This document shows, piece by piece, positions 1 to 28,489 of a stretch of 28,489 nucleotides of DNA. The notes below the pieces were generated by a model. It made no database searches. It worked only from the letters and a program-made list of their open reading frames with translations, and was not told the origin of the DNA. The position numbers were made by a program, and so were the translations under genes. This DNA comes from Bacilli bacterium (GTDB lineage: Bacteria > Bacillota_I > Bacilli_A > ML615J-28 > CAG-698), in the NCBI GenBank assembly GCA_016282055.1, contig JAEEJT010000204.1:1-28489 (forward strand), given 5' to 3'. Each line of letters begins with the position of its first letter. The first letter of the stretch is position 1.

Positions 1-1308
1 TTACTTGAGGGAGTAATTAAAATAAAAGCTAGTGTTAAAGCAACTGATTCTACGATATCAAAAATAGCTACTTTAGTTAATGAAGCAAGTAATAGTAAAG
101 CAAAAGTAACAAGAATTACTGATAAAGTAAGTGGTATATTTTGTTTTGTTATAATGGGAGTTAGTTTACTTACATTACTTTTAAATATGTTAATAACAAA
201 AGATGTTAGTATTTCTATGAATAGAATGATTAGTGTACTTGTTGTAAGTTGTCCATGTTCTTTAGGATTAGCTACTCCTGTATGTATTATGGTTGGTTGT
301 GGAGTTGGAGCTAAGAAAAGAATATTAATTAAGAATGCTAATGTTTTTGAAAACTTTAGTAGTGTAGATACTATTATATTTGATAAGACAAAGACACTTA
401 CTAATGGTAAGCCAAGTATTATTGAATTTAATGCTAGTAGTGATATATATAACATATGTTATTCTTTAGAAAAACTTGCAATTCATCCTTTTAGTATTGC
501 AATATGTGATTACTTAGAAACAAAGAATTGCACAAGACTTGAAATAACTAATTATAAAGAAATAGAAGGTATTGGTATATCTGGTCTATATAATAACAAT
601 ACATATTATATTGGTAATATAAATGGACTTAATAAGTTTAAACTTGATTCTATTGACGTTAAAAATAAAGCATTAGAATATTTTAATAAAGGATGCAATA
701 TATTATTTATATATGATAATAACAAAATATATAGTTATATTGTCATTAAAGATTTATTAAAACAAGATAGTAATAAATTAATTGATTTATTAAAAGATAA
801 TAATATAAAACCAGTATTATTAAGCGGAGATAAAGAAGAAATAGCTTTAGCGATATCTAAAGAATTAAATATTAATGAATATTATAGTGAAGTATTACCA
901 ATAGATAAAGGTAATATTGTTAATGCGATAAAAGAAAAATCAGGGAAGATTTCTTATTGTGGAGATGGAGTTAATGATAGTTTGGCTTTAGTTAATAGTG
1001 ATGTTGGTATATCATTTAATGAAGCAAGTGATATTGCTATTGAAAATAGTGATATTATTATTATGAATGATGATATCATTAATATAATTAATGCATATAA
1101 ATTATCAAAACTTGTTATGAGAAAAATAAAAGAGAATTTGTTTTGGGCTTTCTTTTATAATCTATTTGGTATACTTCTTGCATGTGGTATTTTAAGTAGT
1201 ATTCTACATATTACATTTAATCCAATGATATCTAGTATACTTATGTCTATTAGTAGTTTGTTTGTTGTAATTAATTCTCTATTTATTAATAGGTTTAAAA
1301 GTGTTTAA
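1..1308 (+). CDS. copA: Heavy-metal (Cu+) P1B-type ATPase, 5' end outside the window
   Basis: Frame is open from base 1 (LLEGVIKIKASV...TISKIATLVNEASNSKA...). Motifs: CPCSLGLATP, DKTKTLT (phosphorylation motif, atypical), HP, SGD, GDGVND, NLFWAFFYN and MSISS. CPC + YN + MxxxS is the P1B-1 Cu+ signature. Confidence 0.9.
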   Translation, partial: LLEGVIKIKASVKATDSTISKIATLVNEASNSKAKVTRITDKVSGIFCFVIMGVSLLTLLLNMLITKDVSISMNRMISVLVVSCPCSLGLATPVCIMVGCGVGAKKRILIKNANVFENFSSVDTIIFDKTKTLTNGKPSIIEFNASSDIYNICYSLEKLAIHPFSIAICDYLETKNCTRLEITNYKEIEGIGISGLYNNNTYYIGNINGLNKFKLDSIDVKNKALEYFNKGCNILFIYDNNKIYSYIVIKDLLKQDSNKLIDLLKDNNIKPVLLSGDKEEIALAISKELNINEYYSEVLPIDKGNIVNAIKEKSGKISYCGDGVNDSLALVNSDVGISFNEASDIAIENSDIIIMNDDIINIINAYKLSKLVMRKIKENLFWAFFYNLFGILLACGILSSILHITFNPMISSILMSISSLFVVINSLFINRFKSV

Positions 1309-1323
1309 AATTTATTAAAATCT

Positions 1324-1360
1324 ATTGATTTTATATATATTTAATTGATTTTACATACAT
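1324..1360 (+). repeat. Imperfect 17-bp direct repeat with 20-bp period
   Basis: ATTGATTTTATATATAT (1324-1340) and ATTGATTTTACATACAT (1344-1360), 15/17 identical. The second copy overlaps the predicted -35. Confidence 0.6.
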
Positions 1361-1373
1361 ATTATGATATAAT
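1345..1373 (+). promoter_or_regulatory. Sigma-70/SigA promoter for the GKRP-like gene
   Basis: TTGATT (1345-1350), 17-bp spacer, TG-A-TATAAT (-10 at 1368-1373). RBS AAGGAGGT at 1427-1434. Confidence 0.65.
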
Positions 1374-1441
1374 ATTTTCAGTTATTTAAACAAATATAAC
1401 AATGTTTATATAAATTTAATTCATTCAAGGAGGTATAAGAA

Positions 1442-3211
1442 ATGAATTATAAAGAAGCTGCAAAAGATTTCTTAGAAAATGAAAAGCAATTTCATTTAGG
1501 AGTTATTCCTACTGAACAATCTAACCCATTAACAAGAAATCTAAGTGCTACAATTCAAAGAAATACAGAAGAAGGAGTTAGCATGATTTTAAGTGCTGAC
1601 GTTAATATTCCTACTGTAGCTGCAAAAGCTGTTAAAACTAAAAATTTCCAAAGATTAGTTGCAGATATTAAGAGAGTAATGTATGAAAATAAACGTGTTG
1701 TTATCTCTAGTGTTGGTGCATCTGGAAGAATGGCTATTCAAATTGATGCTGCTTGGAGATATTTCTGGACTAATTTAGCTACTAAATTACCTGAAAAAGC
1801 TGAAAAGTTCTTATACAACGCTAACCGTGTAGAAAGTTTTACTACTGGTGGAGATAGAGCTCTTGTTAGATCTGTTGAAAACTTTGAAGACTATATGACA
1901 TTTGGTGCTCAACAAGTAAGAGATGCTAATATGGGTCCTGGAGATGTATTATTAGGATTATCTGAATGTGGTTTAAGTGCTAGTATTAATGGTAGTGTTT
2001 GTGAAGCTGATGATTTAGGATGCACAACTTATTACTTACACTGCAATCCAAAAGAGATTTTATACGAACATCTAGAAAGATGCCGTAAAGTATTTGATAG
2101 ACCAAAAGTTATTAAAATGCCTTTATTCGTTGGTAATATGGCTGTTAGTGGTTCTACTCGTATGCAAGTAACTACTGTTGAATTATTAGTAGCTGGTGCT
2201 GCATTAGAACTTGCTTGTAACGAATGGTGTCAAGAAAACTTATCTAAAGAAGAACTTGAAGTTGCTGGTTTAGTTGCTTTAGAAGCTAAAGATTATGCTA
2301 GTGAATTCAAGAAATTAAATAAAGCTTTAGCTACAGGTAAAGGATGCAAAGGTTTAGCTGAATTTATCGAATTAGAAAAGAGTGTTTATGATAAGAAAGG
2401 TTTAATTACTTATTGTACTCATGACTATTTACTTGATATCTTAACTGATACAACTGAACGTCAACCTACATTCACTCTTCCTCCATTCCGTAAGTTCAAT
2501 GATACTAACGCTGAATTAAGCTGGGCTTATGTTAAAGATCCACTATATCCAAACGAAGTTGCATGGCAACATGTATTCCGTCGTCCTATGAAGGGTCTTG
2601 ATTGGACTAAAGAAGATTATATTAGACTTGAAGCAAGTCAAGCTATTATTGACAATCCACCAAGTGTTGGAACTGATGAAGTATGTCAATATAACATTGG
2701 TAATTGTGATGATCCATCTAGATATTCTCGTAAACCAAACTGCTTAGTTTGCTTAGATATCAATGGTAGTGCAACTCCTGAAGTTATGGCTTGGTTCAAA
2801 GAAGAAGTTAAGAAATTTGATAAGGGTGTTGTTGTTCGTATGGGTAATATCGGTAAAGGTAAATTATACGAAAACGAAATCAAGATTCCTGTTAAATTAA
2901 AGAGAACTTCTAACGAGTTATTAACTCACTTAATGGTTAAATTAGCATTCAATACTGTAAGTACTGGTACAATGGCTAAGATGGGAAGAGTTTGGGGTAA
3001 CTGGATGATTCAAGTTTTACCAACAAACAAGAAATTAATTGACCGTTCTACACGTATTATCGCTAATATAGCTGGTATTCCATATGAAGAAGCTCTAGAA
3101 GAATTCTTCAAATCATATCTAGGAAGAGATCCAAAAGAAGAATATCGTGAAAGCTATGTTGTTGAAACATTAAAGCGTTTAGGAAAAGATCCTAGTCAAG
3201 ATTTAAAATAA
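1442..3211 (+). CDS. GKRP/MurQ-family SIS-domain sugar-phosphate-binding protein (589 aa, about twice MurQ length)
   Basis: Motifs PTEQSNPLTRNL, GASGRMA, GGDRALVRSVENFED, SGSTRMQ and the C-terminal KLAFNTVSTGTMAKMGRVWGNWM...TNKKLIDR are characteristic of the MurQ/GKRP family. The MurQ catalytic DASECPPT segment is absent (QIDAAWRYF instead). Confidence 0.75.
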   Translation: MNYKEAAKDFLENEKQFHLGVIPTEQSNPLTRNLSATIQRNTEEGVSMILSADVNIPTVAAKAVKTKNFQRLVADIKRVMYENKRVVISSVGASGRMAIQIDAAWRYFWTNLATKLPEKAEKFLYNANRVESFTTGGDRALVRSVENFEDYMTFGAQQVRDANMGPGDVLLGLSECGLSASINGSVCEADDLGCTTYYLHCNPKEILYEHLERCRKVFDRPKVIKMPLFVGNMAVSGSTRMQVTTVELLVAGAALELACNEWCQENLSKEELEVAGLVALEAKDYASEFKKLNKALATGKGCKGLAEFIELEKSVYDKKGLITYCTHDYLLDILTDTTERQPTFTLPPFRKFNDTNAELSWAYVKDPLYPNEVAWQHVFRRPMKGLDWTKEDYIRLEASQAIIDNPPSVGTDEVCQYNIGNCDDPSRYSRKPNCLVCLDINGSATPEVMAWFKEEVKKFDKGVVVRMGNIGKGKLYENEIKIPVKLKRTSNELLTHLMVKLAFNTVSTGTMAKMGRVWGNWMIQVLPTNKKLIDRSTRIIANIAGIPYEEALEEFFKSYLGRDPKEEYRESYVVETLKRLGKDPSQDLK

Positions 3212-3219
3212 AAAATAAT

Positions 3220-3252
3220 AAAGACTTTCTAGAATTTTAGAAAGTCTTTTTT
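3220..3252 (+). terminator. Intrinsic terminator
   Basis: Stem AAAGACTTTCTA (3220-3231) / TAGAAAGTCTTT (3238-3249), 6-nt loop, T-run to 3252, 8 nt after the stop codon. Confidence 0.85.
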
Positions 3253-3269
3253 AGATAAAAGGAGCAATT

Positions 3270-4133
3270 ATGAAAGTATTAGTAATAGGTTTATCTGGTG
3301 AATCAGTATTTTTAAACGTTGATCATTTTAATAATATTGGTGAAACTATACACACTAAAAATAGATTCGTTGAGCCTGGTGGTAAAGGTTATAATCAAGC
3401 TATAGGACTTGGTAGACTAGGAGTAGATGTTAGTTTCATATCAATAGTTGGTAATGATAGTTATTCTAAAACTATTAAGGATGTATTAGTTGAAAATAAT
3501 GTTAAACCATTATTAATAAAAAAAGATAGTTTATCTGATTATGCTGTAATTGTAACTGATAAAACTGGAGAAAATCATGTTATTGTTGATTCTAGTTTGT
3601 CAAGTACTATTACATTTAGTGATATATTAATGTTTGATAAAGAAATACAAGAATGTGATATTATATTATTACAAAATGAATATCCTAAAGATGTATTATA
3701 TAGTATTATTGATTATTACTATAAATTAGGTAAAACTATTGTTTTAAATCCTGCTCCAAGACTTGAATTAAATGAAGAGTATATTAAAAAAATAGATTAT
3801 ATTATTCCTAATGAATTTGAACTTACTAGTTTAGCAAAAGATCATGTATATGAGACTTTATATAATAAAGGTTTAAAACATATAATCTGTACTCGTGGTA
3901 GTAAAGATGTATGTTATTATAATGGAAGTTATCATTATTTTGAAGTAGAAAAAGTAAATGTTGTTGATACAACTGGTGCTGGTGATAGTTTTTGTAGTGG
4001 AATAGTATATGGAATTGCTAATAACATGGATATATTTGATACTATTAGATTTGCTATAAAGGTAAGTGCATATAAGATTACTAAAAAAGGTGCTATTAGT
4101 GGACTACCTTATCTAGCTGATATTAAGGAGTAG
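3270..4133 (+). CDS. rbsK: Ribokinase / PfkB-family carbohydrate kinase
   Basis: PGGKGYNQA, LLQNE, LNPAP, IIPNEFE and DTTGAGDSF PfkB signatures. RBS AAGGAG upstream. Confidence 0.85.
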   Translation: MKVLVIGLSGESVFLNVDHFNNIGETIHTKNRFVEPGGKGYNQAIGLGRLGVDVSFISIVGNDSYSKTIKDVLVENNVKPLLIKKDSLSDYAVIVTDKTGENHVIVDSSLSSTITFSDILMFDKEIQECDIILLQNEYPKDVLYSIIDYYYKLGKTIVLNPAPRLELNEEYIKKIDYIIPNEFELTSLAKDHVYETLYNKGLKHIICTRGSKDVCYYNGSYHYFEVEKVNVVDTTGAGDSFCSGIVYGIANNMDIFDTIRFAIKVSAYKITKKGAISGLPYLADIKE

Positions 4134-4135
4134 AT

Positions 4136-5206
4136 ATGATAAAAGCAATTAGTGTTGGAGTTAAGTTATCAAATGTTACTTTTGATAAGTTTAATTCTGA
4201 AATGAATGAATTAACTGAATTATGTAAAGCTTGTGATATTGAAATAGTAGATAGTATATATCAAGAACTTGATTCTTTTAATAGTGAGTTTTATTGTGGT
4301 AGTGGTAAGGTTAGTGAAATTAAAGATAAATCTTTAGAAAATGAAGCAAGTATTATAGTTTTTAATGATGAACTTACACCTAGTCAAATAAGTCATTTAG
4401 ATGAAGCTATTGGCATTACTATTTATGATAGAACATATCTAATTCTTGAAATATTTAAACAAAGAAGTAAAACTAAAGAATCTATTCTTCAAGTGGAACT
4501 TGCTAGTATTTTATATATGAAGCCAAGATTACAAGCATTAATGAATGGATTTGATAGACAAGGTGGAGGTGGTGGAGGCTTACACTCTAAGGGTGAAGGT
4601 GAAACCAAACTTGATCTAAAGAAACGTCTAACAAATGATAGAATACATGCTTTAAAAATAGAACTTGAAAAACTTAAAAAAGTAAGACAAACTCAAAGAA
4701 AAACAAGACATAATAATGAAATAAAGAATGTATGTCTTGTTGGATACACTAATAGTGGAAAATCAACTCTTCTTAATACTTTTTTAAAGATGAGTAAGGA
4801 TTATACAAAAGAAAAAGAAGTTTTTTCTAAGAATATGCTTTTTGCAACTCTTGAAACAAAAGCTCGTCAAGTAACATTAAATCAAAATAGATTTGTATTA
4901 ACTGATACAGTAGGTTTTATAGAAAAATTACCTCATTCTTTAATAGAAGCTTTTAAATCTACGCTTGAAGAAGTTAGTCAAGCAGATTTATTACTTCATG
5001 TAATTGATATATCTAATCCTGATTATCTAAATCAAATGGAAATTACATCTAGTGTATTAAAGGAATTAAAAGCAGATAATATTCCTACTATTAATGTATT
5101 TAATAAGATTGATTTAGTAAATCAATCATATGTTAAAAATGAATACTTTGATAGTATTAGAATTAGTGCTAAAATAATATTAACATTGAATATTTATATC
5201 AAATGA
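4136..5206 (+). CDS. hflX: GTPase HflX, N-terminal and G domains (C-terminal domain separated by a frameshift)
   Basis: GSGKVSEI, LTPSQ, DRTYLILEIF, G1 GYTNSGKS, LFATLE, G3 DTVGF, G4 NKID and G5 ISAK. After ISAK the frame loses similarity. Confidence 0.92.
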   Translation: MIKAISVGVKLSNVTFDKFNSEMNELTELCKACDIEIVDSIYQELDSFNSEFYCGSGKVSEIKDKSLENEASIIVFNDELTPSQISHLDEAIGITIYDRTYLILEIFKQRSKTKESILQVELASILYMKPRLQALMNGFDRQGGGGGGLHSKGEGETKLDLKKRLTNDRIHALKIELEKLKKVRQTQRKTRHNNEIKNVCLVGYTNSGKSTLLNTFLKMSKDYTKEKEVFSKNMLFATLETKARQVTLNQNRFVLTDTVGFIEKLPHSLIEAFKSTLEEVSQADLLLHVIDISNPDYLNQMEITSSVLKELKADNIPTINVFNKIDLVNQSYVKNEYFDSIRISAKIILTLNIYIK

Positions 5207-5406
5207 TATTAAATAAATTATATCAAGATTATGAATTATTAGAATTATTTATTCCATATGATAATAGTAGTATCTTTTATAAATATTACAATGATTTAAT
5301 TATATTAGGTTTAAAAAAGAATGATAATGGATTACTTGTTAAGATAAAAGCGAGTAAGGAGATATCTAATAAACTAAATATATATAAAAATACTGGAAGA
5401 GATTAA
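5203..5406 (+). CDS. hflX: Detached C-terminal domain of HflX (67 aa)
   Basis: ELFIPYD...GLLVKIK resembles the HflX C-terminal domain. Adding one A to AAAA at 5171-5174 fuses it in frame as ISAKNNINIEYLYQMILNKL. Confidence 0.75.
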   Translation: MILNKLYQDYELLELFIPYDNSSIFYKYYNDLIILGLKKNDNGLLVKIKASKEISNKLNIYKNTGRD

Positions 5407-5420
5407 TCTCTTCCAGTTTT
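5386..5420. terminator. Perfect 26-bp palindrome; probable bidirectional terminator containing both stop codons
   Basis: ACTGGAAGAGA-TTAA-TCTCTTCCAGT (5392-5417). It is followed by T residues on the + strand (5418-5420) and by ATTTTT on the - strand (complement of 5391-5386). Confidence 0.75.
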
Positions 5421-6404
5421 AAAATTATCATATAATTCTAATGCTTTGTTATATATTTCTAAAGTGTTATCATAACTAATTATATCTTTTGCTTTTTTAG
5501 CATCAACCCAAATACCACTTGAGAATATATTTTCAAGATGGAATGCTTGTTTTTGATCTAATACATATGCAAAACAATCAATATGTTTTGTTATCATTTC
5601 ATTACCAAATGGATTAAATAATTCATCTTTGTTATATTTAAAATGACTTGTTGAGAATGTATATTGGTAGTTACCACAATTGCCTAGACAGTATGCATTT
5701 TTGATATCTACACCACTTTCTTCAAGGCATTCTCTAATAGACGCATCTTTACTTGTTTCTCCTTTTTCAATGTGTCCTTTTGGAAATACATATTCATTTC
5801 TTAGGGTTTGTAAAAGAAGAACTTGGTTAGAACAAAATACTATAGCAAGACCAGAGTATTCTTGTTTGTTTTGTTTTTTTGATTTTAAAACAAGTTTTTC
5901 TAAGCTCATTTTGCCATCATAAACATCTTTTGGAAAGTCATATTTACACATTGCAAAATCAAGTAATGATAATTTATCTTGTTTGAACTTTTTAATATAT
6001 GCTTGAAATTTATCACATTCTTGTTTTATTAGATAATTTTTCTTATTAGCACCTTTACAATAAAAATAATGATCTGAAGTATTATCTAGTGCAACAAACC
6101 ATTTGTTTGAATATTCATATATAATAAATGAATTACTATCTGTTATTTTTCCATCATTATAATACAATAAATATGATTCGCAATTAATATTATTTTTAAT
6201 AAAAAAATCACGATATATCTCAACGATATCAAATGATAGACCAGTTTTTGATTTTCTTAGGTCATCTGGTGTTTGTAGTTTATAATTTTCATCACATGAT
6301 GCATACTCGTCAAGATGTTTAACCCCATCTTTATCAAAGTATCCAATCTTAATATTATAGACAAACTTAGACAACTCCTTTAACTTTTTTAAGACTTCAA
6401 TCAT
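5403..6404 (-). CDS. NUDIX hydrolase with an N-terminal extra domain (possibly degenerate transglutaminase-like)
   Basis: Complete Nudix box GHIEKGETSKDASIRECLEESG (5777-5712), preceded by YVFPK. RBS GAGGT upstream. About 180 aa of extra N-terminal sequence. Confidence 0.85.
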   Translation of the reverse strand: MIEVLKKLKELSKFVYNIKIGYFDKDGVKHLDEYASCDENYKLQTPDDLRKSKTGLSFDIVEIYRDFFIKNNINCESYLLYYNDGKITDSNSFIIYEYSNKWFVALDNTSDHYFYCKGANKKNYLIKQECDKFQAYIKKFKQDKLSLLDFAMCKYDFPKDVYDGKMSLEKLVLKSKKQNKQEYSGLAIVFCSNQVLLLQTLRNEYVFPKGHIEKGETSKDASIRECLEESGVDIKNAYCLGNCGNYQYTFSTSHFKYNKDELFNPFGNEMITKHIDCFAYVLDQKQAFHLENIFSSGIWVDAKKAKDIISYDNTLEIYNKALELYDNFKTGRD

Positions 6405-6422
6405 GTTTAACCTCTTAAAAAA

Positions 6423-6451
6423 ATATTATCATAAATTAATATATTAGTCAA
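6423..6451 (-). promoter_or_regulatory. SigA promoter for the NUDIX gene
   Basis: On the minus strand: TTGACT (6451-6446), 17-bp spacer, TG-A-TAATAT (-10 at 6428-6423). Confidence 0.5.
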
Positions 6452-6453
6452 TA

Positions 6454-6482
6454 TTAACAAAAAAATAAGAATATGATATAAT
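6454..6482 (+). promoter_or_regulatory. SigA promoter for the helicase-like operon
   Basis: TTAACA (6454-6459), 17-bp spacer, TG-A-TATAAT (-10 at 6477-6482). RBS GAGGT at 6491-6495. Confidence 0.6.
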
Positions 6483-6501
6483 AATTTTAAGAGGTATAAT
6501 T

Positions 6502-9500
6502 ATGAAGGATATTACAGTTAACAATAGAATAGCTAACGAAATTCACTTTAAAAACATATTTTTAAAGAATAGTTATACCGAACTTGGTATAATTGATGTT
6601 GGAGTTTTAGAAAGATTATTAAAGCATGAATTAGTTAAATTTAGTGATATTTATTATTTCCCAATTCTTAATACTGGGTTGGGTCATAGTACAATTAATA
6701 ATGAAGAATTGCAAAAATCAATTCCCTTTTTATTTTTAAAGGAATTAAGTGATAATGATGCTTCAATTCAATTATGTATTACTCATGGATTATTAAAATA
6801 TAAATCAATTGATGAAGATGAAACATTTATGCCTATTGTTTTACTTCCAATTAATATATATTTTGAACGTGAAGATATCTACTGTCAAATGATAGGTAAT
6901 CCTGTTATTAATGAATATATAAGTAATGTAAGTGTAAATGTTAAGTTTAATCAATTACAATCTATTAATATTAAAAGTATTATGGATCTTGATAATGTTT
7001 TATATCAATTAGATAAAATTAATAACATTGAAGTAAAACTTGAAAACTTTTTAACATATGCAACTATTAAAGGAAAAGATATTGTTTTAAACTCTAAATA
7101 TAGTATTAAGAATAGATTATATTATGAGAATAAAAAGATTAATGCTCATTTAAAATATACAAAAGGTTTTTTAAGTAAAGAACAAAATGAAGCATTAGAT
7201 AAACTATTAACAGGAGAAAATCTTGGTATAACAGGTTATAATGGCTGTGGCAAAACAACAGTCGCTGAAAGTTTTATTATTAATGCTGTATGTGATAATA
7301 AAAATGTATTGTACATATCTAATTCACATGAATCTATTAATAGAATGTATAATTTTTTAAAAGACAATAATCTTGAAAAGAATGTTCTTGATTTGAATAA
7401 TTCTTTTTATAAGAATTGTAATAAGGTATATACATATAATAAAGAATTAATATACGATGATGAATTAATTAATGATTATAAGAAGAAAATTAAAGAATTA
7501 GATATCTACTTTGATAATTATGAGAAAACTTTAGGTTATAGTATCAATGATTTTAAGATACTTGATTTAATTAAAAGAAGATTTGTTCTTGATGATGATA
7601 AGTTTAGGCTTGATGAAAATATTATTGATAATGATAAACTTCGTGGGTACTATAAAAATGAGATTGAAGAGATTATATCTCAGATTAAAATAATTGAAGA
7701 TAACTATAATAAGATACCTTCATTTAAAAATAGTACATGGAAAGAAATTCCTTATATTAATAACGTTAATCATGCTAACCAAATTATTACTATTGTTTTA
7801 CAATTAAATACTGGTTTAAAAAAGTTAAAAGAGTATGAAGCATCATTAAATGAATATGGAATGAAAAGCATCCAAAGTTTCTCTGAAATGAGAAAATATA
7901 TTGTTGCGATAAATAATTTAAAAGAGGAAGTTATTCCTTATCAATGGAAAAATAATATTGATTTATTTTATAAAGCTTGTAGTAAATATGAAGAACTTAG
8001 AAATAATATTTTGAAGTATGTTAATACTGATAATTATCTAAATAATAAATATAAAAACTTATTAAGTATTGATATTGATGAAGAGATTAAAAAACTTTAT
8101 GGTAGTTTTTATAAAGAAAGTGACAAGGATTTAATTAATGCAATTATTAAATCACGACCAACATTTAAAAACATTATTGCTTCAATTAATTCTAATCTTT
8201 TGACATTTGATTCTAATTATTTAGATATTAATTTATTAAGTGATTTTGATTTTATCCAAAAAGACGATTATTTTCTTGATGTTAAAAAACTTGTAAAGTT
8301 ATTTAATACATATGATATTAATCATAAGATTATTGAATTATTCCAAAATAATCATATTGGTACAATATCTAAAGATTTAAATAGTTTAAATAAAAAGATA
8401 ACTAATGTATTAAATGATATTAAAGAACTTGAAATTAGTAATCCTAAGTTAAGCAAGATTGACATTGATAAAATAAAAGATATAACTAATGATATTAAAT
8501 CATACATTGAAAAGAAAAAGAAACTTAAACGATTAACTAGAGACTATCGAGAATTAATTGGTTTTAGTTATGAAAATAATACTGATGTAATTAATACTAT
8601 TGAGTTATTAAAAGAATATTATCATGAGATAAAACAAAAATCATATTTTGATAAACTAGTTAAGATAATGAATCTTTGTTTATCTGATTTAACTTTAAAT
8701 GAGTTAAATCTTATTATGTCTAGTTATGATGAAATAATAGTATTTGCAACATTCTTTAATAAGTATGGTTTTGATATTAAGAGTTTCTCTATTAAGAATG
8801 GAATTAGTAAATTAAAAGAATACTTAAAATATTTAGATGAATTATATAAATCTAATGATTGTATTAAATCTTTAATTAATGATTTTAAAGATAGTTATGC
8901 ATACGTTGATGAATACTATAAGATTAAAATGTATAATTCTAATATGATTGAGATGGCTGAAGCATTAAGAAATAACAATGAATTCTATCAATGCTTTGGT
9001 TATCTATATAGTGCTGAAGAAACAAGTATTAGTAATGTAAGTAATGTTATTAAACTATTTAATGAATACATTCATATTTTTAATAGTGACGATGATGCAT
9101 TAAAGAGTTTTAAAGATCTTGGTAAGATTAAGATTATTAGTAGTAATGCTTTTGAATTAATTAACGAGATTATTGAAAACTTACGTTTGTATGGTAATGT
9201 ATTTAAAGATAGTATTAGTAGATACTATTATAGTAATATTAAAGATAATGTTGCTTATTTAAGTAAATTACTTGAAAGTAGAGATGAACTTCAAATATAT
9301 CTTAATATTACTAGAGCTATGACTATATTACATTCTTATAATCTTGATGAGTTTATTGATTATATTGTTAATTTAAGTAATATTAAAGGTGTTAGCAATG
9401 CTTTCTCAAGAAAGTATTATGATTTATTAATAGATGATTTCTTTAGTAAAAATCCTATTGATAATAGTAATGATTATATTAATAAATTAAATGTATATTA

Positions 9501-10656
9501 TTCTATTAATTTAAATTATATTAATAATCTAAATAATAAGATATTAGATAAAAACGTTGATAGAAGTAGTAATATGACTGTTAATTTAAAATATAATAGT
9601 TATAAAGAGTATTTAAGGTATAATAATAGATATAAAGTATTATTATCTAATCAATTATTTGCTGGAATGTACTATAAATACATGGATTACGATATCATCA
9701 TTATTGATGATAGTCATATGATAACTCATGGTGATTTTAATAGTTTATTTAAAAATAAACAGATTGTTGTTTTAGGTGATTATCAAAGTAATAAGATTGT
9801 TAACCAAAACTTGCTTTCTTTGATTAATAATCTTGAGTTTGTTACACTTAAAAATAGATATATAAAAACACCAAGATTATTATCTAATAACCTATCTTAT
9901 GTTATATCTCCTATTCCTTTAGATTACAGTAAGAATAAAGGAATATCTGTATTAACTGAAAAAATAGTTGAAAAGATTTATGATTTATACAAAAATAATA
10001 AAGATGTTCGTATAAATTATTTTATTAAAGATTATAATCATAAGCGTGATACATATGAAAAGATATGTTCATATCTATTAAGTCAAAAGTTAACACCAAA
10101 AGAGATTATTAATTTTATGACTTATAATTTGTTTATTGGTGATATAACTAATAGAAATTATATAGCTAGTGATTTTAATATTCTTTATTTAAGAGATTAT
10201 TGTAATGAGAATAGTCAAATTGTTTCATCAAATCTTTTTGAAATCTTAACGTTAACAAAAGAAGAATTAATTATATATGATTCTAGAAATTATTTAAAAC
10301 AAGATTTTAATTATGATTTCTTTAAACAAATTAAATCAATATGTAATGATAATAATATATTTAAAGGTGAAAGTTATACAAAAGTTGATGAAAAATTAAC
10401 AAGTCTTTTAGAGAAAAGAGGATATGAAATATATTATCCTTCTAATCATTTAAATTTTGTTATTAAAAAACCTAAAGAAAATAAGTTATATCCTTTTGTA
10501 TTATTATTTGATTCTACGTATTTAATTGATGTTAAGAATAATTTTTGTGTATTAAAGAGTCAATATAATTTAGATAAGATAATTGTAAGAACTGTCGTTG
10601 ATTTATTAGATACTAATAAATTAATTGATTCAATATGTGAGGAAATAGATGGCTAG
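6502..10656 (+). CDS. Large DUF4011-type / split SF1 (Upf1-like) helicase-like protein with a degenerate C-terminal restriction-endonuclease-like domain (1384 aa)
   Basis: The N-terminal LCITHGLLKY...MPIVLLPINI...NPVINE resembles DUF4011. Walker A GYNGCGKTT (7234-7260), then a long helical insert, then IIIIDDSHM (Walker B-like, 9691-9720), VVLGDYQ and LKNRY. The C-terminal EKLTSLLEKRGYEI...LNFVI resembles a Vsr/DUF559-like fold. Confidence 0.6.
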   Translation: MKDITVNNRIANEIHFKNIFLKNSYTELGIIDVGVLERLLKHELVKFSDIYYFPILNTGLGHSTINNEELQKSIPFLFLKELSDNDASIQLCITHGLLKYKSIDEDETFMPIVLLPINIYFEREDIYCQMIGNPVINEYISNVSVNVKFNQLQSINIKSIMDLDNVLYQLDKINNIEVKLENFLTYATIKGKDIVLNSKYSIKNRLYYENKKINAHLKYTKGFLSKEQNEALDKLLTGENLGITGYNGCGKTTVAESFIINAVCDNKNVLYISNSHESINRMYNFLKDNNLEKNVLDLNNSFYKNCNKVYTYNKELIYDDELINDYKKKIKELDIYFDNYEKTLGYSINDFKILDLIKRRFVLDDDKFRLDENIIDNDKLRGYYKNEIEEIISQIKIIEDNYNKIPSFKNSTWKEIPYINNVNHANQIITIVLQLNTGLKKLKEYEASLNEYGMKSIQSFSEMRKYIVAINNLKEEVIPYQWKNNIDLFYKACSKYEELRNNILKYVNTDNYLNNKYKNLLSIDIDEEIKKLYGSFYKESDKDLINAIIKSRPTFKNIIASINSNLLTFDSNYLDINLLSDFDFIQKDDYFLDVKKLVKLFNTYDINHKIIELFQNNHIGTISKDLNSLNKKITNVLNDIKELEISNPKLSKIDIDKIKDITNDIKSYIEKKKKLKRLTRDYRELIGFSYENNTDVINTIELLKEYYHEIKQKSYFDKLVKIMNLCLSDLTLNELNLIMSSYDEIIVFATFFNKYGFDIKSFSIKNGISKLKEYLKYLDELYKSNDCIKSLINDFKDSYAYVDEYYKIKMYNSNMIEMAEALRNNNEFYQCFGYLYSAEETSISNVSNVIKLFNEYIHIFNSDDDALKSFKDLGKIKIISSNAFELINEIIENLRLYGNVFKDSISRYYYSNIKDNVAYLSKLLESRDELQIYLNITRAMTILHSYNLDEFIDYIVNLSNIKGVSNAFSRKYYDLLIDDFFSKNPIDNSNDYINKLNVYYSINLNYINNLNNKILDKNVDRSSNMTVNLKYNSYKEYLRYNNRYKVLLSNQLFAGMYYKYMDYDIIIIDDSHMITHGDFNSLFKNKQIVVLGDYQSNKIVNQNLLSLINNLEFVTLKNRYIKTPRLLSNNLSYVISPIPLDYSKNKGISVLTEKIVEKIYDLYKNNKDVRINYFIKDYNHKRDTYEKICSYLLSQKLTPKEIINFMTYNLFIGDITNRNYIASDFNILYLRDYCNENSQIVSSNLFEILTLTKEELIIYDSRNYLKQDFNYDFFKQIKSICNDNNIFKGESYTKVDEKLTSLLEKRGYEIYYPSNHLNFVIKKPKENKLYPFVLLFDSTYLIDVKNNFCVLKSQYNLDKIIVRTVVDLLDTNKLIDSICEEIDG

Positions 10657-11200
10657 AAGTGATAAGAGTGAAATGATTGCTTTTATGAAAGCAATAAAAG
10701 AGAATCCCCAAAGATATTACTTTATCCAATCTAATATTACAAATCTTAAAAATAAAGGTATAGATATATCAACACAAGGTCATAGTGGGAATACTTTATT
10801 ACATCTTGCTATTCAACTTGATAATATTAAATTACTTAGAATGTTTATTAAAAATAATGTTAATTGTGATTTAGCAAATGATCAAGGAGAAGCACCTATT
10901 CATAAAGCTATTTTAAAAGGTAGACTTGATATGATTAAAGTCCTTGTTAAAGCTGGATGTGATGTTAATGCATTAAAAGAGTTAGATGAATCTCCTTTAC
11001 ATGTGGCAGTTATCTCTGGTAGACTTGATATATTAAAATATCTTGTTGAAAGTGGAAGTGATATATTAATTGCTAATGAGAATAATTTACTTCCAATTGA
11101 TTATGCAATTGATGAAAAAGATAAAGATATGATATCTTATTTAATGGTTCGTCAAGAAATTGATGAAAAGAGATATGAAAAGATAAATGCAATATTGTGA
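10649..11200 (+). CDS. Ankyrin-repeat protein (3-4 repeats)
   Basis: GNTLLHLAI, GEAPIHKAILKGRLDMIKVLVKAGCDVN, DESPLHVAVISGRLDILKYLVESGSDI and NLLPIDYA. The start overlaps the upstream stop by 8 nt. Confidence 0.92.
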   Translation: MARSDKSEMIAFMKAIKENPQRYYFIQSNITNLKNKGIDISTQGHSGNTLLHLAIQLDNIKLLRMFIKNNVNCDLANDQGEAPIHKAILKGRLDMIKVLVKAGCDVNALKELDESPLHVAVISGRLDILKYLVESGSDILIANENNLLPIDYAIDEKDKDMISYLMVRQEIDEKRYEKINAIL

Positions 11201-11207
11201 GGTATGT

Positions 11208-12005
11208 ATGGAAAAGTTTATTGAATATTTTAAGAATTACTATAATGTTAGTCCGACAACAGGAATTATACGATTAATATTTGATTTATTAATTGTTATA
11301 GCATTATTAATAATATTCTTTGTCTTGATTAGAAAAAGAGTTAATATAAAAAGATTTTTACTTGGTGTATTAGTTTTAGTTATTTTAAGTTTCTTATCAA
11401 TTCTTTTTGATTTAAAGATATTAAATTCAGTAATGAAAAACTTAAGTCACTGGTCTGTTGGTTTTATTATTCTTTTATATTTTCCTGAGATTAAAGCTAG
11501 TCTTGATGGTAAATCAAATAAGGATAATAAAGATAGTGCATTTGATTCTATTGAACAAAAAGAAGAGACTATTAATGTTATATGTAATACTGTCGAGTAT
11601 TTTTCAAAAAGAAAAATTGGAGCTTTAATTACATTTGAAAGAAAAGATTCTTTAGATTCTTTAATTGAAAAAGCTATTCCAATTAACGCTGATATTACTC
11701 AAGAAATCCTAACAACAATATTTACACCAGGTACAGCTTGTCATGATGGTGGATTAATTATTAGAAATAATAAAATAGTATGCGCAGCAAGCTACTATCC
11801 ATTAACAGATAATTATGATGTTCCCAAGTTTTTAGGTACTCGTCATAGAGCTGCTATTGGTATTAGTGAAAAGTATGATGCCATTACAATTGTTGTAAGT
11901 GAAGAGACTGGTAATGTTAGTATAACAGTTGCTGGTAATATTAGTTTAGAGTTACCAATTGAAAGAGTAAGAACTTTACTTGATGGTTATTTAGCTACAA
12001 AATAG
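11208..12005 (+). CDS. cdaA: Membrane-anchored diadenylate cyclase (c-di-AMP synthase)
   Basis: Three N-terminal hydrophobic helices, IGALITFER, catalytic HDGG (DGA-like) and GTRHRAAIG, VVSEETG. Start placed at ATG 11208 (GAGGT at 11199-11203) rather than 11187. Confidence 0.92.
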   Translation: MEKFIEYFKNYYNVSPTTGIIRLIFDLLIVIALLIIFFVLIRKRVNIKRFLLGVLVLVILSFLSILFDLKILNSVMKNLSHWSVGFIILLYFPEIKASLDGKSNKDNKDSAFDSIEQKEETINVICNTVEYFSKRKIGALITFERKDSLDSLIEKAIPINADITQEILTTIFTPGTACHDGGLIIRNNKIVCAASYYPLTDNYDVPKFLGTRHRAAIGISEKYDAITIVVSEETGNVSITVAGNISLELPIERVRTLLDGYLATK

Positions 12006-12033
12006 AAGAAGTTTATTGGGAGACTTTTTTGAA

Positions 12034-12483
12034 ATGACATTATGGATAAGAAGATGGAATAATAAAATTTTTGATTTAGTCGGGGCATATAATAATAAGG
12101 AGAATAAATCCGAAGTAGAGTGAAATCAATATAATCATTATGACGAAAATGATATTGTTTTCATCTATGATACACAAAATAAATTTGTTAGATATATTTT
12201 TCAGGTAACAAAGGTTGACATTACATCTGAACATTTAAAAAATAATATTCGTGATGGCTTAAAATACTGGATAGATAAAAAATCATATTATGAAAGAAAA
12301 AGAAAAAACAGATGGGTTATGTTAAAAAAAATCTATGAAATAAAAGCTCAAATTACTTTAGATAAAATAGGAATTAATAAATATTTTGTTAGATGTACAC
12401 GATTAAATAAAGAAAACCAAGATAAATTGAAAATTCTTGCTCCAGGAATCTTTGATTTTCTCAAAACTAAGAATTATTTGTAA
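12034..12483 (+). pseudogene. EVE/PUA-like domain gene (149 codons) interrupted by one in-frame TGA at 12121-12123
   Basis: Manual translation: MTLWIRRWNNKIFDLVGAYNNKENKSEVE*NQYNHYDENDIVFIYDTQNKFVRYIFQVTKVDITSEHLKNNIRDGLKYWIDKKSYYERKRKNRWVMLKKIYEIKAQITLDKIGINKYFVRCTRLNKENQDKLKILAPGIFDFLKTKNYL*. GGGAG lies upstream and a terminator follows the stop directly. The W..N...FD..GA....W.Q....DIV(F/Y)IY pattern is recalled from EVE-like N-terminal domains of HNH proteins. Confidence 0.7.
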
Positions 12484-12506
12484 GACTAGGTTACTAGTCT
12501 TTTTTT
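12482..12506 (+). terminator. Intrinsic terminator
   Basis: Stem AAGACTAG / CTAGTCTT with a GTTA loop, then a T-run to 12506. It overlaps the TAA at 12481-12483. Confidence 0.85.
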
Positions 12507-12571
12507 GTTTATTAGTAATTACAATTGTATATGTAATTTTATTTATAATTCTTTTATAATAGTTAATATTG

Positions 12572-12580
12572 TGCTATAAT
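12572..12580 (+). promoter_or_regulatory. Extended -10 promoter
   Basis: TG-C-TATAAT. RBS AAGGAG at 12596-12601 precedes ATG 12608. Confidence 0.6.
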
Positions 12581-12607
12581 ATAAGTAATGTTTATAAGGA
12601 GTTTATT

Positions 12608-14128
12608 ATGATTGGTTACATTAAAACTTTTGAAGTATCATTTATTTTATATGCATTATTATTATCTATAATTTGTTTATTTAGATATAAAAAAGGAATG
12701 CAAATATTTTCTTTTGTTTTTATTTTATTAATTTGTTGTTGTTTAGGATTAAATAAGTATTTAAATCTTGATTATTTTGGATTCAGTAAAATACTTGATT
12801 ATAAGTTAGAACTATGGCTTGATTGTTTAGTCTCTCTTATTATTTTATTTAATGTTATTTTTACATCTAGTAATAAAGAGAAATTATATAAACAAGCTAG
12901 TGAAGCATTAGATAAGAATGCTTATGTTTATTTAAATAAAAAAGGTAAAGTATTAAATTATACAGAATCTTTTTATACAACAATTAATTGTTATAAGAAG
13001 AATTGGTATAAAAAAGCAAGCTTCTTTTATAATAATACTAGTGTAAGTTATAGTGATTTATTAAGTAGTATTAAAGATACTGATGATGTTAGTTTTAAAG
13101 TTACTATTGTTTTAAAGAGTGATTTAGGTGATAGTGAATATAATTTTAATTTTCAAAAGCTTGTTATTGAAAAGGATAATAAAGTATTAGGTTATGCATT
13201 AGTTAATGCTAAGGTTAATACAACATTAGATGGATTTAGTCTAGTTATTGATAATTTAGATGTTCCTTATGCATATTATAATGATTCAAGTAGTAACATA
13301 ATTTATGTTATTAATAAGAGACTTAAAGAACTTTTAAATGTTCAAGGTAGAACTCTTACTATTAATGAGTTAAGAGAACTTGTATTTAAAGATGATTTAC
13401 AAGTATTTGATACATCAATTAATGATATGATGTCTAATTCATTCAGTTTTAGATTAAATACTGTTGATGGTTTTAAGATGTTTAATCAATATAAGATTAT
13501 AAAGAATGAGAATTTAATTTCTATTATTTCTTTAGTTGATGACAAGAATGATCTTGTTACAACTAAAAATACTATTAGTGAATGTATCAATAACAATATT
13601 AGTACTAATAAACCTTTTGGCGGTGTTATTGTTAGTTTAAATGGTTACCTTGATTTATTTAATAATAATGGTGGAGTTGTTGCTAAAGAACTTACTAATA
13701 GATTCGTTGATTACTGTACACATAGTATTTTAAAATCTAATGATTTAATTTGTAAGATTAGTGATATTGAATATTTATTATTCTTTAATGATATGAATAA
13801 TCTTGATTTAGTAGTTAGAGATATATGTAATAAAACTAGTAATTTATTAAAGTATTCATTTAACTTTGATGAAGCCACATATGAATCTAAAAATACTATT
13901 GGTATTGTTTATTCTGATGAATCTGTTAAAAACGAAAAAGATTTCTATTCTAATTTAGATATGGCATTATCATTTGCTAATTCTAATAGTTATGCTAATG
14001 ATTATAGTATTTTCCAATCTAATATGACTATGAATAGTAAGATTAGTAAAATTATTAAAAAAGAAGATTATTCTTTTGATAACATTAGAATTAGTCTTGA
14101 TAATAGTTTCTTAGATGAAGATGAGTAA
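12608..14128 (+). CDS. Membrane protein with PAS-like region(s) and a degenerate GGDEF domain
   Basis: Three N-terminal TM segments, then AYVYLNKKGKVLNYTESF (PAS-like). The C-terminal GVIVSLNGYLDLFNNNGGVVAKEL...DLICKISDIEYLLFF...TIGIVY...LDMALSFAN follows the GGDEF fold pattern with SDIEY in place of GGDEF. Confidence 0.65.
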   Translation: MIGYIKTFEVSFILYALLLSIICLFRYKKGMQIFSFVFILLICCCLGLNKYLNLDYFGFSKILDYKLELWLDCLVSLIILFNVIFTSSNKEKLYKQASEALDKNAYVYLNKKGKVLNYTESFYTTINCYKKNWYKKASFFYNNTSVSYSDLLSSIKDTDDVSFKVTIVLKSDLGDSEYNFNFQKLVIEKDNKVLGYALVNAKVNTTLDGFSLVIDNLDVPYAYYNDSSSNIIYVINKRLKELLNVQGRTLTINELRELVFKDDLQVFDTSINDMMSNSFSFRLNTVDGFKMFNQYKIIKNENLISIISLVDDKNDLVTTKNTISECINNNISTNKPFGGVIVSLNGYLDLFNNNGGVVAKELTNRFVDYCTHSILKSNDLICKISDIEYLLFFNDMNNLDLVVRDICNKTSNLLKYSFNFDEATYESKNTIGIVYSDESVKNEKDFYSNLDMALSFANSNSYANDYSIFQSNMTMNSKISKIIKKEDYSFDNIRISLDNSFLDEDE

Positions 14129-14798
14129 ATATAGTTTAATTTTACTTCTAGGGGGATCTAGTACAAGGTTTAATGGTGAATGCAATAAGGTATATACACT
14201 TATTGATGGTAAACCTTTATTTAGATATTCTTTAGATGTATTCTTAAGTGATAGTGATTGTGAAAGTGTATATATTGTTTATAACAAGAATGATTTAAGT
14301 TTACTTGATACATATCTAATGGATATAAAGGATAGTAGAATTAATATTGTTGTTGGTGGAAGCAAAAGACATTTAAGTGTTTATAATGGGCTTTTAAATG
14401 TTAAAAGTAAATATGTTTTTGTCCATGATGGAGCTAGACCATTTGTTAGTATTAGTGATATTGAAAAACTTAAAAAATCTCTAATGCATCACGCTTCAGC
14501 TACTCTTGCTTATAAAATTAATAATACTATTAAAGAAAGTTGTGGAAACAGTATAAAAACACTTGATAGATCCTGTCTATTTGGTGTTATTACACCTCAA
14601 GCACATCATACTGAAATTTTTAGAAATTTACTTGAAAAAGCCTTAAATGATGATGTAATTTATGATGATTTAATGGTTTTTGAAAGATACAGTGATATAA
14701 GAAGCGATATTATTTTTACGATGAATAATACAGTTAAAGTTACTACAATCGAGGATTTAGGCTATATTAGATACCTAATTGGTGAAAAAAATGATTAA
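14115..14798 (+). CDS. ispD: 2-C-methyl-D-erythritol 4-phosphate cytidylyltransferase
   Basis: GGSSTRF...NKVY, GGSKRHLSVYNGL, VFVHDGARPF, TPQ and KVTTIEDL. Adjacent to ispF. The start may be ATG 14121. Confidence 0.88.
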   Translation: MKMSKYSLILLLGGSSTRFNGECNKVYTLIDGKPLFRYSLDVFLSDSDCESVYIVYNKNDLSLLDTYLMDIKDSRINIVVGGSKRHLSVYNGLLNVKSKYVFVHDGARPFVSISDIEKLKKSLMHHASATLAYKINNTIKESCGNSIKTLDRSCLFGVITPQAHHTEIFRNLLEKALNDDVIYDDLMVFERYSDIRSDIIFTMNNTVKVTTIEDLGYIRYLIGEKND

Positions 14799-15267
14799 AA
14801 TTGGTCAAGCAAGCGATATTCATAAATTAGTAGAAGGAAGAAAATTAATCCTTGGAACTGTTGAAATTCCCTTTGAAAAAGGCCTTTTAGGGCATTCTGA
14901 TGGGGATTGTCTTACACATGCTATTGTTAATAGTATTATTGGTGCTTTAGGGCTTGGAGACATTGGAAAATTCTATCCTGATACTGATAATAAGTATAAA
15001 GATATTGATTCAAGTTATTTTCTTGTTGATATAAAAAATGTGTTAAAATCTAATGGATTTAGAATAGTTAATATTGATTCTTGTGTTTTACTTGAAAAAC
15101 CAATACTTAAAGATTATATTCCCATCATGCGGGAATCAATTAGTAAGTATTTAGATATTGATAAGTCTTTAATTAATATTAAAGCAACTAGGGGAGAAAG
15201 CCTTGGTTTTATAGGAGAAGGAAAAGGAATTAAAGCTGAAGCAGTTTGTTTAATTGAAAAGCTTTAG
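14791..15267 (+). CDS. ispF: 2-C-methyl-D-erythritol 2,4-cyclodiphosphate synthase
   Basis: IGQASDIH, GLLGHSDGDCLTHA, GDIGKFYPD, INIKAT and LGFIGEGKGI. Start placed at ATG 14791. Confidence 0.95.
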   Translation: MIKIGQASDIHKLVEGRKLILGTVEIPFEKGLLGHSDGDCLTHAIVNSIIGALGLGDIGKFYPDTDNKYKDIDSSYFLVDIKNVLKSNGFRIVNIDSCVLLEKPILKDYIPIMRESISKYLDIDKSLINIKATRGESLGFIGEGKGIKAEAVCLIEKL

Positions 15268-15279
15268 AGGAGAGTTTAT

Positions 15280-15528
15280 ATGTTAGATAATAATCAAATT
15301 ATTGTTAAAATTCAAAATGTTTTAAATAAGATTCGTCCATATTTACAAAATGATGGTGGAGACGTTGAATTTAAAAAATTTGAAAATGGAATATGCTATG
15401 TTAAAATGCTTGGAGCTTGTCAAGGTTGTGGTAGTATTGATACTACTTTATCTGATTTAATTGAAGCATTTTTACTTGAAGAAGTTGAAGGCGTAATTGG
15501 AGTAGAATTAGTTAGTGATGAAGAATAA
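15280..15528 (+). CDS. NifU-like (Nfu) Fe-S cluster carrier domain protein
   Basis: IRPYLQNDGGDVE and GACQGC (CxxC). RBS GAGGAG. Confidence 0.9.
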   Translation: MLDNNQIIVKIQNVLNKIRPYLQNDGGDVEFKKFENGICYVKMLGACQGCGSIDTTLSDLIEAFLLEEVEGVIGVELVSDEE

Positions 15529-15886
15529 AGGTATTGTTATTTATTACACTTGTTTAATCATTGCCGCATTTATGATTATATTCTTTAGCTTGTATACTTT
15601 TAATCTAGAAGGTGATTATACTGGTTTTAGATATATCATAATGAGTTATGCTTTTGGAGGTGTTGTTTCTCTTGGAGCAATTTTTAGAGAAGCATTCTCT
15701 AATAATTTTATAAAAAAGAAACTTATTATTAAAATAATAGTTTTTGTTTTATTTAATATTATTAATGGTGTAGTCTTTATTATTAATCAAGATAATAAAA
15801 TTAGATTATATCAATTATTTGCAAGTTTGATAGAAATGGTTTATATTTTCTATCCAACTGTTGGAAAGGATCAAAATGAAAAATAA
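15515..15886 (+). CDS. Small hypothetical integral membrane protein (about 4 TM)
   Basis: Four hydrophobic stretches; overlaps both neighbours. Confidence 0.7.
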   Translation: MMKNKGIVIYYTCLIIAAFMIIFFSLYTFNLEGDYTGFRYIIMSYAFGGVVSLGAIFREAFSNNFIKKKLIIKIIVFVLFNIINGVVFIINQDNKIRLYQLFASLIEMVYIFYPTVGKDQNEK

Positions 15887-16535
15887 ATATTTAATTTTCT
15901 TTTTGTTTATTTTTTCATTGTTTATGTTTACATCTTGTAAAAATAAAATTGATATTGATAAAGGGAAAGAAGAATTTTATTTAGAGTATTCTTATTATTT
16001 TAATGAAGAGAATACTAATAAACTTGTTAATAGAGAAAAGAATCCTTGGACTTGGTTTGATAAGGATACTTTTAAAGAAGCTATTGATAAGAATAAGGTA
16101 ATTAGTATTAGTTATGATGAGTTTTTAGATTTATTAAACTCTAATAAGAGATTTACAATTTATTTTGGTTTTAAACCAGAATCATATCAATGTCCATATT
16201 GTGTTATTACTTTACCTTATGCTATTAATGCTTGTTGTGAAAATAACCAAGATATGTATTATTTAAATATACGCCCTATGAGAGTTGCTAATGATGCTAA
16301 TACTTTAGATGAACTTGATAAGGCTCATGATTATTTATTAAATCTTGTTAAAGAATCATTTGCTGATTATCCTGAGGATACATTAAAAGCAGCAACATAT
16401 GTAACTTTTGAAAATGGTAAAGCTATTAAATATCATTTATCAACATATCAAGATAGCGAAGGAAATTGGGAAAAGATTTTAACTGATGAAGAAAAATCAA
16501 CTTTAACAAATGACTTTTTAGAGTTATTTAAATAG
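15876..16535 (+). CDS. Lipoprotein with a thioredoxin-like CPYC motif
   Basis: Signal peptide MKNKYLIFFLFIFSLFMFTSC (lipobox Cys), then FTIYFGF...YQCPYC and ATYVTFENGK. RBS AAGGA precedes ATG 15876. Confidence 0.7.
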   Translation: MKNKYLIFFLFIFSLFMFTSCKNKIDIDKGKEEFYLEYSYYFNEENTNKLVNREKNPWTWFDKDTFKEAIDKNKVISISYDEFLDLLNSNKRFTIYFGFKPESYQCPYCVITLPYAINACCENNQDMYYLNIRPMRVANDANTLDELDKAHDYLLNLVKESFADYPEDTLKAATYVTFENGKAIKYHLSTYQDSEGNWEKILTDEEKSTLTNDFLELFK

Positions 16536-16545
16536 TTTAAATTAT

Positions 16546-16578
16546 GCTACATTTGAATTATTCATTTGTAGCTTTTTT
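16546..16578 (+). terminator. Probable intrinsic terminator
   Basis: GCTACA...TGTAGC stem with an internal mismatch and an inner TGAA/TTCA pairing, followed by TTTTTT. Confidence 0.55.
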
Positions 16579-16607
16579 AATTACATCTTTAAAAATAAAG
16601 CTATTTG

Positions 16608-16616
16608 TGGTACAAT
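16608..16616 (+). promoter_or_regulatory. Extended -10 promoter for the tsaE operon
   Basis: TG-G-TACAAT upstream of GGTGA and ATG 16640. Confidence 0.5.
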
Positions 16617-16639
16617 ATATAAGAAATTATGGTGAAGAT

Positions 16640-17083
16640 ATGAAAAAAGAAATAATTATAAATAGTGATAATTTAATGCAAGAACTTGGTGAAAAGATTG
16701 GTAGATTATGTTTTCCTAATACTTTAATTACTATGGAAGGTGATTTAGGTGCTGGAAAGACTACTATGACTAAAGGTATTGGGAAAGGTCTTGATATTAA
16801 AAGAGTTATTAACTCACCAACGTTTACTATTATGAAAATATATGAAGGTAGACTTACTTTATATCATATGGATGTATATCGTATTGATGAGAATAGTGGA
16901 GATGACTATCTTGAAGAGTATTTTCAAAATGGTGGAGTATGTGTTATTGAGTGGGCTGGTAATATTGAAGGTATGATTAAAGATAATCATATGAAAATAA
17001 ATATCCTTATTAATAAAGATAATTCTCGTAAAGTAATTATTGAAGGAAATAACGAGTATGAAAGGATTATAGATAAGTTATGA
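16640..17083 (+). CDS. tsaE: tRNA t6A biosynthesis ATPase TsaE
   Basis: GDLGAGKTT, SPTF, YHMDVYRI and IEWA. Start moved to ATG 16640. Confidence 0.95.
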   Translation: MKKEIIINSDNLMQELGEKIGRLCFPNTLITMEGDLGAGKTTMTKGIGKGLDIKRVINSPTFTIMKIYEGRLTLYHMDVYRIDENSGDDYLEEYFQNGGVCVIEWAGNIEGMIKDNHMKINILINKDNSRKVIIEGNNEYERIIDKL

Positions 17084-17670
17084 AAAGTATATTAATTGAT
17101 ACTTCTACGAATAATCTATTTGTATCATTTTATGATGATACAAATAAAGAAAGAATATATTTTAGTAATATTTTAAGTCATAATAATCATAGTGAAAATA
17201 TTATTAATGTTATTGAAGAAGGGTTAAAAACAAATAACCTTGAAGTAAAAGATTTTGATAATGTTATTTTAGGATATGGGCCTGGTAGTTATACTGGTTT
17301 AAGAGTTGGTATGACTGTTGGTAAAATGATCAGTTATTTACTTAATAAAAATCTTTATGTTATTTCTAGTTTAAGTTTTGTTAGTAGTGGTTATTTTGAT
17401 AAAGATGGAATATATGCTATCTATAATGTTGCTAAGAAAGATTATTGTTACTGTAAAGTTGTTGAAGTTAAGAATGGTAATGTAAATATTCTTGAAGATG
17501 ATAAATTTATTACTGATTGTGAATTTAATGATTTAGTTAGTAAATATAATGCTAAAGTTATAAATCAAGATAATTATTTAATTAACGAAGAAGAAATTAA
17601 AAAACAAATGGTTTTAGTTGATAATATTCATGATTTAGTTCCTAACTATTTAAGAAAGGCAAATTCATGA
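17080..17670 (+). CDS. tsaB: tRNA t6A biosynthesis protein TsaB
   Basis: ILIDTS, HSE and GPGSYTGLRVG; conserved context. Confidence 0.93.
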   Translation: MKSILIDTSTNNLFVSFYDDTNKERIYFSNILSHNNHSENIINVIEEGLKTNNLEVKDFDNVILGYGPGSYTGLRVGMTVGKMISYLLNKNLYVISSLSFVSSGYFDKDGIYAIYNVAKKDYCYCKVVEVKNGNVNILEDDKFITDCEFNDLVSKYNAKVINQDNYLINEEEIKKQMVLVDNIHDLVPNYLRKANS

Positions 17671-18110
17671 AATATAATATAAGACAAATGGAAATTGAAG
17701 ATATTAACACTATTATTAAACTTGAAGAAGATATCTTCAAAGAGTCTTTAGGATATGATATGTTATATAGTGAGTTAAAACTTAATCCTTATGCATATTA
17801 TTTTATTCTAGAGATTGATGATGAAATTAAAGGTTATATTGGAACTTGGATTGAAGAAGGTCATAGTGAGATTATTAACTTTTTAGTTGACAAAGAATAT
17901 CAACATCAAGGATATGGATCTATTATGCTTGATTTTGTTATTAATCTTGTTAAGATGAGTAATGTTCCTAATATTAGTTTAGAAGTTAGAAGTTCTAATG
18001 AGAATGCTATTAAACTTTATAATAAGTTTGGTTTTAAGTATTCTCATACAAGAAAAGAATACTATAGCAATAAAGAAGATGCTTTAGTAATGATTTTGGA
18101 GGTAAAATAA
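17667..18110 (+). CDS. rimI: Ribosomal-protein-alanine N-acetyltransferase (GNAT)
   Basis: YQHQGYG, ISLEVRSSNENAIKLYNKFGF and YYSNKEDALVM; located between tsaB and tsaD. Confidence 0.88.
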   Translation: MKYNIRQMEIEDINTIIKLEEDIFKESLGYDMLYSELKLNPYAYYFILEIDDEIKGYIGTWIEEGHSEIINFLVDKEYQHQGYGSIMLDFVINLVKMSNVPNISLEVRSSNENAIKLYNKFGFKYSHTRKEYYSNKEDALVMILEVK

Positions 18111-19066
18111 TGCTTGTTTTAGGTGTTGAAACTAGTTGTGATGAAACAAGTGTAAGTATTGTAAGAGATGGTAAAGAGGTATTAGCTAATACAATATACA
18201 CTCAAATAGATATACATAAATTATATGGTGGTGTTGTACCAGAAGTTGCTAGTCGTCATCATTTAAGAAAGATTACATATGTTTTTAGTGAATGTTTTAA
18301 AGAAGCAGGATGTAAACCTGAAGATATTGATTTAGTATGTGTTACAACTCATCCCGGTTTAATAGGATCTTTACTTGTTGGCATTAATGCTGCAAAAACA
18401 TTTGCTCTATGTTTTAATAAAAAACTAATTGAAGTAGATCATATAGTAGGTCATATTTATGCTAATTACATCGAACATGACTTTAAGTTTCCAATGATAG
18501 CTTTAGTTGTAAGTGGTGGTCATACTGAACTCGTCTTAATGAAAAAACATTATGATTTTACTGTTTTAGGTGAAACATTAGATGATGCGGTTGGTGAAAG
18601 TTATGATAAAGTTGGTAGAGTTATGAATCTTGAGTATCCTGCTGGAGCTAAAGTTGATAAACTTGCTCATGAAGGATCTCCTACTTATGATTTACCAATT
18701 CCATATGTTAATAAAGATAGTTATGACTTTAGCTTTAGTGGTTTAAAGAGTGCTGTTTTAAATTTAAGTAATAAAGCTAAAATGAAACATGAAGAACTTG
18801 ATTTAAAGAATTTAGCAAGTTCATTTCAAAATAGTGTCGTTAGAGTTTTAACTGATAAGACAATCAAAGCTTGTCTTGAGTATAATGTTAAACAGGTTGT
18901 TATTGCTGGTGGTGTTGCTGCTAATAGAGGTTTAAGAGAAACTTTAATGACTGAAGCTAGTGAAAAGGGAATTGAGGTATGTTTCCCTAAGATGGTTTAT
19001 TGTACTGATAATGCGGCGATGATTGCTGTTGCCGGTTATTTTAAATATCTTGAGGAAAATAACTAA
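18110..19066 (+). CDS. tsaD: tRNA N6-adenosine threonylcarbamoyltransferase
   Basis: LGVETSCDETS, GGVVPEVASRHH, HIVGH, SGGHT, DDAVGESYDK, FSFSGLKS and CTDNAAMIA. Confidence 0.97.
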   Translation: MLVLGVETSCDETSVSIVRDGKEVLANTIYTQIDIHKLYGGVVPEVASRHHLRKITYVFSECFKEAGCKPEDIDLVCVTTHPGLIGSLLVGINAAKTFALCFNKKLIEVDHIVGHIYANYIEHDFKFPMIALVVSGGHTELVLMKKHYDFTVLGETLDDAVGESYDKVGRVMNLEYPAGAKVDKLAHEGSPTYDLPIPYVNKDSYDFSFSGLKSAVLNLSNKAKMKHEELDLKNLASSFQNSVVRVLTDKTIKACLEYNVKQVVIAGGVAANRGLRETLMTEASEKGIEVCFPKMVYCTDNAAMIAVAGYFKYLEENN

Positions 19067-19093
19067 ATTATATAATTTGTAAATAATTTTATA

Positions 19094-19122
19094 TTGTAAA
19101 AATGTATTTTTTAAGGTATAAT
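19094..19122 (+). promoter_or_regulatory. SigA promoter
   Basis: TTGTAA (19094-19099), 17-bp spacer, TATAAT (19117-19122). RBS GGAGG at 19142-19146. Confidence 0.65.
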
Positions 19123-19151
19123 ATAGTAGTTGTTATACATTGGAGGATAAT

Positions 19152-20459
19152 ATGAAGAAAAGATTAATAGGTTTTCTAGTAATTATATTATGTGCATTTG
19201 TACTTGTTGGCTGTGGCAAAGGTAATTCATACAAAGTATGGAGTAATTATGTCAAAGCTGTTAATAAAGGCAATATTACACAAGTTGCTGAAACTTTCTA
19301 TGATAAGAAGACTGAAGCTACTAACTATGAAACATTTATTTCAGATAATACTTATCTTAATGATTTAAAGAAAGTTAAGACTTTAAAGTATGAAGAAGAT
19401 ATTTGCTGTGATTTTTCTAGTCAAACTATGAGAGTTGCATATTATCATGCCAATGTTGAGGCTGAGATTACAACAACATCTGGAAAAGAAAAAGGAAGTT
19501 TTGAATTATACTATTATGAAAATGCTAATGGTATATTCTTCTGTACTCCAGTTGAATTAGTTGATTCTAATAATCTTGGTAATAAGAGTAATACATATTA
19601 TGATCAAAAAGTATATATGACAGAAAAAGATTATAGTTATCGTGAAGAAGAAGATAAAGTAATTTACATTTCTCAAAACAATAATGTAAAAGATTTAGTT
19701 ATTCCTGAAACTATTAATAATAAACCTGTTACTGAAATTGCTGAATATGCATGCTTTAAATATAATAAGATTTTATGTTTTACACTTAGAAGTAGTAAAA
19801 TGACTAGTGTAAAAATTCCTGCAACTGTTGAAACTATTGGTAAATATGCTTTCTATCAATGTGTTAAACTTCAAAGTCTAGATATTCCATCTTCTGTTAA
19901 TTATATTGATAGAATGGCATTTTCTGGATGCAAGAGTATTAAAGAAGTTGTATTTGAACATGAAACAAATAATGTAAGTTATGATATTATTCCTAGTGTT
20001 TCTACTGGTGTTATTAATATTAATAATGCTAGAAACTTACTTGTTGGTGATATTATGATATTAACTACAGATGATGATTCTATAGTATTAGAATGGAGTG
20101 TAAGTGATACAGGTGTTGCATCAATTGATGCTTCTACTGGTAAACTTACAGCAAGAAATGCTGGAACTGTTACTATTACAGCTTGTCAAAAGACAAATCC
20201 TAATAATAATTGTCAAGTTACTATTACAGTATCAACTCCAGATGTTTTATGTAAGATATCTAGTGATGCTTTTAATAGACTTGATAAGTTAGAAAAATTA
20301 ACATTAAAAGCAACAAACCCAACAACCATTAAAATTGATGGTTCTGTTTCTTTTGCATTAAATAAAACTTGTAAGATTTATATTCCTAAAGGAAGTATGG
20401 ATTCTTATCTTGCAAGTGATGCTTGGAAAGCATATGCAGGTCAACTTGTTGAATATTAA
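19152..20459 (+). CDS. Surface lipoprotein with BspA-type leucine-rich repeats (LRR_5) and a bacterial Ig-like (Big_2) domain
   Basis: Lipobox VLVGC. LRR units DLVIPETI..VTEIAEYAC, SVKIPATVETIGKYAF and SLDIPSSVNYIDRMAF. Ig segment LEWSVSDTGVASID..GKLTARNAGTVTITA. Confidence 0.85.
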   Translation: MKKRLIGFLVIILCAFVLVGCGKGNSYKVWSNYVKAVNKGNITQVAETFYDKKTEATNYETFISDNTYLNDLKKVKTLKYEEDICCDFSSQTMRVAYYHANVEAEITTTSGKEKGSFELYYYENANGIFFCTPVELVDSNNLGNKSNTYYDQKVYMTEKDYSYREEEDKVIYISQNNNVKDLVIPETINNKPVTEIAEYACFKYNKILCFTLRSSKMTSVKIPATVETIGKYAFYQCVKLQSLDIPSSVNYIDRMAFSGCKSIKEVVFEHETNNVSYDIIPSVSTGVININNARNLLVGDIMILTTDDDSIVLEWSVSDTGVASIDASTGKLTARNAGTVTITACQKTNPNNNCQVTITVSTPDVLCKISSDAFNRLDKLEKLTLKATNPTTIKIDGSVSFALNKTCKIYIPKGSMDSYLASDAWKAYAGQLVEY

Positions 20460-20464
20460 TAACT

Positions 20465-20495
20465 AATAGGTTAGTTTAATACTAACCTATTTTTT
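20465..20495 (+). terminator. Intrinsic terminator
   Basis: Stem AATAGGTTAGT / ACTAACCTATT, 5-nt loop, T-run. Confidence 0.88.
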
Positions 20496-20752
20496 ATGCC
20501 CAAAATTTAAGATATATTATAAATGCTATTTATATTATTACACATTCATTTTGTATATAAAAATAGATTATAGAAGAAAATAGATATCTAATTTTTAAAT
20601 TTATATATATTTTAAAAGAAGTAAGAAATTATTATCAAGAACAAAATATTTTAATACTGTTAGATCGTTTTTATTTAGGATATTTTTATTTAATAATTTA
20701 AAATGTAATTTTTTATAAAATTTATACAAATATAATTTATTTTTGTGTTGTA

Positions 20753-20781
20753 TTGAAAATAGACCTCTTTTGTGCTATAAT
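20753..20781 (+). promoter_or_regulatory. SigA promoter for the 20804-28489+ operon
   Basis: TTGAAA (20753-20758), 17-bp spacer, TG-C-TATAAT (-10 at 20776-20781). AAGGA precedes ATG 20804. Confidence 0.7.
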
Positions 20782-20803
20782 GGTTTTAATAAGGATGAAA
20801 TAA

Positions 20804-21772
20804 ATGAGTAACTTTAGATTTAGACCGAATAAAAAAGAGTACATATTTGAAAAAGATCTTAAAGGTAATACTGTCAAAAAGACTATTTTATTTACTCTTG
20901 AGGATTATGCAATGGATAATCATGATGCAATGACTAATCCATTCTTATATCGTAATAAAGAGCATATATTAATGTCTATTGAGGATTTTGCTACTTTTTA
21001 TAAACCTGGTCTATTTAAGAAGAAAAAAGTTGTTTATCTTAGAAGTGTTATTCGTAATGAAAATATAAGTAAATTTAGAAGATGGCATGAATTTAAAAAG
21101 TTCGTTAATAATTCTAAGAATGATTATTTAGAGACATTATCGAATATTAAACTTAAAAAGATTCAAACTGAAACAAATTTTAGTTTAGTTAAAAAAGTTA
21201 GGGTTAATAACTTTTTAAAAATAATAGCTTTTATTGTTATTATATTTAATCTAATATTTACTTTATTTTATGATTTCTTTAAATGGAATTTATTTTCAAA
21301 AACTTTCTTAAAAGGAGTTTATAATAAGTTAAGTATTTATAGTAGTAAAATGTTACCTATATTTATAATATCTGTTTGCTTAACTATTATATATTTACTT
21401 TATAAGTTTTTGTTTTTAAATTCTTTTATGTTTAAAGTGCATAGACAAAAAAATATCTTTGCAAGGTTTAATACAAATTATAAAAAATCAATAAAAGAGT
21501 TTAAAAAAGGTTATAGAAAACTTTATATGTATTATAAAAGGGCAATACATTCTCATACATTATATTTCCCTTGTTATGATATGAATGCTATTTGGTCATT
21601 AAAGATTAATTACTATTCTTTACTTGAAATTAATGACGATATTGAAAAAGTTGGTATTAAGATTATTAAGATACGTAGAACTAATAAACTTATTGTATCT
21701 TTAATGTATTTATTAATGGTTGGTTTAAATGTATTTTTATTGGTTAAAACAATCATTTTATTATTTAATTGA
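20804..21772 (+). CDS. Hypothetical lysine-rich membrane protein (about 3 TM)
   Basis: 322-aa ORF with a promoter and RBS. Hydrophobic segments near aa 138-160, 185-208 and 298-322. No recognised motif. Confidence 0.75.
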   Translation: MSNFRFRPNKKEYIFEKDLKGNTVKKTILFTLEDYAMDNHDAMTNPFLYRNKEHILMSIEDFATFYKPGLFKKKKVVYLRSVIRNENISKFRRWHEFKKFVNNSKNDYLETLSNIKLKKIQTETNFSLVKKVRVNNFLKIIAFIVIIFNLIFTLFYDFFKWNLFSKTFLKGVYNKLSIYSSKMLPIFIISVCLTIIYLLYKFLFLNSFMFKVHRQKNIFARFNTNYKKSIKEFKKGYRKLYMYYKRAIHSHTLYFPCYDMNAIWSLKINYYSLLEINDDIEKVGIKIIKIRRTNKLIVSLMYLLMVGLNVFLLVKTIILLFN

Positions 21773-21793
21773 AAGGATAATTAGGAATTTAAA

Positions 21794-23794
21794 ATGGAAC
21801 AAAACAAAGAAGAATTACAAAAAGAAACTAAAAAACCAGCTGTTAAGAAGTTAACTGATGCCGAAAAAGAAAAGTTAAAAGAAAAAGAACGTCTTGCTAA
21901 AGAAAAAGCTAAAGCTAAAGAGAAAGAAAAATTAGCTAAAGAGAAAGAAAAGCAAAAAGAGAAAGAAAAACTAGCAAGAGAAAAAGAGAAAGCAAAAGAG
22001 AAAGAACGTTTAGCTAAGGAAAAAGAAAAACAAAAAGAGAAAGAAAGATTAGCTAAAGAAAAAGAGAAAGCAAAACAAAAAGAACGTCTTTCTAAAGAAA
22101 AAGCTAAAGAAAAGGAAAAGCTAGCAAAAGAAAAACAAACTAAACCTAAAACTATTGTTAAGAAAGATGATAGTTTAAGTAAAAAGATTATTATTGAACC
22201 GGAAAAGAAGAAATCTTTAGAAGATATTGTTAAACATGATAATAAAGAAGTTAAAGATAAAGAAAATGATAAACCACTTGATCATGTTGAAATATTAAGA
22301 AAGAAGATGGAAGCTCAGAAGAAGTTAAATGAAACTCCTATTGAGAAGAAAGATAATGATATTATTACTAAACTTCAAAAGGTTAGTGTTGATGATGATG
22401 TTGAAGTAAGTAATGATAATAATGAAGAAGCTAACTTAAAAGAGCAAATTGAATTATTAACAAAACAATTATCTGAAAAAGATGAAGTTATAAATAAAAC
22501 TAATGCTGAGTTAAATGATAAGATATCTGAACTTACAATTCTTACAAACTCTATTGCATCTAAAACTACTGAAGCTGAATTATTGAAGAAAATTGATGAG
22601 TTAAAAGCTGAAAATGAAAAATTAAAGAATAATAAAGTAGTTGAAGTAAGTAATGAGGTTAAAGAAGAAGCTGTTAAGAAAGAAGCAACTCCTATTGATA
22701 TTAATAGTGATTTAGTAAAAGATATTGTTAGTAAAGGTGATATCTTATTACGTATAAAACTATTAAATGAAAGAATTGCTGAAAAAGATGCTCAAATTAA
22801 AATTGTTGAGGATGAACTTAATAGTTTAAGTGAAGAAGATATTGTTGCAATTGAATTTAAAAAACAAATTAATTCTATTAGAGATAGTAGAAATGAATTT
22901 GTAAAGAATGCAAATGATGAACTTGTAATATTATCTAATCAAATTAAACAAACTGAAGAAAACTTACTTACTAAGAAAAGAAGTCTTGCTAGTAAGAAGG
23001 AAGAAATTAGTGCATTTGATGAAAATATTAAGACTCAAAGATTATCATATGCTGAAAAAGATGAACAATTAAGTATTAGATCTAGAATGTATGCTGAATG
23101 TGATGCTTTATCTGTTGATGTTAGTATATATGATGAAGAGTTTAAAAAGTTATGTAGTAGATATAAAAAGATTTTATCATTCTCTGAAGAAAAAGCTAAT
23201 GAGTTTAATGAACTTGAAACTAATTTAATTTCTTTATATTTAAAGAAACTTAAAGATGAAAAAGTTGAAAATGATGAGAATTATAAAGAATCTATTGAAG
23301 AACGTGATAACTTACTTAATGAACTTAATAATTTAAATCAAATATATGAACAAATTAAAGATATTAAACAAGCTGAGATAAATGTAAGTACTGATGAACT
23401 TCAAAAAGCTTTTGCTAAGGTTTGTGGAAAACTTAGTAAAATTGATACATGCCTTGAAGAAAGAACATGTGTTGAAGAAGTTTTAAGAACTGTTGATCCT
23501 GAAGTTTCTGCTTATTTAAATGCTTTTAATGAAAAAGAAATTATTCTTTATAACATTAATGATAAGAAATCCAAGATGACAAATGAAAACAAACAAAGAT
23601 TTGAATTAATCATTAATGATGATAATGAAAAGATTAGTTATCTTGATGGTATTATTCAAAATTATGAGAATAATGAAAAAGTACTTTTCTATAAGAATTT
23701 AATTAAGAGTATTGAAGAACTTAAAGATAAAAGAAAAGTATTTGCATCAAAAGCAGATGAACTTAAAGAACAAATTAAGGCATTAAATAAATGA
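21794..23794 (+). CDS. Long coiled-coil protein with an N-terminal charged tandem repeat
   Basis: 666 aa, K/E-rich with heptad-like L/I spacing; no NTPase motif seen. Confidence 0.8.
   Translation: MEQNKEELQKETKKPAVKKLTDAEKEKLKEKERLAKEKAKAKEKEKLAKEKEKQKEKEKLAREKEKAKEKERLAKEKEKQKEKERLAKEKEKAKQKERLSKEKAKEKEKLAKEKQTKPKTIVKKDDSLSKKIIIEPEKKKSLEDIVKHDNKEVKDKENDKPLDHVEILRKKMEAQKKLNETPIEKKDNDIITKLQKVSVDDDVEVSNDNNEEANLKEQIELLTKQLSEKDEVINKTNAELNDKISELTILTNSIASKTTEAELLKKIDELKAENEKLKNNKVVEVSNEVKEEAVKKEATPIDINSDLVKDIVSKGDILLRIKLLNERIAEKDAQIKIVEDELNSLSEEDIVAIEFKKQINSIRDSRNEFVKNANDELVILSNQIKQTEENLLTKKRSLASKKEEISAFDENIKTQRLSYAEKDEQLSIRSRMYAECDALSVDVSIYDEEFKKLCSRYKKILSFSEEKANEFNELETNLISLYLKKLKDEKVENDENYKESIEERDNLLNELNNLNQIYEQIKDIKQAEINVSTDELQKAFAKVCGKLSKIDTCLEERTCVEEVLRTVDPEVSAYLNAFNEKEIILYNINDKKSKMTNENKQRFELIINDDNEKISYLDGIIQNYENNEKVLFYKNLIKSIEELKDKRKVFASKADELKEQIKALNK
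21878..22138 (+). repeat. Coding tandem repeat, 13-aa (39-bp) unit KEKE(R/K)LA(K/R)EK(E/A)K(A/Q), five full copies plus two 11-aa copies
   Basis: KEKERLAKEKAKA, KEKEKLAKEKEKQ, KEKEKLAREKEKA, KEKERLAKEKEKQ, KEKERLAKEKEKA, KQKERLSKEKA, KEKEKLAKEKQ. Confidence 0.9.
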
Positions 23795-24450
23795 ATATAA
23801 AGATTGATAAAAGTATTTTAGATATTGTTCCTTGTTTTGATGTTACTGCTTTATATTTTGAAGCAGAGTGTAAAGAAACAAGTGATGATATTAAAAACTT
23901 AATAAAACAATATGAAAAGAAAATTAACGAGGAATATTCTTTAGAGGAATTATTGAATATTCCTCTTATTAAAGAGGCAAGAGATAGTTATAAAAAGTTT
24001 GGTAAAGATCCTAGTAGATATCGACTTGCTGTTGAATCATTGTTTCGTAGAATCATAAAAGGTAATGAATTATATATCATAAATAATCTTGTTGATATAG
24101 GAAATGTATTAAGTCTTGATTGTATGAGAAGTACAGCAGTACTTGATTATGATAAGATAGATGGAGATATATTAATTCGTTTAGGTAAAGAAACTGATGA
24201 ATATTATGGTATTGGAAGAGGTTTAATTAATATAACAAATATCCCTCTTTATGAAGATAACACTAGTCCATTTGGTTCTACAACGAGTGATACAATAAGA
24301 ACATCTATTACTGATAGTACTAAAAAAGTATTAGTATTTATAATATCTTTTGGTATAGATAATAAGAATCGTGATTTAAATAAAGCAATAGAATTATTTA
24401 GTAAATATTGCGATGCTAAAAATATTAAATTATTAGAAGTGAAAAGGTAA
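23791..24450 (+). CDS. Stand-alone B3/4 domain protein (PheRS-beta editing-domain-like)
   Basis: YKKFGKDPSRYRLAVESLFRR, INNLVDIGN, LDYDKIDG and PFGSTTSD. Confidence 0.85.
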   Translation: MNIKIDKSILDIVPCFDVTALYFEAECKETSDDIKNLIKQYEKKINEEYSLEELLNIPLIKEARDSYKKFGKDPSRYRLAVESLFRRIIKGNELYIINNLVDIGNVLSLDCMRSTAVLDYDKIDGDILIRLGKETDEYYGIGRGLINITNIPLYEDNTSPFGSTTSDTIRTSITDSTKKVLVFIISFGIDNKNRDLNKAIELFSKYCDAKNIKLLEVKR

Positions 24451-24454
24451 ATAT

Positions 24455-26089
24455 ATGAACGAAAGTACAAATTTCTTAAAAGATAGAATTAAAAGTGATG
24501 TTGAAAGTGGACTTTGTAAAAAGGTTATTACAAGATTTCCACCAGAGCCTAATGCATACTTACATATAGGTCATGCTAGAGCATTAGTAACTGATTTTGA
24601 AATGGCTAATATGTTTGGTGGATATACTAACCTTAGATTTGATGATACAAATCCAGCAAAAGAAGATAGTGAGTTTGTTGACGCTATTATTAAAGATATT
24701 GAATGGTTAGGATTTCATCCAGCTAATATTTTTTATGGTAGTGATTATTTTGATAAGCAATATGAACTTGCTATTAAACTTATTAAAAAAGGTCTAGCTT
24801 ACGTTGATGATCTAACACCAGAACAAATGGTAGAGTATCGTGGTGATTTTAATAATCCTGGTAAAGAAAGTCCTTGGAGAAATAGAAGTGTCGAAGAAAA
24901 CCTAGAGTTATTCGAAAACATGAAAAATGGTATGTACAAAGAAGGAGAAAAGACATTAAGAGCTAAAATTGATATGTCTAGTCCTAATATTAACATGCGT
25001 GATCCAGTATTCTATAGAATACTTAATATAAAACACCATAGACAAGGTAATAAATGGTGTATTTATCCTATGTATGATTTTGCTCATCCAATTCAAGATT
25101 CTATTGAAGGTATTACTCATTCTTTATGTAGTTTAGAGTATGATAATCATAGACCTTTGTATGATTGGGTTATTGAAAAATGTGAAATGGTAAATGTACC
25201 AAAACAAATTGAATTTGGTAGATTAAATATTACTAATACTATTATGAGTAAAAGATATTTAAGACAACTTGTTGAAAGTGGAAAAGTTACTGGATATGAT
25301 GATCCTAGAATGCCTACTTTAGTTGGTCTTAGAAGAAGGGGATATACAGCTAACGCTATTAAAAAGTTTATTAATGATGCTGGTTTATCAAGAACTAATA
25401 TTACTGTTGATAGTAGTAATCTTGATTCTTGTTTAAGAGAAGATTTAAAACTTTCAACAAATAGAATTATGGCTGTTAAAAATCCTTTAAAGGTAACTAT
25501 TACAAATTATCCTAGTGAAGAAGTTGAATATGTTGATTGCTTAAATAATCAAGAAAATCCTGAACTTGGTTCAAGAAAGATTGCTTTTGGTAAACATATT
25601 TATATTGAACAAGATGATTTTGTATTAGAAAAACCAAATAAGCATTATAAACGTTTAGCTTTAGGACTTGAAGTTAGATTAATGCATGCTTATTTTATTA
25701 AAGCTAATGAAGTTAAATTTGATGATAATGGTAATATTGTAGAAGTATTATGTACATATGATGTGAAAACTAAGAGTGGTACTGGATTTGATGAAAGAAA
25801 ACCAAATGGTACAATTCATTTCGTTGAAGCAACTACAGCAAGAAAAGCTAAGTTTAATATGTTTGAACCACTTATCACAAATGATGATGATTCTTTAGAT
25901 ATTACTGAAAGAGTAAATCCTAATAGTTGGAATGTATTAGAAGGATTCGTTGAAAACTACGATAATAACTTTAATGTTGAGGATAAGTTCCAATTTGTTC
26001 GTGATGGTTATTATTGTTGTGATAAAGAATCTAATAATGATATGTTAGTATTTAACTGTATTGTCCCATTAAAATCATCTATTAAATAG
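24455..26089 (+). CDS. glnS: Glutamine--tRNA ligase
   Basis: TRFPPEPNAYLHIGH, LRFDDTNP, YPMYDFAH, THSLCSLEY, IEFGRLN, MSKR and FQFVRDGYY. Confidence 0.96.
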   Translation: MNESTNFLKDRIKSDVESGLCKKVITRFPPEPNAYLHIGHARALVTDFEMANMFGGYTNLRFDDTNPAKEDSEFVDAIIKDIEWLGFHPANIFYGSDYFDKQYELAIKLIKKGLAYVDDLTPEQMVEYRGDFNNPGKESPWRNRSVEENLELFENMKNGMYKEGEKTLRAKIDMSSPNINMRDPVFYRILNIKHHRQGNKWCIYPMYDFAHPIQDSIEGITHSLCSLEYDNHRPLYDWVIEKCEMVNVPKQIEFGRLNITNTIMSKRYLRQLVESGKVTGYDDPRMPTLVGLRRRGYTANAIKKFINDAGLSRTNITVDSSNLDSCLREDLKLSTNRIMAVKNPLKVTITNYPSEEVEYVDCLNNQENPELGSRKIAFGKHIYIEQDDFVLEKPNKHYKRLALGLEVRLMHAYFIKANEVKFDDNGNIVEVLCTYDVKTKSGTGFDERKPNGTIHFVEATTARKAKFNMFEPLITNDDDSLDITERVNPNSWNVLEGFVENYDNNFNVEDKFQFVRDGYYCCDKESNNDMLVFNCIVPLKSSIK

Positions 26090-26098
26090 GAGTTAAAT

Positions 26099-28213
26099 AT
26101 GATTGAAGGATTAAATGATGAACAATCACTAGCTGCAGAATGTATTGATGGACCTGTCATTGTTTTTGCTGGAGCTGGAAGTGGTAAAACACGTACACTT
26201 ACATATAGAATTATTAATATGATTGTTAATCATCATATTAATCCTTATAATATTCTTGCTATTACTTTTACAAATAAAGCAACGAATGTAATGAAAGAAA
26301 GAATTAAAGCTTATATTGATGTTGATTCAAGAAATTTAACAATTACTACTTTTCATTCACTATGTGCTAGTATATTAAGACAACATATAGATAAAATAGG
26401 ATATAAAACTAATTTTACAATTATTGATGAAGATGATCAAATAACTGTAATTAATGAAGTATTAGAAGAATTAGGATATCAAAAGAAACAAAATAAGAAA
26501 TACCAAGCTATTATTAAACATAATAAATGTTTTATGACTAGTCCTGGTTTTGATATTGATAAAAAAGTTTTTGATTGTTACAATAGTAAACTAAAAGAAT
26601 TTAATTTAATTGATTTTGAAGACTTATTAATTAAATTGTATGAATTATTTACTTTATCTAAAGAAACATTAGAGTTATATCAAGAAAAGTTTAAATATAT
26701 TTTATGCGATGAATTTCAAGATACAAATTTGATTCAATATAAGATATTAAAATTACTTTCTGGAAAATATAAAAATATATTTGTTGTTGGTGATGATGAC
26801 CAAAGTATATATGGTTTTCGTGGTGCAAACTATGAAAATATAAGAATGTTTAAAGAAGATTTTGAAAACTATTCTTCTTATACATTACGTCAAAACTATA
26901 GATCTAGACAATCTATATTAGATTGTACTAATAGACTTATATCATATAATCAAGATAGAGAAAGCAAAAATCTATTTAGTGATATTTTAGGTGAAAGCGA
27001 TGATGTTGTTAGTTATAAGGCAATTGATCAAATTGATGAAGCAATGTTTATTGCTAGTGAGATATCTAAACTTCATGTTGGATTAACTTCATATAAAGAT
27101 TTTGCTATATTATATCGTAATAGTGTATTACTACGTAATATTGAAAGGGAACTTATTAATAAGCATATTCCATATAAAGTTTATGGTGGAGTATCTTATA
27201 TGAAAAGAAAAGAAGTTAAAGATATTTTAGCTTATTTTAAATTAATGTTAAATTATGATGACACATTTTCTTTTAAACGTATTGTTAATACTCCTAACCG
27301 TGGTATTGGTCTTGCTACAATTGAAAAAATTGAAAATATTCGATTAGATAATAATATTAATTACTTAGAAGCAATTGAAAAAAGTAAAGATATTATTCCT
27401 AATAGTAAATATGATAAACTTATTAGTTTTAAAGATACTATTTGGAGATTTTCAAATGATATAAGAGAATATAATCTTTGTGATTGTTTTGATAGTTTAA
27501 TTGATGAAATAGAATATATTAAATATCTTAAAGAAGAATTTAGTGAAGAAGAAGCAAAAGATAGAATTGATAATGTAAAAGAGTTTAGATCTGTATTGCT
27601 TCATATTGAGGAAGAATCAGTTGATAAAGATAAGATTAAATTATTAGAACGTGTTATTGATGATGCTATGCTTAATGATAGTTATAAACGTAACCAAAGT
27701 GATAATTCAGATGGAGTTACTGTTTCAACAATTCATTCTATAAAAGGTCTTGAGTTTGATACTGTATTTGTATGTGGTCTTGAAGAAGGATTATTTCCTA
27801 AAGAAGAAGATACAATGTATTCTAAATCACTTGAAGAAGAAAGAAGAATAGCTTATGTTGCTATGACACGAGCTAAGAATAAACTATATTTAACATATGC
27901 TAAAAGAAGATTATTATATGGCTTTAATTTTGTTAATAAAGAGTCTAGATTCTTTAATGAAGCTTTGGGTGTTGACAATAAGTATATTGATACAAGTGAA
28001 AAAATAAAAACAATAAATAATAAATATGATGGATTTGATAAAAAACAAATAGAAAATAAACCATTATATAAAACAGGAGATATTATTATTCATACTAAGT
28101 TTGGACAAGGAATGATATTATCTATTGATAATGGAATTGGTACTATTTTCTTTGATAGTTTAAAAACAACAAAATCTCTACTTTTATCTCATCCTTCAAT
28201 ATCTAAGAAATAG
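26099..28213 (+). CDS. pcrA: ATP-dependent DNA helicase PcrA/UvrD
   Basis: AGAGSGKT, AITFTNKA, DEFQDTN, VGDDDQSIYGFRGA, QNYRS, TIHSIKGLEF and EERRIAYVAMTRAK, plus the C-terminal Tudor-like HTKFGQG. Confidence 0.96.
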   Translation: MIEGLNDEQSLAAECIDGPVIVFAGAGSGKTRTLTYRIINMIVNHHINPYNILAITFTNKATNVMKERIKAYIDVDSRNLTITTFHSLCASILRQHIDKIGYKTNFTIIDEDDQITVINEVLEELGYQKKQNKKYQAIIKHNKCFMTSPGFDIDKKVFDCYNSKLKEFNLIDFEDLLIKLYELFTLSKETLELYQEKFKYILCDEFQDTNLIQYKILKLLSGKYKNIFVVGDDDQSIYGFRGANYENIRMFKEDFENYSSYTLRQNYRSRQSILDCTNRLISYNQDRESKNLFSDILGESDDVVSYKAIDQIDEAMFIASEISKLHVGLTSYKDFAILYRNSVLLRNIERELINKHIPYKVYGGVSYMKRKEVKDILAYFKLMLNYDDTFSFKRIVNTPNRGIGLATIEKIENIRLDNNINYLEAIEKSKDIIPNSKYDKLISFKDTIWRFSNDIREYNLCDCFDSLIDEIEYIKYLKEEFSEEEAKDRIDNVKEFRSVLLHIEEESVDKDKIKLLERVIDDAMLNDSYKRNQSDNSDGVTVSTIHSIKGLEFDTVFVCGLEEGLFPKEEDTMYSKSLEEERRIAYVAMTRAKNKLYLTYAKRRLLYGFNFVNKESRFFNEALGVDNKYIDTSEKIKTINNKYDGFDKKQIENKPLYKTGDIIIHTKFGQGMILSIDNGIGTIFFDSLKTTKSLLLSHPSISKK

Positions 28214-28222
28214 GGTGTTAAT

Positions 28223-28489
28223 ATGGATCCTAAAAATAGAATTATACAATTAGTTAATGAATTAAATAGATATAACGAAGAATATTACATATATGATTCT
28301 CCAACTGTTTCTGATTTTGAATATGATAGTTTAATGAGAGAACTTGAAGAATTAGAAAAGAAATATCCTGAGTTTGTATTAGAAAATTCACCAACGAAAA
28401 AGGTTGGTGATTTCTTAGAAACAGAATTACAAAAGATAACATTTAAAAATCCTATGTTATCTTTAGGTGATGTTTTTAGTTACGATGAA
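28223..28489 (+). CDS. ligA: NAD-dependent DNA ligase, N-terminal fragment (runs off the window; missing from the ORF track)
   Basis: Manual translation: MDPKNRIIQLVNELNRYNEEYYIYDSPTVSDFEYDSLMRELEELEKKYPEFVLENSPTKKVG...PMLSLGDVFSYDE. pcrA-ligA is conserved synteny. Confidence 0.95.
   Translation, partial: MDPKNRIIQLVNELNRYNEEYYIYDSPTVSDFEYDSLMRELEELEKKYPEFVLENSPTKKVGDFLETELQKITFKNPMLSLGDVFSYDE

Follow-up and report, generated by a model that had tools for sequence, protein, structure and literature searches.

The window, a 28,489-nucleotide stretch of DNA from a Bacilli bacterium, carries an open reading frame for a protein of 589 residues which shares the short motifs TE.SNPLT, G.SGRMA, GGDR, SGS.RM and NTVSTG with the vertebrate glucokinase regulatory protein (GKRP). 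Vertebrate GKRP inhibits glucokinase and shows little or no etherase activity itself, and it is a textbook case of an enzyme turned into a regulator, described as the result of bacterial murQ being duplicated and fused unevenly. The question raised by this locus is whether the bacterial protein, called here the long form, is a regulator of the GKRP kind or an active enzyme of the MurQ kind. The features of the locus are collected in Table 1. The promoter-like site upstream of the gene is a consensus match only, with 10 of the 12 consensus positions matched and an extended -10 element, and no excess of such sites was found in the region as a whole. The hairpin behind the gene was scored as a terminator for the minus strand alone; judged from its sequence it may be a weak terminator working in both directions or may stabilise the mRNA.

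Table 1. Features of the long-form locus, with positions given in the window.
Feature	Position	Strand	Remark
Promoter-like site TTGATT, 17 nt, TG-TATAAT	1345..1373	+	Upstream of the long-form gene
Ribosome-binding site AAGGAGG	1429..1435	+	7 nt 5' of the ATG, read directly
Long-form MurQ/GKRP-superfamily ORF	1442..3211	+	ATG start, 589 aa, SIS-1, SIS-2 and lid
N-terminal helices and SIS-1 (aa 1-255)	1442..2206	+	Aligns with MurQ residues 4-207
SIS-2 (aa 270-496), divergent SIS fold	2249..2929	+	Without a Pfam model
TDTTERQPTF (aa 335-344)	2444..2473	+	Includes Glu339, the proposed catalytic base
C-terminal lid (aa 497-589) with KLAFNTVSTGTMAKMGRVWGNWM...NKKLIDRSTRI	2930..3208	+	MurQ and GKRP lid alignment
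12-bp AT-rich palindromic hairpin with A-run and T-run flanks	3220..3249		Gap between the long-form and PfkB genes
PfkB (ribokinase-subfamily) sugar kinase, 287 aa	3270..4133	+	Own AAGGAG site

The motifs on which the first-pass annotation had based its comparison were all present in the translation: PTEQSNPLTRNL (residues 23-34), GASGRMA (92-98), GGDRALVRSVENFED (136-150), CNP (201-203), SGSTRM (236-241) and NTVSTG (504-509). The GKRP motifs which it had set against them were approximately right as well, since the PDB alignments show ITEKSNPLTRNL, GTSGRMA, GGDRSVVASREQTED and NTVSTG (4lc9_A), and SGSSRM is printed for the Xenopus chain 3w0l_B.

At the level of sequence the best match of the long form was MurQ. 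In the search of the PDB sequences the Yersinia MurQ 4s12 was retrieved with an E value of 8e-19 and the GKRP chains with 7e-8 to 8e-6, similarities well above anything that chance would give, while the profile scores were 172 bits for MurQ and 105 bits for GKRP. The N-terminal TE motif, GxSGR, the Glu of the VEGAED type, GSTRM and the lid motifs are common to MurQ and the long form. The NCBIfam models TIGR00274, NF003915 and NF009222 matched in two stretches (residues 22-250 and about 497-551) and gave 93.7, 123.9 and 94.5 bits against cut-offs of 302, 168 and 255 bits, respectively. From the Pfam collection PF22645 passed with 38 bits, PF20741 (GKRP-like_C) gave 20.9 bits, which is under its cut-off of 27.7, and PF22198, the model of the second SIS domain of GKRP, had no match in the query. 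Since a canonical MurQ matches PF22645, PF22198 and PF20741 with higher scores (69, 36.6 and 30.9 bits), the three Pfam models named after GKRP are not specific for it. In a tree built on the shared columns of 71 long forms and 24 MurQ sequences, the latter from Bacillota relatives and Bacteroidota only, the long forms and the canonical MurQ proteins were split with 100% SH-aLRT support by a branch of about 2 changes per site. Thus the view that the protein is not a bona fide MurQ was borne out by the low NCBIfam scores and by the separate clade; the two are paralogues, and most related genomes contain both.

The structure model gave a different picture. MurQ has about 300 residues and one SIS domain and forms a homodimer, whereas two SIS domains are present in each chain of the long form. 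The AlphaFold (AF2) model of the 589-residue protein had a pLDDT of 95.3 and a pTM of 0.94, and in the Foldseek search it matched GKRP over the full length (E 1e-18) and MurQ over half of it (E 4e-9). With VIA-align the model could be superposed in its full length on the GKRP structures 4bba, 4bb9, 3w0l and 4lc9 with Z scores of 33-36, the best being 4bba (Z 36, rmsd 3.2 Å, 503 residues), although vertebrate GKRP has only 15-20% sequence identity to the long form. The superposition on MurQ (Z 21.5, 217 residues) was confined to the N-terminal half, where the rmsd of SIS-1 to 4s12 was 1.7 Å, and other double-SIS enzymes reached a Z of about 23. The full-length match to GKRP and the half-length match to MurQ indicate that SIS-1, SIS-2 and the lid follow each other as they do in GKRP. 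Hence the earlier statement that the protein is closer to GKRP than to MurQ holds for the architecture and fails for the sequence. In a lookup of the ESM Atlas through a homologue, which gives leads only, bacterial GKRP_SIS_N clusters appeared at 0.97 and a chordate GKRP cluster at 0.92.

The middle part of about 240 residues is a true SIS fold and not an unrelated insert, as judged from the AF2 model and VIA-align. The SIS-2 segment modelled alone had a pLDDT of 88, and its best VIA-align matches, SIS-2 of GKRP (residues 277-479, Z 10-11) and MurQ (Z 10.3), were tied. In sequence this domain is divergent: the HMMER searches of the SIS-2 profile against the PDB sequences and Pfam gave no relevant match, none of 45 SIS-2 segments of the family (0/45) was matched by PF22198 or by the other SIS or GKRP models of Pfam, the sole hits being isolated ones at chance level (E ≥ 0.027), and the comparison of SIS-2 with SIS-1 by hhalign was not significant. 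The hhalign comparison of the SIS-2 profile with 24 canonical MurQ sequences, however, gave a score of 37.5 (P 8e-5), the controls being 30 column-shuffled profiles with a maximum of 22.3 and the reversed profile with 13.6, and it brought DTTERsPTF of SIS-2 into register with DAxECpPTF of MurQ. Since HMMER was blank for SIS-2, what supports its homology to MurQ is the fold together with this one controlled profile-profile comparison. The lid, in turn, could be aligned both with residues 202-269 of MurQ, at 31.6 bits by itself and at 62 bits when the profile was used, and with residues 470-560 of the GKRP lid.

This distribution of motifs bears directly on the catalytic residues. SIS-1 contains the TE motif (Glu25), the phosphate loop GASGR (residues 92-96), GGD...VENFED with Glu146, Glu149 and Asp150, the SECGLSAS loop (174-181) and GSTRM (237-241). 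In MurQ the catalytic Glu is found in DAxECPPTF just after the GxSGR of the same domain, but in SIS-1 of the long form a helical insert (residues about 100-128) stands at the place of the DASEC motif. The first-pass annotation had taken the catalytic Glu to be missing, and this could be corrected: DASECPPT is absent from SIS-1 only, and the motif is shifted to SIS-2, which lacks the GxSGR phosphate loop and has kept the cognate TDTTERQPTF. In 66 diverse members Glu25, Gly92, Gly95, Arg96, Glu146, Glu149, Asp150, Ser238, Thr239 and Arg240 were invariant, as were Asp336, Glu339, Arg340, Pro342, Thr343 and Arg535 in SIS-2 and the lid. The pattern DT[TSA]ERxPT[FY] was present in nearly all of the best 150 cluster representatives, and the motifs were near-identical between both major clades of the family. 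We propose from the alignment that Glu339 corresponds to the catalytic Glu of MurQ and is a candidate catalytic base, which would be placed at the phosphate site of SIS-1. Where MurQ has its ASGRTPY loop, SECGLSAS or TEGGETSS is found in the long forms, so the contacts with the substrate would differ from those of MurQ.

The long form is not confined to the Bacilli. The family comprises at least 593 species and was found in Bacillota, Bacteroidota, Planctomycetota, Lentisphaerota, Kiritimatiellota, Spirochaetota and Armatimonadota; its members are common in gut and rumen bacteria. At present they are labelled as "hypothetical", as "sugar phosphate isomerase" or as "MurQ", the last of these being wrong as an equivalog. 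When 20 distant cluster representatives were searched for eukaryotic GKRP, the named records were all bacterial, and the 150 best cluster representatives were likewise of the bacterial type. Taken together, these data suggest a well-conserved and so far uncharacterised bacterial family with the build of GKRP and with residues and gene company resembling those of MurQ.

Downstream of the long form lies a gene for a PfkB sugar kinase (Pfam PfkB, 158 bits). Among the PDB sequences it was matched best by ribokinases (E 6.5e-36), while the ribokinase model TIGR02152 gave 220 bits, under its cut-off of 299.65, and a conserved GLxG(E/D/N/Q)S signature stands in place of the ribokinase GSxNxD. Its sequence resembles that of a ribokinase whose sugar pocket has changed. 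A PfkB kinase adjoined the long form in 15 of the 33 Bacillota-clade loci with both flanks available, either at position -1 or at +1, and did so in the relatives G004, G008, G026, G027 and G028. The related genomes have one ribokinase-like gene each, which often adjoins the long form, and one relative (G007) lacks all three of long form, kinase and MurQ. Most members beyond the Bacillota have no adjoining kinase and are found instead in glycan-catabolic loci or as fusions with hydrolases or oxidases.

The organism had been described as one with no visible murein-recycling context, and this does not hold. NamZ and a partial canonical MurQ are present in the source genome, and 32 of the 41 relatives have a MurK-like–AnmK–MurQ operon besides the long form. 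Of the 32 related genomes that carry the long form, about 29 also have canonical MurQ; among five distant genomes with the long form, canonical MurQ was absent from three and present in two. MurA was not found in the source MAG, which is 84% complete (1.33 Mb, compared with about 2 Mb in congeners), but all six congeners have it, thus the gap is probably due to incompleteness and the idea of a wall-less organism was discarded. In the Bacteroidales loci L065 and L055 the genes for a FAD-oxidase/4Fe-4S protein, the exo-muramidase NamZ, an NlpC/P60-SH3 protein and an MR_MLE epimerase are followed by the long form, SusC and SusD, and in the Clostridia locus L032 NamZ adjoins the long form. The neighbours, a part of which was identified by BLAST only, also include YkfC-like and YkfB-like genes for murein-peptide enzymes as well as genes for GH20-type hexosaminidases and for DUF4838, DUF6259 and MFS proteins. 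DUF6259 is the partner in 24 of 35 long fusion proteins, the remaining partners being DUF4838/GH20b, GH2, sulfatase, SGNH esterase, a GlcNAc-2-epimerase-family domain and a GNAT domain; a literature search on DUF6259 and DUF4838 returned nothing useful. In a single protein (P0308) the long form is fused to a GlcD-type FAD D-2-hydroxyacid oxidase (TIGR00387, 368 bits), which fits the release of D-lactate. This gene context supports a role of the family in the catabolism of MurNAc or peptidoglycan. In the PVC group and Bacteroidota there are many sulfatase, GH2 and GFO/IDH oxidoreductase neighbours, which point to amino-sugar glycans generally and not to peptidoglycan specifically.

The long form is a pseudo-dimeric, single-chain member of the MurQ/GKRP superfamily and most likely an active enzyme. 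That this enzyme is a lactyl-etherase of the MurQ type is the reading we favour, with somewhat better than even chances. A single polypeptide would then do the work of the two chains of the MurQ homodimer at one composite active site: SIS-1 would give the phosphate-binding loops GASGR, SECGLSAS and GSTRM together with Glu146 (VENFED) as acid/base, SIS-2, having lost phosphate binding, would give Glu339 of DTTERQPTF in trans, and the C-terminal lid would shut the site. The predicted reaction would consist of C2 enolisation of an open-chain sugar 6-phosphate, beta-elimination of the 3-O-(D-lactyl) ether and then hydration, with D-lactate and a sugar of the GlcNAc-6-P type as products. MurNAc-6-phosphate, or a closely related and modified lactyl-ether amino sugar phosphate, would serve as substrate; since canonical MurQ is present in most relatives with the long form, another etherase for MurNAc-6P would be superfluous there, and this suggests that the substrate is modified or a different one. 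In this lineage the adjoining and co-occurring PfkB kinase probably makes the substrate, so that the pair would run parallel to the canonical MurK-like–AnmK–MurQ route. No MurNAc kinase is known to be of the PfkB type. The best functional analogy is probably offered by the GKRP-like etherases of non-vertebrate eukaryotes. They have about 600 residues and the same order of SIS-1, SIS-2 and lid as the long form, and in both SIS-1 is devoid of the DASEC Glu, a helical insert standing at that place; the long form differs in being bacterial, in its SIS-2 having no match to PF22198 and in the signature DT[TSA]ERxPTF of its own. According to a recent preprint, the proteins of this architecture from Naegleria (N. 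gruberi), lancelet and frog have MurNAc-6P etherase activity (bioRxiv 10.64898/2026.05.08.723886, citing Veiga-da-Cunha 2009).

The same fold and site could also serve another reaction or substrate; a PfkB-made (amino)sugar phosphate would then be turned over by, for example, an aldose-ketose isomerase, deaminase or deglycase. We regard this as somewhat unlikely, but several observations speak for it, namely the canonical MurQ operon coexisting in most relatives, the altered sugar pocket of the ribokinase-like partner, the substrate loop unlike that of MurQ, and the sulfatase, GH2, GlcNAc-2-epimerase-family, GNAT and GFO/IDH proteins among the fusion partners and neighbours. Analogues are at hand in the pair of the PfkB kinase FrlD and the double-SIS deglycase FrlB, which work together, in NagB-II/AgaS and in the GlcNAc-6P dehydratase NagS, which demonstrates that relatives of MurQ are able to change their reaction (PMC12680351). 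The double-SIS isomerases and deaminases were the next-best structural matches (Z about 23), and the GlmS isomerase domain, NagB-II, AgaS and FrlB share two SIS folds and 6-phosphosugar site(s) with the long form; yet the lid of the MurQ type and the MurQ motifs are absent from them, and HMMER retrieved from the double-SIS isomerase/deaminase proteins of the PDB only phosphoheptose isomerase (E 2.6e-5). The invariance of both MurQ-type Glu residues and of the whole lid motif speaks against a change of reaction, and the NamZ, YkfC-like and YkfB-like neighbours and the GlcD-type fusion fit the cleavage of a lactyl ether. Nor is there an obvious gap for such an enzyme to fill: a missing ribose-5-P isomerase was rejected, as 12 of 13 genomes had RpiB and the other one had RpiA, and so was a missing GlcN-6P deaminase, as NagB-I was found in 37 of 41 genomes, the source genome included.

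The non-etherase sugar-phosphate sensor of the first-pass annotation would bind and control the adjoining PfkB kinase and so be the functional analogue of GKRP in bacteria. The GKRP architecture, the sugar kinase which adjoins and co-occurs, and the GLSA loop common to the Bacillota clade and GKRP speak for it, and in vertebrate GKRP the old active site indeed serves as a ligand sensor (bioRxiv 10.64898/2026.05.08.723886). According to the same source, however, the binding and inhibition of glucokinase arose in jawed vertebrates only, as a late innovation, and the target has the hexokinase fold and not that of PfkB, while the non-mammalian eukaryotic GKRPs are active etherases. The kinase does not adjoin the long form in most members outside the Bacillota, its variable gene order is usual for metabolic pairs, and the MurQ-type residues identified are invariant, or nearly so, across phyla. 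With the peptidoglycan-catabolic loci and the glycosidase-like and GlcD-type fusions added, a sensor appears quite improbable. The co-occurrence of canonical MurQ would also be expected if the gene were a redundant or decaying murQ duplicate having no function of its own, but this is extremely improbable. The 65-85% identity among many Bacilli and Clostridia MAGs, the spread over hundreds of species, the full-length frames, intact in all of the aligned members, and the long, fully supported branch which separates them from MurQ effectively refute it.

The finding concerns both the history of GKRP and the metabolism of these bacteria. The fused architecture of the GKRP type occurs widely among bacteria and is strongly conserved there, the catalytic Glu being in the second domain only. 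It is conceivable, though we hold it tentatively, that this architecture arose once in bacteria and that eukaryotes inherited the fused gene. Should both the bacterial and the eukaryotic forms go back to one fusion event, it would be older than the eukaryotes; otherwise this would be a clear case of convergent domain duplication. For the bacteria themselves, the long form is likely the mark of a so far unrecognised step or branch in the scavenging of peptidoglycan and amino sugars, in which a dedicated kinase of the PfkB type and the DUF6259 and DUF4838 proteins, themselves uncharacterised, would stand alongside it.

All six motifs quoted in the first-pass annotation were found in the translation of the long-form ORF (long form denotes here this protein and its bacterial relatives). 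The motifs given there for GKRP, the vertebrate glucokinase regulatory protein, were close to those in PDB alignments, where chain 4lc9_A shows the counterparts ITEKSNPLTRNL, GTSGRMA, GGDRSVVASREQTED and NTVSTG, and the Xenopus chain 3w0l_B has SGSSRM. Among PDB sequences, the MurNAc-6P etherase MurQ (4s12) matched with E 8e-19 and the GKRP chains with E 7e-8 to 8e-6; the likeness to MurQ/GKRP is genuine.

Coordinates of the features discussed (window positions unless another contig is named)
Feature	Position	Strand	Remarks
Promoter-like TTGATT-17-TGnTATAAT	1345-1373	+	
Ribosome-binding AAGGAGG	7 nt upstream of ATG	+	
Long-form ORF	1442-3211	+	589 aa, ATG start
AT-rich palindrome	3220-3249		perfect, 12 bp, A-run and T-run flanking
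PfkB kinase, ribokinase subfamily	3270-4133	+	next gene after long form
HflX-type GTPase ORF	4136-5206		356 aa, begins 3 nt past kinase stop
NUDIX protein	5403-6404	-	333 aa
P-loop ORF	6502-10656		1384 aa, very AT-rich, GYNGCGKTT
Partial canonical MurQ	G000 (the window's MAG) contig C158, locus L001 1477-1935	-	C-terminal 152 aa

The AlphaFold2 model of the long form, built from a 66-sequence alignment, was very confident (pLDDT 95.3, pTM 0.94). GKRP chains occupied ranks 1-7 in Foldseek (E ~1e-18, ~630 aligned columns), and VIA-align placed model residues 10-589 on chain residues 5-602 (Z 33-36, rmsd 3.1-3.3 Å, 468-503 residues). Other double-SIS enzymes (GlmS, NagB-II, FrlB) gave E ~1e-8 and Z ~23, while MurQ matched half of the model in Foldseek (E 4e-9) and 217 residues of its N-terminal half in VIA-align (Z 21.5, rmsd 1.7 Å). 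Modelled by itself, aa 270-496 (pLDDT 88) formed a SIS fold, its top matches being tied between GKRP SIS-2 (residues 277-479, Z 10-11) and MurQ (Z 10.3). Since this stretch is a SIS fold and GKRP aligns over its full length, the predicted order of the long form is SIS-1, SIS-2, lid, the same as in GKRP. A MurQ carrying an unrelated insert, the arrangement against which the first-pass annotation had set its proposal, was rejected on account of the same SIS fold.

The view that the protein resembles GKRP more than MurQ held for the architecture but not for the sequence, where the profile of 66 long forms gave 172 bits with Yersinia MurQ, 114 with Haemophilus MurQ and 95-106 with GKRP. In Pfam, GKRP_SIS_N exceeded its cut-off (38 bits) and GKRP-like_C stayed below it (20.9 bits); the NCBIfam MurQ models reached 94-124 bits against cut-offs of 168-302, the match being split over aa 22-250 and approx. 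497-551. Because of these scores the long form is, by sequence, no farther from MurQ than from vertebrate GKRP. The GKRP names of Pfam must not be over-read as a specific label, as a canonical MurQ of a related genome matches all three models (GKRP_SIS_N 69 bits, GKRP_SIS_2 36.6, GKRP-like_C 30.9). By score, length, motif position and clade the long form falls outside MurQ; it has the GKRP architecture and fails the GKRP SIS-2 model.

The catalytic Glu, thought to be missing, is absent only from SIS-1, where a helical insert, to which GKRP also aligns, replaces the DASECPPTF of MurQ. It is kept as Glu339 in the TDTTERQPTF of SIS-2, in which Asp336, Glu339, Arg340, Pro342 and Thr343 are invariant in the 66-sequence family alignment; DT[TSA]ERxPT[FY] was found in nearly all of the best 150 cluster representatives. 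HMMER searches with SIS-2 found no relatedness to anything. In the profile-profile comparison with 24 canonical MurQ the score was 37.5 (P 8e-5), the maximum of 30 column-shuffled controls being 22.3 and the reversed control 13.6, and vTYxA..yl..LDILTDTTERsPTF stood opposite lIYxGAGTSGRiGilDAxECpPTF. Because DTTERsPTF is thereby set on DAxECpPTF, SIS-2 has lost the GxSGR phosphate loop and kept the MurQ catalytic-type Glu. Hadi et al. reportedly assigned the catalytic base of MurQ to Glu83 (E. coli numbering). By the VIA ranges Glu339 lies approximately near GKRP residue 348, which would be a ligand-contacting Glu of SIS-2. SIS-1 retains GASGR, GSTRM and Glu146 of VENFED, and the lid retains the MurQ motif. 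We infer a geometry in which each long-form chain would hold one composite site, imitating one of the two sites in the MurQ dimer. The substrate loop reads SECGLSAS in the Bacillota long forms versus TEGGETSS in the other group, the remaining active-site motifs being almost the same in both.

The collection clustered at 90% held many proteins of 587-610 aa with 65-85% identity, named, where a name was given, 'hypothetical protein' (Bacilli, Acholeplasmataceae and Clostridia MAGs) or, by JGI, 'MurNAc-6P etherase'. At 50% clustering 330 clusters matched (E <= 1e-30), and at least 593 stretches of one-genome-per-species contigs carried a relative, in Bacillota, Bacteroidota, Spirochaetota, Planctomycetota, Lentisphaerota, Kiritimatiellota, WS1 and Armatimonadota. 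In a tree on 297 shared SIS-1 and lid columns, 71 long forms were separated from 24 canonical MurQ, the latter taken from Bacillota relatives and Bacteroidota, by a branch of ~2 changes per site with 100% SH-aLRT. The window's protein belonged to a tight Bacillota clade of 39 rows, distinct from the Bacteroidota/PVC/spirochaete group. The long form of locus L074, labelled Paratractidigestivibacter (Actinomycetota), is almost the same as in the Thermoguttaceae MAG loci L072 and L073, and L006 and L010, labelled Bacteroidales, were placed within the Bacillota clade; these are likely mis-binned contigs or recent transfers.

Outside the window, the contexts point to peptidoglycan and amino-sugar catabolism. 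Two Bacteroidales loci (L065, L055) have the order FAD-oxidase_C + 4Fe-4S, unknown gene, NamZ (exo-beta-N-acetylmuramidase), NlpC/P60-SH3 (YkfC-like), MR_MLE (YkfB-like epimerase), long form, SusC, SusD. A NamZ homologue flanks the long form in a Clostridia locus (L032), and GH20, DUF4838, DUF6259 and MFS genes are further neighbours. DUF6259 is present in 24 of the 35 fusion proteins exceeding 1031 aa; others contain DUF4838/GH20b, GH2, sulfatase, SGNH esterase, a GlcNAc-2-epimerase-family domain or GNAT. DUF6259 (P0293-P0322; L048, L046 and others) is by far the most frequent fusion partner and often lies next to the long form in Lentisphaerota, Kiritimatiellota and Bacteroidota. DUF4838/GH20-like domains commonly stand beside it, and it may act in the same pathway as an uncharacterised glycosidase. 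In a single protein, P0308 (1076 aa, NCBI record), the long form is fused to a GlcD-type FAD D-2-hydroxyacid oxidase (TIGR00387, 368 bits). MurQ catalysis has D-lactate as its leaving group, and in the Rosetta-stone sense this fusion hints at release of D-lactate, or of a similar acid, by the long form. In 3 of 5 distant genomes the long form was present and canonical MurQ absent.

The first-pass annotation saw no murein context, which is true within the window only. The window's MAG (1.33 Mb, 214 contigs, 84% complete) encodes NamZ and the C-terminal half of a canonical MurQ, which is truncated by the end of its contig and has an alpha/beta hydrolase after it. In relatives the full operon consists of a BadF/BadG-type (MurK-like) kinase, AnmK, MurQ and an alpha/beta hydrolase (L084-L103), often adjoined by ETF genes. 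Of 41 related genomes, 32 have canonical MurQ over the cut-off, 32 the long form and about 29 both. MurA was found in 6/6 congeners; the organism is very probably walled, and it has the standard MurNAc route. No MurA match (E <= 1e-20) was obtained in 12 of 24 same-family genomes (G008, G010, G012-G017, G020-G023), these 12 being 93-98% complete. Since most of these retain canonical MurQ and often also the long form, wall-less or wall-reduced lineages scavenging MurNAc are suggested.

The spacer between long form and kinase is 58 nt with an AT-rich hairpin inside; the palindrome there may serve as a weak bidirectional terminator or as a processing/stability element. The kinase misses the ribokinase equivalog cut-off (220 bits, cut-off 299.65) and has a conserved GLxG(E/D/N/Q)S at the place of the ribose-binding GSxNxD, while GGKGxNQA, NPAP and DTTGAGD are retained. 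Of the 33 Bacillota-clade loci for which both flanks are available, 15 have it next to the long form, on the same strand and on either side, and the two also adjoin in several relatives. Every relative has only one such kinase; genome G007 lacks all three of kinase, long form and MurQ. Downstream, the HflX-type ORF seems C-terminally short compared with typical HflX, the P-loop ORF is possibly a large helicase or ATPase, and NUDIX is confined to aa 187-253, in the C-terminal half of its protein, the N-terminal 180 aa of which had no Pfam match.

We consider it rather probable that the long form is a single-chain MurQ-type lactyl-etherase acting on MurNAc-6P or a modified relative, which in this lineage the PfkB kinase would supply. 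Another reaction on another sugar phosphate, catalysed by the same scaffold, seems possible but doubtful; it stays alive because canonical MurQ co-exists with the long form, the partner kinase is of PfkB type and the substrate loop is altered. Two simple versions of it, a missing Rpi and a missing NagB, were excluded by genome searches for these enzymes. The non-etherase sensor or kinase regulator originally proposed is very improbable, because the catalytic residues are invariant, the contexts outside Bacillota are kinase-free and enzyme-rich, and GKRP-architecture proteins outside jawed vertebrates act as etherases according to a preprint (bioRxiv 10.64898/2026.05.08.723886).

Neither the MurQ/GKRP superfamily nor the GKRP architecture is new; our literature search found no paper characterising the bacterial long form, a mention in the key 2009 paper being possible. 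The point of interest is that the long form may share the fusion event of GKRP.

Follow-up and report, generated by a model that had tools for sequence, protein, structure and literature searches.

A conserved three-gene unit of a helicase-like protein, an ankyrin-repeat protein and a CdaA-type diadenylate cyclase in Acholeplasma-like bacteria

Described cyclase operons and the layout of the locus

In many Bacillota the second messenger c-di-AMP is essential or nearly so, and its synthase is controlled by CdaR and GlmM or, in the case of DisA, by RadA. In the Bacillota cdaA-cdaR-glmM operon, the cyclase CdaA (also DacA) is encoded with its regulators CdaR and GlmM (PMC8573169, PMC6368335), and B. 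subtilis has the gene for the ATPase RadA next to that for the cyclase DisA in its clpC-radA-disA operon (PMC8957991). Outside cyclase operons, the defence gene Hhe is annotated as a DUF4011 protein (PMC11232893). The locus described here lies in a window of 28,489 nt (the whole stretch of DNA that was analysed) from the MAG of a wall-less gut bacterium of the Bacilli, and neither cdaR nor glmM is found within that window. Its features are as follows.

6454-6482, + strand: sigma-70-like promoter candidate with extended -10, upstream of BIG (consensus match only)
6502-10656, + strand: BIG, 1384-aa SF1B (Upf1-like)/DUF4011-type helicase-like protein
10649-11200, + strand: ank, 183-aa cytoplasmic ankyrin-repeat protein
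11208-12005, + strand: cdaA, diadenylate cyclase, putatively membrane-bound; alternative start 11187
12034-12483, + strand: ORF4, solitary EVE-like gene, TGA-interrupted at 12121-12123 (codon 30)
12482-12511 (stem 12482-12501), + strand: terminator-like hairpin and T-run, an intrinsic-terminator-like prediction
12569-14128, + strand: U519, downstream neighbour, membrane protein with PAS and degenerate GGDEF domain

A sequence-only reading had taken the genes from BIG to ORF4 as one transcription unit with a single promoter and a single terminator. The promoter candidate (TTAACA, 17 nt, TGnTATAAT; 11/12 matches plus TG) is indeed the best consensus site in 5500-13500, but in this AT-rich DNA such sites are no more frequent than in shuffled sequence (80 versus 86.6 expected). 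The hairpin at 12482 is the sole terminator-like one predicted in 5500-13500, with 0.6 expected. The junctions were confirmed on the sequence: BIG and ank overlap by 8 nt (ank start 10649), the ank stop TGA (11198-11200) falls within a GTGAGGT Shine-Dalgarno-like motif 7 nt 5' of the cdaA ATG at 11208, and the ORF4 ATG (12034) follows the cdaA stop (12005) after 28 nt. A second possible start of cdaA is an in-frame ATG at 11187, upstream of 11208.

Conservation and components of the unit

BIG is single-copy in 41/41 genomes, its protein identity following taxonomy, and cdaA, likewise single-copy, follows BIG within about 1 kb in all 41. Between them, ank is present as a positional orthologue in 39/41 genomes (27 genera), and the BIG-ank-cdaA order is found too in a third family, belonging to another order. 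The adjacency of helicase-like, ankyrin and cdaA genes across genera, which the sequence-only reading had put forward as its test, is strongly borne out. Among 45 non-redundant loci, drawn from three Acholeplasma-like families, 43 carry BIG-ank-cdaA and 2 carry BIG-cdaA, and the trio is interrupted in none. Median junction gaps are -8 nt for BIG/ank and +1 nt for ank/cdaA, and the junctions persist at protein identity down to 13-30%. BIG, ank and cdaA are a real, deeply conserved three-gene unit, though the genomes, as members of one clade with vertical inheritance of the adjacency, are not independent observations.

The flanks of the unit vary over the 45 loci: the upstream neighbour is clpC-like in 18, RNR in 11 and others in the remainder, and the downstream neighbour is mgsA in 20, U519 in 11 and others in the remainder. 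In close relatives, a clpC-like gene takes the place of the window's promoter region, 5' of BIG. U519 is encoded downstream of the trio in most loci and is a conserved neighbour, at most a possible member, of the unit; its profile matches GGDEF structures at 2.7e-7, and 8/18 orthologues match PF00990 and 5/18 PAS_3. An ispD-ispF pair is found downstream of the trio at these loci, as it is at the Bacillus clpC-radA-disA locus. The functionally unrelated genes mgsA, ispD, ispF and nifU are likewise largely syntenic at trio loci.

The cyclase scores 195.7 bits with NCBIfam TIGR00159, over the equivalog cut-off of 188.8, and 129.8 bits (5.1e-38) with the DAC domain PF02457, compared to 25 bits with the DisA model NF010009. 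In 27 orthologues the RHR motif is invariant, and the DGA motif is present in most, being DGG in this genus. Three hydrophobic stretches were judged by eye within residues 27-105. From its profile and motif matches, the protein is a CdaA-type diadenylate cyclase with an intact RHR catalytic motif, and none of 40 relatives has a DAC gene other than this one.

The canonical partners of diadenylate cyclases were searched for in related genomes. YbbR/CdaR is found in 0/40 relatives by profile search, GlmM has no match over cut-off in 40 relatives, and RadA (TIGR00416) is found in 0/41 genomes over cut-off, the matches in relatives being Lon C-termini only. DisA gave no match in a class sample (121 genomes) or a phylum sample (119 genomes). 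The absence of CdaR and GlmM proposed from the window alone thus stands for the locus and for the 40 relatives, but the MAG itself holds a canonical cdaA-cdaR contig (C214, 38% identical) and a glmM-like fragment (C46), both of which are probably foreign contamination. The DarA/PstA and PgpH families were not found in the MAG, which is 84% complete.

An AF2 model of BIG residues 185-1384 (pLDDT 84.5) has its best Foldseek matches in SETX, UPF1, Aquarius, IGHMBP2 and DNA2, pointing to an SF1B fold in which a helical insertion of ~750 aa follows Walker A and precedes Walker B. Both the Q motif and Walker A are kept, Q228, Walker A and D1069 being the only elements invariant across the order in the motif alignment, and Walker B is decayed in the third family. 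No conserved motif V/VI signature and no arginine finger were seen in alignments of the second RecA-like domain. The N-terminus matches DUF4011 weakly (E = 0.17 in the window protein; 3/21 orthologues at E up to 0.01). The model of the C-terminal domain (pLDDT 87) matches I-Bth0305I, NGO0050 and Vsr with Z 8.6-7.8, and a Foldseek search of this domain against the PDB returned nothing at E up to 0.001. This Vsr/DUF559-like tail has no column conserved at >=90% in 44 sequences and no conserved catalytic (nuclease) residues. On alignment and model evidence, BIG is an SF1B-fold helicase-like protein in which helicase and nuclease motifs have decayed (motif V/VI, Walker B and the nuclease residues), in agreement with its earlier description as a pseudo-helicase. 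A word-based homologue search with BIG returned 6 relatives besides the query, and distant BIG homologues outside the clade do not adjoin cdaA. Among PADLOC models, PDC-S37 matches 19/21 BIG orthologues and Hhe 1/21.

Ank matches Ank_4 (1.8e-26) and Ank_2 (1.3e-21) of Pfam, and Ank and Ank_3 in three stretches each, with 30-57% identity in the orthologue alignment. Losses of Ank number at least three (in G021, G032 and contig C205), with BIG-cdaA adjacency kept each time, and Ank is therefore dispensable in some lineages. A complex prediction of Ank with CdaA residues 105-272 gave a score of 0.00, which is no answer and counts neither for nor against contact.

The fourth gene does not belong with the other three. 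ORF4 has no Pfam match itself, and a word-based search returned the self-match only. Exhaustive phmmer recovered 13 remote homologues, aligned over about 100 residues of their EVE-like N-terminal domain; these carry EVE, mostly with HNH (P0023 scores 31.2 bits with EVE, PF01878, cut-off 23), and language-model features assign ORF4 to 'EVE' clusters at 0.96; the reading of ORF4 as EVE-like is supported. The proposed four-gene unit is not: three genes are conserved, and the EVE-like ORF occurs in this genome alone and is broken by a stop. No ORF4 counterpart is found at related loci, where mgsA occupies its position. A small ORF 3' of cdaA in other genera was considered as a homologue and is unrelated, being methylglyoxal synthase by its sequence signature (by eye). 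The ORF4 TGA (12121-12123), known from the assembled sequence (read contigs ~3x deep, with a gap over 11906-12127), aligns with a Trp that is invariant in the homologues. Genetic code 4 (TGA = Trp) was ruled out: TGA terminates the window ORFs, in-frame TGA elsewhere in them always being within the last few codons, and genome-wide ORF coverage rises barely under code 4. Since the genome reads TGA as stop, ORF4 has a premature stop at codon 30 and is not intact as sequenced. Judged by sequence comparison, it is a later strain-specific insertion with a nonsense codon and no part of the conserved unit.

Possible roles of the conserved unit

The explanation preferred here, held at about an even chance, is that, in wall-less Acholeplasma-like bacteria, the trio is a lineage-specific core operon for c-di-AMP synthesis, with BIG and Ank modulating CdaA. 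BIG would bind ATP, and probably nucleic acid, and would serve as a sensor or scaffold, not as a processive helicase. Ank would be a protein-protein adaptor, produced at a constant ratio to the proteins encoded on either side. Together BIG and Ank would modulate the cytoplasmic DAC domain of CdaA, taking the part of GlmM and CdaR in walled Bacillota. The BIG-CdaA pairing would, by analogy, recall RadA-DisA as a DNA-handling ATPase with a cyclase. The adaptor role of Ank is a proposal from gene order, and BIG remains next to cdaA after each Ank loss. A bolder proposal is that a decayed Upf1-like helicase with a dead Vsr-like tail senses nucleic-acid/ATP status and switches CdaA via Ank, as a new dedicated complex that replaces the CdaR/GlmM and RadA/DisA circuits at the old clpC-radA-disA locus; this is possible, though on the unlikely side.

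Rather less likely than the preferred explanation is the view that these are co-transcribed housekeeping genes without a functional link, held together only by vertical inheritance of gene order and by the tight packing of operons in small genomes. A wider block (clpC-like, mgsA, U519, ispD, ispF, nifU) is also largely conserved, every genome comes from one clade, and the three Ank losses left BIG-cdaA undisturbed. However, the flanks have been rearranged many times while the trio is uninterrupted in 45 loci, the junction overlaps outlast divergence to 13-30% protein identity, and the lineage is without all known CdaA and DisA partners. That BIG and Ank function in nucleic-acid metabolism (e.g. 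RNA/DNA surveillance), with cdaA a mere rider on their operon, is improbable: BIG-ank is the tightest junction (median -8 nt), and BIG has an SF1B helicase fold and Vsr-like tail, but the helicase and nuclease motifs are decayed and BIG still adjoins cdaA where ank is lost. Much the least probable is an anti-phage or nucleic-acid-sensing defence module that combines a Hhe-like sensor with c-di-AMP as the signal and an EVE protein as the reader. The matches of BIG orthologues to PDC-S37 (a PADLOC candidate; 19/21) and Hhe (one), the DUF4011 annotation of Hhe (PMC11232893) and the EVE-HNH homologues of ORF4 are in its favour. BIG is a single-copy core gene, and an anti-phage module is therefore unlikely; the trio as a whole is a single-copy, vertically inherited core set with identity tracking taxonomy, which holds the cell's only DAC gene and fits the defence reading poorly. 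In addition, the locus lacks an effector gene, the EVE ORF is confined to this genome and contains a stop, and the catalytic motifs of BIG are unconserved.

An entire clade of wall-less bacteria, from guts, digesters and the environment, is without CdaR, GlmM, RadA and DisA, and has two unexplained proteins tied to cdaA. If BIG and Ank are regulators, they would represent a new mode of control for a key second messenger, and a clear example of how a helicase-nuclease scaffold of defence type was domesticated as a housekeeping sensor.

Comparison with described systems

No paper that links a diadenylate cyclase to ankyrin in a relevant way was found, nor one describing the trio. BIG resembles the DUF4011/Upf1-like helicase-nucleases (Hhe, PDC-S37) in its weak DUF4011-like N-terminus, SF1B core and Vsr/DUF559-like tail. 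It differs from them in the ~750-aa helical insertion and in unconserved motifs V/VI and nuclease residues, and it is a single-copy core gene rather than an accessory one carried on islands. PADLOC gave no match for CdaA, ORF4 or U519. ORF4 aligns with the EVE-like N-terminal domain of EVE-HNH modification-dependent nuclease-like proteins (PF01878 + PF01844), but is without HNH, has a nonsense codon at the invariant Trp and has no direct Pfam match. Unlike CBASS-like signalling, the trio has the distribution of core genes and not a sporadic one, and the block has no effector gene.

The closer parallels are with the cyclase operons. As in cdaA-cdaR-glmM, a cyclase of CdaA type, putatively membrane-bound, shares a tight operon with two neighbours that are not enzymes; one of these is cytoplasmic, within possible reach of the DAC domain. 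Here, however, neither neighbour is related to CdaR (YbbR) or GlmM, and both are upstream rather than downstream of cdaA. In contrast to clpC-radA-disA, the cyclase is of CdaA type with putative transmembrane helices, and an ankyrin gene is found between ATPase and cyclase. Homology to that operon is limited to the P-loop and DAC domain, so that the resemblance to RadA-DisA is positional and functional only: in both, the gene for a DNA-handling type of P-loop ATPase lies upstream of that for a diadenylate cyclase, and a clpC-like gene is found 5' of the unit in 18 of the trio loci.

A conserved three-gene core around the cell's only diadenylate cyclase

The genes for a 1384-aa helicase-like protein (BIG), a 183-aa ankyrin protein (Ank) and a diadenylate cyclase (DAC), CdaA, follow one another closely in the window and precede an EVE-like frame, ORF4.

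6454-6482: promoter-like site, the best match of the region; matches of this kind show no enrichment here, the DNA being AT-rich
6502-10656 (+): BIG, overlapping ank by 8 nt
10649-11200 (+): ank; its TGA stop (11198-11200) forms part of an SD-like GTGAGGT
11208-12005 (+): cdaA; its ATG (11208) lies 7 nt after that stop
12034-12483 (+): ORF4; its ATG (12034) follows cdaA after a 28-nt gap, and a TGA stands at codon 30 (12121-12123)
12482-12501: predicted terminator, the only one predicted

The sequence-only reading described a transcription unit of four genes. The promoter-like site, the overlap, the SD-like sequence across the ank stop, the short gap and the lone terminator are all in place, but the fourth frame is interrupted by its TGA stop.

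Relatives were sampled as 40 genomes that span 27 genera and two families of a single order. Each of the 40 has one copy of BIG (22-40% identity) and one of cdaA, which never lies farther than about 1 kb downstream of it; an ank orthologue separates the two genes in 39 of 41 genomes. When 300 genomes of the class were searched with a profile, full-length Ank orthologues also turned up in a third family, which belongs to a different order, and there too the gene sits between BIG and cdaA. Among 45 non-redundant loci, the order BIG-ank-cdaA is seen in 43 (two with a split gene) and BIG-cdaA in the other two. The median gap is -8 nt at the BIG-ank junction and +1 nt at the ank-cdaA junction. The check suggested by the sequence-only reading, for adjacency of the three genes in related genera, has a clearly positive outcome. 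Distant BIG-like proteins are also found outside these families, none of them adjoining cdaA. What these loci show is a core of three genes, invariant and coupled in translation, that includes the single DAC of the cell; the clade lacks every known DAC partner.

The flanks of the 45 loci vary: upstream, 18 have a clpC-like AAA+ gene, 11 a divergent ribonucleotide reductase and the rest other genes; downstream, 20 have mgsA, 11 the PAS-GGDEF-like gene U519 and the rest others. The clpC-like gene (546-551 aa) that precedes BIG in same-genus relatives is missing from window positions 6405-6501, and BIG starts 97 nt from a divergent NUDIX gene; the only clpC-like copy in the metagenome-assembled genome (MAG) is a 714-aa paralogue on another contig, C40 (40% identical). 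U519 is found downstream of cdaA, or of cdaA-mgsA, in most relatives. The copy in the window (12569-14128) encodes a membrane protein in which a PAS domain accompanies a degenerate GGDEF domain, the GGDEF signature being replaced by SDIEY; the protein may add a second nucleotide-signalling component to the block.

Source genome and the EVE-like frame

The MAG comprises 1.33 Mb in 214 contigs (26% GC, completeness 84%, contamination 5.3%), with the window making up the entire 28.5-kb contig C26. The best-matching DNA source is animal gut metagenome, and relatives with the same locus are variously labelled Acholeplasmatales, Acholeplasma, Mollicutes, Tenericutes, Bacilli or 'Coprobacillus sp. 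CAG:698'. TGA acts as a stop codon in this genome, since in-frame TGAs are confined to the last few codons across 25 window ORFs, with ORF4 as the single exception, and genome-wide ORF coverage gains little when TGA is read as sense (70.6% to 74.1%).

ORF4 has no Pfam match, and a word-based homologue search found ORF4 alone. An exhaustive phmmer search recovered 13 remote homologues, 31-39% identical across a stretch of about 100 residues; the stretch includes the TGA, which aligns to an invariant Trp. Several of these homologues carry PF01878 (EVE), in one case with a score above the cut-off, and the majority are HNH fusions; language-model features of ORF4 also indicate EVE. Because of these homologues and the position of the TGA, ORF4 is classified from sequence as an EVE-like gene standing alone, in which TGG has apparently changed to TGA. 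The TGA is either the mark of a pseudogene or an error, the region having a depth of about 3x and the read contigs aligned to the window leaving this site uncovered. The EVE-like character proposed for the fourth gene is supported by its homologues, but the frame stops at codon 30 and is absent from every related locus. Its position is taken in many other genera by a gene of 117-123 aa, a putative methylglyoxal synthase as judged by eye from its sequence signature.

Elsewhere in the window, the reading frame of an HflX-like GTPase runs into a TGA (5204-5206) overlapping the ATG of a 67-aa ORF, so that hflX at 4136-5406 looks split or frameshifted. A likely surface protein of 439 aa (19140-20459) combines BspA-type leucine-rich repeats with a Big_2 domain. 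Directly upstream of a PfkB kinase gene, a 589-aa protein (1442-3211) has a SIS domain at its N-terminus and, at its C-terminus, a lid of the glucokinase-regulatory-protein type.

Proteins of the core

CdaA passes the NCBIfam equivalog cut-off (195.7 versus 188.8), with a full DAC domain and an RHR motif that is invariant in 27 orthologues. The DGA motif of the DAC domain, residues 186-188 (window 11742-11750), reads DGG in this genome and its genus, and DGA in all other families aligned. Ank contains three to four ankyrin repeats; the orthologue alignment also shows conservation of a helix cap at the N-terminus and, close to the C-terminus, of a PIDYAIDE motif.

The sequence of BIG itself gives just weak P-loop matches. 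Its orthologues match DEAD (20/21), AAA_30 (13/21), AAA_11 (8/21) and DUF4011 (3/21), and among PADLOC models the candidate PDC-S37 (19/21) and Hhe (one). Against the PDB, the family profile retrieves IGHMBP2, SEN1, DNA2 and Aquarius. In an AlphaFold2 model covering residues 185-1384 (44 input sequences, pLDDT 84.5), BIG has two RecA-like alpha/beta domains plus a small alpha/beta tail, and a helical insertion some 750 residues long separates Walker A from Walker B; SETX, UPF1, Aquarius, IGHMBP2 and DNA2 rank top in Foldseek. Modelled alone (pLDDT 87), the tail shows a moderate likeness (Z 8.6-7.8) to I-Bth0305I, the DUF559-like NGO0050 and Vsr. Within the order, only the Q motif, Walker A and the first aspartate of Walker B are conserved, and Walker B decays in the third family. 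The family alignments show no conserved motif V or VI signature, no conserved arginine finger, and no tail column conserved at 90%. With these positions not conserved, "pseudo-helicase with a dead nuclease tail" seems a fair reading of the BIG sequence, in agreement with the pseudo-helicase first proposed.

Known and proposed partners of the cyclase

YbbR/CdaR is found in 0/40 relatives, and GlmM has no match above the cut-off in the same 40. RadA was not found in the lineage, nor DisA in samples of 121 genomes of the class and 119 of the phylum. The proposed absence of CdaR and GlmM thus holds for the relatives, although the MAG itself contains a canonical cdaA-cdaR pair with three YbbR domains (C214:5478-7629; CdaA 38% identical to that of the window) and a glmM-like fragment (C46:3-425). 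No relative has either of them, so both are most likely contamination, and their source is probably a walled Bacillota. The MAG's third DAC gene is in a second syntenic locus, C205:3-6653, comprising BIG (5' end cut), cdaA, a 528-aa gene, a U519-like gene and ispD, with 38-60% identity to the window genes. This locus lacks ank, has 2 nt between the BIG stop and the cdaA start, and is closest to the lineage of a relative's genome, G005; its probable source is a second, related organism within the bin. Such contaminating cdaA loci could mislead annotation of the c-di-AMP system; further particulars of this case are the absence of the clpC-like gene and mgsA from the locus and the broken EVE-like gene inserted after cdaA.

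The favoured reading, in our estimate about as likely as not, is that Ank and BIG are the CdaA partners of this clade. In that case, Ank would be the adaptor for CdaA, and BIG an ATP-binding, probably nucleic-acid-binding, sensor or scaffold. Several points speak for the three proteins having no functional link: the support for a link is gene order inside one clade, synteny extends to unrelated genes too, and Ank has been lost three times. The defence module also suggested for the locus is unlikely, as its genes are single-copy, vertically inherited core genes and no effector is present. We found no paper tying diadenylate cyclase to ankyrin proteins, or c-di-AMP to Acholeplasma, in a relevant sense. 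The wider neighbourhood of the BIG-ank-cdaA core, often preceded by the clpC-like gene and followed by ispD-ispF, recalls that of disA in Bacillus, which is presumably also followed by ispD-ispF.
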